A stretch of DNA of 52,805 bases, the filler included, from Theionarchaea archaeon (GTDB taxonomy: Archaea > Methanobacteriota_B > Thermococci > Methanofastidiosales > SZ-28-30): assembly GCA_018992565.1 (NCBI GenBank). It is 3 parts of 3 records of this genome, joined end to end, with 100 filler letters (N's around TTAATTAATTAA, not from the genome) between each part and the next. Parts side by side here need not be neighbours in the genome. Positions count along the whole stretch, not along the records: positions 18,279 to 35,580 come from JACVGW010000058.1; 2 more parts are not named here. One strand, given 5' to 3'. Numbering within the stretch: position 1 is the stretch's first letter; each line of letters starts with the position of its first letter. Below, piece after piece: positions 1 through 52,805 of this stretch. Both the position numbers and the translations under genes were made by a program. The notes under the pieces were generated by a model. The model saw only the letters and a program-made list of their open reading frames with translations, had not been told where the DNA came from and ran no database searches.

Positions 1-543
1 TCTGGAAAATCAACGCTGCTGAATCTGTTGGGGGCGCTGGATAAGCCTTCATCAGGCACAGTCTTCTTCGATGGAATTGACTTGTCACGCGTTGATGAAG
101 CAGTGCTGTACCAGTTGAGGAGAAAGAAGGTTGGATTCGTCTTTCAATCCTTCAATCTGATTCCAACTCTCAGTGCCATTGAGAACGTATTGATCCCTCT
201 CGTTCCTACAGGTACTCCGAGGGTGAAGGGATACAAAAAAGCCAGAGAGCTGCTGGAGACTGTTGGACTCCAGAAGAGGATGCTGCACAAGCCTTCAGAG
301 ATGTCGGGAGGGGAGCAGCAGCGTGTGGCCATGGCCAGAGCGTTAATCAATGACCCATCCATCATTCTGGCAGATGAACCCACGGGAAATGTGGACTCAA
401 AGACAGGCAAGGAGATCATGAGCCTACTCCAGGATTTGAACCAGCGTATGGGGACCACACTGATCGTTGTGACGCATGATCCTGAAATCGGAAAAGCAAC
501 TCAGAAGTCAATTCTGTTGAAAGATGGGAGAATTGTGGAGTGA
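1..543 (+). CDS. ABC transporter ATP-binding protein, LolD/MacB type (5' truncated by window edge)
   Basis: Frame open from base 1 with Walker A end SGKSTLLNLL; GFVFQSFNL, MSGGEQQRVAMARAL, ILADEPTGN, VVTHD motifs. Confidence 0.93.
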   Translation, partial: SGKSTLLNLLGALDKPSSGTVFFDGIDLSRVDEAVLYQLRRKKVGFVFQSFNLIPTLSAIENVLIPLVPTGTPRVKGYKKARELLETVGLQKRMLHKPSEMSGGEQQRVAMARALINDPSIILADEPTGNVDSKTGKEIMSLLQDLNQRMGTTLIVVTHDPEIGKATQKSILLKDGRIVE

Positions 544-1494
544 TCACATAGTAGTCAAGTCAATGCGGTACATATCCATGTCCGGAGCATATGATTTGAC
601 TGTCGTCTGACTCATGATATGTATGGTGTGTCCCAGATTCTGGCGGAGAGCATGAATTCTTTCATATTCTCTTTCAATGTCAGAGGTAATACAGTAGTAA
701 TGAACTATCTTCCCGTGAGAGAGGGCTTCTGGAAGAAACTCAAAAGCATTTTGAGGCAAATTCATGATTATCCTATCTGCATATCCGAGGAGAGCTATCT
801 TTTTCCTGGCATCGCCCAGAATTGGGACTACCTTATTCACTTTGTTCAGAACAATATTCTCTCTCAGGAGCTCAATAGCCCGGGGGTTAATATCAATTGC
901 ATATACTACTTCAGGCTGCGCATTCTTGGCAATCATGATGGAAAAAGGACCCACGCCGCAGAACATGTCAATGACAACCTCACCTGGTTTGACGTCCTGG
1001 GCAATTCTCCACCGTTCTGTTGATAGACGGGGATTGAAATAGACCTTTTCAATATCCACCTTGAATAGAAGCCCGTATTCCTTGTGGATGGTCACTGTTT
1101 TTTCTTCTCCAGAAAGGTGTTCATACGTCCGGGTGCGGAGGGTTCCTGAGATCCTGGAAGTCTTTCTCACCACTGTCTGGATGGAACGACGGTTCAACAG
1201 GATGTGGGCAATATCCTCCTTCTTGTCTTCCAGCTCTTCTGGAATATCCACAATAGCGATATCTCCAATAGTGTCATAGCTCTTCAGCCCGAATTTACAG
1301 AGAGACTCAGGGTGGGATGAGCTCTTCTCAAAATCCATGTCCACGATTTCATATCCTGGAACTTCCCCATTGAGCGGAAAATATAGAAATTCGTCGTTTC
1401 TCTTGATCTTATAACCTTTCAAGAGAGCATTTTTCTCTACGAGGTATTTATGAACTGATTCGCCTTGACGTTTTGGCACCTTTAGTCCTCTCAT
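544..1494 (-). CDS. trm5: tRNA (guanine37-N1) methyltransferase, Trm5/Met-10+ family
   Basis: SYDTIGDIAI, VYFNPRLSTER, DMFCGVGPF SAM motif, DRIIMNLP; GGAGGTG RBS upstream. Confidence 0.88.
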   Translation of the reverse strand: MRGLKVPKRQGESVHKYLVEKNALLKGYKIKRNDEFLYFPLNGEVPGYEIVDMDFEKSSSHPESLCKFGLKSYDTIGDIAIVDIPEELEDKKEDIAHILLNRRSIQTVVRKTSRISGTLRTRTYEHLSGEEKTVTIHKEYGLLFKVDIEKVYFNPRLSTERWRIAQDVKPGEVVIDMFCGVGPFSIMIAKNAQPEVVYAIDINPRAIELLRENIVLNKVNKVVPILGDARKKIALLGYADRIIMNLPQNAFEFLPEALSHGKIVHYYCITSDIEREYERIHALRQNLGHTIHIMSQTTVKSYAPDMDMYRIDLTTM

Positions 1495-1579
1495 TGGAAT
1501 ACTGTCACCTCCAGGATTTAAATAGTGTCTGGTTTTCAGTAAGCAGAAAGGATTTTAAGGATAGGGCAGTACATAGGTT

Positions 1580-2350
1580 ATGGCTCGTGTGCGGATGGGT
1601 GATTCCATCGCAGCAATACTGGCCATGGTAGGGTTCATCCTCATAGAGGGAGATTACTCATTGGCAGGCGTTGTATTGCTGGCAATAGCAGGGGTTTGGA
1701 TATACAAGACTCAGAAAGTCCAATTACTGGTAGTTTACATTGGCGTTGTAGGATTGGTCTTTTTTCTCTTTTTCAACGAAATGATTGATGTAGATATGAA
1801 TCTCATAGCTATTTTTATTCCCTTGATTCTCGCCTGGGACTCAGTCACTGTTTATCGAACGGAGAGGAGGATGAAACAGGTAATGAAGAACCTCAAGGTG
1901 AAAAATCCCCAGGTGGAAGTCATCCCTTCCAGAGTACCTTCCTATTACTTGAGGACATATAACCTGAAATCGCCGTATCTCGTGAGTGTCGTCTGCGAAG
2001 AGGACGTCGTAAGAGGCTACTATGACATCAAGACCAATACCTGGGTTACTGTGGAAAGCGAGTTATTTCCTGTTTTTTCTTCAGTACCAGAAAAGGTGTG
2101 GAAGACAGTTGTGTCCACGCATCCTGACGGAAGCCTGCACAGAGTAGAGCATAGAGATAAATTTGAATCTGTGGTAAGAGTTGACATATACGATGAGCTG
2201 GGGACCAAAACTAATGCAAGCTGGCGACTTTGTAGAGATTCGTACCAGACCTGGGATACTACAGTCAGAGAATGGAAACCCTGTCCACGTGGATGGCACC
2301 CTCCCCAATCCGTTTCGGGCAAAGTAGCTGCACTGCTTGGACTCTCGTGA
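1580..2350 (+). CDS. hypothetical membrane protein (N-terminal TM helices, soluble C-terminus)
   Basis: 256-aa ORF, hydrophobic N-terminal third, TTTTAA box about 25 bp upstream. Confidence 0.65.
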   Translation: MARVRMGDSIAAILAMVGFILIEGDYSLAGVVLLAIAGVWIYKTQKVQLLVVYIGVVGLVFFLFFNEMIDVDMNLIAIFIPLILAWDSVTVYRTERRMKQVMKNLKVKNPQVEVIPSRVPSYYLRTYNLKSPYLVSVVCEEDVVRGYYDIKTNTWVTVESELFPVFSSVPEKVWKTVVSTHPDGSLHRVEHRDKFESVVRVDIYDELGTKTNASWRLCRDSYQTWDTTVREWKPCPRGWHPPQSVSGKVAALLGLS

Positions 2351-2351
2351 T

Positions 2352-3368
2352 TCAGCTCAAATATGCAATATTTGAAGGACATACCTGGGTTTCATATATT
2401 GTTTTGGGATCAATTGTTTTGTATGCCTCTCTTACAATATCCTCTCCGACAGTGTAATTGAATATGTATGGACTGAACAGTGGGTGGGTGATAAATTCCA
2501 TCTGTTTTTCTGCGCGGTTCTTTGTGGTCAGTCCCATTTCCACCAGGTATTCCACGGCTTCTTTGGGATCGCAATTTTCCTGGTGGACCATCAAGGCTGC
2601 ATTACCGCTGCACCGTGACAGTACATTGAAGGCTTCTGAAATGGCTGTTTCAGTATCTACATCAAGCCCAGCCTGGAATTCCCTGTTCAAATATCCATAG
2701 ACTTCTCTTCTATTTTCAAAAATGAGGGTAAATCCTGCATTAGCCACTCCTTCGCTGATCAAGCATTCTGGTGTATTATACACAAAAATGGAAGCTTCAA
2801 GAAACCCCTTCTCCCTGTAGAGAACTTTTTCTTTAATGACATGGTCTGTATGATGACCTGGATACCCTTCATGAGATATGAGAAGAGGCAACCCTGTAAC
2901 CTGTATGGGGATATCTGTGTTGATTTCCACCCTGGATGTGTACTCTCCCACATACCAGTTGTAGCCACTCCAGGGTTTGTCATGCACCAGGACAAAGTCT
3001 ATATGTTCTTCTTCAGGNNNNNNNNNNNNNNNNNNNNNNNNNNNNNNNNNNNNNNNNNNNNNNNNNNNNNNNNNNNNNNNNNNNNNNNNNNNNNNNNNNN
3101 NNNNNNNNNNNNNNNNNAATACTCTAAGCGTCGTCTTGATTCCCGTAACCTGTTTTTCAAGGTATACTCTGCGGGCTCTGTCTCCTTCAGGTATAGTGGC
3201 TTCCAGATGCTCAGCCTGAAGCAAGAGATAGTCCAGAGACTCCTTTTCTTCTTTTTCGATTCTGGCCTTCAGTTCTTGTGGTCCGCAGTATGCATCAACA
3301 AAACCTTCAAAGTGCTTTTCTACTCTCAGAGCCAGAGTGACATAGTCTTCTCCCCATGTTGTGGTCAT
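2352..3368 (-). CDS. DUF885-like putative zinc metallopeptidase (spans scaffold gap)
   Basis: HEGYPGHH motif plus downstream ISEG; coding sequence on both sides of gap 3018-3117. Confidence 0.65.
   Translation of the reverse strand: MTTTWGEDYVTLALRVEKHFEGFVDAYCGPQELKARIEKEEKESLDYLLLQAEHLEATIPEGDRARRVYLEKQVTGIKTTLRVXXXXXXXXXXXXXXXXXXXXXXXXXXXXXXXXXXPEEEHIDFVLVHDKPWSGYNWYVGEYTSRVEINTDIPIQVTGLPLLISHEGYPGHHTDHVIKEKVLYREKGFLEASIFVYNTPECLISEGVANAGFTLIFENRREVYGYLNREFQAGLDVDTETAISEAFNVLSRCSGNAALMVHQENCDPKEAVEYLVEMGLTTKNRAEKQMEFITHPLFSPYIFNYTVGEDIVREAYKTIDPKTIYETQVCPSNIAYLS
3018..3117. other. scaffold gap (100 N)
   Basis: run of N. Confidence 0.99.
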
Positions 3369-3473
3369 GGTACGACATCTAGCAGGTCCTTAAAAAGGTT
3401 TTACTTCTGTCTCTTAAGAGAGAAAGCCCCAAAAAAACCAAAACTCTTATAAGTCTGATGGACAATAACCATC

Positions 3474-4787
3474 ATGAACAAGGTATGTGCTCTCATCTTG
3501 TTTCTGCTCATTCCTTATCTGGCTGTGTCTCAATTAGAGGTTACTTCCTTCACGTTTTCCCCGCAGGAGCCTCAACCAGGAGAACAGGTAACCCTCATCG
3601 TCAGGTTGGCCAACAAGAGCTATGATCAGGATATTGAGGCAACATGCAGGCTGTTTCTCAACGATGAATTGTATGATGTGAAAGTTGTCCCTGTCAGCCA
3701 TCGTTCCTCATCAGGAGTGACTTTTGAATGGATAGCCTATCCAGGACAGCATCATTTTGCGTTGTACATGTCATACTATCAGGAGAATATAGAGTACTCT
3801 GACACCTTCCATGAATATCTCACTGTTCAGGGAGCACCTGAAGAATATGACTACTTTTCAGAAGCAGTCACCCTGTTCAATAGTGAGAAGTACTTGCAGG
3901 CGAAGGTGGTCTTCGGCCAGGCACAGACGGTATTTGAAGATAGGAACGACACAGACAATGCTGTCCTGTGTGAGGAATACATACTGAAATGTGAGCAGTA
4001 TATAGAGGCAAATCAACTGTACACTCAGGCAGAAGAGTCCTTTTACCAGAAAGATTATGTCAATGCTCCCATTTACTACCAGCAGGCGAAGTCTCTATAT
4101 GCAATACTGGGAGATGGGAGGGCTGCTGAATGCCAGGCACGCCTTGATGAAATAGGAGAAATCCAGAGCCAGCGGAAGGGAGAAGGATACATTTCATATC
4201 TCTTCCTGTTGCTGCCTGCAGGTGCTTTGGTGATAGCAGTATGGTGGCTCAGAAGGAGGAAGGGTGGGTCTGAATTGCCTGATTATGTCCCGGAGAAAGA
4301 GCTGGAGAAACCCCAGCAGAAGAATCGAGAGAAGCCCTTGTTTAGAGATGCGGGTGAACCTGGCATTTTCAGGACTCTTGACACTATTGAGTCGCAGCTG
4401 GATACTCAAAGTCCTGACACCTTCAAGTCGCTGGTAAGGGAATTCAGAAAACAGGAACAGAAGTTCGTCCAGGAAGAGCACGAGCTTGAAGAAGCCCAGC
4501 AGATTAAACAGAGCATGGTGAATCTCAAAGACAAAATCAAAGAGAAGGGGAAGAGGCTTCAGGATATTCAGAGACTGAAAGACCTCTCCCGCAAGTGTGA
4601 TGCGCTCATGGATGGGCCAGTGGGTGATCTTGTGGATGCCTATAACCACTATGCACGTCTGCAGAATGAGTTTGATGGAATACCCAGTACAGGGTCTCCA
4701 GAAGAGGAAGAATTGAAAGAAAAACTCAAAGAATATTATCAGTTCATTCAGGAGAAAGCAAAGTCTGAGCAATCCGAGTCGCAGTAG
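3474..4787 (+). CDS. membrane-anchored protein: signal peptide, CARDB/Ig-like domain, TPR-like helices, TM helix, cytoplasmic coiled-coil
   Basis: FSPQEPQPGEQVTLIVRLAN CARDB-like start; TM helix followed by RRRK. Confidence 0.7.
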   Translation: MNKVCALILFLLIPYLAVSQLEVTSFTFSPQEPQPGEQVTLIVRLANKSYDQDIEATCRLFLNDELYDVKVVPVSHRSSSGVTFEWIAYPGQHHFALYMSYYQENIEYSDTFHEYLTVQGAPEEYDYFSEAVTLFNSEKYLQAKVVFGQAQTVFEDRNDTDNAVLCEEYILKCEQYIEANQLYTQAEESFYQKDYVNAPIYYQQAKSLYAILGDGRAAECQARLDEIGEIQSQRKGEGYISYLFLLLPAGALVIAVWWLRRRKGGSELPDYVPEKELEKPQQKNREKPLFRDAGEPGIFRTLDTIESQLDTQSPDTFKSLVREFRKQEQKFVQEEHELEEAQQIKQSMVNLKDKIKEKGKRLQDIQRLKDLSRKCDALMDGPVGDLVDAYNHYARLQNEFDGIPSTGSPEEEELKEKLKEYYQFIQEKAKSEQSESQ

Positions 4788-5169
4788 CTATGAAGGACTC
4801 ACATTTTTCGTGCAGATTTTTCTCTCTGTAATGCTGTATCCCCTGTTCTGTGGTAACATCCTCGCCCAAGAGCTCACAGCACAGTATGGTTCCATGTTCT
4901 TCTGTGAATCTCCTCAAGAATTCTCTCGTCAAGGTGTCCACATGGGTCTTGGACGATTTGTCCTCTGGATCTTTCCGGCCGTACTGCAGTCCAATGCCCA
5001 TGACAGCACCAGTCACTGCTCCACATACACTTCCTGTCTTTATTCCAGATCCAAACCCTTCAGCAATGGCCGGGATGCACGAACATGTCTCGCCTTCACT
5101 CTCTGACAAGACCAGGAGGACTGATTGAGCACAGTTGAACCCTGAATTGAAATAGTCTGTTGCTTTCAT
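4744..5169 (-). CDS. C_GCAxxG_C_C family redox protein
   Basis: FNSGFNCAQSV, SVCGAVTG, ILCCELLG, EKC motifs. Confidence 0.88.
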   Translation of the reverse strand: MKATDYFNSGFNCAQSVLLVLSESEGETCSCIPAIAEGFGSGIKTGSVCGAVTGAVMGIGLQYGRKDPEDKSSKTHVDTLTREFLRRFTEEHGTILCCELLGEDVTTEQGIQHYREKNLHEKCESFIATATRIAQTLLSPE

Positions 5170-5939
5170 AGATACACCTCCATGGTTTCAACGGAAATGA
5201 CAATGGAGGAACCTGTCACATCATGAGGAACCAGGACAAGCCCGCCACAGTTACCTCCATGAGGGAAAAGAGTGTCTCGCTGCCACCGACCTGCATTCTC
5301 TCCATCATAGAGCAGATCGTCCTTAAGGTACAGCCAACCCGTCTCGCAATTCTGAGATCCAGAAAAGACAAACAGCGTGGCTGTCCTTGAGATAAAAACG
5401 AATATTCGGTGCCTGTCGTAGTCCAGATAATACAGAGTGTCGGGGATGAGAGCACTGGTGGGGATGAGTATGTTTGTGTCCTGTATGGTATACTCCACTC
5501 TGTGCATACCTACGAGAGTTCCATCTATGATCTGCTGGTAAGTGCGGGTAAGAGAATCAGATTCCCCAAAGTGGATGTAGACTTCAGAGTCTGTGTGAAT
5601 GTATATGGCGGGGTAGTAGGCGAAATTGAACATATCAAAGATTGCCTTGTTTTCCTGTCTGTTGACCCAGATGATACTCAGATGATACGTTTCATAGAGC
5701 TCTTCAACCAGTGGCTTGGCCGTCTCACAAGTTGAGCAGGTGGAGCTGTACAAATAGAGGACCACAGGAGAGAGCTGATCCATCAATTCCAGGATCTGTG
5801 TATCTGTGAGGTCCTTGTACATTTGGGGTCCGCTGGACGGCTGGGGTGAGGATGAGGGCGTACTTGATCCAGATGGTGCAGGATTCTGCCCAATACAGCC
5901 TGCAGCCAGCAGCAGCAAAATAATCCATCCATACTTCAT
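5166..5939 (-). CDS. lipoprotein with thioredoxin-like CxxC domain and DUF2318-like C-terminal domain
   Basis: LLLLAAGCIG lipobox, CSTC motif, YYPAI cis-Pro loop; start at MKYGW about 25 bp after TTTTTAA. Confidence 0.6.
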   Translation of the reverse strand: MKYGWIILLLLAAGCIGQNPAPSGSSTPSSSPQPSSGPQMYKDLTDTQILELMDQLSPVVLYLYSSTCSTCETAKPLVEELYETYHLSIIWVNRQENKAIFDMFNFAYYPAIYIHTDSEVYIHFGESDSLTRTYQQIIDGTLVGMHRVEYTIQDTNILIPTSALIPDTLYYLDYDRHRIFVFISRTATLFVFSGSQNCETGWLYLKDDLLYDGENAGRWQRDTLFPHGGNCGGLVLVPHDVTGSSIVISVETMEVYL

Positions 5940-6041
5940 ACGTAGAGCCATCATCTGCATACTTAAAAAGGTGTGGATTTTTTGATTCATGCCCCCTCCC
6001 TTATCATGCCTTCAACAGGCTCTGGATGGACAGATATACAC

Positions 6042-6839
6042 CTATGTACCAAACCTTCTCTTTCTCTTTTGGAATTCCCGGATGATTCTGAGGAAATCCA
6101 CTTTTCTGAAGGCAGGAAAGTAAATATCGCAGAAAAACAGTTCTGAGTAGGCAGCCTGAAACAGGAGAAAATTGCTCAGCCTGACTTCTCCACCTGTTCT
6201 GATAATGAGATCGGGATCTGGTCCTGCCCTGTACAAATGGTCTTTTATGACCTTCTCTGTAATATTTTCCACCTTGAAATTGCCATCTGTTATTTTCCTG
6301 GCCACCTTCTTGAACGCCTCAATAATCTCCAGCCGTCCCCCATATGCTATACACACATTGAAGAGCTGCTTATCATAGTGGCTGGTTGCTTCCTCTGCAG
6401 TCCGGATAGCCTTTCCAACCCTTTGAGGAAGAAGGTTCAAATTGCCTAGGGCTTTCACGCGGATTCTGTTCCTGTGTATTCTTTCATCTTCTGCAATTTC
6501 GTAGAATTTCCTTTCGAACAGATCCATTAAGTGATTGACCTCCTTCCTGGGGCGGTTGAAGTTCTCTGTAGAGAATGCATATACGGTAACCTCTTTGATC
6601 TGCAGTTCGCTGCACCAGTCAAGAATTTCCTCGATCTTCGAGGCCCCTTGCTGATGCCCCTTCATGGTCAATACTCCGATTTCCCTGGCGAACCGCCTGT
6701 TTCCGTCCATGATAATGCCTATATGTCTCGGGATAGTCCCCTTTTGGATCTCATCAATGAGATGCCCTTCATACACATAGTATAAAGGGCGCATCAAGAA
6801 GGAAGGAATGTGTGAATAAAGGAAGGATTTTAAGTGCAT
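6042..6839 (-). CDS. uppS: cis-prenyltransferase (polyprenyl diphosphate synthase)
   Basis: HIGIIMDGNRR, YAFSTENF, PDLIIRTGGEVRLSNFLL, RRFG. Confidence 0.95.
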   Translation of the reverse strand: MHLKSFLYSHIPSFLMRPLYYVYEGHLIDEIQKGTIPRHIGIIMDGNRRFAREIGVLTMKGHQQGASKIEEILDWCSELQIKEVTVYAFSTENFNRPRKEVNHLMDLFERKFYEIAEDERIHRNRIRVKALGNLNLLPQRVGKAIRTAEEATSHYDKQLFNVCIAYGGRLEIIEAFKKVARKITDGNFKVENITEKVIKDHLYRAGPDPDLIIRTGGEVRLSNFLLFQAAYSELFFCDIYFPAFRKVDFLRIIREFQKRKRRFGT

Positions 6840-6962
6840 GATGACACGTTACTTATCTCTTTTTTAAATAGTTTGTCATGGAAGGCCGTATTCAGTGAGG
6901 GTTCACTGCATACTGCCATGATCCAGATATAGGCCTGCGAGTATTCTCTGTCTCTACCTGGA

Positions 6963-7496
6963 CTACCAGGAGGTATCAAAGGTCTCTCTGTATGTTATAT
7001 CAGAGATAGGCTTTCTCCTTCTGGGTTCTGGGTTTTCAGAGGTGTACCCTGCTGTTACAACTGCTACCACTACTGCGTTCCTGGGAAGGTTCAGGGTCTT
7101 CTTGACCCTCTCTTCTGAGAACCAGCCAATCCAGCATGTCCCAAGCCCCCGCGCGTGGGCTGCAAGCAGCAAATACGTGACTGCGTTGGACACATCAGAA
7201 ATCTGCCACTTCTTCAAAATAATCGAAGGAGTATACCATGCTACAAAGACTACAGGGGCTTCCACAATGTGCTTGCTGAAAGGTATCACAGCGTCGCGCA
7301 ATCCCCCCCGTAAGTTCTCTTTTTTCTGCTGATCCCTGACCACCACAAACCGCCAGGGTTGGTTATTGCTGGAAGAAGGTGCCCATCGAACAACGTCCAA
7401 GAGTTCTTCAATAAGACTATCAGGGACAGGCTTGTCCAGATACGAACGAATGCTTCTTCTTGTCTTCAGTCCTTCAATAAGGCTGATATCGTTCAT
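6963..7496 (-). CDS. nitroreductase family protein
   Basis: RRSIRSY, APSSSNNQPWRFVVV, GLGTCWIG. Confidence 0.92.
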   Translation of the reverse strand: MNDISLIEGLKTRRSIRSYLDKPVPDSLIEELLDVVRWAPSSSNNQPWRFVVVRDQQKKENLRGGLRDAVIPFSKHIVEAPVVFVAWYTPSIILKKWQISDVSNAVTYLLLAAHARGLGTCWIGWFSEERVKKTLNLPRNAVVVAVVTAGYTSENPEPRRRKPISDITYRETFDTSW

Positions 7497-7501
7497 CAGT
7501 A

Positions 7502-8302
7502 TCACCAGGTGTTATGTGAACGCTGGTAATGAAATAGATAATGGTTGGCATATCCTGCATATGGACCAAAGTACTGTCGGCCAAAGGTGCTGACGTCTAT
7601 TGTGGGGTTGTAGAGCTGTGTAATACAGCTCCTGACGTGGGTATCGCAGGGAAATGCTTCCAGATTGTCCAGGGAAAACAGGAGAACACAATCAGCCACC
7701 TTGTGACCAACACCTGGAAGCTGGAGAAGTGCTTTCTTGGCTTCCAGATACGGCATCTTTCTCAGTTCATAAAGGGGGAATCCATCAACGAGTGCCTGTG
7801 CTGTCTTCTGCACATAGACATCTCTGTAGCCAAGCCCGCATTTTCGCAGTACTTCAACAGGTGCATCAGCCAGAGTTTCAGGAGAAGGAAATTCATATCC
7901 TCTACAAGAGGGCAAAGGAGCACCAAAAGCCCTGCACAGCTTCTCTACTATCTGCTTGATGCGGGCGACATTGTTGAAAGAGGAGCAGATGAAAGAGATG
8001 AGGCACTCCCATGGGTCCTGGCGAATGAGACGAAGCCCATGTAATACAGTTGTTGCCCTGTGTATGTGGATGTCTTTGTCAATAGTGGATAGAATGGTGT
8101 CCAGATCATCATCCAGTCTGAAGTACCATATCAGAAAATCCTCATCACACGTGCAGTGGATGCCATCGTTCTCAAAGAGGCGAATGAATTCTCCTCTGAC
8201 AATCCCTTCCCATGTACCGTTTCGATTGTGCCACCTGAACACCTGTCCAGAATTCAAGGTGTGGTAAAGATTCAGAGGCTGTGAGAGGTGGATAGTGTGC
8301 AT
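7502..8302 (-). CDS. ogg: 8-oxoguanine DNA glycosylase (OGG1 family, HhH-GPD)
   Basis: TLNSGQVFRW, RQDPWECLISFICS, LPGVGHKVADCVLLF, FPCDTHV. Confidence 0.88.
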   Translation of the reverse strand: MHTIHLSQPLNLYHTLNSGQVFRWHNRNGTWEGIVRGEFIRLFENDGIHCTCDEDFLIWYFRLDDDLDTILSTIDKDIHIHRATTVLHGLRLIRQDPWECLISFICSSFNNVARIKQIVEKLCRAFGAPLPSCRGYEFPSPETLADAPVEVLRKCGLGYRDVYVQKTAQALVDGFPLYELRKMPYLEAKKALLQLPGVGHKVADCVLLFSLDNLEAFPCDTHVRSCITQLYNPTIDVSTFGRQYFGPYAGYANHYLFHYQRSHNTW

Positions 8303-8362
8303 TGCGTGTGGTAATGGGTTCACTCTTAAGTATGTCACTCCTTTTTGAGCTTGTCCGGGGTT

Positions 8363-10118
8363 CTACTTCTTCTTCCTCACAATATCATACACTATTGAGA
8401 CAAATGCAGCGGCTAGAATGCCGTATACAAGCTCAGTACTGATGACAGCATGGGGAATGTCTCCTGTCTTCTTGGTCGGTGCTCTGTACACTTCCCATTC
8501 TTCTGTGTCTCCAACCTTGATGAGCTGGGAGGGTGCCCGTCTCCCTTTCGGTAGTACAAAAACAGAGGCAGACGTGGGGTCTGGCTGGTAATCAGATGCG
8601 ACTTCCTGCCACATNNNNNNNNNNNNNNNNNNNNNNNNNNNNNNNNNNNNNNNNNNNNNNNNNNNNNNNNNNNNNNNNNNNNNNNNNNNNNNNNNNNNNN
8701 NNNNNNNNNNNNNNCTTGATGAGCTGGGAGGGTGCCCGTCTCCCTTTCGGTAGTACAAAAACAGAGGCAGACGTGGGGTCTGGCTGGTAATCAGATGCGA
8801 CTTCCTGCCACATGCCCAGGGTCTGGGGCCTGCCTGTAGTAGCAGTCACGAAGCATCCCATGATTCCGCTGGGAATAAAAACAATCTCGTTTTCCTGGGA
8901 ATTTCTCCTGATTACCTGTACCATTGCCAAGTTTTCTTGATTCAAATAGGAATCTGAGGGCATTCTAAGAAGTATGAGGAACAGTGAAGGAATTCTGAGG
9001 GTGAGCCGTGAGGATGGCTTCTGATTTAGTGGAGGCCTTTCCTCTCTCTGAGTGGAGAGTCTGAGGATGTCCTCCCCGCTCGGGATTCCTGGATCAGTAG
9101 TTCTTGTGACTTTCATTCCCCTATCCACCCCTCTCCCACCTACTATGCCCACAGTGGGAGCAGCCAGTGACAGGACTATCAGTGATGTCACAACAAGCAC
9201 GTTCCTCCTGCGTGGTGAAATGAGTCCCTCAACATGAGACATGAAAATCCCAGAGAGCATAGAAAGGGGAAGCAGTGCGTGGCCAGCAAACCGTCCTGCA
9301 TACGTGAAGGCCATGGGTACCATGCATACCAGAATACACACAGGGATCAGGAACTCACCTTTTTTCTTTATGGATATGATACTGCCCAGTATCCCCAGTA
9401 GCCAGGGAACGATCAGTATGAACACACTTGAATTGGGAGAACTTGCGGACAGGTTGCTTAGATTTCTCACAATGTGGAAAAGCCACGGGACGTAGAGAAG
9501 CAGAGAACCTCCTGCTATCTTGGCACCAGCGAGAGTCCTCTTGCTCACGACACTGTACAGGAAGAAGGCACACAACACGATGGGCCCCATGCTGATGTGC
9601 GTGTACAGACAGCCAGCCAGGATCACCATCGCTGCCACGTACTTTCCTTTTTCAAACCAGTAAAACAACAAAGGCACTGCCGCAAGAACCAGGGCTGCAG
9701 CTGAGGTGACAGATTGCAGGTTGAAATATTCGTAGCAGGGTGCCAGCACCAGTACAGAGTAGAAGGCAGTTCGAGGCGAGTAGATTCCTCTTGAAACCCA
9801 CCACATGGTACCCAGAGACGCAGGAAACATCACAAAGCTGGTAATCCGGGAAGCTGTGACCATAGTTGAACCCTCTGAAAGGACCATCATGAGACCGTGC
9901 AGCAGTGGAGGGTACAGGTGCGGCCTTCCCAGTGGTGCAAATTCCCAAAAATCCCACAGGACAATTCCCCCGGCCTTCTCAAATGAGAGTGCAACTGACG
10001 CATGATAGTAAATGTCCACAAAGACCGGAAATATATCCCAACGAGCAATGAGCAGCACAATGGTGGCTGCTATTATCCCACCAGACAACATGTCATAACC
10101 ACGATTCACTGCGTTCAC
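8363..10118 (-). CDS. multi-pass membrane protein, GT-C/ArnT-like glycosyltransferase candidate (one gene; gap plus 99-bp duplication is an assembly artefact)
   Basis: DIYYH and YPPLLH loop motifs, many TM helices; ORFs 8592-10118 and 8363-8758 join after collapsing the duplicate. Confidence 0.6.
8516..8813. other. scaffold gap 8615-8714 flanked by identical 99-bp duplicate (8516-8614 = 8715-8813)
   Basis: direct sequence identity on both sides of N run. Confidence 0.95.
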
Positions 10119-10216
10119 CCTCCCTCCTGGATGTGCCCACTAATAAACGTTCAGGTTACTTTCTCCCTTTTCCTGTTCTTCACACCTTCATTCAACAGTG
10201 CTCTTCTGATTAATCC

Positions 10217-10312
10217 CTAAAACTCCTCTGCCATCTTGACTTCTTCATCTTCTTTCATTCTCCAGGCAATAACTGTATATCCTGGGGCAATCTTGTGGTA
10301 TGCCCTCACCAT
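10217..10312 (-). CDS. possible small protein MVRAYHKIAPGYTVIAWRMKEDEEVKMAEEF (alternative GTG start at 10354)
   Basis: GGTGA RBS before ATG; otherwise unsupported. Confidence 0.3.
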   Translation of the reverse strand: MVRAYHKIAPGYTVIAWRMKEDEEVKMAEEF

Positions 10313-10360
10313 TTTCACCAACTTAGAAACAGCCCCCTCTTCTTCCTCTAACACGCATAA

Positions 10361-10396
10361 ATAACCGAAAGCTTTATATAGTATTGTTAATCAATA
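10361..10396 (+). promoter_or_regulatory. BRE-TATA promoter followed by TATTG-N5-CAATA palindrome
   Basis: ATAACCGAAAGCTTTATATAGTATTG, identical to 44857-44882 on the minus strand; palindrome at 10382-10396. Confidence 0.75.
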
Positions 10397-10400
10397 TTAC

Positions 10401-10503
10401 GTAGCAATCTTCGGAGGTGTTACCAGGATTGCGACTCTGATTTCCAGGGGTTGGGGTTTCTCCTAACACGAGAAAAGGGTCCCAGGAAGCCCCAACCTTT
10501 TTT
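10401..10503 (+). ncRNA. candidate ~100-nt structured small RNA (sRNA-1)
   Basis: Own promoter, hairpin GCAATCT/GGATTGC, stem GGTTGGGG/CCCCAACC, T6 terminator, complementary loops GTGTTA/TAACAC; next gene has a separate TATA. Confidence 0.55.
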
Positions 10504-10541
10504 GAAAAAAGTATTTAAGATATGGAAGAGGAGAAGAACAG

Positions 10542-10955
10542 ATGAAATATATCTGGTTAGTAGCAGTATTCATCGGAATTGCAGGGATTTTTCTAGGATT
10601 CCAGCGCTATCAGGTAGACCACACAGAAGCCTTTGGAATGTATCCCTGTTTTCTGTGTTCAGCAGTGGAGCCTGAGGTTGAAGTAACGGTATTCTCTGCT
10701 GTAGACTGCCCGTCGTGCGATCTTGCGGTCCAGAGGGTACTGAGGCTCTGCAGGCTTACAGGAATTCAGTATGGGGGTACGTACTATGACGGCTCGCAGG
10801 AGGCGGGTGAAAACCTGCAGAAGCTGGGATTGGAGAAGAAAACTGATTTTCTGGTGGTGGTTTCTTACAGAGGAGCAGTCATAGGAACCAGTACCAGCAC
10901 TGACAGAGTGGAGGAGTACCTCTCCGACACCGCAAAGGAGGTGGCCCACCTGTGA
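10542..10955 (+). CDS. membrane-anchored thioredoxin-fold protein
   Basis: N-terminal TM helix, CFLC and VFSAVDCPSC motifs. Confidence 0.65.
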   Translation: MKYIWLVAVFIGIAGIFLGFQRYQVDHTEAFGMYPCFLCSAVEPEVEVTVFSAVDCPSCDLAVQRVLRLCRLTGIQYGGTYYDGSQEAGENLQKLGLEKKTDFLVVVSYRGAVIGTSTSTDRVEEYLSDTAKEVAHL

Positions 10956-12637
10956 CATACAAAGCTCCTCGTAGAATTGCCCAGATCCTGACAATTGTTG
11001 TGGTGAGTATGGGAGCTATTGGCATCACCTTGTACTATGTGGTAGTACCGTTCCTGTACACTCCTTATCAGTATTCCTCTGTCTCCGATCCACTGAGGAT
11101 ACTGCAGTTTTATCTGCTGGAGAAAGCAGTCCCCTGGTATCCCTTAGGGGTTTTGATTGTGATATTTGCCATTTTCGGCCGGTTTTTCTGTGGATGGGCC
11201 TGTCCTTTCGGATTCTTTCAGGATATTGTACATGTGTTTAGAGGCCTGGATCTTCCTACCTCAGTGCATAATATCATGACGAAGGTGAAATATGCTGTGT
11301 TGGTAGGGGTATTTGTTGCGTGTTATACCACGGGAACTCCCTATTTTGACCGGGTTAATCCGTTCAGCACATTGGTAGCAGCAATTCCCCGCATGCTTGT
11401 GGTGGGATTTGCTGTGGATACGTGGATTATTATCCGGCTTACTATTTTCTTCTTGTTGCTAGTTTCATTTCTGTTTGTGCACAGGTTCTGGTGTCGATAT
11501 TTGTGTCCAGTGGGAGCTATGGCTGCAATTTTCAACAAGATAGCTCCACTCCACCTTCAGTTTGATCCTTCACGATGCTCCAGATGTGAGGACTGCCTGG
11601 AGGTCTGTCCCACCAGAGTGAATATTTTTGAAGTGGTACGTAAGAGACCGACAGAGTGCATCTTATGCGGCGACTGCGCAGATGTGTGCCCCCAGCAGGC
11701 GCTACGGTTATCTTTTACTGAAAAGGTCGTTATAGACACATATATCTCCCCTGAAGAATCCTATGGACCTCTACATTACCCTCTCCCTCCCACACAGTAT
11801 CCACAGAGAGCGTACCCACCGGAGAGAGAGGAGAAACCTATTTCAGACGTGAGCCTGAGGAAGCTGAGGGGAATCAAGGGGAGGATCATCTACTTCTATG
11901 AAAATGAGAAAGACATTCCTGCCTACATCCAGGAGATGGAGAATCTTCCCAACATACAGAGCTGGCTGGTAAACATGCAAGAAAGCATCAATTTGGTACA
12001 GCATTATATGCTTTCAGGGCCCGCCTTGTACATTAACGGTAGGGTATATACAGGGGAGATGACAGAGGATGCCGTGGTTTCCTTCATGGTAAGAGACTAC
12101 TTTATGCTGAAAAGGCTGAACCTTGTATTTGACACCTCCCGTTGCAGGCCCTGCAAAACCAGAGATTGCATGAGTGTCTGTGAGAAAATAGATGTCACAT
12201 TTGAGTCCAGAATTGAGGTTCACCCCTTGGCTGAGATGGACTGCTTTGCCTGTGGAGAGTGTATCGTGGCCTGCAAGAGGGGAGGTGTGGGTCTGGCCTA
12301 TGGAGAGCCCAAGGTCAATTTCGAACTGAACCTTTCACATCTGGAGTCTCTTCAAGAGAAACTGCTGGAGATAGAGCCTATGACCCTGAAGGCCTTTATT
12401 GAAAGAGATTCTGTTCACTGCAACAAAGTCATTACCATGCTCGCTGCCATTGCGTTCTTATCCAGAGGAAGAATCAGTTTTGAGTTGATAGATGCATTGG
12501 AAGAGCCTGAAAGAGCAAAAATCAATGAAATCAATTTTCTGCCTACGGTTGTGGTGGGGCAGTTCAAGACTCTGGGAGTGCCCACTGAGGGTTCACTGGT
12601 GCTCTTGATAAGGAGAAACGCAAGGTGGAAGGCGTGA
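10952..12637 (+). CDS. NapH/YccM-like membrane 4Fe-4S protein fused to thioredoxin-like and extra ferredoxin domains
   Basis: GRFFCGWACPFG, RFWCRYLCPVG, CxxCxxCxxxCP twice, further Cys clusters CRPCKTRDCMSVC and CFACGECIVAC. Confidence 0.8.
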   Translation: MTYKAPRRIAQILTIVVVSMGAIGITLYYVVVPFLYTPYQYSSVSDPLRILQFYLLEKAVPWYPLGVLIVIFAIFGRFFCGWACPFGFFQDIVHVFRGLDLPTSVHNIMTKVKYAVLVGVFVACYTTGTPYFDRVNPFSTLVAAIPRMLVVGFAVDTWIIIRLTIFFLLLVSFLFVHRFWCRYLCPVGAMAAIFNKIAPLHLQFDPSRCSRCEDCLEVCPTRVNIFEVVRKRPTECILCGDCADVCPQQALRLSFTEKVVIDTYISPEESYGPLHYPLPPTQYPQRAYPPEREEKPISDVSLRKLRGIKGRIIYFYENEKDIPAYIQEMENLPNIQSWLVNMQESINLVQHYMLSGPALYINGRVYTGEMTEDAVVSFMVRDYFMLKRLNLVFDTSRCRPCKTRDCMSVCEKIDVTFESRIEVHPLAEMDCFACGECIVACKRGGVGLAYGEPKVNFELNLSHLESLQEKLLEIEPMTLKAFIERDSVHCNKVITMLAAIAFLSRGRISFELIDALEEPERAKINEINFLPTVVVGQFKTLGVPTEGSLVLLIRRNARWKA

Positions 12638-12639
12638 AA

Positions 12640-13200
12640 ATGAAAACCGTGGTAGGCATCACAGGTGCTTCAGGGGCAATCTACGGAATCAGGCTTCTGG
12701 AGGTTCTACCAGGCGAGAAGTATGTGGTCGTTACTGAAAATGGGAAGGATCTGATTGCTTGCGAGACAGGGTATTCTCTTGAGGATATCAAGAAGATGGG
12801 GACGATGTATGAAGATTGCGAACTGGACGCTCCTTTCTCATCGGGGAGCTTTCTATTTGACAGTCTAGTTGTGGTCCCGTGCTCGACCTCAACGTTGTCA
12901 AAGATTGCCTGTGGAATTGCAGATACTCTGATTACCAGGTGTGCGTCCGTGGCCCTCAAGGAACGGAGAAAAATGGTGCTGGTTCCCAGGGAAACGCCCT
13001 TGAGTACAGTCTTCCTGCAGAATATGGCGGGATTGTCCCTGCAGGGGGGTGTTATTCTGCCTGCTATGCCTGCTTTCTATCATCAGCCTCAGTCAGTGGA
13101 GGATTTGGTGGATTTCGTGGTGGGAAAAATCCTGGATCAACTGGGAGTAGAGCATCACCTATTTCAGCGATGGAGTTCTCACGTGACCACGGGAGACTGA
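12640..13200 (+). CDS. ubiX: flavin prenyltransferase
   Basis: VVGITGASGAIYG, SSGS, VPCS, LKERR, PRETP, PAMPAFY. Confidence 0.95.
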   Translation: MKTVVGITGASGAIYGIRLLEVLPGEKYVVVTENGKDLIACETGYSLEDIKKMGTMYEDCELDAPFSSGSFLFDSLVVVPCSTSTLSKIACGIADTLITRCASVALKERRKMVLVPRETPLSTVFLQNMAGLSLQGGVILPAMPAFYHQPQSVEDLVDFVVGKILDQLGVEHHLFQRWSSHVTTGD

Positions 13201-13610
13201 CGAAACAGAACCACAGCCAGGTCGAATACTGCGGGTTATGCTGGGTTGCAGCACTCAGTTAGCAATCGTGCATAATCACCGGCTCAACATAATTCGTCCT
13301 CTGGCACCGCTCGCTGTGGAATTGTCCTCTTGGAAAGAGCTGCAATGCTCTCCTGGATGGAGAACCAGAGAGCACTTCCATGTGACTACTGAGACAGCCA
13401 TATCCGACACCTTTGTGAACCATCTGGATTTCTGCCTCTAAGCCGTTTCTTTTAAAGGGATCATAACCATGATCTTGAGAGATTTATGGAAGAAAATCAT
13501 TTTTTTCTCCTTCATGGCCCCCCTTCTCTCTTTTCGGAGTGTAGCTCTCTTCTACTCCTTCTTTCTTTTCGTGTGGCAACCTTTATATAATTCAGAGGAC
13601 ACCTTCAGCC

Positions 13611-14471
13611 ATGAAGACTGCTCTCCTGATGGCTGTTCTTACTGGCCTCCTTATGGCAACAGGCTACATCGTTGGAATGGTAGTTGGCGTTGATCCCTTC
13701 ATCATGGTGACCATTGCATTTGCCCTTGCCATGGCTTTGAATTTTGTGTCGTACTGGTATTCTGACAGAATCGTACTCAGAATGTATAGAGCAGACATTG
13801 TATCGGAGAATATCGCTCCCGAGCTCTATTCCATGATCTCCGGGCTCGCGCTGAAGGCGGGGCTTCCCACCCCAAAGATCGCTATCATCAACAATGAGAC
13901 TCCCAACGCTTTTGCCACAGGGAGAAATCCAGAGAATGCCGTCGTGGCAGTAACCAGTGGTGCGCTCAGTTTGCTGCGCAGAGAGGAGTTGGAGGCAGTA
14001 CTGGCTCATGAACTGGGCCACATCAAGAACAGAGACATGTTCATTTCCACAGTTGCTGCTGTTCTTGCGGGGACTGTTGGATATCTGGGATTCATGGGGC
14101 GCATGATGCTCTGGACCAGAGGGTCACGAAGAGATTCCTCTTCACAGCTCATTGGAGTAGTTCTCCTGGCTGTTTTCATTCCTCTTGCAGCCTTGCTGAT
14201 TCGTCTGGCCATTTCACGCGGCCGTGAGTATCAGGCAGATGAAAGTGGAGCTGTTATTTCTGGAAATCCCGATGCACTGGCAGATGCTCTAATTCGTATA
14301 GAAGACGTGGTCAAACGGAAGCCGTTGAAACAGGGCAGCCCTGCTACAGCTCACCTGTTCATTGTTAATCCCTTTAAAACGGATAGTCTCATCCAGTTAC
14401 TGTCTACTCATCCAACCACGGCTTCACGAGTGAAAAAGCTGAGAGAATTGGCGCAGACTCCTTACCGGTAG
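13611..14471 (+). CDS. htpX: zinc metalloprotease HtpX (M48)
   Basis: PNAFATGRNP, LAHELGH, SRGREYQAD, STHP. Confidence 0.95.
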   Translation: MKTALLMAVLTGLLMATGYIVGMVVGVDPFIMVTIAFALAMALNFVSYWYSDRIVLRMYRADIVSENIAPELYSMISGLALKAGLPTPKIAIINNETPNAFATGRNPENAVVAVTSGALSLLRREELEAVLAHELGHIKNRDMFISTVAAVLAGTVGYLGFMGRMMLWTRGSRRDSSSQLIGVVLLAVFIPLAALLIRLAISRGREYQADESGAVISGNPDALADALIRIEDVVKRKPLKQGSPATAHLFIVNPFKTDSLIQLLSTHPTTASRVKKLRELAQTPYR

Positions 14472-14508
14472 ACCAAACCTTTATATTCATCAAATGCTAT
14501 TCTCCCCC

Positions 14509-15759
14509 ATGAAAGTCCCCTACGGCAGTAAACTCGCTTGGTACCGCCTGCCCGATGTGTCACTGGCGGACATTGTGAAAAGGGCTGTTCAGGAAAAAGT
14601 GACTGGATATATCAGGGTGACCACGGAGAAAGAGGATCTTGTGGACTTCTATATATTCCTCTCACGAGGGAATGTTGTAGGTGGGTATTCAGAATCTGGC
14701 AAGGAACAGGTTTTTGGTGATGCTTCGTATAATAGTGCATTCTATCCCTTTGACAAGGGGCTCGTTGATTTGAGAAGTCTTGAAGAGTCAGTAGTTTCCC
14801 TCTTGATGGGCAACTACCCTGAAATGACAGTGAGTACCTCTGCTATACCTGATATTCCTGAGAAGGAGAGCATACCGGAAGACACACGATACCTGGTGAT
14901 AGCAAACATGAAAATACCGCAGGGTGATCTGCTGGACTTTCGATTGGCTGTACATGTCACTGATTTCTGGGAGCTTCTTGACGACCTTGAGCAGCGTGCC
15001 CTCACGGGGTATTTCAGGGTCTTTGCAGAAGAAGATGAGGCCCCTAGAGATGGTTGTGTATTCTTCTCAGGAGGAAAGGCTGTAGGTGCTCTGTATGAAT
15101 CAGCAACGGAGTTGAAGTACGGAGATGAAGCTTTATTTAAGATCTTGTTCATATTTTCCCTGGAAAAAGGAATTATTGATTTTCATGAATTGAAATCCCT
15201 CTATCTGAAGACTGTGCTGAAGTATTCTGCCCTCGCGTTGTCGGGAACTCCTCAGGAGGTCTTCCATCGTATCGAGGAAGAGGAACTGGAAGCCATAACG
15301 AAAGTGCGCTCTTATTTTGGGATTTCAGAGGGAGATCAGATCATTTCTACCCATGTTCGAGAGCTGGCAGCCCTTGAGATTCTGCTGCGGACTCTCAAAG
15401 ACAGAGAGATTGAAGGGTATCTGGTGTTGTCTTCCCATCGAGGTGCAGGCATCATGATTGTTCAGGGAGGTCTTCCTCGGGCTGCATTCTACCAGTCAGG
15501 TGATACTGACTTGCAGGCAGGGAAAGCTCTGGAGGCATTTATGGATCAAATCCAGGAAGAAACGAATGTCAAGATATTCGCACTGCCTCGAGAAGAAGTG
15601 GAGAAAGCACTGGATCGCAAGGAAGCCTCCATCAAGGATTCAGATTCTGTGAGTGAAGCTATTGTGCATGAGCTGGGAGAGGATCTCTTTATTGAGATCC
15701 GAGAAGCTCACAGGTTCAAAGCAGAGTTTGAGAAGCGGAGGAAGAGAGTTATTGAATAA
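14509..15759 (+). CDS. protein with three tandem DUF2226-like domains
   Basis: Repeating units beginning MKVPYG / MKIPQG / FGISEG, each with a GY(I/F/L) strand and G-x-x-A-L/Y motif. Confidence 0.6.
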   Translation: MKVPYGSKLAWYRLPDVSLADIVKRAVQEKVTGYIRVTTEKEDLVDFYIFLSRGNVVGGYSESGKEQVFGDASYNSAFYPFDKGLVDLRSLEESVVSLLMGNYPEMTVSTSAIPDIPEKESIPEDTRYLVIANMKIPQGDLLDFRLAVHVTDFWELLDDLEQRALTGYFRVFAEEDEAPRDGCVFFSGGKAVGALYESATELKYGDEALFKILFIFSLEKGIIDFHELKSLYLKTVLKYSALALSGTPQEVFHRIEEEELEAITKVRSYFGISEGDQIISTHVRELAALEILLRTLKDREIEGYLVLSSHRGAGIMIVQGGLPRAAFYQSGDTDLQAGKALEAFMDQIQEETNVKIFALPREEVEKALDRKEASIKDSDSVSEAIVHELGEDLFIEIREAHRFKAEFEKRRKRVIE

Positions 15760-15795
15760 AGGCGGAGAATGAAAGCACCATCAGCACAGAAGGTT

Positions 15796-16929
15796 CTACT
15801 TGAATACGAGTTTTATCAATGGTGGCGTAATGAAGGTTGTCACCAGCACCATGGCCACTGTCAGTGAATAAACCAGCGAAGAAATAACACCAGCTGTCAA
15901 TCCCATGGACGCAATGATGAGCGCCACTTCCAGGCGAGGGACCATTCCAATGCCTACTTGCAGAGCTTCACGCAGAGAGAGTCCTCCCACAAGTGCCATG
16001 ATTCCCGATCCCAGAATCTTGCCTCCAATAGCGACTGTCACCACCAGAACTGCCATCCCGAGCATAGTGATCTCATGAAGGTCAGTATTCACGCCGATGT
16101 TGACGAAGAAAAGAGGAACAAAGAATCCATATCCCAGTGCATTGATCTTACTCTCAACAGATTCCTTTCGTGAGCTCCTGCTCATCACAATGCCAGCAAT
16201 AAAGGCACCCGTGATCCCAGCTACCTGAGCACGCTCCGCTATTGCAGCCATGAACAGAACGAAAATAATGGCTACAACAAGGGCCACTTCCTGGGTTCGC
16301 ATCCGTCCAACCCACGAATCCAGCCTATCAGAAACCCAGAACCCCGCCTTTATACTAATTATGAAGAACAGCGCCATGATGACAGTGAGCTCTAGAACCC
16401 CCAGAATAGAAAACTCCTGATCAAGTGCAACTCCTCTGACAATGGTGAACACGATAATACCAATGACGTCGTCAATGACTGCAGCTCCCAGTATGGTCAT
16501 TCCCACATTTGTGTTGAGTTTCCCGATATCCATGAGCGTTCTCACAGTAATCCCCACGCTAGTGGCGGTGAGGATTGCACCCAGGAAGAGTGAATCAGCC
16601 GTGTTCCACCCATAAGAATATCCCACTACAAAAGCAAGACAAAAAGGAACTCCCACTCCTCCCATTGCCGCCAGAAGCGAAACCAGGCCTGTCTTCTTCA
16701 TCTCGTCGAGATTCGTTTCCAGTCCTGCGAGAAACATTAGCAGGATGATGCCGATTTCTGCGATATCTTTCATCACAGGGTCTGGTGAGATGAGATGAAG
16801 AAGTGAGGGACCCACCACCAGTCCTGCCAAGAGCTCCCCCAGGACGGAAGGAAGCTTAGCTCTTTCCGCCAATTCTCCTCCAATCTTGGCCATCAACAAA
16901 AAAAGCATGATTTGAATCAGTAGTTCCAT
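15796..16929 (-). CDS. cation:proton antiporter, CPA2 (NapA/Kef-like)
   Basis: LGELLAGLVVGP, LMFLAGLET, ATSVGIT, AAVIDDV, GMVPRLEV. Confidence 0.92.
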   Translation of the reverse strand: MELLIQIMLFLLMAKIGGELAERAKLPSVLGELLAGLVVGPSLLHLISPDPVMKDIAEIGIILLMFLAGLETNLDEMKKTGLVSLLAAMGGVGVPFCLAFVVGYSYGWNTADSLFLGAILTATSVGITVRTLMDIGKLNTNVGMTILGAAVIDDVIGIIVFTIVRGVALDQEFSILGVLELTVIMALFFIISIKAGFWVSDRLDSWVGRMRTQEVALVVAIIFVLFMAAIAERAQVAGITGAFIAGIVMSRSSRKESVESKINALGYGFFVPLFFVNIGVNTDLHEITMLGMAVLVVTVAIGGKILGSGIMALVGGLSLREALQVGIGMVPRLEVALIIASMGLTAGVISSLVYSLTVAMVLVTTFITPPLIKLVFK

Positions 16930-16939
16930 GATATCACTA

Positions 16940-17452
16940 TTACATGAGTATTCTCAGGATGAGGAGCAAGTCCTTGACACCTATGAGACCAATGCACTTC
17001 CTGTTCTTGGTGACCGGCAGATGTCGTATCTTGTTGTTGCGCATGATGCGGGCTGCGTCCTCCAATTTTGCTTCAGGAGAAATGCAAATAGGATTTCGGG
17101 TCATAATATCACCAACAGTCTCTGCGCTTCTAAAAAACAGGGACTTGTACCCCAGCCCGCCAATCCCTGTATGGGGAAGGGGTTTTGAAATCAGCTTCAT
17201 CAAGTCGCTTTCCGTTACCAATCCCACAACATCTCCCTGAGCACTGACAACGGTGAAACAGGTTTCCTCCTTTTCTTTCAGCTCATGCAGGAGATCCTGA
17301 AGAGACATATCCTCTCTCACTTCATGGATATCTCTCATAATGTCTTTCACTTTCATTTTTGAAGGAAAAGCAATTTCCCTGCGAGTTTCAGCTTTCTGAG
17401 ATGTCTTCATCTCCTCGAGAGCTTCGTGCAGAAAACTCCTCTTAATAGGCAT
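16940..17452 (-). CDS. CBS domain pair protein
   Basis: VKDIM, VGLVTESDL, VGDIMTRNPI, IRHLPV; co-oriented with antiporter. Confidence 0.9.
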   Translation of the reverse strand: MPIKRSFLHEALEEMKTSQKAETRREIAFPSKMKVKDIMRDIHEVREDMSLQDLLHELKEKEETCFTVVSAQGDVVGLVTESDLMKLISKPLPHTGIGGLGYKSLFFRSAETVGDIMTRNPICISPEAKLEDAARIMRNNKIRHLPVTKNRKCIGLIGVKDLLLILRILM

Positions 17453-17621
17453 TGCTGATTCTTATTTAAAATAGACTTATAAGGTTTTCCTAGTTGTGTA
17501 GGCAGCATTCAGTAGGAGAAAGAAGTATCAGGAGAGAGCCAGCGGCCAGAAAAGACTTCCGTATCCGGCACTGATAATGCATGGCGTCCTGCAAGAAGAA
17601 TGCACAGGAAAAAGAAGGTTC

Positions 17622-18029
17622 TTAGCTGAACTCCAGAAACCTGGTTTCCACAATTTCAGGCAGAGACTTCAGTTCTCTCTCCAACTCAGGACTCGTGACA
17701 TCTGCCCTGCACATGTCCAGCATTTTCACTGACGTATAGAGACCAGGGTCATCTTCCACCATTTCACCTTCAGCGTAGATTATATTGATGTTGTGGCTCC
17801 CCAGCATAGCATCCACTTTGGCCATGGCTCCGGGGATGTTCCTCATAAGCAAATTCATTTCTACCAGTTTGACCCCTGACGATGCGAGCTTGGTGACCAC
17901 AGCTTCTCGGGATCGAGTGTCTGCTTCTATGAGGACATATGCGCCTGACTCGATTCTGAGTATTTCTGAGAGTTCTTTAGGAAGGATCAGCGATTTCCCT
18001 TTCACTTGGACAATCCAGTAATTCTTCAT
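17622..18029 (-). CDS. AbrB-like N-terminal plus ACT domain protein
   Basis: LILPKELSEILRI (AbrB-like), NIPGAMAKVDAMLGSHNINI (ACT); GAGGTG RBS. Confidence 0.7.
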   Translation of the reverse strand: MKNYWIVQVKGKSLILPKELSEILRIESGAYVLIEADTRSREAVVTKLASSGVKLVEMNLLMRNIPGAMAKVDAMLGSHNINIIYAEGEMVEDDPGLYTSVKMLDMCRADVTSPELERELKSLPEIVETRFLEFS

Positions 18030-18178
18030 AGCAACACCTCACGCTCAGATTCTGAAGACGTCTTATTAAGGTTTTTGGCTTTTCATGGTGCGTCACTTTC
18101 CACATCAGGTTGTTGACACACAGACTATCAAAGAAAAGAAATGGTTCCGCTTCCCTAAGCTCCAGGTTGGTTCATGAA

Positions 18179-18278
18179 NNNNNNNNNNNNNNNNNNNNNN
18201 NNNNNNNNNNNNNNNNNNNNNNTTAATTAATTAANNNNNNNNNNNNNNNNNNNNNNNNNNNNNNNNNNNNNNNNNNNN
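18179..18278. other. artificial contig linker (N44-TTAATTAATTAA-N44)
   Basis: six-frame stop spacer inside an N run. Confidence 0.98.
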
Positions 18279-18362
18279 TGGGAAGACAGAAACTGGGATG
18301 GATTGGTTCAGATAGATGAGGTAATGGTAATGTGTGCAAGTTGGGGGGAACATGTACCTTAA
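18279..18362 (+). CDS. 3' end of a gene cut by the contig boundary (WEDRNWDGLVQIDEVMVMCASWGEHVP*)
   Basis: open frame from contig start with DxNxDG-like motif. Confidence 0.35.
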   Translation, partial: WEDRNWDGLVQIDEVMVMCASWGEHVP

Positions 18363-18375
18363 GTAATAGATGTAA

Positions 18376-18744
18376 TTCTTAGTTGATTTTTTTCTTGATT
18401 ATGTCTTTCGGATCAAACGAAGTCAGGACAAGGAGCCTTGCGTAAGAACCAGTCATCAGGCTATTCTTGATGATCCTTACAAGATCAATGAAGTGGTAAA
18501 AAAGGCGCAAAAACTATTATATCAGCCAACATCCGGGAAGTATGGTTTTGTTTTCAAGCCTTTCCTTCGCAGGGAATGGGTGGTGATAGTCAGAGAGTAC
18601 AGTCCGGGAACAGCAATTTATGAGCTTGTAACAGCTTTCAGAGCAGATTGTGGACCCCCATATAAGATAAAGAATGTAGAGGACGATTTCCCCACGTACT
18701 ACAAAGTCATGGAGTATCTGCGCTATGAACCAGCCCCTTTCTAG
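18376..18744 (+). CDS. hypothetical, possibly orphan nuclease-toxin C-terminal domain
   Basis: Frame open from 18376 with no ATG before the C-terminal tail (GTG at 18493); helix then beta-strands ending EWVVIV...ELVTAF. Confidence 0.4.
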   Translation, partial: FLVDFFLDYVFRIKRSQDKEPCVRTSHQAILDDPYKINEVVKKAQKLLYQPTSGKYGFVFKPFLRREWVVIVREYSPGTAIYELVTAFRADCGPPYKIKNVEDDFPTYYKVMEYLRYEPAPF

Positions 18745-18852
18745 GTGTGATTTGTGATCTGGAAAATAACCAAGACTCGTGCAGTATCTTTATAGCCATG
18801 ACTGAGTATGACCAAGACAGAGAATCTATAAAGACATTCGAGAGGTAAGATA

Positions 18853-19731
18853 ATGAATCCTGTAGTTAGAAAGCTCTACTCAGAAGAGGAATTGCAGAAG
18901 AAAATTATAGAATACACGCGAAACCATGATGGTTTCAAGGCTAGGGAATTCTACCAAGGAATTATCAGTGTTACATACACTCTGGCTTTAGTTTATGAGA
19001 TCTTGGGGGATGAAAGAAGCAGCAGGTGTCTTCTGGAGAGAGCGATAGATGAATGGAACACAGATCCACGTCATCATGTTCATTCAATATACTTGAATGC
19101 CTTAAGAAAACTTGGTAGACCGGAAAAAGCTCTAGAAGAGGTTCTCAAGAATCCACGTGGATGGGGTATTGAGACTCTGGCCATTAATTACAGAATGATG
19201 GGAAGGAAGAATGAGGCGATGCTACTTTATTCAGGATTAGCTGTGCATAATTTTGAGCTTTCTGAGGCCTATGCCTCATTTTGGCGACCTCACTATCTCC
19301 AGAAAGCTTCCAACCTGTGGGAGAAAGCAGAATGCGAAGAATGGGCAAACTCATATAATATGAGAGCACTGCAGGCATGGAGTGAAGTCAAAGACACTAT
19401 AGATAGAAAGCTCCGTACCATAGAAGAAGCCTGGCTTCATGAAGAAGTTGCATACATCTATGAGAGGGCTCAGAGACTTGATGAAGCACTTCGCTACTAC
19501 AGGAAAGCCCAGGCAGAATATGAGACTGCCCACAAGAAAGAACCCGTATCTGTTCAAGCGAACTACTGTGATGGGGATGGGGATCGTTACTATGATTTCT
19601 TTTCGTGGCAGATACCGGACTTGCCCTATATCCACTTATTTCATGATTGCTACGAGGAGAATGATTTGAGAAGGATGAGATACCGCATTCTGAATCTAGA
19701 ACAAAAAACGAAATCGCGAATCTCAATTTGA
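18853..19731 (+). CDS. all-helical TPR-like hypothetical protein, paralog 1
   Basis: 292 aa, GAGGT RBS, collinear with 19853-20722. Confidence 0.8.
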   Translation: MNPVVRKLYSEEELQKKIIEYTRNHDGFKAREFYQGIISVTYTLALVYEILGDERSSRCLLERAIDEWNTDPRHHVHSIYLNALRKLGRPEKALEEVLKNPRGWGIETLAINYRMMGRKNEAMLLYSGLAVHNFELSEAYASFWRPHYLQKASNLWEKAECEEWANSYNMRALQAWSEVKDTIDRKLRTIEEAWLHEEVAYIYERAQRLDEALRYYRKAQAEYETAHKKEPVSVQANYCDGDGDRYYDFFSWQIPDLPYIHLFHDCYEENDLRRMRYRILNLEQKTKSRISI

Positions 19732-19852
19732 TTTAGATTTCAATGCTGTTTGTCCAGGCTCCACAAGGAATCATGGACTTGACGAAGTACTTATATCAAA
19801 AGGAGATGTCAATAGAAAAAGCAAAAGGCAGCAGCCTGAGTGAAGTGAAAAG

Positions 19853-20722
19853 ATGAATCCATTAATGAGAAAACTCTACACAGAAGAGGAAATACGGGAA
19901 AAAATCGAGAAATACAAGAAGGAGCATGAGGACTTCAAAGCTGGAGAATACCACGTATTGATGATAAGTTCCACGTATGCTCTAGCTCTGCTATTTGAGA
20001 TTCTGCAGAATAATGAGTGCAGCAAATACTACTTAGAAAAGGTAATAGAAGAATGGAATTTACATCCAGGCAAGCATTTTCATTGGGCGTACTTGAATGC
20101 TCTGGAAAAGCTTGGTAAAGCTGAAAGAGCTCTTGAAGAGATTCTCAGTACTCCTAGAAGTTTTGGCATTGAGACCCTGGCCTATTTTTATCGAGAAGCG
20201 GGTAAAAAGAATGAGTCTATTCTGCTCTTTTCAGGGCTGGCGGTGCACGCCTTTGAGCTTTCTGAAACTCGCTCCTCATTTTGGCGACCTCACTATCTCC
20301 AGAAAGCTTCCAACCTGTGGGAGAGAGCGGAATGCAAAGAATTGGCAGACTCATATAACATGAGAGCATTGCAGACATGGAACGAGGTTAGAGACAGCCT
20401 AGACAGAAAGCTCTGCCTCATAGAAGAGGCCTGGCTTCATGAAGAAGTTGCATACATCCATGAGAGAGCTCAGAGATTTGATGAAGCACTTCGCTACTAT
20501 GAGAAAGCTCAGGCTGAATATGAGACTGCTCACAAGAAAGAACCTACATCGGTCCAAGCGAATCACTGTGACGGTGATTGGAATCGTTACTATGGTTTCT
20601 TTTCGTTACAGATACCTGACCTATCTTATATAGACTTACCCCTGGATAGCTACGAGGAAAATGATTTGAGAAGGATGAGATACCGCTTTCTGACCTTAAA
20701 ACAGAAAGCAAGAGCCATTTAG
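19853..20722 (+). CDS. all-helical TPR-like hypothetical protein, paralog 2
   Basis: 289 aa, tandem duplicate offset exactly 1000 bp. Confidence 0.8.
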   Translation: MNPLMRKLYTEEEIREKIEKYKKEHEDFKAGEYHVLMISSTYALALLFEILQNNECSKYYLEKVIEEWNLHPGKHFHWAYLNALEKLGKAERALEEILSTPRSFGIETLAYFYREAGKKNESILLFSGLAVHAFELSETRSSFWRPHYLQKASNLWERAECKELADSYNMRALQTWNEVRDSLDRKLCLIEEAWLHEEVAYIHERAQRFDEALRYYEKAQAEYETAHKKEPTSVQANHCDGDWNRYYGFFSLQIPDLSYIDLPLDSYEENDLRRMRYRFLTLKQKARAI

Positions 20723-20895
20723 GGCACATCTTTCAGGTGTATAGGCACAGTGAGGAACACCAAGAAGGTGCGCTGGCTCGAAGGTCTCTACCCTTACCCA
20801 TTTTTCATATACCTCCCGAGATCTGACCTCTGGTCTTTACAATATCTATGAAATAAGTGGAATTGCACCCGAGGATAGAAAACGTGATGAGAAAT

Positions 20896-21414
20896 CTATT
20901 TCGTCTCGGGCACATAACCACTTTTTGTAATCTTCTCGTCAATCAAGAATAGGCAAAGAGCAAATCTAAATTCGTCAATAGACATGAGCTTTGATGCCCC
21001 TGAAGCTTCATATAGAGCCTGCTCAGTTGCGCTTCCCTTCATTCTCTCTAAAGCTGATGATTCGACTATCTCATCAAAGGCAGTAAGAAATGCTATTTGA
21101 TAGGGTGTTAGTCCCAAAACTATGCTATCACCAATATAATTGATATCTTTAGGTGTAAACCAAAGCTCCGGACCTGATACTCCTCTTTTCACGAAGATCT
21201 TCTTAACAGTGGTTAGGGTTTTGTCAAATGCCATGTTGCTTACGTGGCCTATCATGACTGAATCCCTTCCGTAGACTTTCTTTCAAATGAAATTATTAAG
21301 CTTAAGAATAAGGGGGGGTTTGTTTCTGGGCGGAATAGATATTTTCATCCCACATTTCCCGCAAAAGGCAGAGTCTGGATCAACTTCTGCTCCGCATCTC
21401 AGACAGTAAACCAT
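20896..21414 (-). pseudogene. zinc-ribbon plus PRC-barrel protein with in-frame TGA at 21283-21285
   Basis: MVYCLRCG...FCGKCG then NFI*KKVYGRDSVMIGHVSNM in the same frame as ORF 20896-21255. Confidence 0.7.
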
Positions 21415-21703
21415 TACATCACCGACTTACTATCCCAATCCAATCTATAAGAACCATTCACTCAAATATATATTCAGTTTTACAATAAAATGATCCGCCA
21501 AGCACAAGGCATAAAGAGATAATGTGATATTTCAATGTGAATACATCTCTGCACTGCAAGGGATGTGAGTGGAGTAACTTCTGCGGGAGTTAGCTGCAAG
21601 GTCAGTGCATTCCTGCACACGGGAAGTATTGAAGGGGGAGATCCACTGTGTGAAGCCTTTAAGAGCCTGTGCCACGATACGTTTAGAGGATCAAAACCAG
21701 CAA

Positions 21704-22381
21704 TCAGATATGCCAGTAAAGTGGATACTGCCCTAGAAGCACATTGTACTTTGGTTCCTTCTTATCCTCGTTTTCAGAGGGATATTTTGTTAGTGCTTCA
21801 TACAGAAGAGGTTCCAACTTTGTTTCAACATATTCTGCTTGTTTTTCAGTCAAGTAACCTTTCCATACACGCGGGATGAACCCCTTCATATTATTCAGTT
21901 TGATGTTGATTCTTGAATTTCTGGTAAGTGACAGAATTTTCATGTCTCCATCCCTAATCACCTCATGGCTGATCTCAGCAAGTGTTGCATAGAACTGATA
22001 TTCAAGGAGAACCAGGTGTAAGTATTTCTTCAGCATTGTAACGTCATTTGACTCAAAGATATCTTTAAAATCAACTCTTAACTGTAATCGGTCACATTCG
22101 GGCAGCGTATAGATCTTTCTAAAGCGTCCCGTTGCTGGTACTGATACTGACAGAATTTCAGTTTCAACCATTTTTGTCAGATGGTATGATAGAGTGCTTC
22201 TCTGTATGCGAGTGAGCTCCATGAGTTCTTCAGTAGTTGCCTGGTTTTCTCTCAGGATGAAAAAATAGATTCTCGCTCTTTGAGGATCCTGAAGAACCTC
22301 CAGCTGTTCTATTACGGTGTCTACATCAATTGTCGTGACTTTGAGCTCTTTCTCAATCCTATCGTGTGGTTCTCCAGTCAT
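21704..22381 (-). CDS. winged-helix (ArsR-like) transcriptional regulator
   Basis: LQDPQRARIY, RSTLSYHLTKM; divergent from serine hydrolase. Confidence 0.8.
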   Translation of the reverse strand: MTGEPHDRIEKELKVTTIDVDTVIEQLEVLQDPQRARIYFFILRENQATTEELMELTRIQRSTLSYHLTKMVETEILSVSVPATGRFRKIYTLPECDRLQLRVDFKDIFESNDVTMLKKYLHLVLLEYQFYATLAEISHEVIRDGDMKILSLTRNSRINIKLNNMKGFIPRVWKGYLTEKQAEYVETKLEPLLYEALTKYPSENEDKKEPKYNVLLGQYPLYWHI

Positions 22382-22479
22382 ATTTAGTCATATGATCTTC
22401 ATTGCGATAGTTATAAAGTTTTCGATTACCATCGAAACATTTTTATGTAGATCGAATTATAGAATCTCAGGTGATACGA

Positions 22480-23928
22480 ATGGACCTGGAAAGAGCCAAA
22501 GAGCAGCACAACCTGATAACAAAGGAATTAGAAAACCTGGATTTTGGAAAAGTGTATTTACAATTCATGACCGAAATGCCAAAAAAAGGATGTACATGGT
22601 TACAGGAATTTATAAGAGAGCACAGGTACGAATCAGAGGACGAGGAAAAGAAAGAAACCCTTCTATTCCTCTATATTTTTAGGAAATTACTCGCTGGAGA
22701 ACAATTCTACTTTATCAATTCACGAAACATCTCAGAGAAATTAATAGAGGTGGATTTTTTTACCTCCAAGAGTAATGTAATCTTATTCTCAAAAATGAGC
22801 AGAAAATCAACAGAAAATATGGATGTAGACCTACTGAAGATTACTTTTCCCGGGTTTGAAGACATGTATCAGGATAATACTCTCTTATCATTAGAAGAAG
22901 CAGTAACCAAACTGAACAGAATCTTTGATGAACTTGAGGAGAAGAACATCTTTTCAGGGAGTGTTGGCATCACCAGGAATGATGAATTCATTTTCAGACG
23001 ATCATCGGGAGAGGCAGACATGAGATATCATGTTCCCAATAATGAAGATACCAAATTCAACCTGGGTTCAATGAACAAGATATTCACTGCTGTAGCGATT
23101 CTACAGCTCTATGAACAGAAGAAGCTCGATCTCCTCGACACGGTTGCAACATTTTTGCCGGAATTTCCACATGGAGACGAAATAACTATTCACCACCTGT
23201 TATCACACACCTCAGGATTGGGGTCTTTTTGGAATGAAAAGTTCGAACAGAGGTTCAAGAATATTCGGTCCATTGATGATTATATGGACTTATTCATTGA
23301 AGAAAGTCTTCTTTTTCAACCCGGAGAGCGCTTTGAATACAGCAACGCAGGATTTATTGTGTTGGGAAAAATAATTGAAGTAATCACAGGTACATCATAC
23401 GATGAATACGTCCAACAGCATATCTATGATGCTGCAGGAATGCAGAATACCTGCTGCTACGAAATAGACCGAATCGTTCCGAATCTGGCAATGGGGTACA
23501 CCCATGATCCCGATATTGACAGGGGTTACCTGGATCACTATGTTAGTAATTTCCTGATGATACCCGTGAAGGGCAGCTCTGCGGGGGGCGGATATTCGAC
23601 ACTTGATGACCTTGTATCATTTGCCAGAGCACTGAAAAAAGGAGATCTAATCTCTCGGCATTCACTGGACATGATGCAGGAGCCACCTCTCACAGAGGGA
23701 ATCGAACCCCGACAATCAGAGGGCTATGGCTATGGATGTCAAACAGGAAGTATAGGAAAGAATAGGTTTTATGGTCATGGCGGCGGTGCGCCCGGTGTAG
23801 CAACGATGCTGATGATCTTCCCGGATATTGATGTAGTTGTGGCACTCCTCAGTAACTGGGATCCCATGTATGAGATTTTTGCTGAACAACAGATTTTGAA
23901 CATCGTCACGAGAGTGAGCTTTTCTTAG
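22480..23928 (+). CDS. serine hydrolase, beta-lactamase/PBP-like family, with N-terminal extension
   Basis: FNLGSMNK (SxxK), LLSHTSG, FEYSN, HGGG. Confidence 0.92.
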   Translation: MDLERAKEQHNLITKELENLDFGKVYLQFMTEMPKKGCTWLQEFIREHRYESEDEEKKETLLFLYIFRKLLAGEQFYFINSRNISEKLIEVDFFTSKSNVILFSKMSRKSTENMDVDLLKITFPGFEDMYQDNTLLSLEEAVTKLNRIFDELEEKNIFSGSVGITRNDEFIFRRSSGEADMRYHVPNNEDTKFNLGSMNKIFTAVAILQLYEQKKLDLLDTVATFLPEFPHGDEITIHHLLSHTSGLGSFWNEKFEQRFKNIRSIDDYMDLFIEESLLFQPGERFEYSNAGFIVLGKIIEVITGTSYDEYVQQHIYDAAGMQNTCCYEIDRIVPNLAMGYTHDPDIDRGYLDHYVSNFLMIPVKGSSAGGGYSTLDDLVSFARALKKGDLISRHSLDMMQEPPLTEGIEPRQSEGYGYGCQTGSIGKNRFYGHGGGAPGVATMLMIFPDIDVVVALLSNWDPMYEIFAEQQILNIVTRVSFS

Positions 23929-24136
23929 AACCCTGTAAAACTAGTTTTTGTCTACTTCATTTCTCCAGGAGGACTCAGGGCCACTGATGGCTGTCAGGGT
24001 TGCAGTCAGTGAAGATGGCCAGGTCAGAGGAGAGGAGGATTTGATGAGGCAATGTGCATTGAAGTTGCTGGAGGGAATTGATTCTGCAGGAGAACTACTG
24101 GAAGGGGGAACAACTGATAAATTCAAATTAGACTGT

Positions 24137-25205
24137 TCAACCGAATTCATTCAGAAAGTCCTTGATAACCTTTGCATATTCCTGTGGATTGGAATATCCA
24201 GGAGTGTGTCCCGTGTTGTGAAATGTGTGAACCTGCGCGCGTGGATAGAGAGTTTTTAGGTTCTCTCGCACGGGGTTCTTAAATGCAGGGTCATCATCAG
24301 ATTCTATAATGAGGATTCTTCCAGGCCACATGACTGAACCATCTTGTGAGGGTGCGTAATTTGTCACAAAGTCAACTGTACATGCCTGTTGGGCTTTAAT
24401 ATCATCTTTCGTCATGCGAAGAGACACTTCTGTTAGGAAAGCTTTCCAGAACTGATGGTCTGAATCCGGTATTGATAAGAGGTTCATGAGTCTCTGTCTG
24501 AAAGAATTCCGTATCAGCTGCAGGGGGCACAAATCTGTTACAACCTGACCAAATCTCACGAGATTCTTGGAAATCCCTGAAGGTCCTGAAGTATGTGACA
24601 ATATGAGTGATTGGACTTTATCAGGGTAGTGGCGTACAAAACATTGAGCAACCCACCCTCCAAATGAAGTCCCAAGCAGGTGAACCTTCTTCGTGGATTC
24701 TGATGTCAGTATATGAAAAATCCCTTCTGTCATGTCTGCCATCGTGGGTAACGGTGGGTATGTGGGTGATATGATCGAATACTCATTTTCAAGGATCGTA
24801 ATAAGCCGGAACCAGGTTTCAGCAAAACGAATACCGCCAGGAAGCAGTACCAGGGGTTCCTCTCCTTTCCCACATGAGATATATTCCCAGGTGACATCCT
24901 CTCTATCAAGTGTTGTGTATGGANNNNNNNNNNNNNNNNNNNNNNNNNNNNNNNNNNNNNNNNNNNNNNNNNNNNNNNNNNNNNNNNNNNNNNNNNNNNN
25001 NNNNNNNNNNNNNNNNNNNNNNNAAACGAATACCGCCAGGAAGCAGTACCAGGGGTTCCTCTCCTTTCCCACATGAGATATATTCCCAGGTGACATCCTC
25101 TCTATCAAGTGTTGTGTATGGATGAGTTGAGCGAAATGTCTGTAATCGATCTTTCTGGTCTGAAGGAACATTCTCATAGATATCATTAAATGATTTCCTC
25201 GTCAT
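24137..25205 (-). CDS. alpha/beta hydrolase (one gene; gap plus 99-bp duplication is an artefact)
   Basis: GTSFGG nucleophile elbow, DD, TGH; ORFs 24906-25205 and 24137-25186 join after collapsing the duplicate. Confidence 0.85.
24825..25122. other. scaffold gap 24924-25023 flanked by identical 99-bp duplicate
   Basis: 24825-24923 = 25024-25122. Confidence 0.95.
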
Positions 25206-25375
25206 CGTATCCTCCTTGTCTCGTGATTTCCCGGATTAAACCATATCCAGCACGTTGTGTACTACTCTGTATCCTAGATGTACATTTATATAAATGTTTT
25301 CTATCACGTTCTATCCTGTGGCGATAGTTGTTCTCTGTTATTTCTCTGATTTCAATGCAAGAGCATAAAGGTCTC

Positions 25376-26152
25376 CTACGATCTCATGAGTATCACGAAA
25401 GGAGAATTCTCCACCGGGTGATTCTGTAGTATGGCTTCGACTCCAAATATCTCCCTCATATTTTCCACAGTCAGCACTTCTTCAGGATTCCCAAAAGCAA
25501 GAACACGTCCTTCTTTTAAGACTATTAACCTATCAGAATATAAGGATGCAAGGTTTAGATCATGGATAGCACAGATCACGATCAATCCCTCTTCTGTCAA
25601 CCGTTTCACGAGATCGAATATCTCGATCTGATGGCGAATATCAAGGTTAGCTGTGGGTTCATCAAGTAACAAAACCTTTGGAGATTGGGCTAATGCCCGG
25701 GCAATAATAACCCTCTGTCTTTCTCCTCCTGAGAGATTCGTTATCACCCTATTTCTCAAATGAAAGGTATCAGTAGCCTCCATCGCCTTTCGTGCAATCT
25801 CAATATCCTCTTTCCCCTCAGAGTGGAACAGGGTTAAATGAGGGTTCCTGCCCATTATCACAATATCAGCTACAGTGAAGGAGAAGGTCATGGGAGAGTC
25901 CTGTGGTATCACTGCAAGAACTCGAGCCACTTCTTTCAACTTCATGGACTCAATCTCCACATCTCCCAGATAGACAGTACCACATGTTGGGTTCAATATC
26001 TTGCTCATGACATGAAGCAGAGTTGATTTTCCCGAACCGTTAGGTCCAATGAGTCCTATGAATTCCCCTTCTCTCGCAGTAAAATTGATATCCTGCAGCA
26101 CATCGCCCAGGTTATACCCTGCACAAATGTGCTGTACTTCAACCTTTTGCAA
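25376..26152 (-). CDS. btuD: corrinoid ABC transporter ATP-binding subunit
   Basis: GPNGSGKST, LSGGERQR, LLDEPT, HDLNLA; probable TTG start after GAGGTG; cobamide context. Confidence 0.85.
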   Translation of the reverse strand: MQKVEVQHICAGYNLGDVLQDINFTAREGEFIGLIGPNGSGKSTLLHVMSKILNPTCGTVYLGDVEIESMKLKEVARVLAVIPQDSPMTFSFTVADIVIMGRNPHLTLFHSEGKEDIEIARKAMEATDTFHLRNRVITNLSGGERQRVIIARALAQSPKVLLLDEPTANLDIRHQIEIFDLVKRLTEEGLIVICAIHDLNLASLYSDRLIVLKEGRVLAFGNPEEVLTVENMREIFGVEAILQNHPVENSPFVILMRS

Positions 26153-27140
26153 ACATATCACCTCGCTTTCTTCTCAGTAAATAAATGAAGAATGGAGCCC
26201 CAAAAAATGCAGTCACCACTCCCACCGGCAATTCAGAAGGTGAAATTATCGTCCGTGCCACATTATCAGCCCATATCATGAAAATCCCCCCAAAGATAGC
26301 AGAGCTGGGTAGTAAAACCCTGTGGTCCGGACCCACGATGATTCTCACCATGTGGGGGACAACGAGCCCGACAAACCCAATGATACCACTCACAGACACT
26401 GCTGCACCAGTCATCAGTGACGTCACTACCACCAGGATTTTCTTGACAGCATCCACCTCCACCCCCAGATGTTGCGCAGTTTCTTCTCCCAGGAGGATGG
26501 CATTCAAGTCCCGTGAAAAGAGAAGAGATACCATAATGCCACAACCTGTAAAGGGCAGCAGCAGAAAGACATATGTCCAGCTTGCAGTCCCGAATCCCCC
26601 CATTAGCCAGAAATACAGACTGTGAAGCCATTTTTCCGAGATATAAATCAGAAAAGAGAGAACTGCAGACAGAAACGTAGACATGGCAATTCCCGATAGC
26701 AGGAGGGTCTCAACCGACATGGTACCATTCGTCCGTGCGATAGTATACACAGCAAAAATGGTGGTTGTTGAAAAGAAAAAAGCAAGGAGAGGAACAAAAT
26801 ATATGGATGCAAAGGCAAGGCCAGACACGATGGCAACTGCTGCTCCCACTCCTGCTCCCGAAGACACTCCCAGAATGAAGGGATCTGCCATGGGATTTCT
26901 GAAAAGTCCCTGCATGATGCAGCCGGAAGTAGCAAGGCATCCCCCCACCATCATGGCCAATAAGACTCTGGGGAGCCGTATCTTGAGAATGATGGCTTCC
27001 TGAGCTGCATTATGGTAGTGGGTATCGAATAATACTCTCATAATCGTTATGACATTGATTCGTACTGATCCAAGAGCAATAGACACAAGTGCAGTTATGA
27101 GAAGAATTAAGAGGAGAGAAGGAAGTCTGAATCCCTTCAT
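26139..27140 (-). CDS. btuC: corrinoid ABC transporter permease (FecCD/BtuC)
   Basis: IRLPRV, QGLFRNPMADPFILGVSSGA, IGFVGLVVPH. Confidence 0.88.
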   Translation of the reverse strand: MKGFRLPSLLLILLITALVSIALGSVRINVITIMRVLFDTHYHNAAQEAIILKIRLPRVLLAMMVGGCLATSGCIMQGLFRNPMADPFILGVSSGAGVGAAVAIVSGLAFASIYFVPLLAFFFSTTTIFAVYTIARTNGTMSVETLLLSGIAMSTFLSAVLSFLIYISEKWLHSLYFWLMGGFGTASWTYVFLLLPFTGCGIMVSLLFSRDLNAILLGEETAQHLGVEVDAVKKILVVVTSLMTGAAVSVSGIIGFVGLVVPHMVRIIVGPDHRVLLPSSAIFGGIFMIWADNVARTIISPSELPVGVVTAFFGAPFFIYLLRRKRGDMFAKG

Positions 27141-27168
27141 TCAGAACACCTTCTTCTGAGAAAGCCTT

Positions 27169-28104
27169 TCATGCACATGCCCACATGGGAAGGAACACCT
27201 CACTGGACTCATAGACTGCGTTGTTAATGAACTCTGCGAGAATCTCTAACCCCTCAACAATTCGCGGACCTGGTCTCAGCACCAAATCACCGTCAATGAC
27301 ATAGATCGCATTGTTCTTCACTGCAGCAATTGTGTCCCATCCGGGTCTGCTCACCACCTCTTCAATACCAACTCCTCCCATCCCCGATACAAGGATGATG
27401 AGAACAGGATTCTCAGCGATAATTGTTTCACTGGATATATTTGGATATGATGTGTCAGCATCTGCTGCAATATTGCGGCCTCCTGCCAGGAAAATCAGGT
27501 CGTCAACAAAACTGCCAGGCCCGAAAGAACCGTACCCGCTGGTGGATACCCATCCTTCAACATAAAGTGTCAGGGGTTCAGAGGGTGCATTCTCTTTCAC
27601 AGCTTCTATCCGTGCTTCACAATCAGCTCTCAAATCCTGTGCAGCCTCTTCTTCACCCACTGCCACCCCAATCAATGTAATATTGTTGAGGATATCATCC
27701 AGTGTTAAAGGATTGAGGATGATGACAGGAATTCCCAGTTCCTCGAGTCTCTCCGCGATCTCCTGGTGGTTACTGGTGGCAACCACAATGTCGGGGTTCA
27801 ACGAGATGACCTTTTCACTATTAACATCGCTGAATCCGCCCACTTTTTCTGTATGTACTGCATCCGGGGGATAGGTGCAGTAGTCTGTGGTTCCTACAAT
27901 TTTCTCACCCACACCGATTGCATACAAGATCTCAGTATTGGAGGGTGCAAGGGAGATAATTCTTTCAGGATGTTCTTCAATGAGTACCTCTTTTCCCGTG
28001 TCATCCACAATGGTTTTGGGGAATTCACCTTCAGGTTGAGGGCTTTCCTGACCCAGACAACCCAGGAGTATGAGGACCATGAAAATCGCTATACTTCTTT
28101 TCAT
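27169..28104 (-). CDS. btuF: cobalamin-binding lipoprotein
   Basis: LLGCLG lipobox, PERIISLAPSNTEIL, YCTYP, RPGPRIVEG. Confidence 0.85.
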   Translation of the reverse strand: MKRSIAIFMVLILLGCLGQESPQPEGEFPKTIVDDTGKEVLIEEHPERIISLAPSNTEILYAIGVGEKIVGTTDYCTYPPDAVHTEKVGGFSDVNSEKVISLNPDIVVATSNHQEIAERLEELGIPVIILNPLTLDDILNNITLIGVAVGEEEAAQDLRADCEARIEAVKENAPSEPLTLYVEGWVSTSGYGSFGPGSFVDDLIFLAGGRNIAADADTSYPNISSETIIAENPVLIILVSGMGGVGIEEVVSRPGWDTIAAVKNNAIYVIDGDLVLRPGPRIVEGLEILAEFINNAVYESSEVFLPMWACA

Positions 28105-28112
28105 TCTATCAC

Positions 28113-28133
28113 TTGGATGGTCTATCCATCCAA
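28113..28133 (-). promoter_or_regulatory. palindromic operator TTGGATGG-TCTAT-CCATCCAA between TATA and btuF start
   Basis: GGAAAGGTTTATAT BRE-TATA on the minus strand immediately upstream; motif repeated at 33984 and 34209. Confidence 0.8.
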
Positions 28134-28214
28134 CCACATATAAACCTTTCCATTGATCAAAATTCAGGTAGCTGGTCTCTCATTCTTAAGAGAAAGGAGT
28201 TATTGTCATGCCCT

Positions 28215-28805
28215 TCAGACAGATTCTGTGAGATATTCCTGTAAAGTATCGATATCATCTATGGTATTGACATTGAGAGCGACTTCAATTCTATTGAGGA
28301 TCATCACTTCTTCCTCCTGTGCATTGTCAGGATTTTCCATGATCATTGCACCCGAGACTATATTGATCCCTGAAGGGGATAACAGCTCTTTCTTGAAAAT
28401 TCCATGCTTTTCACAAAAGTCTTTTGTTGTATACACAGCGAGGGCAGGGGAGTTTGATGTTTCATATGTAGTAACGACGTCATTCAGAATTTCTGGTGTG
28501 ATCAGGGGCACATCGGAGGACAGAACAAGAACGGGTTCAGAAATGTTCTTCTCACGAATGACTTCTCTCATGTCTTCAATGTATCCTCTCCCAGCTGTAA
28601 CCATCTTTTGAACAGCTTCTGATTCTATGAATTTCCCTGTTTCCGGTGTATTTTCTGAGACTGCAACAATAATCTCTCCTATGCTGGCCTTTTTGACAGA
28701 ATCAATGACTTTCTTTATCATTGGAGTCCCTCCTACAGAAAGGAGAGGTTTTTCTCCCATGGTAAGTCTCTCTCCTTTTCCACCAGCCATTATGAGCACC
28801 TTCAT
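28215..28805 (-). CDS. cobY: adenosylcobinamide-phosphate guanylyltransferase
   Basis: MAGGKGERL, EKPLL, GYIED, SDVP, GINI, NVNT. Confidence 0.85.
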   Translation of the reverse strand: MKVLIMAGGKGERLTMGEKPLLSVGGTPMIKKVIDSVKKASIGEIIVAVSENTPETGKFIESEAVQKMVTAGRGYIEDMREVIREKNISEPVLVLSSDVPLITPEILNDVVTTYETSNSPALAVYTTKDFCEKHGIFKKELLSPSGINIVSGAMIMENPDNAQEEEVMILNRIEVALNVNTIDDIDTLQEYLTESV

Positions 28806-29527
28806 CTCATCACCACAATAAGAAGTATCATGGACATCATTCGCGTCGTATCGTGGGCTGCTCCTATGAAGTCTCCACCGATTCCACCCAGGTTCCTTTC
28901 TGCACCGACTGCGAGGAGATATGCAAAGACTAATGTTGATACGAATAGTAATGCCCCAACCTCCAGGAAAACCGACAATACTATCCCGGAAATCAGGCAG
29001 CTTTTCAAAAACAACTTCCTGTCAGTAGCCTGGATAACCCGGCTTCCCATTCCCTCGTGACTTGGGGTCCCGAAAAATGCTATGCAGTTCATGGAGAATT
29101 TCGCAGACACTTCAGACCCTATCAATCCAACGAATAGTGAATTTAAGGCCATAAATTCCACAATACAGAACACAGTGGTCAACAAGACAAAAAACGCCAG
29201 GAAAAATCCTCCTATTCCTATGAAGTGGTCGTGCATTACGTCAATCTTCTTTTCTCTTGTCCCGGTGACCAGGAGTGCATCTCCCATATCCAGCAGCCCA
29301 TCAGTATGGTGCAACCCTGTGAGAACCATCAGAAATCCCAGGGTGAACACCCCGGCCAGTGTGTATGGGAATACCCTGTGAGCACACCATGAAAAGGCAA
29401 AACTTGCACATCCGACACATAACCCTATCAAAGGGAATACGTAGGATGCCTCTGCAGTTTCTTCCAGTGTTCCTCCTTTCACAGGAATCCGGGTGAGAAA
29501 TGCCAGTGCGTATCTCACTCTTTTCAT
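28802..29527 (-). CDS. cobS: cobalamin (5'-phosphate) synthase
   Basis: FLTRIP, TGLHHTDGLLDMGD, GGIGGDFIGA. Confidence 0.92.
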   Translation of the reverse strand: MKRVRYALAFLTRIPVKGGTLEETAEASYVFPLIGLCVGCASFAFSWCAHRVFPYTLAGVFTLGFLMVLTGLHHTDGLLDMGDALLVTGTREKKIDVMHDHFIGIGGFFLAFFVLLTTVFCIVEFMALNSLFVGLIGSEVSAKFSMNCIAFFGTPSHEGMGSRVIQATDRKLFLKSCLISGIVLSVFLEVGALLFVSTLVFAYLLAVGAERNLGGIGGDFIGAAHDTTRMMSMILLIVVMR

Positions 29528-30558
29528 GTTCCGGCCTCATGAAAAATCTTCGAAGAAATCCCGGCAAGTAACCCCCCCAGGATGTCATCAAGAAAAGGAC
29601 CAGCCCTCCCAATGATGCCCGGTTTAACCCGTTCAACTCTTAAGAATTCATACACTGCCAGGGTCCCTCCAATGTAATTTGCTAGTGCATTTCCCAGGAT
29701 TTCATCGGCCACTAAATGTATGGGATCTTTTTCAAACTCTTCTCCAGAAAGTGAAGGAATGAGACCTTTTCTGCCATCTTCTTCTAATCTCAGTGCTCCA
29801 AGAATGAGAGAGGACACATTTATATCCTTTAATATAGAAATCAGTTCATCTTCAAATGATCTTCTGAAATCCTCTCTGGAGAGAGTGTCATTTTCAAGGA
29901 ACATTTCCATCTCAGCATCCACTAAATCTTCAACAGAAATAGACCTCTCAGCAAGTCTCTTCATGATTTCTCTTCCCGGTTGAATTTTCTCGAATGACAT
30001 TAATGCTTCGAGAACACAGGGTTTCACAGAATCGAAGATAGTCCTCCCCAGTTCTGTAGCTCTCCCACAGTATTTCACTTCTTTTCCTTTTCCTGTGCAC
30101 GCAACAACTACTGAATCTGTCACTGTTCCCCACAGGCCTTCATAGATACTCTCTCTTACATCCAGATCATGGAATGCTGCAGCTTTGGCTTCACATGCAA
30201 CAAGGACAGCATTCACCATTCCCTGCAGGGTGATATCCCCATCTATGATGAGGATTGTATTCACTGTGTTAGCATATCCTGCAGTGACAATGCATAAGAC
30301 GTCACCCTCCTCACGTGTGCGGTACGTGTTCACATCCACTGCAGTCATCATACCAATGAAACGGGATAGTCCATGCAGCTGTGCAAAGGCTTTCAGGTCT
30401 GATTCGGGATTTCCATCGTACTCCCTGGGTACCTGGAGATTCAGGATGGTAGTGGTTGTAGCATACCCCCCGAAAGTGGCAGAACTCAATGAGGTAAGAT
30501 CTCTCTCAGACTCCACAAAAATACAGTCATCTTTCACATATACCTTCACACCTTCCAT
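29524..30558 (-). CDS. cbiS: bifunctional adenosylcobinamide amidohydrolase (CbiZ) / alpha-ribazole-phosphate phosphatase (CobZ)
   Basis: N-terminal GMMTAV, TVN, EAK, GTVTD (CbiZ); C-terminal DINV, DPIHLVADE, KPG, PFLDD (CobZ). Confidence 0.8.
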   Translation of the reverse strand: MEGVKVYVKDDCIFVESERDLTSLSSATFGGYATTTTILNLQVPREYDGNPESDLKAFAQLHGLSRFIGMMTAVDVNTYRTREEGDVLCIVTAGYANTVNTILIIDGDITLQGMVNAVLVACEAKAAAFHDLDVRESIYEGLWGTVTDSVVVACTGKGKEVKYCGRATELGRTIFDSVKPCVLEALMSFEKIQPGREIMKRLAERSISVEDLVDAEMEMFLENDTLSREDFRRSFEDELISILKDINVSSLILGALRLEEDGRKGLIPSLSGEEFEKDPIHLVADEILGNALANYIGGTLAVYEFLRVERVKPGIIGRAGPFLDDILGGLLAGISSKIFHEAGT

Positions 30559-31451
30559 AGTACCACCTCCACCAGGAAGAGGATAACCACAAGAATCAGT
30601 GTCGATCCCTTCATGACAGTCAAAGTATCTGCAATGTGATGTGGTTCAAGGGCCCGACCATGCCCCAGGGTGTAATACCCTCTCTTCTCGAAGGTAACAT
30701 GTAATACTCCTGCCATCATTGCCATGGTATTTCCTGCATTTGGACTTTCTGTCTTATTCCTGTCCCTTAAGAAGATCTTGAGACCATTTCTCCAATCACA
30801 TCCATGCAGTATCCCGGAGAGCAAAATAAGAGCTGCAGCTAACCGTGACGGAATGAAGTTGAGGACATCATCAAGTCTGGCAGAGACAGTTCCTATCCTC
30901 ATGGATTTGTAGCCTACCATTGAGTCCAGTGTGTTTATACTCCTGTACACTGCTGCACCATACACTCCCAGGACAGAATAGTAGAACAAGGGCGAGACAA
31001 TAGAATCAGTGATGGACTCTGCAACTGATTCACACGCTGCAGAGATGACTTCTTTTTCAGAAAGGTCACTGGTGTCCCTCGATACAATTTCTGACACGCT
31101 CTCTCTCCCTTTTTGGAGATCACCCGCCTCTAACGCTATTCTTACCTCAGAAGCAGCTTGATGTAAGAATCGTACAGAAAATGTGGTCTTCAACAGCACT
31201 GAGAGTGCGAGAATTCTCAAAATGAAAGGTAGGAGTGATGCGAGGTGAAGATAGCAATAGACGAACATCACAGTCACAGACACTGTCGAGAACACTATAA
31301 AGTATCCCCAGAGCATTTCATGATCTCTCGAATCAAAAAAAGATCTCTGGATTGAAGTGAGGGTTCCAATGTACCTGACAGGGTGGATGAACCCCGGTGG
31401 TTCCCCAAAAAGCACATCCACTGCCAGGGCGGTGAGAATGATTTCAATCAC
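30546..31451 (-). CDS. cbiB: adenosylcobinamide-phosphate synthase
   Basis: FGEPP, HPV, VSRD, ESVAES, YRSINTLDSMVGY, SPNAG. Confidence 0.92.
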   Translation of the reverse strand: MIEIILTALAVDVLFGEPPGFIHPVRYIGTLTSIQRSFFDSRDHEMLWGYFIVFSTVSVTVMFVYCYLHLASLLPFILRILALSVLLKTTFSVRFLHQAASEVRIALEAGDLQKGRESVSEIVSRDTSDLSEKEVISAACESVAESITDSIVSPLFYYSVLGVYGAAVYRSINTLDSMVGYKSMRIGTVSARLDDVLNFIPSRLAAALILLSGILHGCDWRNGLKIFLRDRNKTESPNAGNTMAMMAGVLHVTFEKRGYYTLGHGRALEPHHIADTLTVMKGSTLILVVILFLVEVVLWKV

Positions 31452-32928
31452 GTGTACCACCAAAAATAATCTGTTGAAGGGTGTCAAAATCCACGTGATC
31501 CAGAAACGCTGCTGCCAGTCTTTCAATACTCTCATCGCATGCATCTTCTGCAGATTTTGTGCTTTTCACCTTCTCTATCCCCTTTTTCATTTTCAAATAG
31601 GTTAAGAATGCATTTTTTATGTTGAGGTTGTCAAAAATCCCGTGAAGATAGGTTCCGTATGTATTATTATGGACTGATCCTTCTCCTCTGTCACCAACCA
31701 TGAAAAGGGGGCTGCACTTTGTGACAGTTGTGCCCATGTGTATCTCATATCCTTTGAGTGACTCCCCATGAATCTCAGAAAATACTGGTGTATCTACAAT
31801 AGTTGCTTCGACTCTTTTTACAGATTTTTCATATGATGCAAATGAGGTTTCTGCATCAAGAAGGGAGAGTCCTTCAACACTCCCATATCCACTTTCCAGG
31901 TGAGATTCGTCATTGATTCTGGTCCCCAGCATTTGGTATCCTCCACAAATCCCGAAAATGACAGCAGTGCTGGATAACTCTTTTATTCTATCCTCGAATC
32001 CTCTTTCCCTCAGCCACTGCAAGTCTTCAATAGTGTTCTTGGTCCCCGGGAGGATGACTGCATCAGGATCTCCCATCTCCTGAACAGTTTCCACAAATCT
32101 CACACCTTCCTCCTTCAGTGGTTCGAAATCAGTAAAATTAGAGATCCTGGGAAGGCGTATTACTGCAATATCTACTGTTTTTGGCTGGGAATTTTTAATT
32201 CCCAGTGAATCTTCCTCCGGGAGTGAATGATTCATGTACGGGAGAATTCCCAAGACAGGTACCCCGGTCAGTTCTTCTATTTTTGTGATGCCACTTTCCA
32301 GAAGTGACTCTTCCCCTCTGAATTTATTGATGATGAACCCCTTCACCCTTTTCTTGTGGTGTTCTTTCAAGAGCTGGTATGTTCCATACATGGAAGCAAA
32401 GACGCCTCCTCTCTCTATATCTGCAATGATGATAACAGGTGCATCTGCCATATCTGCTGTTTTCATATTGGCAATTTCGAGTTCGTACAGGTTGACTTCT
32501 GCAGGAGACCCTGCACCCTCAATGATAACGACATCAAAGTCATTGAGTAATACGTTGAGAGAATCTTGAACAGCAGCCACGCCATACGTCTTCAAAAAGG
32601 ATGAATAGTACTCATTCACTTCCATATCCCTGAAAGGAGTCCCCAGGAGAACAACCTGAGATGTTTTTTCTCCTTTGGGTTTTAAGAGTATGGGATTCAT
32701 CTCCTTTCTTACTTCGCAACGGGCAGCACATGCCTGAACTGCCTGTGATCGTGCCACTTCGTGGCCCCCTTGAGTGACGTACGAGTTTAATGACATGTTT
32801 TGAGCTTTGAAAGGAGCAACAGTGAACCCGTTATTGGAGAGAATTCTCAGAATAACTGCAGTTACCAGTGATTTTCCCGCGTGAGATGCTGTCCCCTGGA
32901 CCATGAGTACGTTATTTCGGTTCTTCAT
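31444..32928 (-). CDS. cbiP: cobyric acid synthase
   Basis: QGTASHAGKS, PFKAQNMS, EGAGSPAE, ISNFTDF, GICGGYQMLG, GYEIH, GTYLHG. Confidence 0.95.
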   Translation of the reverse strand: MKNRNNVLMVQGTASHAGKSLVTAVILRILSNNGFTVAPFKAQNMSLNSYVTQGGHEVARSQAVQACAARCEVRKEMNPILLKPKGEKTSQVVLLGTPFRDMEVNEYYSSFLKTYGVAAVQDSLNVLLNDFDVVIIEGAGSPAEVNLYELEIANMKTADMADAPVIIIADIERGGVFASMYGTYQLLKEHHKKRVKGFIINKFRGEESLLESGITKIEELTGVPVLGILPYMNHSLPEEDSLGIKNSQPKTVDIAVIRLPRISNFTDFEPLKEEGVRFVETVQEMGDPDAVILPGTKNTIEDLQWLRERGFEDRIKELSSTAVIFGICGGYQMLGTRINDESHLESGYGSVEGLSLLDAETSFASYEKSVKRVEATIVDTPVFSEIHGESLKGYEIHMGTTVTKCSPLFMVGDRGEGSVHNNTYGTYLHGIFDNLNIKNAFLTYLKMKKGIEKVKSTKSAEDACDESIERLAAAFLDHVDFDTLQQIIFGGTRD

Positions 32929-33985
32929 GAAGACGCCTCAACTCCTGTACAAGCATTTCATTGGGTTCGTGTGGTTTCACACACAGTCTCACGTAGGAGG
33001 AGTCCAACCCCCTGAAGTTTGAACAATCTCGTATTAACACTCCCCTCTCCAAAAGTAGCTTTTTCAGCCTATGGGACTGGATTTTTGTCTTCAAGAGAAA
33101 GAAGTTCGTATCTGAAGGATAGGGATCAAGATACGGGATCTTTGAGAGTTCTGAAAAGAGATACCGCTTCTCTCTTTCTAGAAATCTTCGTGTATCTTCA
33201 ATGAAGGATTCATTGCAGAGGGCCCTTCTCACTGCCTCCTGTGCGATGTAATTCACATTCCAGGGTGTGGCGACCTTTTCCATGTATGCAATGACATCTT
33301 TGCTGGAGAATCCATATCCACATCGCAATGCAGGTATAGCGTACAGTTTTGTTGCCGACTTTAAGACAAACAGATTTGGGGTTGATTCCTGGACGAGAGA
33401 TTTCCTGCAAGAAAAATCAATGAATGCTTCATCCAGAAAAACGATAGCATCTCTTTTCTCAGCTTCATCCACCACAGACATGATGTCCTCTGAATAGAAT
33501 CCTGTGGGATTATTGGGATTACACAGAAAGATGACCTTTGTCAGATCTCCTATTTTCTCTATGATCTCATGGGGATCAATGAGCAGGTTCTTCATCTCTA
33601 CAAATGTACACGTTCCCCCATGCAATTTCACCATCCTTTCGTATTCAGAAAACGTTGGAACAGGTATGAGTACTTCGTCTCCTTTCTTTAAGAAACACTG
33701 ACAGAATAAGCGTAACACTTCAAGAGAACCATTTCCAACAATGATATTCTCCACGGGAACTGAATGGGTACATGAGAGTTGTTCTTTCAATCTGGTACAA
33801 CCTGTATCAGGATAGTGACGTAATTGCACGGGATCAAGGGTTTTGATGAATTCCACTATCTCTGCAGGAGGTCCCAGAGGATTGACATTGGCACTGAAAT
33901 CGATGGCATCATAGTGAATGGCATCGTCACCATGAGAATACTCGGGCAAGGAAAGGATATCAGGATTGGGACAGAAGATATGCAT
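32912..33985 (-). CDS. cobD: L-threonine-O-3-phosphate decarboxylase
   Basis: HG...DFSANVNPLG, CNPNNPTG, DEAFIDF, SATK, IRDCSNF; operon context. Confidence 0.85.
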   Translation of the reverse strand: MHIFCPNPDILSLPEYSHGDDAIHYDAIDFSANVNPLGPPAEIVEFIKTLDPVQLRHYPDTGCTRLKEQLSCTHSVPVENIIVGNGSLEVLRLFCQCFLKKGDEVLIPVPTFSEYERMVKLHGGTCTFVEMKNLLIDPHEIIEKIGDLTKVIFLCNPNNPTGFYSEDIMSVVDEAEKRDAIVFLDEAFIDFSCRKSLVQESTPNLFVLKSATKLYAIPALRCGYGFSSKDVIAYMEKVATPWNVNYIAQEAVRRALCNESFIEDTRRFLEREKRYLFSELSKIPYLDPYPSDTNFFLLKTKIQSHRLKKLLLERGVLIRDCSNFRGLDSSYVRLCVKPHEPNEMLVQELRRLHEEPK

Positions 33986-34004
33986 GGATGGTCAATCCAT
34001 CCAT
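33984..34004 (-). promoter_or_regulatory. palindromic operator ATGGATGG-TCAAT-CCATCCAT overlapping cobD start
   Basis: Directly after TTTAAAA box (34007-34013, minus strand). Confidence 0.8.
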
Positions 34005-34208
34005 TCCTTTTAAAGGTTCTGTCAGAGGGGTTCAGGGACAGGAAATGAGATATGTTGAAGCGGGGTTGGGAATTCAAGGAGTCCCCGAATTTTCGAGACA
34101 TTTCAGAGGATAGGGACAGGAATTCTGGGTGAAGAGGCATCTGTTTTAAAGGTTCTTCCGGGGGAGATACTCCTGCGATTTCTCAGAAACCCACAATGTT
34201 TATATATA

Positions 34209-34231
34209 GATGGATGGATAAGCCATCCATC
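34209..34231 (+). promoter_or_regulatory. palindromic operator GATGGATGG-ATAAG-CCATCCATC after the cblT TATA box
   Basis: TTTATATATA immediately 5'; AGGTGA RBS and ATG 34243 follow. Confidence 0.8.
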
Positions 34232-34242
34232 AAGGTGATATC

Positions 34243-34722
34243 ATGGAATTTTCATCTTCAGCAAAAGTTGCACGTATTGGTGTATTCGTATCTCTGGCAC
34301 TTGTTGGTTCATTCATTAAGATTCCAAGCCCCATAGGGAGTCCAGCACTTGATTCAGCCCCGGGATATTTCTCCTCACTTGCTTTTGGAGCATTTGAAGG
34401 GAGTATGGTAGCAGTACTGGGGCACGTTGTGACAGGTCTCACTTCGGGGTTTCCCCTGGGATTGCTTCACGGATTGATTGCTGTGGGAATGGGTGGATGT
34501 GCTGTAGTATTCAGGTACGTATATGAGAGAGTGAACCTCACGGTTGCTGTACTTCTCGTTGTTATCATGAACGGAATTGTCCTCCCTGTTGTGGTGATTC
34601 CCGGGTTTGGCGTTCCTCTGTATGTCAGTATTGTCCCTTCGCTGGTAGTAGCATCAGTGGTGAACAGTGTACTGGCCGGGGGAATATACGTCAAAGTGAA
34701 AGAGAGGATTGTATCCCGGTGA
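34243..34722 (+). CDS. cblT: ECF S-component, alpha-ribazole transporter CblT-like
   Basis: IKIPSPIGSPALDSAPG, GH, GFPLG motifs; adjacent to a cblS-like gene. Confidence 0.75.
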   Translation: MEFSSSAKVARIGVFVSLALVGSFIKIPSPIGSPALDSAPGYFSSLAFGAFEGSMVAVLGHVVTGLTSGFPLGLLHGLIAVGMGGCAVVFRYVYERVNLTVAVLLVVIMNGIVLPVVVIPGFGVPLYVSIVPSLVVASVVNSVLAGGIYVKVKERIVSR

Positions 34723-34726
34723 TAGT

Positions 34727-35428
34727 GTGAAGATTTATCAAGAGAGGGATGTGACAGTAATTGAAGAGCGTGGGAGAACCATAGTAGTATCATGCGATTC
34801 TGCTGGAGCGATTGGTTCCAAAAAGCATGATATTTTACAGGTTGATCCGTATCTTGTAGGAAGGATCACTGCACGAGTTGCGCTCATGGAACTGGCAAGT
34901 GTAGGTGCAACTCCCCTGGTGATTGTTGATACCTTGTGTGTGGAAATGGATCCCACAGGTAAGAGAATTCTCGAGGGTATTAAAGAGGAAGCGAAGGAGA
35001 TAGCAGTCATTACTGGAAGTACTGAGGAAAACATGAAGACCTGTCAGACAGGTGTGGGAATCATGTGTATTGGAATGTGTGATTCTCTGAGAGTTGGTAA
35101 GGGTGAGCAGGGTGATCTTGTGGTTGCTGTAGGTATTCCACGGGTTGGGAGTGATGTGTTGGGAAGTGGTGAGGTTATAGCTGATTTGCAGGATGTTGAG
35201 ACTCTTCTCTCACTAGAGTATATTGGAGCTATTCTTCCTGTAGGTTCAAAAGGAATTAGAAAAGAAGCGGTGTGTCTGGGTCCTGTAGAATTTATTGACT
35301 CAGGCCTTGACCTGGATGGTTCATGTGGTCCCTCCACTGTTGTTCTGATTACAATTCCCAAAGAAAGGATGAGAGATCTGAAGAACGTCGTGAAAAAGCC
35401 GATAACTGCTGTGGCAGAATTGCTCTAG
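34727..35428 (+). CDS. cblS: alpha-ribazole kinase CblS-like (PurM/AIR-synthase fold)
   Basis: RD, SCDSAGAIGSKKHD, ARVALME, TGSTEEN, QTGVG, PVGSKGI, GPST. Confidence 0.75.
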   Translation: MKIYQERDVTVIEERGRTIVVSCDSAGAIGSKKHDILQVDPYLVGRITARVALMELASVGATPLVIVDTLCVEMDPTGKRILEGIKEEAKEIAVITGSTEENMKTCQTGVGIMCIGMCDSLRVGKGEQGDLVVAVGIPRVGSDVLGSGEVIADLQDVETLLSLEYIGAILPVGSKGIRKEAVCLGPVEFIDSGLDLDGSCGPSTVVLITIPKERMRDLKNVVKKPITAVAELL

Positions 35429-35459
35429 TATTCTACCGGAATGTGGGTTACTCCTGAGA

Positions 35460-35580
35460 GATTCATCAAACAGAAGAGCTAATGAAAGATTCGGCAGATG
35501 ACGAGAACTCTCCTTGGTCACCCGATGGGAAGAAGATTGCTTTTGAATCAGATCGAGACGGGAACAGAGACATCTATGTC
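35460..35580 (+). pseudogene. TolB-like PD40 beta-propeller repeat fragment at contig end
   Basis: MKDSADDENSPWSPDGKKIAFESDRDGNRDIYV from 35482; upstream DSSNRR is in another frame. Confidence 0.6.
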
Positions 35581-35680
35581 NNNNNNNNNNNNNNNNNNNN
35601 NNNNNNNNNNNNNNNNNNNNNNNNTTAATTAATTAANNNNNNNNNNNNNNNNNNNNNNNNNNNNNNNNNNNNNNNNNNNN
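35581..35680. other. artificial contig linker (N44-TTAATTAATTAA-N44)
   Basis: six-frame stop spacer. Confidence 0.98.
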
Positions 35681-37025
35681 TGGGAGACCCGGCTGGTATC
35701 TCTTTTTTTCTGAGTATGAGTACTCCAGCACACAGCACCACAAATGTACTCCCCAGGCAGAACCCGCCCCCTTCAGATTCCTCACCTTCTTGGTCTTCGC
35801 AAGACTGTATTCTATCCACACATTCCTGCACTTTCTCTTCATCACCCAATTCCTCATACAGGGACAAAGCTTCTTCAAATTTCCCCACAGCCATTTCACA
35901 GTTTCCCTGCTCAGAGTACGTGACACCTTCTCCAAATAACCTGTCAGCCTCTTCTCTCTTCTTCTGCTCCTCAACAAATCCAGAACACATGTCACCATAT
36001 TGTTGACACAGCTCCTCTTTTTCGCTCTCCCCCTGCAAACGATATAATTCCTGGGCTTCCTGAAAGACCGCCAGGGCTTCCTCATACTTCTTCTCTTCAA
36101 ACAAGGCCTTACCTTCAGCAAACAACGTATCTGCCTCTCTGATTTTCTCCTCCGCCCTCTCTTCACACAGTGCTATCTTGTTCCTGAGGTCTTCTAACCC
36201 CTGCGTGTAAGCAGATACGGAAGAAAATCCCATATATGTCGGTAGTATCAGCACACCGAAATCCTCTGACAACTCTCCGAAGTACTCATCACTCCCTTTG
36301 CCGTAGAACCCACTGATGCTTCCATAAAAAGAAAGAGCCTCCTCATAGTACGATCTAGCTTCCTCATACTGCTCAGCATTGTACGCTTTGTCACCTTTCT
36401 CCGTACTGGCCTTACCTACACTGGAAAATCCAACCCCGAACCCATTCCGTACACTCATACCCTTTGTTTTTTCCTCAAAGTGAATCATAGGTATTGTTCT
36501 CCCACTGACCTCCTGAGGGTCCAGCTCGCTGACCAGCAGCACTTCGCTGCCAGCAGGCAGATACACATCAGTGAGAATATGCATGAAATTCTCTCCAGAC
36601 GTCCACCAGAATTCAAAATATGAAACTCCATCCACAATCTCCACAAGACTATCTTCCAGATCATATTCAACAATGAATTCTATATTTTCTCCTGCACTTT
36701 TCGGTCTAAATCGGTAAGAATATTGAATTGTCTCGCTGTATTCTTTCATTTCTACTTTTATATCCTCACCAGTACTTTCATGCGCCTCAATATTCATCAT
36801 TTTGTCTTCCCATTTTCTGCTGTAGCTCAGTTCCCAGGTAGTCATCCTGAAAGGGATTGCAAAAATGTGAAACTCTACTTCAACGTGAGCTGTCCCGGAT
36901 TGATCAACATCAAACCTCCACACGTAGTAGCTGTCTTCAAATCTCTCCTCAGAAGCCAGAGAAGGATACAAGCACATATTCGCAATAATGAGTATGCTCA
37001 GGGTCATACAGATCAGGGTTCTCAT
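35681..37025 (-). CDS. cell-surface protein: signal peptide, beta-rich domain, TPR-like repeats, GGGFCLG-TM-RKK tail (stop lost at contig edge)
   Basis: GAGGTG RBS before MRTLIC; repeated A..LF.EG...E..YEEA helices. Confidence 0.75.
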
Positions 37026-37189
37026 GTAGTACACCTCTGTTACCAATTGTGGTCGAATCTTATAACCTTTGCTCTCCCCTGGCACTTTTCACTGAATGAT
37101 CATCTGACGCGCGTCACAGAAAGACTCAGCCTCCCCAAAACTGAGAGGCCTCATCCAGCCCCCTTCATCAAAGCTGAGGGGTTAATCCG

Positions 37190-38401
37190 TCACGTCTCTT
37201 GCTTCTGGTCTACAGGATTCATTCGTCGAGGGTTCTCCAGCGATCTGAAGAACAGGTAATAGAGCGCACTAGATACAGCATACAGCGCGCTGGTGATCAG
37301 AAAAGGCAGTCCATACATGCCCCTGCTCATGAGGTTACCTGCTACCACGTTGGAAACTGCCCAGGAACCATTCCATCCTGCCATAACGATTCCGTTCACA
37401 GTCGCTCTCTCCTCCTCCTTCAGATTCTCCATCATGAAAGCAGAACTGATTGGATTACCCATATTCATGAGAGCTCCTCGTGCAATAAACCCCAGCGTAA
37501 CCAGTTCGAGCCGAGAAGAATATGCAATCATCAAGAGGAAAGGCAGTGAGCCCAATTCTGTCATCACGATCGAGCGAACCTTGCCCCATCGTGACGCCAG
37601 AGGAGCAGCAACAAAGGTAGCTATCCCCATGGTAACGTTTGCCAGCGCAAAAATGAGCCCGATAACCTCCATGCTGGCCTGCATTCTCACCCTGAAAAAG
37701 ATGTTAAAAAAGGGAACGATTAACCCTGCACCAAACCCAATCAACACGTTGGTAATGATAAATCGCTTCAGCAAGGATCCACTGACCACAATTCTCTTGG
37801 AGAACAAGACCTTCTTCTTTTTTTCCTCCAGCATCAGTAACGGGAGAATTGCAGTGAAGCACAGGAGCATTCCTACAAAAAGCGTGATCCGCAAAGCACC
37901 TGTCTGATCCCCGTTGACCAGAGAAGGGAACATACCACCAAGGTATGCGCCCAGTGTATATCCCAGTATGTTGAGAGCAGCCTCCACACTGAACAGATGT
38001 ACCCGTTCCTTCTGGGCTGCATTTTCCATCATGAAAGGAGCAAATGATACATAGTTCAGAGTGCTTCCAAACCCAAAGAGTGCATTCATTACCACCAGGA
38101 TAGGCTGCGAGGTGAACCAGATCAGCCCTCCCATGGATACTGCAATTATGGTTGTCCCCAGGGCTATGCAGCGTTTCCTTCCAACCCTATCTCCCAGTAT
38201 ACCCGCGGGGAGCGCGAACAGCGCAGCAGAAAGAGAACTGGCAGACAACAGCACGCCCAAAAAGTATTCTGAATAGTGGAGACCTTCAGTTACATAGATG
38301 TTAAACACGAGGTTGAATATACCTGTGCCTACTGAAGATATACTCACTGAAACCAGAAATAGCGCGGCATTTCTGCTGAAGCTGCGCAGTTCATTAAGCA
38401 T
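37190..38401 (-). CDS. MFS transporter
   Basis: about 12 TM helices, GILGDRVGRKR motif A. Confidence 0.9.
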   Translation of the reverse strand: MLNELRSFSRNAALFLVSVSISSVGTGIFNLVFNIYVTEGLHYSEYFLGVLLSASSLSAALFALPAGILGDRVGRKRCIALGTTIIAVSMGGLIWFTSQPILVVMNALFGFGSTLNYVSFAPFMMENAAQKERVHLFSVEAALNILGYTLGAYLGGMFPSLVNGDQTGALRITLFVGMLLCFTAILPLLMLEEKKKKVLFSKRIVVSGSLLKRFIITNVLIGFGAGLIVPFFNIFFRVRMQASMEVIGLIFALANVTMGIATFVAAPLASRWGKVRSIVMTELGSLPFLLMIAYSSRLELVTLGFIARGALMNMGNPISSAFMMENLKEEERATVNGIVMAGWNGSWAVSNVVAGNLMSRGMYGLPFLITSALYAVSSALYYLFFRSLENPRRMNPVDQKQET

Positions 38402-38527
38402 GGGGAGTAATATCAAGCTCCCATTTAAAGGTTAACATGGTGCCTGGCATCTCCATTGTCGCCTGTCCCTCCGCCTACCCTTTTCATTTTTCCCCGGTCT
38501 CCGATAAAAAAAAGAAAAAGAAAAGAG

Positions 38528-40438
38528 CTAGATTGCTCTCTTGTAACTAAGGACCGATCCTCCTAAGACCAAGAGGGCCACAAATAATGTGCCCAAACAT
38601 AATCCGCCGCCAGCCTCTTCTGATTCTCCAGATGTTCCCGATTTCTCCATGTAGTAGTACCGGTATCCAGCCTTGTCCATGAGTTCTCTCGCCTTAGTCA
38701 GGTCGTATGGGTCTGGTGGGACCTGGGTGTTGAATGCCCATGAAGGTACAGCAATGGGGTTCCTTCCCGGTACGCCATAGCCATTCAGCAGGCTGTCCAC
38801 AATACCCTGTCTATCAATGCAGCAGGAAATTGCCTGTCTCACATACTTGTTGGCCAGGTACGGGTTGCGGCAGTTGAAGTGCAGGTGCTGATAGCCAAAC
38901 TGCTCCTGAGTATGAATCATCAGCCCAGGAGTTGCTTCAATATCTCTAGCAATGGCCTGAAGGTTGTAGTAGGTATCAAGAATGTCAACTTCGCCAGTCT
39001 CCAGAGCAACACGAGCGGCTTCTCTCTCAGGTATGAGCTTGATTACGAAAAAGTCGCATCCTGCTTCTGAGATTCCATATGGAGTACCCCAGTAATTGGG
39101 GGTCTTCTTCATCTTCCAGTACTGGTCAGCTTCCCAGGAATCAAAGATCATGGGTCCAGAACCAATGACATTGTCCCCCCTATTGACATCTGATTCCATC
39201 CAGGCGGTAGCAGCTTCTTCTCCTGTTATGGGAAGACCGCCGTAAACGTGCTTCGGAAGTATGAAGACGCCACCCACGTTTTGCAGCCAAGAAGCATGCG
39301 GCATGTTAACGAAGATTCTCAGAGTATACGTGTCAATAATCTCAGAACCACCGTAGCAATCTCTGAATGTCCCGTATCCCTGAAATGCGGTATCTGGGCT
39401 TACGCAGGCATCCAAAGACCACTTGACATCCTCACTGGTCATTTCCACGCCATCATGGAACATGATGCCTTCTCTGAGCTTGATGTCGAAGTACTCAGGG
39501 AAAACTACAGGTTCAGCCAGCAAGGCATTCACCTTGGATTTCTTGACGTCTGGCGCCAGGGACTCGATGGTAGCATCATCAACCGGCGTGGGGGCAAAGA
39601 CAATGGTAGGCCCTGGAGTCCCCAATTCCGCCAGATAGGGACCCAAGGAGAGATCATCTTCTATCAAGTACAGAGTCTCAAAGATTTGACAATGCAGGTA
39701 GTGGCCATAGACAGAGTTCCATCTCCATGGCAGCATACCTTCCACAGCAGCGGGCGAACTGAAGACAATGGTATCCTTTCCCGGTATTTTCCATGTATTG
39801 GCAAAGTAGTTTCTGTCCCATTGGATGGTGTTGAACCCTTCTAAGGTATCAACGGATGCCCACATATTCAGAGGGATGTATACCACACAATAGGGTTTTT
39901 CGTCAGCAACAATCTCCTGCCATCTCAAGAGATACTCTCTTCTCTTTTCCTGGTCCAGTTCGACTCGTGCTTTGGCCAGCATCTCATCAGACTCTGGACA
40001 CCACCAGTGGGTGACATTATTACCCTTGGGGGTCATAGAAGAAGAGTGGAATATGTCAAAAGGATCAGGATCGACACCAACATTCCAGCCAAACGATGAA
40101 ATATCAAATCCCTCTTCCTGGTATTCATTGCCATAGTAGTTGTTGAATTCTCTGTTTATGAGGTCCCCGAACTCCAGCAGTTTGAAGTCAGCATTTATTC
40201 CAATCTTCGGGAGCTCAAGGTTAATAGCCTGGGTGTATTGCTCCCTGACCTTATTCCCCTGAGGAGCAATCTGCGTTATGAAGAAGAAAGGGGGGTACTT
40301 CTCATAGCCCTCAGTGAATGGAACTCGCTTCCATTCTGTCTCTTGTGCGAAAGTAGCTGTCCCAAGAAGAGACAGCACAAGGCAGACCATCAGTACAGAG
40401 GATAGAGCGACTACTGCTTTTCTTGTCTGTTTTTCCAT
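38528..40438 (-). CDS. family-5 (OppA/DppA/NikA-like) solute-binding protein, circularly permuted, with C-terminal GGGLCLG anchor
   Basis: LREGIMFHDG, SEDVKWS, IGSGPM, VRQAISCCIDR, YDLTKARELMDKAG; canonical C-terminal lobe located at the N-terminus. Confidence 0.85.
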   Translation of the reverse strand: MEKQTRKAVVALSSVLMVCLVLSLLGTATFAQETEWKRVPFTEGYEKYPPFFFITQIAPQGNKVREQYTQAINLELPKIGINADFKLLEFGDLINREFNNYYGNEYQEEGFDISSFGWNVGVDPDPFDIFHSSSMTPKGNNVTHWWCPESDEMLAKARVELDQEKRREYLLRWQEIVADEKPYCVVYIPLNMWASVDTLEGFNTIQWDRNYFANTWKIPGKDTIVFSSPAAVEGMLPWRWNSVYGHYLHCQIFETLYLIEDDLSLGPYLAELGTPGPTIVFAPTPVDDATIESLAPDVKKSKVNALLAEPVVFPEYFDIKLREGIMFHDGVEMTSEDVKWSLDACVSPDTAFQGYGTFRDCYGGSEIIDTYTLRIFVNMPHASWLQNVGGVFILPKHVYGGLPITGEEAATAWMESDVNRGDNVIGSGPMIFDSWEADQYWKMKKTPNYWGTPYGISEAGCDFFVIKLIPEREAARVALETGEVDILDTYYNLQAIARDIEATPGLMIHTQEQFGYQHLHFNCRNPYLANKYVRQAISCCIDRQGIVDSLLNGYGVPGRNPIAVPSWAFNTQVPPDPYDLTKARELMDKAGYRYYYMEKSGTSGESEEAGGGLCLGTLFVALLVLGGSVLSYKRAI

Positions 40439-40459
40439 CTATATTCCTCCACTTGTCTC

Positions 40460-40550
40460 CCCTTGTATGCCCCCTCACGAAGGGACCATTACGGTGCCAA
40501 TAGCGACCAAAGGAGGTAGAGATCCTCGTCAGATTGGGGGCATACAAGGG
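40460..40550 (-). promoter_or_regulatory. structured 5' leader with perfect 15-bp stem
   Basis: CCCTTGTATGCCCCC (40460-40474) / GGGGGCATACAAGGG (40536-40550), ending about 10 nt before the GGAGG RBS. Confidence 0.55.
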
Positions 40551-41003
40551 TCTGAGAGTTATGGTCACATACTATCTACTGTAGTATGTGCCATGTTACT
40601 GGGCTGTGCATATCTTTATTTGAATTTTCCAGATTGTATGTGCATGACTTTTTTTGTGAATCAAATGGAAGTTCTTTTCACCAGAAAAATACCAATTGGC
40701 TCAGAATTCAAACATGTATAATAAAAGATGTTATTATATCGAAAACGGTGCCTGCGCCAGATTCAATTTCTAAGTCCTAATATCTTTCAGGTTTATTATT
40801 AGAAATTCGACAGCATCAATGAATGGCACATGTTTGGAGCCTCAGAAAGGCAAAGCACTCTATTCCTTCATACATGGGAGAGTAATTCCATAGACCCAGG
40901 AGGGCTCTCAGAAAGTCATGACAATGTAGCACGGAAACCTACAGGTAGCAGGTCATGAACCTGCCCACATGTGATGCAGCTTGCATGAAGAGAGTTGTTT
41001 TAT

Positions 41004-41482
41004 TCATTTAATGCCCCAATACTCTACTAAGGCATGCTTTTCGCTTTTGACAATCCCACTTTCCAGGAGGCTGCGGGTCAGAGAGAGAAGAGGAAGTCGA
41101 GCAATGTCTGACATACATGCCCTGTTGATTCTGAAGTATTCCCTCACCAGATGTGCAAGGACAAGCAATGTCTCTCCCACCTTGAAGAACCATGAGCACG
41201 TTGGGAGTTCAGAAAAGAGGTCAATGACAAAATCCTCGTATTTAGTCTCGAAAACAAAAAAATAGGGATCATATGCCGAAACACCATCAGGAAAGTATCC
41301 AGTATACCTGGTGCAACATTCATCAACTCTCTGCAGGAATTTGTATATCTTTCCTGTTGAAATGAGGTGCTGTTTCATCACAGGGGTAAAGGGTTTCCTG
41401 ACATCAAACTCAAAATAGCGAAACAGGTTCTCGTCCTCCTCGTCCCAGGTCACATCTTCACGGGAGCGAGTTTTGATCAGTC
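41004..41482 (-). CDS. hypothetical protein, C-terminal part (5' end lost in gap)
   Basis: frame open into gap 41483-41582; protein-like composition. Confidence 0.55.
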
Positions 41483-41582
41483 NNNNNNNNNNNNNNNNNN
41501 NNNNNNNNNNNNNNNNNNNNNNNNNNNNNNNNNNNNNNNNNNNNNNNNNNNNNNNNNNNNNNNNNNNNNNNNNNNNNNNNNN
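41483..41582. other. scaffold gap (100 N); true distance unknown
   Basis: run of N joining two unrelated genes. Confidence 0.99.
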
Positions 41583-42529
41583 CCTGCAGCACTGCTATTT
41601 CATCTGCCTGAGTAATGGTAGATAGTCTATGTGCAACCATGAAGATAGTAGTATCCACAAGATATTCTTTGATATTGTGGAAGATTTTTTCCTCAATTTC
41701 TGAATCAACTGCAGACATTCCTTCATCTATAATCAGGACCTCTGGCTTTCTAATAACTGCTCTGGCCAGCGCTATTCTCTGGATCTGGCCTGCAGATAAT
41801 GTTATCCCCTTCTCACCTACAATGGTGCCATATCCTGCAGGGAGAAAAGATACAAAACCATCAATCGAGCAGATTCTAGCCACCTTCCTCAGGATCTCCT
41901 CCGAGAACTCCTCCCCCAGAAAGATATTGTCTCTTATAGTAGAATTAATCAAAAGAGAGGTTTGTTCTACCAGAGCTAGGTGCCTTCGAAGAGATGGAAG
42001 AGTATATTCTGCTATATTTTCTCTATCCAAAGGATATGCCCTTGATCTGGATGATAGAATCGGTACAAAAGAAAAACCAACGTGGTCTTCCCAGTTCCAC
42101 TGGCGCCTACAACTGCTGTTACCTTCCCTGGCGACATGTCAAGGGATACTCCTCTCAATACAGGTGCATTCCCCTTATCGTACATAAACCACACATCCTG
42201 AAACCCTATTTCAGGCGCCCATTCCAGCTTGAGCTCTTTCCCTCTGCCCAATTCCTCTGTTCTTTTCAGCAGAGAAAATATCCTTTCACCGGTTGGGACT
42301 GACTGCTGCATAGCGTCATTCCATTCAGCAAGATTTTGAATGGGAAATTGAATAGGAGTAGTACTGAATAGGTTCCAGCAGTCAGGCTGTCAATAAAATT
42401 CCTTATGAGAAAAGGAAGGAGTGCTGATAACCCAATGGTCAAGAGGTTTGCCAAGATTATGTAAACCTGAGGGCGGATATAGCTCAGACTTCTGTTCCAG
42501 ATTTCCTTGAAAATAGCATTTCTGTACAC
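41583..42529 (-). pseudogene. MsbA-like ABC exporter pseudogene (frameshifts, most of TM domain deleted)
   Basis: Three fragments in different frames: first TM helix (42266-42529), Walker A GASGTGKT (42012-42311), LSAGQ/IIDE/AHRLST (41583-42030). Confidence 0.8.
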
Positions 42530-43024
42530 GACCCACCTCCCTATTACCTACAAGCCACAAATCCTGAAGAGAGTCACTCTCATGGGAACTTCTCAAATAG
42601 TTTGTATAAAGACTTAATGGTTTCTTATCACGCATGTTCTAATTTTGTAAAATAAAAAGACTACTCACATTCAAATATATCCACAAAAACCTATCTGAAG
42701 AAGATCTCGTGTATTGAAGTGATGAAAAATATGGGCTTGGCTCCTTGCTTTGAGCCACTCTGAGTCCTGAGTATTCGATTTCCCCGCCAGTTGGTTCCTG
42801 CCACCATCCATTATGTTTCATATAGCACTGTGCGTGGCACGAATGAAGCATTCTGGTGAAGCCAGCTGGGAAAAGAATGACTCCTCCGGAGACTTGAGAT
42901 CAGTATCAGCATATCTATCACGACTCTAGGTATCCCTTCCATGTCTCGAAATCGTTTCCACATATACTACTCATATCGGAACGACCGGGACAAACCTTTA
43001 AGAGAAGTATGTGGAAGTACATGT

Positions 43025-43525
43025 ATGAACCAGTCAAATGGGTCATCTCTTAACCTGCCTATCACAGTAAGAAGTGCAGTAACAAGATCAGCATATCTGA
43101 AAATCAATTTGACTACAACCTTCAAATCGTGGGGAGCCCTGTTTTTGTGTGCTGTAATGATCATTGCCACGTATCTTCTCCGTGCCATAGATGCCTCTTC
43201 TTGTAGCCTTATCGTTATCTGGAGCATAGCTTTGGTTTATTTACTGATTGTACTTGTGACTGCCGTGTACCTTGCTTATACGTCCAAGAATTCCTCGTGC
43301 TTGCTTCCGACTCTGTTCACATTTGACGATGAAAGCTTCTCCACGGAAACAGAACTTATGCAGAGTAAGGCAAAGTGGAGCAGTATTATTGCTTTCAAAG
43401 TCGTTGCAGGGTATTATCTCCTCTTCATTTCAGCAACATCATTCATTGCCGTCTCCCAGAAAGCTCTTTCAGTTGAGAATGCTGCAGCATTTGAAAAGCT
43501 GCTCCATGATAAGGTTAAGCATTGA
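43025..43525 (+). CDS. YcxB-like membrane protein
   Basis: two TM helices then FTFDDES...KWSSI...YYLLF; CTTTAA box about 25 bp upstream. Confidence 0.65.
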   Translation: MNQSNGSSLNLPITVRSAVTRSAYLKINLTTTFKSWGALFLCAVMIIATYLLRAIDASSCSLIVIWSIALVYLLIVLVTAVYLAYTSKNSSCLLPTLFTFDDESFSTETELMQSKAKWSSIIAFKVVAGYYLLFISATSFIAVSQKALSVENAAAFEKLLHDKVKH

Positions 43526-43629
43526 TCCTTCTCAGGCTTTCTAGAGGGAGTATAGTCGTCAGGCGAACTTGCACCTCTTCGAGATGGCAGATGGAAAAGA
43601 CATATATTCTATCAGTCACTGTGGACCCT

Positions 43630-44637
43630 ATGAATGTCATTAACGTGCTCAAGGAGCTTGTCGCAATTGAAAGTCACACTGATGGGAGACCTATCATCTC
43701 TCACGTTACAGGAATACTTGTAGATCTGGGCGCCCATGTCACCCGCTATGGCCCAGAACAGAAGCCTGCTATTCTGGCTGAATTCGGTACTGGAGGTCCT
43801 GTCTTCTCTGGACACCTTGATACCGTTGTCATGGGTGAGTGGGACTATGAGCAGGGACAGATTATCAATGGTAATCTCTATGGGAGAGGGAGTACTGACA
43901 TGAAATCAGGATGCGCTGCCATGATTGCAGCGGCCGAGACACTCAAAGACGATGTCCCGTTCTGCATAGCCTTCACAACAGATGAAGAAATAGGAATGAA
44001 AGGGGCTGAAGACCTGGCCAGAACAGAGACTTTAAGAAAAGCCCCCATTGTCCTGGTAGGAGAGCCAACAGGCCTGAAAGTAGGAACTGGAGAAAAAGGA
44101 GTTCTCTGGTTGGAAGGCGTCGTTAAAGGGAAACCCTCCCACGGGAGTATGCCCTGGATGGGTGACAATGCAATACTCAAGATGGCGCAGCACCTCACAT
44201 CTGTGACCCCTTACACAGAAAAAGAAGGGATGACTATCAACCTTGGACTCATAGAAGGTGGTTCACAGATTAATGTCACTGCAGACACGTGTACAGTCCA
44301 ATTTGATGTCAGGTACCCTCCCACCATGAGAAAGGAGGATGTCGTACAAGCCATGGAAACCCTGACAGGACTCCCGCTAACAGTGAAGTACGATCTTCCC
44401 CCCATATCTATTGATAGTAACAGAAAAGACATTCAACTCCTCCTGGAGCTCGCACCAGGAGCATGCACCTGCTACTTTGCCACTGAAGCTGTGAAATTCT
44501 CGCCTCCTGCCCCTGTTGTTATTCTTGGCCCGGGAGAGCAGGAAATGGCCCACCAAAAAAATGAATTCGTGAACATTGACCAGGTCAAAGAGGCGGAAAA
44601 AATCTACACAGAATACTTCAAAAGAATTTCTTCGTAA
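43630..44637 (+). CDS. M20/ArgE/DapE family metallo-deacylase
   Basis: SGHLDTV, GRGSTDMKSG, DEE, GEPT, GPG...AHQKNE. Confidence 0.9.
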   Translation: MNVINVLKELVAIESHTDGRPIISHVTGILVDLGAHVTRYGPEQKPAILAEFGTGGPVFSGHLDTVVMGEWDYEQGQIINGNLYGRGSTDMKSGCAAMIAAAETLKDDVPFCIAFTTDEEIGMKGAEDLARTETLRKAPIVLVGEPTGLKVGTGEKGVLWLEGVVKGKPSHGSMPWMGDNAILKMAQHLTSVTPYTEKEGMTINLGLIEGGSQINVTADTCTVQFDVRYPPTMRKEDVVQAMETLTGLPLTVKYDLPPISIDSNRKDIQLLLELAPGACTCYFATEAVKFSPPAPVVILGPGEQEMAHQKNEFVNIDQVKEAEKIYTEYFKRISS

Positions 44638-44644
44638 TCAACAG

Positions 44645-44843
44645 AAAAAAAGGCCAGATTTCTGGGGAAGAGGAGGGAAAATCCCTCCTTCCCTTTGGGT
44701 GATCCCTTATGCCTCCTTACTCGACCCCGCATTTCTCTCCTACCTCGAAAGGTATTAGAATGGGATAACCCCGGAGCGTGTTTCATGCTAAAAGCAGACT
44801 CATAGGAGGAAAGAATATGGCGGAAGGGGAAATCCCATCTAAT
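44645..44843 (-). ncRNA. candidate ~200-nt structured RNA (sRNA-2)
   Basis: Promoter 44857-44882; 5' stem TTAGATGGGAT/ATCCCATTCTAA; TACC-TTTCGA-GGTA hairpin; GC-rich 3' hairpins and T7 tract. Confidence 0.55.
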
Positions 44844-44846
44844 CAT

Positions 44847-44882
44847 TATTGCTAATCAATACTATATAAAGCTTTCGGTTAT
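44847..44882 (-). promoter_or_regulatory. BRE-TATA promoter plus TATTG-N5-CAATA palindrome
   Basis: 26-bp identity with 10361-10386; palindrome at 44847-44861. Confidence 0.75.
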
Positions 44883-44945
44883 ACACGTTAGTTAAAGTTA
44901 ATGATTAGTCAGAAAAGCTTATAAGGATATAGGAGTGTTATATCT

Positions 44946-45055
44946 AGGGGTGTTCCTTATGCCTCCTACCTAAGGAAAATCCAAATCATGTGGTTCGTCT
45001 GGTATGTTCTCTCCACCTGATTTGAGTTCTGAAGGGAGCACCCCTGCCTTTTTTT
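44946..45055 (+). ncRNA. candidate ~105-nt structured small RNA with anti-SD-like loop (sRNA-3)
   Basis: AGAAAAGCTTATAA promoter at 44911-44924; closing stem AGGGGTGTTC/GAGCACCCCT; two internal hairpins; T7 terminator. Confidence 0.6.
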
Positions 45056-45135
45056 GGATGGAGCTGTTTTTTGAAGACTATTTCAGCTCTGAACAGCTAT
45101 GTCAAAAAATGTGTGTCACAAAGGACATTTAGGCA

Positions 45136-46008
45136 TTATTTTTCCCTGAGAACAGGTAAGGTCATACAGTGAGGTCCTCCCCCTGCTTTTGCCAGTTCAT
45201 AACCGGGAAGGGGAAATATTTCTATTGAATGTTCTTCAAGCTCTGAGATTATGCGGGTATTCCACGAATAAGAGACTGCCAGCTTGGGATTCACCATGAA
45301 TATGTTAGGTCCAAATGCTCTGGCTTCTTCATCATTGACTTCGATGAGGGTGAATCCTTTCTCTCTCAGAAATTCCGGGAGCAGCACAAGGGCCCTGTCT
45401 GTGAATGTGCAAGCGGGGAAGAGCAGGGAGCCGGGGTGATAGAGGGCCAGATCTCTGCCCAGAATCATGAGACAGCCGTCCAGGTGCACTCTGAAAGAGG
45501 GCAAAGGGACAGCAATCACTTCTTTCACAGCGCTTCCAAGCAGGTATTCTGCAAGTTGTGAAACACCAGCAAGATTAGTGCGAGGACCGACCCCCACCAT
45601 GAGACAGTCTTCAGAAAGGTAGACCAAATCACCCCCCTCACAGGCATGGGTCACTTCCAATGTCGGTATGCCCATGTCTCTGAATAGGGGGATGAGGTAC
45701 TGTGGTTCAAAAAGCCGTGCAGGGAATAGGGGACGCATGATCAAAGCACCGTTCTTGCTCACAGATGCTATGTCCCTGGTAAACATGAGGTTGGGGCACA
45801 CTGTCTTGCCAACAAGAATGACTTCAATATGCTGGTCTCTCAGAAACTCAACATACATCTCATGCTCTTTCTTGCTTTTCTCCTGTGATACCGGTTCTCT
45901 ATACAGAAATTCTCTCTTGTTAGCTTCCGTGACCAGAGTGATTTCATCGCCAGGAGAGTGCATGATAACCTTCTTGACAGGGTAATACTCTGATTGGGCT
46001 CCATACAT
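45136..46008 (-). CDS. arginine deiminase / amidinotransferase superfamily protein
   Basis: PNLMFTRD, EGGD, RTN, HLD, GGGPHCMT. Confidence 0.88.
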   Translation of the reverse strand: MYGAQSEYYPVKKVIMHSPGDEITLVTEANKREFLYREPVSQEKSKKEHEMYVEFLRDQHIEVILVGKTVCPNLMFTRDIASVSKNGALIMRPLFPARLFEPQYLIPLFRDMGIPTLEVTHACEGGDLVYLSEDCLMVGVGPRTNLAGVSQLAEYLLGSAVKEVIAVPLPSFRVHLDGCLMILGRDLALYHPGSLLFPACTFTDRALVLLPEFLREKGFTLIEVNDEEARAFGPNIFMVNPKLAVSYSWNTRIISELEEHSIEIFPLPGYELAKAGGGPHCMTLPVLREK

Positions 46009-46357
46009 GAGGTTTCATCCACCACAGGCTTTTTAATAGATTCGGTGAAAGCCTACTGGGGATACTCTGCGCAGGAATAGAAGAAGCCCCACGAAAACTT
46101 CAACAGCTATATTCTGGTTGGAAAAAACTCCAAGTCTTAGAGTCTCGCCCAAGGGAGATACTCTGAGGGAAAGTGTGTCGTTCAGTGATTGAAAGACCAG
46201 ACCTTACAGGTGAAGTATGATGCTGTTTCGGTAATCCTAGCCGTAAAATTCGAATTGTTGCCCCATTCCAAAAGATATTACCATAAGAAGAAGAAATGCG
46301 TGTTTTAGAGTCAATAAGGTTTATATACATGCACAGCACCTGGAGACTGGTGACTGT

Positions 46358-46987
46358 ATGGAGGAACACAGAATACCATCTTCTCTGGCTCGCATAATAT
46401 TCCAAAGCGTCGAAGAGCATATTGGCGAGAATGGGCTCAATATGTTCTTGAAACGGGCAGGCCTCGAAGAGTACATTGGAAAGGAGCTGCCTGATGATGA
46501 TACACCTTCTCTTGAAATGAGCAAGTTTAAGAAAGGCATTGGACTGATCGTTGAATTATTCGGAGAAAAGGCTGCCAAACCCTTGTTGTTGCGCTGGGGT
46601 AAGTTGACTTTTGAATATGCACTGAAAAATAAGCCAACATTGTTTGGGTTAGCAGGGCTGGTGACCACCTTCATGGGGGAAGAAGGTAAGGAGAGATTTA
46701 TCTTAAAACGGGTACTCAAGGAATCTGAAAATCTGTATGATGTACCACATATACTAACTGAGGACACAGACTGTTTCTACGTCGAGATACAGGATTGTTT
46801 TTACTGCAGTAATTTGCACTCTGATAATTGTATTTGCTGGGCACCAGCTGGGTTCTGGATTACTATGATGACATGGATTACAGGGAAGAACCATGAAGTC
46901 AAGGAAACAGAATGCATGGCACAGGGACACCCTTCCTGCAAGTTTCGTATAGCCAAGAAAGGTTCAGTACTGTCCCCGACAGCCTAG
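46358..46987 (+). CDS. V4R domain protein
   Basis: CFYC, CIC, EVKETECMAQGHPSCKF. Confidence 0.85.
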   Translation: MEEHRIPSSLARIIFQSVEEHIGENGLNMFLKRAGLEEYIGKELPDDDTPSLEMSKFKKGIGLIVELFGEKAAKPLLLRWGKLTFEYALKNKPTLFGLAGLVTTFMGEEGKERFILKRVLKESENLYDVPHILTEDTDCFYVEIQDCFYCSNLHSDNCICWAPAGFWITMMTWITGKNHEVKETECMAQGHPSCKFRIAKKGSVLSPTA

Positions 46988-47031
46988 TCCACCCTTAAAG
47001 AGATGTTCAGACTTGGTGACGGTATAGAGAA

Positions 47032-47802
47032 TCATCCTTTCTCGAATGAGTTCCGGGCTTTTCCTGGTTTTACAGCAAGGACTTCTTTTCGTTCTCTACC
47101 TTTCAAGTCTCTGATGGCATACAATGTAATTACGGAAGAGACACCTTTCTCCCTCAAAGACTTCACGTAGTCCAGGACTCGTGTCCTGGCACCTCTCATG
47201 GTATCCTTCAATGCCCAACCAACACCTTTTCGCACCAAATCCTCTGTCTCCCAGATGAGGTTATTGCACAATTCTAAAGCATCTTCCGTGAATCTTCCAC
47301 TCTCCCCAACCTTCCTGGTAAACGTAACAACACTCAGTCTTCGTTTCCACATGTTCGTGGAGCTGTTGATGTTCCTCAGAAAGGACAGAGTCTCTCCAGG
47401 GTACTTCAAGAGGAGTGGTTGTGTAATCCGACTGGCAAACCAGTCAGTGTCCCCCCAGTTGCTGAGACAGTCCGTAATATCCTCCAGGTAAGTAAAGTGG
47501 GAAGGCGATATCTCATCAAGGCTGGTAACCAGTATGGTGTCACCAAAGGCAATCTGTTCAGAAATCCCGGAACAATAGAGCATTTTTACGAGGTGAAACC
47601 GTTCAGTTAGTTCTAGTTGACTGAATTGACCTTCGTACTGCGCAATGAGGTCTCTCAGTACCTCTCCGGTGAGTCCATAGTATGTGTGATTGATGTTGAA
47701 CCGTTTGGCTCTCTCAGTGTTTTTTGATGCTGTCACATGGTCGGCTCTCTTCTCCAACTGGGTCACAATTTCCCTATGCAGTTCTCGGAACGTCATACTC
47801 AT
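47032..47802 (-). CDS. DNA alkylation repair (AlkD-like HEAT-repeat) protein
   Basis: NWGDTD, NMWKRR, EDLVRKGVGWALKD. Confidence 0.85.
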   Translation of the reverse strand: MSMTFRELHREIVTQLEKRADHVTASKNTERAKRFNINHTYYGLTGEVLRDLIAQYEGQFSQLELTERFHLVKMLYCSGISEQIAFGDTILVTSLDEISPSHFTYLEDITDCLSNWGDTDWFASRITQPLLLKYPGETLSFLRNINSSTNMWKRRLSVVTFTRKVGESGRFTEDALELCNNLIWETEDLVRKGVGWALKDTMRGARTRVLDYVKSLREKGVSSVITLYAIRDLKGRERKEVLAVKPGKARNSFEKG

Positions 47803-47924
47803 CCTCAGTCTACCATACACTGGTCGTCTTAAATGCTTTTTCTCCAGTTTCGGAGTATTCAGTGAACACCTGTTGAGCCTCCTTGTCTGGTCATGCGCAT
47901 ATTGTGAGTGCCTCTCCTTGTGGA

Positions 47925-48782
47925 TTACAGATGCTTCTTAAACAGGGCAACGATGTTCTTCTCGCCATTCCATACGCGACCATACGTGAAATCAGTTCCT
48001 TCCAGCACTGACACTAATGGTCCAGGGACGAGACAAAAAATCCATTCCGTATTCCGGTTTCTCCTTCTCATTTCCTCCAAGAGTGGCAGAACGTTCTCTT
48101 CATTGCCATAGATGATTACGTTCACATACTGTATGTCCCCTGCTGTCACGCCTCTTCTTCTCACTTCTAGTGCGAGTGTATCTTTCACTACGAAGAAATT
48201 CATATCTGGGTTATCGTCGAAAATTGACGCAACGAGTGGTCGATATGCCCACCCAATGCAGATTTCCTCAGTTGGTGCACGCGGCATCTTTTTGAGTAAT
48301 GAAAGGGCTTCTTCTGGTGGAAGAGGTTCAAGAGTTGACGTATCCTTTTCCTGAGCTGGGGCTCTCTCTTGACGAATGTAAAAAGCTGTCATTTCATGAC
48401 TCCGCTTGAACCCAAGGTTTTCGCCTATTCGACACGATCCTTTGTTTTCTGTTACCGTCTGGTAAGCAACGAGTGTGCAATTCTTTTTCCTGGCCAGCTC
48501 TTCTCCATAGTTGAATATTCCTGTGCCAACACCCATTCTTTGATATTCCCCATGTACCCGAACATCTTCTATCCACGCATACTGGCTTGTCAGCATGCGC
48601 AGTCCTCCAACACCCACCAGAATCCCTTCAGCAAATGCTCCATAGAGATCACACACAGGATCATTTATGATTCTTTCAGCTGTCTCACCTATCTTCGGAT
48701 CATTTCGCATATCCATCGAGTCTGATAAAGTCCTTATAGCTGGTACATCATCCAGTGTTAAGAGTCGAAATTTCAGTTCCAT
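47925..48782 (-). CDS. GNAT family N-acetyltransferase
   Basis: WIEDVRVHGEYQRMGVG, ENLGF. Confidence 0.85.
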   Translation of the reverse strand: MELKFRLLTLDDVPAIRTLSDSMDMRNDPKIGETAERIINDPVCDLYGAFAEGILVGVGGLRMLTSQYAWIEDVRVHGEYQRMGVGTGIFNYGEELARKKNCTLVAYQTVTENKGSCRIGENLGFKRSHEMTAFYIRQERAPAQEKDTSTLEPLPPEEALSLLKKMPRAPTEEICIGWAYRPLVASIFDDNPDMNFFVVKDTLALEVRRRGVTAGDIQYVNVIIYGNEENVLPLLEEMRRRNRNTEWIFCLVPGPLVSVLEGTDFTYGRVWNGEKNIVALFKKHL

Positions 48783-49105
48783 TCAGTCTCCTCACATGAG
48801 TATGTGGGCTTTGTGGTCTTCGCACCTTGTTCCATCAGAATGGGGAATTGATGCTCATGGGGGTAGATGACGTCTGATTCAATGATCTTGACCCCTGCCG
48901 TCAGAAAGCTTGAAACCAGTAACTCTGGACTCACTTTCACAGCCCTTTCTGTTTATGTGTCACGTATGTCCACGTAGGTAAGTACTTATGTGTTTTGATA
49001 TGAAGTGCTCATCTACTCTTTTCGAAAAGTGTTCATCATCCAATAACCACCCACTCTCACTCTTGACGCCAATATATATAAGGGTAAGGACATTCCACAA
49101 AGTGT

Positions 49106-50578
49106 ATGATCCAACCAGTTAAAATAACAGAAACCTGCCTTCGTGATGCTCATCAGTCCTTATTGGCTACCAGAATGCGAACAGAGGATATGCTGCCCAT
49201 CGCTGAGAGACTGGATGCAGTGGGGTACCACTCTCTGGAAGTGTGGGGGGGCGCCACCTTTGATAGCTGTCTCCGATACTTGAAAGAGGACCCTTGGGAA
49301 AGGCTTCGACAGCTCAAAGAGGTAATCACAAAGACCCCCTTGCAGATGCTCTTGAGAGGGCAGAACATCGTTGGATACAAACACTATCCCGACGACATTG
49401 TGGAGAAGTTCATTGTCAAAGCCAGGGAATATGGCATTGATATTTTCCGCATCTTTGATGCTTTGAATGATTTCAGGAACATGGAGTACGCCATGAAAAT
49501 CGTGAACCGGGAGGGAGGCCACATCCAGGCATCCTTTTGTTATACTCTGAGTCCTCTGGACTCTGTTGATGGATTTGTCAAAAAAGCAATCAATCTGGAA
49601 GAAATGGGAGCAGATTCTGTATGTATAAAAGATATGAGCGGATTGATATCTCCATATCAAGCATATGAATTAGTAACAAAGTTGAAGGCCGCATTATCAG
49701 TACCTGTGCAGTTTCATACTCATGCCACTTCAGGAATGGCCTCCAGCGCATGTTTAAAAGCTGCAGAAGCTGGAGTGGACGTGATTGATACTGCTATTTC
49801 TTCATTAGCTTCACAGACGTCCCAGCCTCCCACTGAAAGCCTGGTGGCCTCCCTGGATGAGTCTCCAAGAAAGACAGGACTTGACCTGAGGCTACTTGCT
49901 GACATAGCATTGTATTTCGCTGATATACGAAAGAAGTACAGCGCTTTTGAAAGCGGGCTACACGGAGTCGACATCAGAGTGCTCACGTATCAGATTCCAG
50001 GCGGTATGCTGTCCAATTTGGTGTCCCAGCTCAGGGAACAGAATGCAGAAAACCGATTTGAGGAAGTGATACAGGAAGTGCCCAGAGTGAGGAAGGAACT
50101 GGGATACCCGCCTTTGGTCACTCCTTCCAGTCAGATCGTGGGGACTCAGGCCACGTTAAACGTTGTTCTGGGTGAGAGGTACAAGGTAATCCCCAGGGAG
50201 GTCAGGCAGTACGTCAAGGGGTTCTATGGTCAGCCCCCCGGGCCCATTGACAAGAAGGTTAAGAAGCTGGCCATCGGAGACGAAGAGCCCATAACCTGCC
50301 GGCCTGCAGACCTGCTCGAATCAGGGTTTGAGAAGGCAAAACAGGAGATTGGTGATCTGGCGAAATCGGAGGAGGATATCCTATCCTATGCACTGTTCCC
50401 CCAGGTTGCACGGGAGTATTTCGAATGGAGAGCCAAAGGAGGAGGAGCAGAAGAGGCAGTGGCAGCCGTGTCGTATATGCTGGCAAAAAGGAAGAAACCT
50501 GAACGCATTGAAAGCCCCACGTATGAATCTCCCTGGAAACTGGCTGTCAGGCCGAGGGGTGGGTGGCTGCCATGGTAA
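49106..50578 (+). CDS. pyruvate/oxaloacetate carboxyltransferase subunit (OadA/PycB-like, no fused biotin domain)
   Basis: [39 protein letters not shown]. Confidence 0.92.
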
Positions 50579-51021
50579 AGCTCCAGGTGGTACTCGATGA
50601 CATACGCTATCTGGTTGATGTAGAAGGGAACAAAGTACACGTCAATGGAAAAGAGTACACAGTACAGGAGAAAGAGAACTCTCTGGATGTGGATGGAACA
50701 CCCTACACGGTGGACATACAAAAAGAACAGGTCATTATCAATGGAATTCCCCATTCCTTTCGAACGGAAGAGGAGAAGGTAGAACCAGAAAAGAAAACGA
50801 GGTCCGCCCCGGGAGCTGTTACAGCAATGATGCCGGGAAAGATAGTCTCTGTGGCAGTGAAAGAAGGACAATCAGTGAAAGAGGGGGATGTCGTGTGCAT
50901 TCTTGAAGCTATGAAGATGGAAAATGAACTGAAAGCACCCAAGGGGGGGACAGTGAAGAAAGTACATGTCTCAGCAGGCAGTAATGTAGAAAGAGGGGAA
51001 GTACTCGTAGAGATCTCGTGA
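50572..51021 (+). CDS. biotin carboxyl carrier protein
   Basis: EAMKMEN biotinylation motif. Confidence 0.93.
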
Positions 51022-51061
51022 CATGATTGTGCTGTTCAGGGTTTCAGGGTACACGCTTGAG

Positions 51062-51727
51062 CTATTCATACGTGATAGGATCTGTGAGACCGTTTTCATG
51101 GAATCCCTTCAATCGCAACCGACACGAATCGCACACACCGCATGCTTTGTCAGTTCCTGTATAGCAGCTCCAGGTTAATGCAAAAGGCGTACCGAGTTCA
51201 AGCCCTTTTCTCACAATATCAGCCTTGCTGAGAGAGGCAAGGGGGGTCCTCAGCACAATGACAGTATCATCTTTCGTGCCTGTATCAATCAGCCTCTGGA
51301 ATGCTTCAAAGTACTGGGGTCTGCAATCAGGATACCCTGAAAAGTCAATGAAATTCGCTCCGTAAAAGAGAGCTTCAGCCCCCACCACTTCTGCCCAGGC
51401 AGTGGCAAGTGACAGTATAATAGAATTTCTAAAAGGAACATAACTGGGAGGTATTCCTTCTGTCTCCTCCACAGGGAGAGCAATGCTCTCATCCAGGAGC
51501 CCGCTCCCGCCAATCTCTTTTAAGAACCCCAGTGAGATCACCTTGAAATCTGCTGCCTTGAAGAAAGTTGCTAATTTTTCTGCACATTCCCTCTCCTTTT
51601 TGCTGGTTCTCTGCCCGTAATTCACGTGCAGCACGTATAGGGTGAACCCCTCACTCTTGGCAATTGATGCACACACTGCAGAATCCATGCCTCCACTGAG
51701 AAGGACAACAGCTCTCCTGCAACTCAT
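51062..51727 (-). CDS. queC: 7-cyano-7-deazaguanine synthase
   Basis: SGGMDS, YVPFRN, YPDCR, TWSCY, CGVCDSC. Confidence 0.95.
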   Translation of the reverse strand: MSCRRAVVLLSGGMDSAVCASIAKSEGFTLYVLHVNYGQRTSKKERECAEKLATFFKAADFKVISLGFLKEIGGSGLLDESIALPVEETEGIPPSYVPFRNSIILSLATAWAEVVGAEALFYGANFIDFSGYPDCRPQYFEAFQRLIDTGTKDDTVIVLRTPLASLSKADIVRKGLELGTPFALTWSCYTGTDKACGVCDSCRLRLKGFHENGLTDPITYE

Positions 51728-52518
51728 GTTACCACTTTTCCCTCTGCATAGACATCATGCCGGTGAATGCTCTCATTACTGATGCAGGTGGCATGTATTG
51801 TGCAGCTGGAAAACCTGTCTCTGGACAAGGCCAGCATATTCCTGCACACATCCTCCACGAAAAGCGGATTCTCATACATTCTGGATACGACAAATGATTC
51901 ATCATCACTTTTCAGAAGCGTATACACCCGTGAAGAAAAAGACCTCTCCACCACCTCCACCATATCCTCCAGGGGAATCTCATTGTTAAAATCTGTTTCG
52001 ACACGTAGAATACCCCGCGCTCTCTGGATGTGAGTCTTCCCCGCGTTCATAGATAAAGCATGAGGACATACCGTATTTCCAGTCACGGATACGGTCAGCA
52101 CCTTTGACCAAGTATCACCGTCATGCAAGACCTCCACAGTGATACCGTGGATTTCTATCGTGTCTTTCTTACTGGCAGGGGTCTTCTGGTAGATGGGAAG
52201 TTCAGAATCTATGATTATTCCCGATTTCTGGAATTTATGCTTCTGTTTCAGTTTTTCCAGGATATCTTTCCCGATTTCTTCTAGCGAGTGATGTTTTCTT
52301 GCGACTTCTTCTTCCAATAGTTCAGTGACACTTTCAATGAGCCTGCTCATGTGAATTCCTTTTTTCTGCTCATCGAGATCTATGTGAATCGTGATGGTGG
52401 GAATGTGTCTGAATTCCTGGTTGTGACGGTCGATTTTCATGAGGGTCTTTAGATTGAGTATTCCCACTTTTTCGAGAGTAATGGGATGCTCTGGGGGGAT
52501 GTCTTGCGTATCTTTCAT
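51724..52518 (-). CDS. mptA: GTP cyclohydrolase, FolE2/MptA family
   Basis: DTQ, KGIHMSRL, TVCP, THIQR, NPLFVED, ESIHRHD. Confidence 0.85.
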   Translation of the reverse strand: MKDTQDIPPEHPITLEKVGILNLKTLMKIDRHNQEFRHIPTITIHIDLDEQKKGIHMSRLIESVTELLEEEVARKHHSLEEIGKDILEKLKQKHKFQKSGIIIDSELPIYQKTPASKKDTIEIHGITVEVLHDGDTWSKVLTVSVTGNTVCPHALSMNAGKTHIQRARGILRVETDFNNEIPLEDMVEVVERSFSSRVYTLLKSDDESFVVSRMYENPLFVEDVCRNMLALSRDRFSSCTIHATCISNESIHRHDVYAEGKVVT

Positions 52519-52526
52519 GGGATCAC

Positions 52527-52805
52527 CTACCTGACGTTCCCTATTTTGTGAAGCTGGGTGAGAATGCGGATTGATGTTGCAGGGAGAGGAGACTCGAAAT
52601 AGAGACTGCATAAGTTATCATAGGTGAGGGAGCCCCAACACGGCTGGAGGACCAGGGGAACAGTGATCTCAAGGTCAGAAGCGAGAGCGTGAACGAAGAC
52701 ATAGTCTTTTCTATCAGCAATGACTGCTTTGAGCTGGCCGCCTCTCCTGGAGATGGCATCAATGATTCGCGTGAGAATGTTCATGTCTGTTGTGGGATTT
52801 CCACT
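52527..52805 (-). CDS. queE: 7-carboxy-7-deazaguanine synthase C-terminus (5' beyond window)
   Basis: LKAVI, LVLQP, IRILTQLHK; upstream of mptA-queC. Confidence 0.75.
   Translation of the reverse strand, partial: SGNPTTDMNILTRIIDAISRRGGQLKAVIADRKDYVFVHALASDLEITVPLVLQPCWGSLTYDNLCSLYFESPLPATSIRILTQLHKIGNVR

Follow-up and report, generated by a model that had tools for sequence, protein, structure and literature searches.

What kind of RNA, if any, is made from a short stretch of archaeal DNA that combines two hairpins, a ribosome-binding motif in a loop and a run of six T residues directly ahead of an operon? This question is raised by positions 10401-10503 of the Theionarchaea archaeon sequence analysed here, a stretch of 52,805 nt including filler that is referred to as the window. 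Gene regulation in Theionarchaea-like sediment archaea is almost unstudied and the group has no cultured member. The locus appears to be a small transcription unit with sharp boundaries and under strong selection, which matches none of the described RNA families and is linked to a single redox operon. Most likely the unit belongs to the operon behind it, and a tiny leader-type message is favoured over a purely non-coding RNA.

Elements and boundaries of the unit

A sequence-only reading of the window had listed two stems with their loops, nested motifs and a T6 run for this stretch, and every one of these elements is present at 10401-10503; all features are given for the plus strand if not stated differently. 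The 5' hairpin consists of a stem of 7-8 bp, formed by GCAATCTT (10404-10411) and AGGATTGC (10425-10432), and a 13-nt loop, CGGAGGTGTTACC (10412-10424), which contains the Shine-Dalgarno (SD) motif GGAGGTG (10413-10419; GGAGGUG in the RNA). An unpaired linker of 13 nt separates the two hairpins. The second domain is closed by an outer stem of GGTTGGGG (10449-10456) and CCCCAACC (10490-10497) and contains TTTCTC (10457-10462), CTAACAC (10463-10469) and GAGAAA (10470-10475). In the ViennaRNA fold it forms a long 3' hairpin at 10446-10500, in which 10446-10461 pairs with 10485-10500 (16 pairs) below a 23-nt apical part; this hairpin is favoured over the nested TTTCTC/GAGAAA hairpin (-30.3 versus -25.8 kcal/mol). 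The T6 tract at 10498-10503 (U6 in the RNA), an oligo-T termination signal, is invariant in the four aligned sequences. GGAGGTG had also been taken for the ribosome-binding site of genes in the window, which agrees with its use elsewhere: nine other copies are present in the window and four of them are suitably placed, the ATG or GTG of a frame of 87-561 aa following after 4-8 nt, and in the neighbouring 561-aa gene the motif stands 8 nt before the start.

Upstream of the hairpins lies P1 (10365-10380), a canonical archaeal promoter composed of the BRE-like CCGAAAGC and the TATA box TTTATATA (10373-10380), and between this TATA box and the predicted start lies a palindromic element, TATTG-N5-CAATA (10382-10396). 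P1 is identical in the three related loci L001, L122 and L002, and a 17-mer of it recurs at 44862-44878 on the minus strand of the window, where shuffles of the window give 0.08 matches. The combination of TTTATATA and the palindrome was found at seven sites in genome G001 and at four in G002, and the reversed control gave none. BLAST yielded 14 further promoter-only matches at E up to 0.002, all inside positions 7-49 of the query. The repeated part is the 38-nt promoter, a promoter type present in about ten copies per genome. Promoters of the palindrome type precede two further conserved sRNA-like units and leaderless genes, and also genes for small proteins (32 and 50 aa), for secreted proteins of the S-layer-like or FG-GAP kind and for a winged-helix (wHTH) regulator. 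Since the leaderless genes behind this promoter type have their ATG 31 nt (n=3) or 30 nt (n=1) downstream of the first T in the TATA box, the 5' end of the RNA is predicted at 10403/10404, which coincides with the foot of the 5' hairpin. With the end placed at U6, the predicted transcript covers 10403-10503 and has a length of about 100 nt.

The linked operon (10542-13200) encodes a 137-aa thioredoxin-like membrane protein with CxxC motifs, a 561-aa NapH/MauN-like ferredoxin-type protein and a 191-aa UbiX flavin prenyltransferase. It was said to have a TATA box of its own, and this was confirmed: promoter P2 (10505-10519) comprises an A-rich BRE-like stretch and the TATA-like TATTTAAG (10512-10519), it is kept in all four loci, and the distance from its TATA box to the ATG (30, 30, 30 and 29 nt) corresponds to the geometry of leaderless genes, so that operon mRNA started at P2 would be leaderless. 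An SD-like motif, AGAGGAGAAG (10527-10536), nevertheless precedes the operon ATG by 8-14 nt; GGAGGAG or GAGGAG is kept there in 4/4 loci, and it would be transcribed only from a start upstream of the one predicted for P2. Read-through from P1 is the sole explanation we see for this conserved SD-like motif, and we cannot explain it otherwise.

The view that the RNA is an independent unit gains from its own BRE and TATA elements, from its U6 end and from a degree of conservation that jumps at the promoter and drops past U6. The prediction of 10403-10503 as an independent, unclassified small transcription unit is supported by these features. In the contigs of RNA run X20 a single 248-nt piece was found, at 11624-11869 in the 561-aa gene, and nothing at 10401-10503, a result that is uninformative on small RNA.

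Comparison with known RNA classes bears out the remark that none of them can be recognised here. The whole window gave no match to Rfam 15 at gathering scores and no tRNA or tmRNA gene with ARAGORN, and a search of 10300-10600 against Rfam 15 at E up to 10 returned three chance matches of 14-18 bits, compared to thresholds of 45-50 bits. Archaeal C/D box sRNAs have a C box RUGAUGA and a D box CUGA near their ends and internal C' and D' boxes. The window has CUGA at 10437-10440 but GUGUUAC at the place of the C box, L002 has GUGAUGA but CUAA, and a second box pair is present in no sequence. In H/ACA RNAs an ACA follows three nt past the basal stem, and an internal pseudouridylation pocket and a K-turn are present; here the basal stem runs directly into UUUUUU and an ACA is absent. 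A MITE or other repeat element was rejected as well, as only the promoter recurs and the RNA body occurs once per genome in G001 and G002. Neither a MITE nor a known family, either of which had been named as grounds for giving up the small-RNA idea, was matched.

Conservation, distribution and folding

The 561-aa protein has two close relatives among genome contigs, in L001 (89% identity; a Theionarchaea archaeon MAG contig) and L002 (75%; an uncultured Thermococci archaeon contig), the third match being at 33%, and the RNA has the same position in both contigs. When metagenomes were scanned with a 19-mer, eight stretches were obtained, two of which are real (L120 and L122) and six unrelated; L120 is identical to L002 over the compared stretch and L122 is a distinct variant. 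Window, L001, L122 and L002 were aligned (n=4), and together with a Logan contig of run X18 (X18 in the following) they make up a set of five variants. X18 has four substitutions relative to the window (10412 C>T, 10433 G>A, 10448 G>A and 10467 C>T) and lacks 2 nt at 10473; its likeness to the window begins at 10364, i.e. at the promoter, and the sequence upstream of this is unrelated.

Identity of the RNA to the window is 99% in L001, 95% in L122 and 86% in L002. The corresponding values are 84%, 66% and 65% for the 137-aa gene, 71%, 63% and 68% for an upstream 45-aa frame (10217-10354), and 72% and 58% in L001 and L122 for the upstream intergenic stretch 10120-10216, which is not aligned in L002. 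Judged by this conservation island between the flanking gene and the upstream stretch, the RNA is evidently under strong purifying selection. Within it GGAGGUG is invariant in all five variants, while the loop bases around the motif vary (10412, 10420 and 10422-10424), and the 22 nt at 10467-10488 are invariant in the four aligned sequences.

The operon stands directly behind the RNA in 4/4 loci with known downstream sequence (window, L001, L122 and L002). The upstream neighbours differ: the window and L001 have a 508-aa membrane protein there and L122 an ABC permease, and the X18 sequence is unrelated. The 137-aa gene and the RNA occur in the same two of 33 genomes of the order. Because the operon stays behind the RNA while the upstream neighbours change, and because of the shared two genomes, the RNA and the operon are regarded as travelling together.

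The distribution is narrow. The RNA was found in 2/132 genomes of the class of G001 (BLAST and covariance model R1), in 2/33 of the order (covariance model R1) and in 2/3 of the family (pattern); absence from an incomplete MAG is weak evidence. The RNA body is single-copy in both G001 and G002 by BLAST and covariance model. After these two genomes, the next best match of the class-wide BLAST against 132 genomes had E 0.047, the covariance-model searches of class and order gave only partial matches (E 0.076-0.99), and a scan of viral contigs gave no match. Recurrent BLAST matches to positions 49-76 of the query were discarded, being a coding region in closely related genomes and not homologs.

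Folding is only moderately better than chance according to the energy model. The whole RNA folds with -37.6 kcal/mol (z -1.9; 6/200 shuffles as stable), the 5' hairpin alone has z -2.6 (6/200 shuffles) and the 3' hairpin alone z -2.3 (5/200 shuffles). The two-hairpin architecture is alike in the folds of window, L122 and L002 (z -1.9 to -2.7). All changes in the stems are one-sided and keep the pair: the only one in the 5' hairpin stem is 10410-10426, U.G to C-G in L002, and in the 3' hairpin they are 10448-10498, G.U to A-U, and 10457-10489, U.G to U-A. Changes on both sides were seen in none of the 29 RNAalifold pairs and in none of the 28 pairs proposed earlier, 25 of which never vary, in sequences that are very alike. 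Covariation, which had been named as a check on both stems and on a helix between the loops, was seen in none of them: the stems are kept with no compensatory change, and the loop-loop helix is broken in two of the four aligned sequences. The helices are neither proven nor contradicted by this comparison, and the case for function is built on conservation, not on covariation.

The loop-loop helix had led the sequence-only reading to describe a pseudoknotted RNA with GUGUUA/UAACAC as part of its fold. The complementarity itself is real, GTGTTA (10417-10422) being the exact complement of TAACAC (10464-10469) in the window; the helix is perfect in L001 too, X18 retains it with one G.U arising from 10467 C>U, and loops of 13 and 7 nt would share a 6-nt Watson-Crick complement by chance with a probability of about 0.004 by hand arithmetic, which makes the match unusual for a single sequence. 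Nevertheless, the central pair 10420-10466 is unpaired in two of the four aligned sequences (A.A in L122, A.G in L002), no compensating change is found and no pair has changed on both sides. The bases on the 5' side of the helix, 10420 and 10422-10424, show more variation than any others in the RNA, and free variation at 10420-10424 is what would be expected for the spacer between an SD motif and a start. On this comparison the pseudoknot is rejected as a conserved feature, and a functional pseudoknot is considered very improbable.

A candidate twelve-codon frame

The substitutions between 10428 and 10466 are phased. In the four aligned sequences the variable sites of this stretch are 10433, 10436, 10439, 10448, 10463 and 10466, any two of them lie a multiple of three apart, and all six represent codon position 3 of a candidate frame of twelve codons from AUU to UAA, IATLISRGWGFS (AUU GCG ACU CUG AUU UCC AGG GGU UGG GGU UUC UCC UAA; 10428-10466), which is proposed from this substitution pattern. 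Its codon variants are seven synonymous and no non-synonymous ones, and the stop changes from TAA to TAG. The changes of X18 within the frame (10433 and 10448) are at codon position 3 too, and its change at 10467 and 2-nt deletion at 10473 fall just past the stop. Variation before the frame (10420 and 10422-10424) and after it (10467, 10473 and 10489) is unphased and would be non-synonymous or frame-breaking, and the four other frames over the region carry 9-10 non-synonymous variants each. Indels and adjacent changes characterise the two other sRNA-like units behind this promoter type, which show no phasing.

The chance that six variable sites of 39 all fall into one given phase is 5e-4, and the same value is obtained for one phase among the 21 sites left free by pairing; simulated random transitions were all synonymous at a rate of 9e-4 to 3e-3. 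As the frame was chosen post hoc, p has to be raised about sixfold to allow for the possible frames, to about 0.003-0.02, and the coding signal comes from five closely related variants, six sites and about 7-9 events.

The frame starts 8 nt after the invariant GGAGGUG in all variants, which is the spacing of the neighbouring 561-aa gene, and the substitution pattern around GGAGGUG fits a working SD for this frame at least as well as a decoy. A canonical start codon for the frame (AUG, GUG or UUG) is present in no variant, the first in-frame codon after the SD being AUU, which is paired within the 5' hairpin. Codons 7-12 form the 5' arm of the long 3' hairpin, and the stop codon lies in the apical loop. 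Compared to a leader-peptide attenuator of the bacterial type, the overlap of the frame with a terminator hairpin and U tract was found and the canonical start was not; a pairing that competes with the 3' hairpin as an antiterminator was not seen by inspection. The lack of compensatory changes in at least 22 stem pairs would be expected if the 5' arm was frozen by coding and the 3' arm by pairing.

Three other ways of reading the region were rejected. The complementary frame on the minus strand in the same phase has seven synonymous and five non-synonymous variants, a mid-frame stop (TAG/TAA in window and L002) and no start. A GUG or AUG at 10417/10420, opening a frame of 6-7 codons, is followed by non-synonymous changes. 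Read-through of the stop of the twelve-codon frame is opposed by 10489 G>A, 10467 C>U and the 2-nt deletion, which would change or break the frame.

Candidate functions and known systems

The reading we prefer, tentatively, is that 10403-10503 is a tiny SD-led message of the leader type whose frame forms the 5' arm of its terminator hairpin. Transcription would start at about 10403/10404 from the strong BRE/TATA promoter, and the first 30 nt would form a hairpin with GGAGGUG exposed in the loop. This motif would be a real Shine-Dalgarno sequence, from which ribosomes may initiate 8 nt further on and translate the twelve codons from AUU at 10428 to UAA at 10464-10466. As codons 7-12 are the 5' arm of a long hairpin lying directly against U6, the hairpin would form when no ribosome is present and most transcripts would stop at U6 and persist as a stable RNA, about 100 nt long. 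A ribosome that translates these codons would hold the 5' arm and melt the hairpin, by which the ratio of stopped to run-on transcripts would change, and the run-on transcripts would be leadered operon mRNA that includes the conserved SD-like GGAGGAG. Coding leaves the 22 invariant bases after the stop unexplained. The RNA itself probably binds something as well, and a dual-function reading is therefore natural. A difficulty for this mini-message is the well-placed P2 of the operon, with which the operon does not depend on read-through. Moreover, archaeal intrinsic termination is considered to need only oligo-T and no hairpin, and melting the hairpin need not alter termination.

A purely non-coding, trans-acting sRNA is possible and somewhat doubtful. 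Two hairpins and U6 would then serve to expose the GGAGGUG loop for pairing with CACCUCC-like sequences in mRNAs, sRNAs or the 3' end of 16S rRNA, perhaps with additional pairing by the invariant apical loop 10467-10488; the SD decoy suggested earlier is covered by this reading. The promoter and terminator of its own, the 5' end at the hairpin foot and the absence of a canonical start codon fit it well, and so does the order of 5' hairpin, single-stranded linker and terminator hairpin, which is a typical sRNA architecture. It would also account for a conservation island with 22 invariant nt that coding leaves unexplained, and this type of promoter also serves at least two more conserved units, which are frameless. 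It gives, however, no account of a 13-nt linker in which only every third base varies and the other ten are frozen, and a strict linkage to one operon (4/4 loci) is needless for action in trans. Nor was a target found. RNAduplex over the window gave only meaningless long-loop duplexes, and matches of 16-19 nt in G001 had E values of 0.15-0.45. All three of these candidates were rejected as being at chance level: a 16-nt match on contig C13 that is the terminator hairpin of another gene, a same-sense 19-nt match on C3 upstream of a gene, and a 16-nt match on C24 inside an ATPase-like coding region. The 3' end of the 16S rRNA with the anti-SD was sought in both genomes, where G002 holds model positions 4-825 only and G001 none.

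Action in cis could also do without translation, if the hairpins and the invariant loop bound a protein or ligand that sets termination at U6 against read-through in the manner of a riboswitch or of protein-mediated attenuation. For such an untranslated leader speak the fixed place directly upstream of the operon under changing upstream neighbours, the invariance of the apical loop, the resemblance of hairpin and U6 to an attenuator, and the SD-like GGAGGAG before an ATG that P2 alone would leave leaderless. We nonetheless hold it to be quite unlikely, since Rfam gave no riboswitch or leader match at E up to 10, no pairing competing with the terminator was seen, P2 is conserved with leaderless geometry, and the period of three is left unexplained. 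That the RNA has no function of its own, the strong promoter and the terminator merely insulating the operon or interfering with P2, is hardly credible: the promoter type is indeed repeated about ten times per genome, but a sequence of no importance would have drifted apart at this evolutionary distance, and the RNA body retains 86-99% identity compared to 65-84% for the flanking gene.

The preferred mini-message can be taken one step further, to an archaeal leader-peptide device in which the SD in the loop loads ribosomes onto the AUU frame and their translation chooses between the RNA of about 100 nt and read-through into the redox operon; this stronger version is judged unlikely. To our knowledge leader-peptide or ribosome-controlled termination is undescribed in Archaea. 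Among the matches listed by a literature search for it there were bacterial cases only, and among the titles and abstract openings of the matches listed for AUU starts in archaea there was no archaeal use of AUU.

Several known systems resemble the locus in part. With bacterial intrinsic and archaeal oligo-T terminators it shares a G+C-rich hairpin directly before six U; unlike in simple terminators, the hairpin has 16 pairs and a 23-nt invariant apical part, which exceeds what a terminator needs. In mccA of the microcin C operon, transcription termination is controlled by the ribosome: a promoter and an SD are followed by an AUG frame of seven codons and a hairpin terminator, and an abundant short transcript is made next to some read-through. 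The arrangement of promoter, SD, a very short frame and at once a hairpin terminator is the same here, but mccA is bacterial and its frame encodes an antibiotic precursor that is modified downstream, whereas the operon described here shows no sign of peptide modification. The idea of a RiPP precursor was rejected, as the flavoprotein is UbiX (TIGR00421, 221 bits) instead of a peptide decarboxylase and has NapH-like and HtpX genes as neighbours. An archaeal case in which the key motif concerns the interaction of SD and anti-SD is sRNA41 of Methanosarcina mazei, which masks ribosome-binding sites by pairing of its anti-SD-like sequences with the SDs of mRNAs; its polarity is opposite, as the RNA here carries the SD itself.

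A further system is rnTrpL/peTrpL of Sinorhizobium meliloti, an sRNA derived from an attenuator and encoding a leader peptide as well (PMC7298713, PMC7968998). It, too, combines a short transcript, an attenuator terminator upstream of an operon, a tiny frame and a stable RNA. In contrast to the present locus, which is known from its sequence and has an AUU codon and a redox/UbiX cluster with a promoter of its own, that system is bacterial, starts canonically, precedes a tryptophan-biosynthesis operon and senses Trp codons. The dual-function sRNAs or spRNAs of M. mazei, e.g. sRNA154 with its small ORF of 20 aa, are likewise archaeal, were first thought to be non-coding and contain a conserved small frame (PMC11456600); there is no relation in sequence or structure, and sRNA154 is leaderless, has a normal start and is backed by Ribo-seq, while the AUU frame here would be SD-led and is proposed from sequence. 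The same paper gives 21% of newly found small ORFs in M. mazei as lying within previously reported sRNAs, and near-cognate codons make up about 30% of the putative alternative initiation sites reported for Haloferax (PMC7261190).

The locus is a predicted lineage-restricted archaeal small transcript, possibly with a dual function. Translation, if it occurs, would place the frame among the shortest genes conserved in Archaea and make it a case of near-cognate (AUU) initiation there, as well as a candidate for translation-coupled control of termination, a mechanism so far known from Bacteria. If the frame is untranslated, the locus would provide a small RNA particular to this lineage with a perfect ribosome-binding sequence on display, in opposite polarity to the archaeal sRNAs that mask such sites. 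As a side product of the analysis, the promoter family with the palindromic element was recognised, which marks a group of small RNAs, small proteins and envelope proteins whose expression is probably high.

Genes and units behind a palindrome-containing promoter

A promoter family consisting of TTTATATA followed by the palindrome TATTG-N5-CAATA was found at seven sites in G001 and at four sites in G002, the two related genomes that carry the RNA, while a reversed-control pattern gave no sites. In the window the palindrome lies at 10382-10396, in front of the RNA gene, and at 44847-44861 on the minus strand; the sites in the related genomes are the loci L136 to L146. Three sRNA-like units are located downstream of promoters of this family, as are leaderless genes with the ATG 30-31 nt past the TATA start, genes encoding small proteins (32 and 50 aa), and genes for secreted S-layer-like or FG-GAP proteins. 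At L141 in G002 the promoter precedes a gene for a 181-aa winged-helix (HTH_24/TrmB-like) protein, which may bind the palindrome and be autoregulated. The rRNA promoters of G002 have the BRE/TATA part in common with the family, without the palindrome.

Further sRNA-like units

On the minus strand of the window, positions 44650-44878 comprise a second sRNA-like unit, some 190-200 nt long, with a promoter (CCGAAAGCTTTATATAG plus the palindrome) identical to that of the RNA gene and a 3′ end formed by T7. Its counterpart in G001 (L140) is nearly identical, apart from a few substitutions and some short indels. The unit contains stretches resembling CCUCC as well as others resembling AGGAGG/GGAUCACC, and the comparison with Rfam gave no match (top score of 18 bits against a threshold of 58.6 bits). 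A third conserved unit with the same promoter type is present about 40-130 nt past the TATA box at L136 in G001 and L139 in G002. Here, some 65 nt are almost alike, the only differences being a single substitution and a 1-nt indel. The unit has a hairpin, GCCGGGG-CUUCGG-CCCCGGU, and the sequences 3′ of it are divergent.

The same promoter type also precedes a very short unit about 35-70 nt past the TATA box at L138 (contig C3 of G001). It comprises about 30 nt with AUCAUCCUCCU, which is similar to the 3′ end of 16S rRNA, and then a T-run.

Sequences flanking the RNA gene

Downstream of the RNA gene, an SD-like GAGGAG or GGAGGAG 8-14 nt upstream of the operon ATG is kept in all four loci (window 10527-10541), yet the operon mRNA predicted from the conserved TATA box at 10512-10519 is leaderless, with its 5′ end at this ATG, which suggests two kinds of operon transcript. 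On the other side, a divergent 45-codon frame (10217-10354, minus strand) is doubtful as a gene; its protein identity to the longer frame at L001 is only 41%.

The window contains eight runs of N, taken to be masked or withheld sequence, among them 3018-3117, 8615-8714, 18179-18278, 24924-25023, 35581-35680 and 41483-41582. None overlaps the RNA gene; a 508-aa frame (8592-10118, minus strand) extends into one of the runs.

Follow-up and report, generated by a model that had tools for sequence, protein, structure and literature searches.

The window analysed here, a stretch of 52,805 bases from a metagenome-assembled Theionarchaea genome that is 88% complete, contains three sets of genes concerned with corrinoids (Table 1). 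Profile checks against NCBIfam and Pfam pointed to an importer operon with btuC-like (BtuC NF007081, 7e-100), btuD-like (corrinoid ABC ATPase NF007082, 4.9e-85) and btuF-like genes (BtuF-type binding protein, TIGR04281 1.7e-52 and NF002894 1.1e-28), all below the respective equivalog cut-offs; to a salvage operon; and to a pair of genes labelled cblTS in an earlier note on this DNA. For this pair the profiles bear out an ECF transporter S component and an AIR-synthase-related protein, and the more specific label goes beyond these matches.

Table 1. Features of the corrinoid gene cluster, in window coordinates
Feature	Position	Strand	Remarks
Corrinoid ABC importer	25376-28104	-	btuF-like 27169-28104; btuC-like 26139-27140; btuD-like 25376-26161
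Putative operator 1, TGGATGGTCTATCCATCCA	28114-28132	.	btuF-like promoter; coding-strand layout TTTATAT-5 nt-site-9 nt-ATG; with flanks a 21-bp palindrome (28113-28133); kept in G001
TATA-like box TTTATAT, btuFCD-like operon	28138-28144	-	5 nt upstream of putative operator 1
Salvage operon	28215-33985	-	cobD, cbiP/cobQ, cbiB, cbiS, cobS, cobY
cobY	28215-28805	-	NF045495 5.5e-36, below cut-off
cobS	28802-29527	-	CobS 2.6e-43
cbiS	29524-30558	-	CbiS 2.1e-65
cbiB	30546-31544	-	CbiB 5.9e-92
cbiP/cobQ	31444-32928	-	CobQ 5.2e-177
cobD	32912-33985	-	TIGR01140 3.4e-80, below cut-off, HisC-like
Putative operator 2, TGGATGGTCAATCCATCCA	33985-34003	.	Coding-strand layout TTTAAAA-4 nt-site; last base shared with cobD start codon (33985-33983)
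TATA-like box TTTAAAA, salvage operon	34008-34014	-	4 nt upstream of putative operator 2
TATA-like box TTTATATA	34199-34206	+	4 nt upstream of putative operator 3
Putative operator 3, TGGATGGATAAGCCATCCA	34211-34229	.	Promoter of ECF-S/AIRS-like pair; coding-strand layout TTTATATA-4 nt-site-13 nt-ATG; kept in G001
ECF transporter S component, 159 aa	34243-34722	+	PF12822 1.2e-9
AIR-synthase-related protein, 239 aa	34709-35428	+	PF00586 2.2e-11; otherwise weak ThiL/PurM-type matches only

Palindromes at the corrinoid promoters

The earlier note had claimed a perfect palindrome at each of the three promoters, and TGGATGG-N5-CCATCCA is indeed present there in three exact copies. The note had drawn the sites somewhat wider, as the 19-base core together with complementary flanks (T..A, A..T and GA..TC), and the 5-bp spacers differ as it described (TCTAT, TCAAT and ATAAG). 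A fourth exact copy elsewhere in the genome heads a DUF4430 and ECF-S corrinoid-uptake pair. The proposed proximity to the promoter also held: a TATA-like box stands 2-5 nt ahead of each of the four sites and the ATG comes -1 to 13 nt behind it, the boxes having been assigned by eye or regular expression on the basis of the archaeal promoter consensus, with start-site positions being predictions. On sequence grounds, this placement of an inverted repeat is that of archaeal TATA-proximal repressor operators. At cobD and the DUF4430 gene the site occupies the whole TATA-to-ATG gap (about 29-30 nt) and therefore cannot be part of the mRNA; given this spacing of ~30 nt, the salvage operon mRNA is likely to be leaderless. 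No Rfam family, the cobalamin riboswitch RF00174 included, was matched at gathering score anywhere in the window, consistent with the absence of such a riboswitch that had been claimed.

Scanning 2,803,216 bases of the genome at a spacing of 5 recovered only these four exact copies, against 0.0089 expected from base composition (Poisson P(>=4) = 2.6e-10), while spacings of 3, 4, 6 or 7 gave none genome-wide. Both of the one-mismatch copies in the genome lie within long ORFs. With up to two mismatches the window has five matches against 0.33 expected, a count that none of 100 shuffles reached; of the two matches beyond the three sites, one is site 2 read at a shifted position and the other, with 2 mismatches, lies inside a 437-aa ORF (3725-3743). 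Rather than being scattered before unrelated genes, the exact copies all head corrinoid uptake or salvage operons (4/4), with targets that serve preformed corrinoids or lower-ligand salvage and none that serves cobalt. Sites had also been expected before B12-independent isozymes, and none was found there in this genome.

Conservation and gene contexts in related genomes

The exact motif occurs in 22 of 34 genomes of the same order as opposed to one of 99 others of the phylum, counts in which related genomes are not independent, genus g4 amounting to one or two observations and genome G001 being nearly the same organism as the present one (G000). A reversed control pattern gave no match in any of the 133 genomes, and the exact motif always stands at B12, cobalt or corrinoid-enzyme genes. 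Conservation in orthologous promoters, which the earlier note had named as decisive for its interpretation, was found in related genera: in g1, g2, g4, g5, g6 and g8 (six genera) the spacers vary but the half-sites persist. Site 2, for instance, is kept in G001 and recurs with one mismatch at cobD in G003 (genus g2); at the same tolerance (<=1 mismatch) the motif further heads DUF4430/ECF-S genes in g5 and, in g8, a BtuF-like gene encoding 567-576 aa. Not every B12 transporter gene has a site, those for BtuF-like proteins in G015 and G023 being exceptions.

We then classified by geometry 70 distinct sites (<=1 mismatch) in the retrieved loci, using Pfam for the genes. Of these, 38 show the TATA-site-ATG arrangement and precede BtuF-like, CobD, CbiM, DUF4430, ECF-S and ECF-T genes and two small ORFs; 25 precede a TATA box by 8-10 nt, at nine corrinoid-protein genes and 16 genes for UroD/B12-binding fusions; the remaining seven are other or chance-like. 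The spacer is variable, yet its central position is A/T in 96% and the flanking position -1 is A in 74%, giving the consensus a-TGGATGG-(5 nt, central A/T)-CCATCCA-t. In genus g4 the site is borne by the cbiMNQO cobalt-uptake operon, and the same site is found 8-10 nt upstream of TATA at corrinoid-protein and methyltransferase genes; the latter position at corrinoid methyltransferase genes suggests a dual repressor/activator.

In the sister family f5, which appears to be Thermococcus/Pyrococcus-like, the 19-bp motif is not present. Its B12 promoters and methylmalonyl-CoA mutase genes have a 15-bp box, TGGAY-N5-RTCCA, that is embedded in all four sites of the present genome. The predicted regulon extends to corrinoid-dependent enzymes in both g4 and f5.

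A winged-helix/DUF4443 protein as candidate regulator

The earlier note had placed the regulator elsewhere in the genome, and our candidate, a 189-aa winged-helix/DUF4443 protein encoded in one copy on contig C25, does not adjoin the sites. It matches PF14544 (DUF4443; 9.6e-20, 70.9 bits against a cut-off of 27), PF22167 (PH0730-like_N winged helix; 1.6e-11, 44.6 bits against 30.2) and, in Pfam, CggR_N (4.8e-8), and its profile matches PH0730 of Pyrococcus horikoshii (PDB: 2p8t) at 4.2e-61. Its structural model (pLDDT 92.7) recovers 2p8t in Foldseek (E 1.7e-11, TM 0.70/0.72), and the candidate is an orthologue of PH0730. The modelled winged helix superposes on the CggR/SorC N-terminal domain (PDB: 7oyk, 8r3g; rmsd 0.9-1.0 over 61-63 columns, 30-31% identity), including the DNA-bound form of the CggR domain (rmsd 1.0, 63 columns). 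The effector domains, in contrast, are unrelated: CggR has a sugar-phosphate-binding SorC domain and the candidate DUF4443, a C-terminal domain that resembles the AspRS insertion domain and is unlike any known B12-binding fold. The literature searched holds no function on record for the DUF4443 family; 'PH0730' turns up in a single paper (PMC6316755), where it simply names a family in a table of transcription factors from P. furiosus.

At the level of genera, the motif at a B12 gene and DUF4443 occur together in g1, g2, g4, g5, g6 and g8, and both are missing in g3 and g7. In 11 of 13 g4 genomes a site is found on the contig of the DUF4443 gene, 0.9-6.1 kb away. The gene runs in the same direction as the DUF4430 uptake genes, under three distinct gene orders; it is preceded by a TATA-like element of its own behind a T-tract, and its co-transcription with the uptake genes is therefore doubtful. 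In both g8 genomes TGGAT-N5-ATCCA stands in the promoter of the DUF4443 gene itself, between TATA and ATG, whereas the present genome has no site before the DUF4443 gene, contrary to the expectation that the regulator itself would bear one. All seven f5 genomes encode a DUF4443 protein, next to a pyrF-like gene and not to B12 genes, and seven metagenome loci of close homologues had neither a B12 gene nor a full site within the available flanks. The protein did not turn up in G001 or G002, both of which bear the motif; this may reflect an assembly gap, because those genomes lack the C25 segment (2 kb) altogether. In our estimate there is an even chance that this PH0730 orthologue is the factor that reads the sites.

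Other proteins fared less well. CarH/LitR-type regulators would combine an HTH with PF02310; among the 22 PF02310 matches in the genome the only short proteins are a corrinoid protein of 225 aa and a mutase small subunit of 133 aa, neither showing an HTH when its sequence was inspected by eye. TrmB-family (PF01978) proteins occur in 41/41 genomes, including the motif-less family f2, and the only HTH gene near the cluster in the window (21707-22381) has matches at strong E-values only in G000 and G001 (2/41 genomes).

Alternative readings, proposed mechanism and known systems

As a whole, the palindromes are best explained as operators in the DNA through which a protein governs a vitamin B12 (corrinoid) regulon, a reading that the sequence comparisons make likely. 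They support the repressor-operator interpretation of the earlier note, in which the terms 'repressor' and 'corrinoid-sensing' derive from the geometry and the regulon content. If transcribed, the repeats could instead form hairpins of a 7-bp stem and a 5-nt loop, with a conserved stem sequence, and act in 5' leaders, either as a small RNA switch or through an RNA-binding protein that recognises them. However, the cobD and DUF4430 sites lie upstream of plausible starts, the 25 g4 sites precede their TATA box, the sequence itself is invariant beyond what pairing demands while the loop is free, and Rfam has no match in the window; we hold such hairpins to be highly improbable. Chance matches or a dispersed repeat without regulatory role, which have nothing but the low copy number in their favor, are practically negligible in view of the Poisson and shuffle values, the empty reversed control and the position of every exact copy at a B12 promoter.

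What is sensed and what does the reading are separate matters. The site on the g4 cbiMNQO operon would suit a regulon that responds to cobalt or the general metal/cofactor state and not to corrinoid, but the nature of the four targets here and the corrinoid-dependent enzymes within the predicted regulon of g4 and f5 argue against this, and we regard it as quite improbable. It is rather unlikely that the operators are read by another protein (TrmB-like, ArsR-like or an unrecognised factor) with DUF4443 as a bystander. This would account for the lack of linkage between DUF4443 and B12 genes in f1-like loci and f5 and for the failure to find it in G001 and G002; moreover, TrmB-family proteins of 250-290 aa are found in all genera, and in G034 an ArsR-type gene, with an HTH homologue in this genome, is oriented divergently to a CoA-ligase gene that carries the box. 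However, TrmB-like and ArsR-like proteins are equally found in f2, the window HTH gene is restricted to two genomes, and none of these candidates has the linkage or own-promoter box of DUF4443.

For the protein-based corrinoid regulon we propose that a dimeric transcription factor occupies the site, which takes up the room separating the TATA box from the transcription/translation start; bound there, the factor would block RNA polymerase recruitment or TBP/TFB function, with the result that corrinoid import (btuFCD-like, ECF-S, DUF4430) and cobinamide salvage would be off at sufficient corrinoid. In g4, the factor on sites upstream of TATA would probably also activate. Judging from the geometry, repression is the probable mode of action, and the corrinoid-bound form is somewhat favored as the DNA-binding form. 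Were DUF4443 the sensor, a site after TATA would serve to repress corrinoid and cobalt acquisition and one before TATA to activate corrinoid-dependent enzymes, namely the g4 methyltransferases and the f5 methylmalonyl-CoA mutase. That the candidate senses corrinoid directly is a tentative suggestion. Similarly speculative is the possibility that the DUF4443/PH0730 family is the long-missing archaeal B12 sensor, binding corrinoid via the DUF4443 domain, recognizing TGGA-type palindromes and repressing or activating according to their position relative to TATA.

Archaea make, salvage and depend on B12, and cobalamin riboswitches are, to our knowledge, a bacterial device. The bacterial riboswitch (RF00174) regulons share their gene content (btuFCD, ECF, DUF4430, cobinamide salvage, cobalt transport) with the present one, and presumably the logic of being off at sufficient corrinoid, but act through an RNA leader in place of a promoter DNA operator. 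An archaeal DNA signal, the CBL-box, was reportedly predicted in some archaea by Rodionov, Vitreschak, Mironov and Gelfand in J Biol Chem in 2003 as that of a hypothetical B12 regulator; no regulator is said to have been assigned then, and cofactor sensing has reportedly been a standing question since. The two share an idea, that of a conserved signal in DNA, in place of a riboswitch, upstream of archaeal B12 transport/biosynthesis genes, and the present sites are so located. In contrast, the 19-bp form is restricted to an order whose members are uncultured and had no genomes in 2003. The f5 15-bp box may, at a guess, be the CBL-box signal, because Pyrococcus genomes existed at that time.

Another archaeal signal is the TGM motif TATCAC-N5-GTGATA of TrmBL1/Tgr in Thermococcales; this too is an inverted repeat with a 5-nt spacer that represses downstream of TATA and activates upstream. 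Direct control of cobalamin genes by an archaeal factor is possible, as TrmB of Halobacterium salinarum binds cob promoters (PMC2710871). The half-sites differ from ours, however, those factors sense sugars, and the distribution of TrmB-family genes does not track the motif here.

The analysis thus yields a sharply defined operator with a coherent regulon (uptake, salvage, cobalt transport and B12-dependent enzymes) and a concrete candidate regulator with a solved structure (2p8t). If the family is indeed the sensor, DUF4443/PH0730 would do as a protein, throughout the class, what the B12 riboswitch does as RNA. Thermococcus kodakarensis is genetically manipulable; if f5 is Thermococcus-like, the candidate would have orthologues in genetically tractable organisms, making the question testable by routine experiments. 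The site also helps to annotate uncharacterised genes that bear it, namely those for DUF4430 proteins, a 986-aa surface protein and ORFs of 47 and 75 aa.

The proposed operator and its genomic context in the source archaeon

A motif scan of the window recovered exact copies of the palindrome TGGATGG-N5-CCATCCA at the three cobamide promoters where the earlier note had reported them (Table), and the complementary outer flanks that it described are likewise present around the core palindromes. When up to two mismatches were allowed we obtained five matches versus 0.33 expected, a count reached in none of 100 shuffles; one of the two extra matches is site 2 read in a shifted register, and the other falls within a 437-aa ORF. 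The window combines the contigs C146, C150 and C151 of one MAG, and all three sites are on C150 (18279-35580); since the N runs at 18179-18278 and 35581-35680 join separate contigs, gene neighborhoods spanning them are not real. Based on NCBIfam and Pfam matches, several of which fall under the equivalog cut-offs, site 1 precedes genes for a BtuF/BtuC/BtuD-type importer, site 2 a CobD-CobQ-CbiB-CbiS-CobS-CobY salvage operon, and site 3 genes for an ECF S component and then an AIR-synthase-related protein.

The 2.8-Mb source genome (G000) contains four exact copies with the 5-nt spacing, where base composition predicts 0.0089 (P(>=4) = 2.6e-10), and none at spacings of 3, 4, 6 or 7. The fourth copy, on contig C79, lies upstream of two genes, one for a secreted DUF4430 protein of 128 aa (PF14478, 5.5e-22) and one for an ECF S component; together we take them to be a corrinoid-uptake pair. 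Each of the four exact copies stands before an operon for corrinoid uptake or salvage, and none of them is at an unrelated promoter; scattering before unrelated genes, which would have spoken against the proposed operator, is not seen. Both one-mismatch copies in this genome fall within long ORFs, and no further site was credible among matches with up to four mismatches that had both a TATA-like box and the start of an ORF. Immediately upstream of the fourth operator is a gene of the LarA family (nickel-pincer racemases), whose top NCBIfam match, under the cut-off, is malate racemase LarAH6.

Table. Positions of operator copies and of associated or neighboring features (layouts of sites 1-3 on the coding strand)
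Feature	Location	Layout or sequence	Gene
Site 1	window 28114-28132	TTTATAT-5-site-9-ATG	BtuF-type gene
Site 2	window 33985-34003	TTTAAAA-4-site, last site base overlapped by ATG	cobD
Site 3	window 34211-34229	TTTATATA-4-site-13-ATG	ECF S component
Fourth site	C79:15063-15081	TTTATAT-2-site-1-ATG	DUF4430 protein
Extra two-mismatch-scan match	window 3725-3743		437-aa ORF
Exact copy outside the order	G112:C1:249095-249113	TGGATGGTCAAACCATCCA	
One-mismatch site, G009	L054:3001-3019		
LarA-family gene	G000:C79:15135-16373 (L001:6136-7374)		
145-150-aa protein	G000:C79:16370-16807 (L001:7371-7808, minus); L027:2475-2927		
ArsR-like 225-aa gene	window 21707-22381		
ArsR/MsvR-like and beta-lactamase-fold gene pair	window 21707-23925		
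47-aa ORF, g4	L025:3338-3481; L028:3021-3164; L037:2856-2999		
75-aa ORF, g6	L030:2758-2985; L031:2763-2990		
970-990-aa secreted protein, g4	L143:3531-6491 (G005); L145:3384-6302		

Distribution of the proposed operator and a related box in the sister family

Across the phylum (133 genomes), 22 of the 34 genomes from the window's order carry the exact motif versus 1 of the 99 outside it (G112, from the sister family f5), and the reversed motif, used as a control, has no match. Conservation in orthologous promoters is borne out by sites with at most one mismatch in several genera of the order (numbered g1-g8; the source genome is in g1): at cobD in g2, abutting the ATG as in the source genome, before DUF4430 and ECF-S genes in g5, and at genes for 567-576-aa BtuF-like proteins in g6 and g8. 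The divergent ECF-T/DUF4430 promoter of g4 has a one-mismatch copy as a second site. Five genomes of the motif-less family f2 show a single GC-rich one-mismatch match, away from any TATA box, and no site was found at the f2 DUF4430 gene. A three-mismatch 'site' of the relative G003 was rejected as lying inside cobS.

The fetched loci contain 70 distinct sites with at most one mismatch, from genomes that are not independent, g4 being one genus and G001 almost the same organism as the source. In 38 of these the site sits between the TATA box and the ATG, at genes for BtuF-like, CobD, CbiM, DUF4430, ECF-S and ECF-T proteins and at two small ORFs, one of 47 aa with a CxxC..CxxC pattern (g4) and one of 75 aa (g6). 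A further 25, all from g4, precede a conserved TATA box by 8-10 nt, 9 at corrinoid-protein genes and 16 at UroD/B12-binding fusion genes. The remaining seven comprise one in a convergent gap (G009), one before a 202-aa ORF without an assigned family (G022), and five one-mismatch copies in ORF-like GC-rich contexts. Because the core base frequencies result from site selection, the informative parts are the flanks and the spacer: over 64 sites (six dropped), flank position -1 is A in 74% and the central spacer base is A/T in 96%, with the rest free.

Several of these loci show additional features. The 47-aa ORF, which is conserved in g4, matches no family and has no homologue in the source genome, begins 1 nt past an exact operator that directly follows the TATA box (5 distinct sites). 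The 75-aa ORF, with no family assigned, is directly 3' of the sole exact site in the two g6 genomes. The G009 site has TATA-like boxes on its flanks and lies between convergent 399-aa and 510-aa ORFs; one way there is no ORF of at least 40 aa and the other way just an 81-aa frame in a poor position, and the site may drive a small ORF or RNA. In both the source genome (L042, contig C102) and g4 (L040, L041, L057), a small gene with a Toprim domain accompanies a corrinoid protein gene, with an operator between the two in g4 and no site at the source-genome pair.

Apart from the one exact copy in G112, f5 lacks the 19-bp motif. A crude exact-palindrome scan of the f5 B12 loci gave no shared motif, and reading the promoters by eye then revealed a 15-bp palindrome, TGGAY-N5-RTCCA. 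This box lies between the TATA box and the ATG of btuC (exact in 3/5 genomes, one base off in 2/5) and in the cbiB/PgpA-like divergent region (exact in 3/5, one off in 1/5, absent in 1/5); nine genomes have 5-13 copies each versus 0-5 for a reversed control. In G034, six copies with an all-A/T spacer are found at six places (L170-L172 among the loci). Three of these are a 621-aa BtuF-like gene, btuC and cbiB; the other three are the genes for the small mutase subunit (with MeaB), for the large one and for an ADP-forming CoA ligase. The boxes of the methylmalonyl-CoA mutase and CoA ligase genes precede the TATA box by about 27-30 nt, and TGGAY-W5-RTCCA at the mutase subunits, MeaB and the CoA ligase looks like the B12-dependent-enzyme arm of an f5 regulon. 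As the spacers of the source-genome sites begin or end with AT, the 15-bp box is embedded in all four; taken with the f5 pattern, this suggests that a TGGA-type B12 box exists class-wide and that the 19-bp operator is its variant in one lineage.

Proposed mode of action and relationship to published systems

At cobD and the DUF4430 gene the site fills the TATA-to-ATG gap of about 29-30 nt. Archaeal promoters have a usual TATA-to-start spacing, which implies that these mRNAs are leaderless and that the palindrome lies outside the transcript. The position of the 25 g4 sites upstream of the TATA box, and the invariance of the arm sequence rather than of pairing alone, likewise indicate a DNA signal and not an RNA one. 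Rfam families have no match anywhere in the window, in agreement with the view that it holds no recognizable cobalamin riboswitch.

Archaeal repressors classically prevent the recruitment of RNA polymerase by binding between the TATA box and the start, and a factor bound there would do so at the acquisition genes; because these are its targets, the DNA-binding form should be the corrinoid-replete one. The g4 sites at corrinoid-dependent methyltransferase genes are just upstream of the BRE/TATA region, where archaeal activators bind. We infer that a single factor, bound to DNA when corrinoid-loaded, could explain both site classes, repressing acquisition genes and activating the g4 methyltransferase genes. 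The same kind of position-dependent duality is known for TrmBL1/Tgr at TGM motifs.

The nearest published idea is the CBL-box reportedly described by Rodionov et al. 2003. The openly accessible main texts searched neither describe this operator nor assign a function to the DUF4443 protein discussed below, and they contain no use of the term CBL-box and no mention of DUF4443. The newest elements of this analysis are the regulator assignment and the dual-mode reading, both unproven. In the same literature PH0730 has a single mention, in PMC6316755, where a table uses it to name a family. The only factor found there for archaeal B12 regulation is the sugar-sensing TrmB of Halobacterium, which, according to PMC2710871, binds cob promoters.

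A DUF4443 protein as candidate regulator

No gene in the window qualifies as the regulator, consistent with the earlier note's placement of it away from the sites, and our candidate is encoded on contig C25. The ArsR-like 225-aa gene of the window was rejected: strong matches are confined to the source genome and G001, three more genomes match at E around 1e-4, and no site lies upstream. Its divergent neighbor encodes a 485-aa protein with a beta-lactamase fold. We set aside a 145-aa protein that matches nothing in Pfam, NCBIfam or the PDB, as it occurs in 40/41 genomes of the class, motif-less ones included; in g1 members of 145-150 aa are encoded at a distance of 1.3 kb from the fourth site, and in g4 they directly precede the site of the UroD/B12-binding fusion gene. 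The TrmB family is found everywhere and hence is not discriminating, and the source genome has no HTH fused to a B12-binding domain.

The source genome has one DUF4443 copy, a 189-aa protein (PF14544, 9.6e-20; PH0730-like_N, 1.6e-11) on the 3.2-kb C25. A profile of 11 orthologues matches PDB 2p8t, 'hypothetical protein PH0730' (4.2e-61), from which we infer that f5 is Thermococcus/Pyrococcus-like. The AlphaFold model (pLDDT 92.7) likewise matches 2p8t. Its winged helix can be superposed on that of DNA-bound CggR, and the C-terminal domain is similar to the AspRS insertion domain and to no known B12 fold. Within the order, the genera with DUF4443 also have a site at a B12 gene (g1, g2, g4, g5, g6 and g8), and g3 and g7 have neither; the gene is also present in 7/7 f5 genomes. 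In 11/13 genomes of g4 its contig also carries a site, at a distance of 0.9-6.1 kb, and the g4 gene is co-directional with DUF4430 uptake genes in three different gene orders; in both g8 genomes TGGAT-N5-ATCCA lies between the TATA box and the ATG of its own promoter.

Against this candidate, the site expected at the regulator itself is missing before the source-genome gene, the f5 gene adjoins a pyrF-like gene, and in g4 a T-tract and then a TATA-like element of its own precede the gene. DUF4443 was not found in G001 and G002, from which the entire 2-kb C25 segment is also absent. Seven metagenome loci of close homologues, from an alignment-based search, had no B12 gene and no full site nearby, and a single DUF4443 protein as query gave no relative among the genome contigs searched. 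The DUF4443 protein is the best, though unproven, candidate reader of the sites. In g4, the DUF4443 gene and the operator-controlled DUF4430/S-layer-like gene flank a gene whose secreted product of 970-990 aa matches no Pfam family and may be a surface corrinoid-capture protein.

Follow-up and report, generated by a model that had tools for sequence, protein, structure and literature searches.

Layout and conservation of the locus

The window, i.e., the whole 52,805-nucleotide stretch of DNA that was analyzed (filler included), contains a 498-bp gap (44638-45135) flanked by convergent genes. In a first-pass annotation of this window, a gap of about 500 bp between convergent genes was described, with two outward BRE/TATA promoters and a T7 tract closing each of two units. 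This layout was borne out: the size of the gap follows from the ORF limits, the promoters can be read directly from the sequence on the - and + strands, and the tracts lie at 44645-44651 (A7 on the + strand, T7 on the - strand) and 45050-45056 (+ strand), so that both units end in GCC plus seven T on their own strand. The main features of the locus are as follows.

43522-44637, + strand: ORF of an M20/M28-type peptidase, left flank of the gap
44645 to about 44840, - strand: predicted sRNA-2 transcript, about 190 nt, with ends placed from a TSS 22-24 nt after the TATA box and from the T tract
44863-44878 (reading 44878-44863), - strand: BRE/TATA promoter of sRNA-2, CCGAAAGC-TTTATATA, present in all seven homologous loci
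44911-44926, + strand: BRE/TATA promoter of sRNA-3, AGAAAAGC-TTATAAGG, kept in the close group
44946-45056, + strand: sRNA-3, about 100 nt plus a U tract, defined by fold, covariance model, and covariation
45136-46008, - strand: arginine-deiminase (ADI)/DDAH-like ORF, right flank of the gap

When a 421-bp core was used as the BLAST query against the 132 genomes of the class (E ≤ 0.001), 23 genomes were matched; beyond G032, which carries the locus at 96% identity, and G001, a Methanofastidiosia-labelled MAG with a related locus, the matches consisted of the promoter segment or of 26- to 32-nt pieces only. Both genomes fall in one GTDB family of three genomes. An exact 23-mer scan of metagenome contigs gave six stretches with four distinct sequences. 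Related loci number seven in all, six of them distinct, and both promoters and both RNAs occur in the same arrangement in every one, with both T tracts kept; at the position of the sRNA-3 promoter, G001 reads CGAAAAC-TATATATA. An M20-like gene end lies to the left in five of the seven, with other neighbors in L042 and G001. With the flanking ADI-like protein as the query, only distant relatives (27-42% identity) were recovered, and the RNAs were absent beside them. A MITE/IS reading of the gap was considered and rejected, as the terminal 10-nt inverted repeat is merely the two GCC-T7 ends and is lost in G032.

The Rfam scan proposed in the first-pass annotation was run on the window and on six related loci, and no family was matched at the gathering score in either set; the best subthreshold hits scored 18 bits against cutoffs of 54-59. 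ARAGORN found no tRNA in the window, and inspection of sRNA-3 by eye showed neither an RUGAUGA C box nor a 3' ACA. The locus thus holds two uncatalogued RNA families, one with good covariation support. The best explanation of the gap is that it carries two independent divergent small RNA genes, conserved in one family-level clade of uncultured Methanofastidiosia/Theionarchaea archaea; this forms part of the joint reading, favored with modest confidence, that is developed below.

The sRNA-2-type promoter is the generic strong promoter of the clade, and similar sites occur in many related genomes. Because a same-strand ORF of at least 125 aa follows within 80 nt at 13 of 30 examined sites, the direction of the sRNA-2 promoter is fixed. 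ARAGORN detected no tRNA genes in 24 loci bearing this promoter. The same 26-nt promoter sequence (10360-10385) precedes a further RNA candidate, sRNA-1 (10398-10504), so the promoter common to sRNA-1 and sRNA-2 is real. The three-RNA network to which it had been taken to hint is unsupported because the promoter is generic and the complementarity of sRNA-1 is at chance level: against sRNA-2 and sRNA-3, it forms 7-nt runs only, matched by 109 and 56 of 200 shuffles, respectively.

sRNA-3 is a structured RNA

The elements of sRNA-3, all on the + strand, were located as follows.

44947-44958 with 45033-45044, + strand: helix P1, from the fold
44955-44967, + strand: 13-mer CCUUAUGCCUCCU, running from the last part of the 5' strand of P1 into the single-stranded region
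44959-44971, + strand: single-stranded AUGCCUCCUACCU (the stretch written GCCUCCUACC), from the fold
44982-44993 with 45013-45024, + strand: helix P3, from the fold
44994-45012, + strand: apical loop, 19 nt, invariant, from the fold
45050-45056, + strand: T7 tract, from the sequence

Both units had been described as strongly folded. This holds for sRNA-3, whose fold of -38.1 kcal/mol (z, -4.15) was equaled by none of 200 shuffles, and fails for sRNA-2, whose fold is no better than that of shuffled sequences (z, -0.84; 44 of 200 as good). Compared to G032, sRNA-3 of the window is 100% identical over 44946-45056; just beyond the T tract, no alignment is possible, and many substitutions mark the end of the M20 gene. 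A covariance model (R1), built from five distinct close sequences, scores sRNA-3 of the window at 135.6 bits and matches G032 (E = 2e-31), G001 (3.9e-16), and a second copy in G001 (3.8e-6) that has its own BRE/TATA and lies after a protein gene, without a divergent partner. Four further class genomes with model matches at E values of 0.06-0.66 were left out of the count. The 27-nt heart of sRNA-3 occurs with at most three mismatches in 2 of the 132 class genomes.

Covariation was examined in a model-based alignment of eight matches (seven distinct), chosen because MAFFT misregistered P1 of G001, which, when read directly, is a perfect 12-bp helix of different sequence. In the two helices of sRNA-3, 98.1% of cells form a standard pair, compared to 36-55% when the partners are slid by 1-3 columns, the model fit itself leaning towards structure; 9 of 23 pairs are changed on both sides, and none of 500 shuffles reached the observed values. 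The U.G pairs of P1, which would be A.C on the other strand, fit transcription from the + strand. Altogether, the results demonstrate that sRNA-3 is a real structured RNA composed of a closing helix P1, a single-stranded stretch, and hairpin P3, whose 19-nt loop is invariant.

Contigs of wetland metatranscriptomes from four runs cover 44945-45044 in two runs and parts of it in the other two; they carry the sequence variants of metagenome relatives, and two contigs end in GACTTTTTT. These RNA-library contigs are weak support for sRNA-3 transcription, as contigs cannot prove transcription, strand, or ends. When mRNA targets were sought through complements of the sRNA-3 loop, self matches and two three-mismatch matches were the only ones obtained, and complements of its single-stranded region gave no excess over a reversed-pattern control.

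sRNA-2 and its putative anti-RBS seed

sRNA-2 is of modular build and not tightly folded. Of the 232 columns in an alignment of its six homologues, 91 are invariant, and the four longest invariant runs are a 16-nt putative seed and three blocks complementary to sRNA-3 (13, 8, and 7 nt). These and the remaining elements of sRNA-2 are as follows.

44645-44692, - strand: 3' hairpin (about 44665-44692) plus T7 tract (44645-44651), from the fold
44697-44717, - strand: block AGGAGGC-R-UAAGGGAUCACCC, which includes the 13-mer and is complementary to the 5' end of sRNA-3
44709 to 44697, - strand: invariant run TAAGGGATCACCC, 13 nt, complementary to sRNA-3
44717 to 44711, - strand: invariant run AGGAGGC, 7 nt, complementary to sRNA-3, tied in length with AAACACG
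44737-44746, - strand: second purine-rich site GAGGUAGGAG, complementary to CUCCUACCU of sRNA-3, with a 10-nt run in L046
44746 to 44739, - strand: invariant run GAGGTAGG, 8 nt, complementary to CCUACCU(C) of sRNA-3
44805-44820, - strand: putative anti-RBS seed CCAUAUUCUUUCCUCC, the longest invariant run of sRNA-2 (44820 to 44805, CCATATTCTTTCCTCC, 16 nt)

Within the 44697-44717 block, the invariant runs of 7 and 13 nt are parted by a single A/G column, in which the G still pairs with U (G.U). RNAalifold on sRNA-2 gave 44 pairs, of which three are changed on both sides, with no net covariation bonus; in the 3' hairpin, two of nine pairs are changed on both sides. As a candidate gene, sRNA-2 is marked by a BRE/TATA promoter and T tracts kept in seven loci, while ORFs on both strands are not conserved.

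We infer that sRNA-2 is transcribed from the - strand because of the promoter direction, the T-rich tails on the - strand, and the orientation of the seed. The left element of the gap, which would encode it, might instead be transcribed from the + strand, to give either the M20 peptidase 3' UTR or an sRNA-3 paralogue; the motif common to both RNAs would then involve no pairing. Folding energies and RNAalifold applied to both strands do not favor the - strand, the + strand being as good or better in three of six homologues, and an M20-like gene end lies upstream in five of the seven loci. Consistent with this reading too, runs X1-X4 yielded no RNA contig over 44600-44837, with the limit that these runs were found via conserved words and that contigs drop rare RNAs. 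Against it, a canonical BRE/TATA points leftward in seven of seven loci, in a direction validated at other loci, and no + strand promoter lies between the M20 stop codon and the left element. A T-rich tail follows the hairpin on the - strand in all sRNA-2 homologues and on the + strand in none; L042 and G001 retain the element beside other neighbors; and three other sRNA genes, described below, show the same promoter-to-seed orientation. We therefore regard the + strand reading as quite improbable and proceed with sRNA-2 as a predicted - strand RNA.

The inner 15 nt of the seed are identical in G001, where most other sRNA-2 sequence differs. Read as its reverse complement, GGAGGAAAGAATATG, the seed presents a perfect Shine-Dalgarno sequence followed by a 7-nt spacer and ATG. 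This exact 15-mer was found in 5 of the 132 class genomes, the three family genomes having four, four, and three copies and two further genomes one copy each; as a control, the reversed pattern gave one match. Copies outside sRNA loci are the actual RBS and start codon of the genes that follow them. The genes with an exact 15-mer are as follows.

G032: two S-layer genes
G033: two S-layer genes, an amino-acid permease, and a DUF4212 membrane protein
G001: a beta-helix secreted protein and a BNR-like secreted protein

The S-layer assignments, two each in G032 and G033, are supported by Pfam S_layer_C at 1.8e-14. In archaea, S-layer genes usually rank with the most highly expressed ones. The putative targets of the seed come from G032 (with its 96% identical locus), G033, and G001, and perfect runs of 15-19 nt between sRNA-2 and the RBS plus AUG occur at eight genes in these three related genomes. 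Since GGAGG-N7-ATG sites number 336, 240, and 219 in these genomes, one would not expect unrelated genes to use the same 7-nt spacer repeatedly.

Three other short candidate sRNA genes carry the seed or a 2-mismatch variant of it (G032 C1, G033 C28, and G033 C74). In each, the seed follows a BRE/TATA at a distance of about 35-47 nt and precedes a hairpin with a T-rich tail, an orientation shared with sRNA-2. Their occurrence supports both the - strand reading of sRNA-2 and a function of the seed. Rfam gave no match to the seed-bearing sRNA genes scanned (L056, L100, and L106). A + strand micro-ORF that the pseudo-RBS of the seed would open is not conserved.

One could also view the 15-mer as nothing but the preferred strong RBS of this clade, in which case the CCUCC of sRNA-2 would act otherwise, e.g., by binding a protein or mimicking 16S RNA, and the S-layer match would be incidental. 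The functionally mixed set of 15-mer genes fits such a view, as does G033, in which four 15-mer genes were found and neither sRNA-2 nor sRNA-3 was detected; G033 does, however, possess two short sRNA genes with variant seeds. What makes this view improbable in our assessment is that 2-4 of the 219-336 GGAGG-N7-ATG sites per genome share an identical 7-nt spacer, that the seed is invariant across lineages differing in most other sRNA-2 sequence, and that the match reaches 17-19 nt at some targets. The sRNA-2 seed probably blocks the ribosome-binding sites of genes for cell-surface proteins.

Complementarity of the two RNAs and proposed regulation

The 13-mer CCTTATGCCTCCT occurs twice on the + strand, at 44705-44717 and 44955-44967, while none of 100 shuffles gave two or more matches. 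Because both copies lie on the + strand, complementarity arises only when the left copy is taken from the - strand, as the promoter and T tract imply. The exact complementarity described for this pair in the first-pass annotation was in this sense confirmed, as a direct repeat, and so was its extension to about 20 nt with a mismatch and a bulge, which takes the form of a 15 + 5 bp helix. Of two additional sites listed there, AGGUAGGAGAGAA of sRNA-2 lies at 44733-44745 as given, whereas UUCUCUCC, placed at 45006-45013, is actually at 45008-45015. On the sRNA-3 side, the 13-nt run spans the single-stranded AUGCCUCCU and the end of P1.

We then compared the longest contiguous runs with those of shuffled sequences in the six distinct pairs. 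In the window, L047, and G001, the longest run is 13 nt of perfect Watson-Crick pairing (0 of 300 shuffles each). In L042, L045, and L046, it is 16-17 nt with G.U allowed (1 of 300 shuffles each); an A-to-G change makes one pair G.U in these three, and runs restricted to Watson-Crick pairs are not above chance. As a control, the sense strand of the left element gave runs of 7-9 nt only. Contiguous-run statistics were used because neither global RNAduplex energies nor a gapped local pairing score set the pairs apart, with no clear excess over dinucleotide shuffles in four of the six genomes. Cofolding predicted a 15 + 5 bp intermolecular helix in the close group and a 13 + 6 bp helix in G001, with a predicted heterodimer gain of -10 to -17 kcal/mol in six of six pairs.

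In G001, the 13-nt match falls in the invariant loop of sRNA-3 and not at its 5' end. Window-type sRNA-2 and the sRNA-3 of G001, whose P1 sequence is changed, share only an 8-nt match (42 of 200 shuffles), while the sRNA-2 of G001 matches both its own and the window-type sRNA-3; in each lineage, the partner thus fits its own sRNA-3. Complementarity is present in six of six distinct pairs from only two deep lineages. Compensatory changes in the intermolecular helix had been suggested as a check, and the outcome is mixed: no double change was found, the pairing sites of the close group being nearly invariant apart from one A/G change that keeps a G.U pair, while the partner in G001 has its 13-nt match at another site.

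In five loci, the + strand of the left element is also matched weakly, over the full length, by the sRNA-3 model (12-19 bits; E = 0.013-0.9). This suggests that tandem duplication of sRNA-3 gave rise to the pairing module, the copy now being read in the opposite direction. Such an origin is compatible with function, yet it feeds an explanation by ancestry, in which both sRNAs are real, the left element is a tandem direct copy of sRNA-3 that later acquired a promoter on the opposite strand, and the matching blocks are leftovers without a pairing function. The model matches argue for this explanation, together with the collinear order of similar blocks on the + strand (GGGTG..CCTTATGCCTCCT..TTCTCTCC) and the lack of a double compensatory change in the intermolecular helix. 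However, of the four longest invariant runs in sRNA-2, three are matching blocks, whereas what lies between them is diverged or replaced. In G001, another block is retained, with 13 nt of perfect match, and neutral decay should not spare perfect 13-mers in two lineages whose left elements are otherwise unalignable. We consider the ancestry explanation unlikely, though it deserves weight.

Divergent genes with short trans-complementarity are also known from type I toxin-antitoxin loci such as tisB/istR and zorO/orzO. The present locus resembles these in its divergent transcription and in short complementarity that includes a Shine-Dalgarno-like sequence. sRNA-2 would by analogy be the mRNA of a small toxic peptide starting at ATG 44732, and sRNA-3 the antitoxin masking its RBS, an antitoxin-like RNA over the RBS of this ORF having been proposed in the first-pass annotation; in the window, an SD-like GGUAGGAG complementary to sRNA-3 indeed lies 4 nt (AGAA) before the ATG. 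The proposal fails because the small ORF is not conserved. Its length is 42 aa in the window, 31 in G032, 7 in L042, and 34 with a different sequence in L046, and it is missing in L045, L047, and G001, i.e., it is lost or reframed in five of the seven homologues; moreover, the predicted peptide is basic and not of the hydrophobic membrane type. With no conserved toxin ORF to set it beside the known loci, a toxin-antitoxin function is barely credible here.

Among the explanations considered, the one we favor, if only by a modest degree, is that of an anti-RBS sRNA coupled to a partner sRNA, a reading that comprises both genes, the seed, and the pairing. The 5' module of sRNA-2 would consist of the invariant anti-RBS seed CAUAUUCUUUCCUCC, which most likely base pairs over the Shine-Dalgarno sequence, the spacer, and the AUG in mRNAs for the S layer and for other envelope or transport functions and would block their translation initiation. 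In the 3' module, two invariant purine-rich blocks would bind the 5' portion of sRNA-3 and, by forming a helix of about 20 bp, would open P1; one RNA would thereby titrate or remodel the other, either as a sponge or as an activator, and the two sRNAs may control each other. Both pairings in vivo (seed with mRNA and sRNA-2 with sRNA-3), as well as the regulatory effect, are what we infer from these matches. An anti-SD regulator and its sponge had been put forward in the first-pass annotation; that idea survives, with complementarity above chance at the most constrained parts of sRNA-2, while the roles have changed, the anti-RBS element being a different segment, namely, the seed at 44820-44805.

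In Methanosarcina mazei, the intergenic sRNA41 and sRNA154 are described, in the excerpted text of a review, as proposed to repress translation by masking ribosome-binding sites (PMC5867862), and sRNA162, in the excerpt of its report, as acting through two separate domains on mRNA targets encoded both in cis and in trans (PMC3510493). As far as these excerpts go, sRNA-2 resembles sRNA41, sRNA162, and sRNA154 as an intergenic archaeal sRNA with its own promoter and terminator and with RBS masking, features predicted for sRNA-2 from its sequence, and its two modules recall the two domains of sRNA162. It differs in that there is no sequence or Rfam relation and the phylum is another, and in that its one 15-nt seed matches the SD, spacer, and AUG of S-layer and envelope genes. 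Its second module, moreover, would be directed at another sRNA and not at an mRNA.

A parallel to that second module is RosA of Bacillus subtilis, which, according to the portion of the report available, acts on RoxS as an sRNA sponge, or anti-sRNA (PMC8216469). As described there, RosA has sites complementary to a C-rich pairing region and could titrate it; two sites of this kind, complementary to the CCUCCU region of sRNA-3, are present in sRNA-2. Unlike that bacterial pair, as it is portrayed in the same portion, the present genes are archaeal, adjacent, and divergent, and the sponge-like RNA itself bears an anti-RBS seed. Among the literature matches listed, there was neither an archaeal sRNA-sRNA or sponge pair nor an S-layer-directed sRNA, which is not proof of their absence in print; in the excerpt of the archaeal sRNA review, the word "sponge" does not occur (PMC5867862).

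Few archaeal sRNAs have known targets, and the locus supplies concrete pairings that are testable in vitro despite the uncultured hosts: a 15- to 19-nt match of an sRNA to the RBS at S-layer genes and about 20 bp between neighboring sRNAs. An exact RBS common to unrelated envelope genes may serve as a regulatory address. A more speculative possibility, which we put forward only tentatively, is a two-RNA envelope switch, in which the anti-RBS sRNA would silence surface and transport mRNAs via one 15-nt RBS "address" and the divergent neighbor would control it through direct pairing, acting as a sponge or displacing an anti-seed within it. If true, this would be the first archaeal sRNA-sRNA regulatory pair and the first post-transcriptional regulon defined by an identical RBS.

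Release of the seed by sRNA-3 binding was tried as a separate prediction and was inconsistent, with the number of paired seed positions going from monomer to dimer as 11 to 3, 12 to 7, 8 to 8, 6 to 6, and 3 to 3; this comparison leaves out L046, whose run lacked the first base of the seed. Within sRNA-2 itself, the second purine-rich site is also predicted to pair with the RNA's own seed region.

Promoter module and inverted repeat

Many genomes of the class share a recurrent promoter module, roughly 45 nt long and made up of CCGAAAGCTTTATATAG and tattgattagcaataatgattag.

Occurrences of the promoter module
10360-10504 and 44840-44883 of the window, and loci L005-L039

The module precedes protein genes and also many short hairpin-plus-T-tract units. 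Several of these units carry CCUCC stretches (e.g., L018, L020, L021, L023, L007, and L013), and the pattern as a whole suggests a large sRNA repertoire that is not yet catalogued.

The intergenic gap of the divergent pair also holds a perfect 10-nt inverted repeat, CTAATCATTA and TAATGATTAG (44839-44848 and 44899-44908), with arms 50 nt apart, and it is kept across the close group. The left arm covers part of the region where sRNA-2 is predicted to begin, and the right arm sits just upstream of the BRE of sRNA-3; the repeat could be a shared operator or the remnant of a third generic promoter.

Small motifs within sRNA-2

Three small palindromic hairpins of the GGGAU-AUCCC type, at 44832-44837, 44761-44772, and 44674-44685, occur within sRNA-2 and might serve as protein-binding sites. 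The minus-strand sRNA also contains GGGAUCACCC (44697-44706), within which GGAUCACC is invariant. In 16S rRNA generally, the terminal 3' CCUCC is preceded by the same eight bases as GGAUCACC, a likeness that may be coincidental.

sRNA-3-type RNAs in other contexts

In the related genome G001, a second, diverged copy of sRNA-3 (L054, C226:2127-2242) has a promoter to itself and no partner, and it immediately follows a protein-coding gene that by eye is putatively GrpE-like; sRNA-3-type RNAs can thus occur without a divergent partner. In the metatranscriptome run X3, one contig carries an sRNA-3 look-alike whose 3' end, followed by GACTTTTTTCTTT, runs head to tail straight into its own 5' start at 44945 (window 44945-45044). 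The RNA may have been circularized, a relative may carry the gene in tandem, or the junction may be an artifact of assembly or ligation.

S-layer genes at contig ends

S-layer genes with identical N termini and an identical 15-nt RBS were located at contig ends in two related genomes, G032 (contig 31; L060 and L062, inverted relative to each other) and G033 (L075 and L076), which means that the S-layer gene is multicopy and breaks these assemblies.
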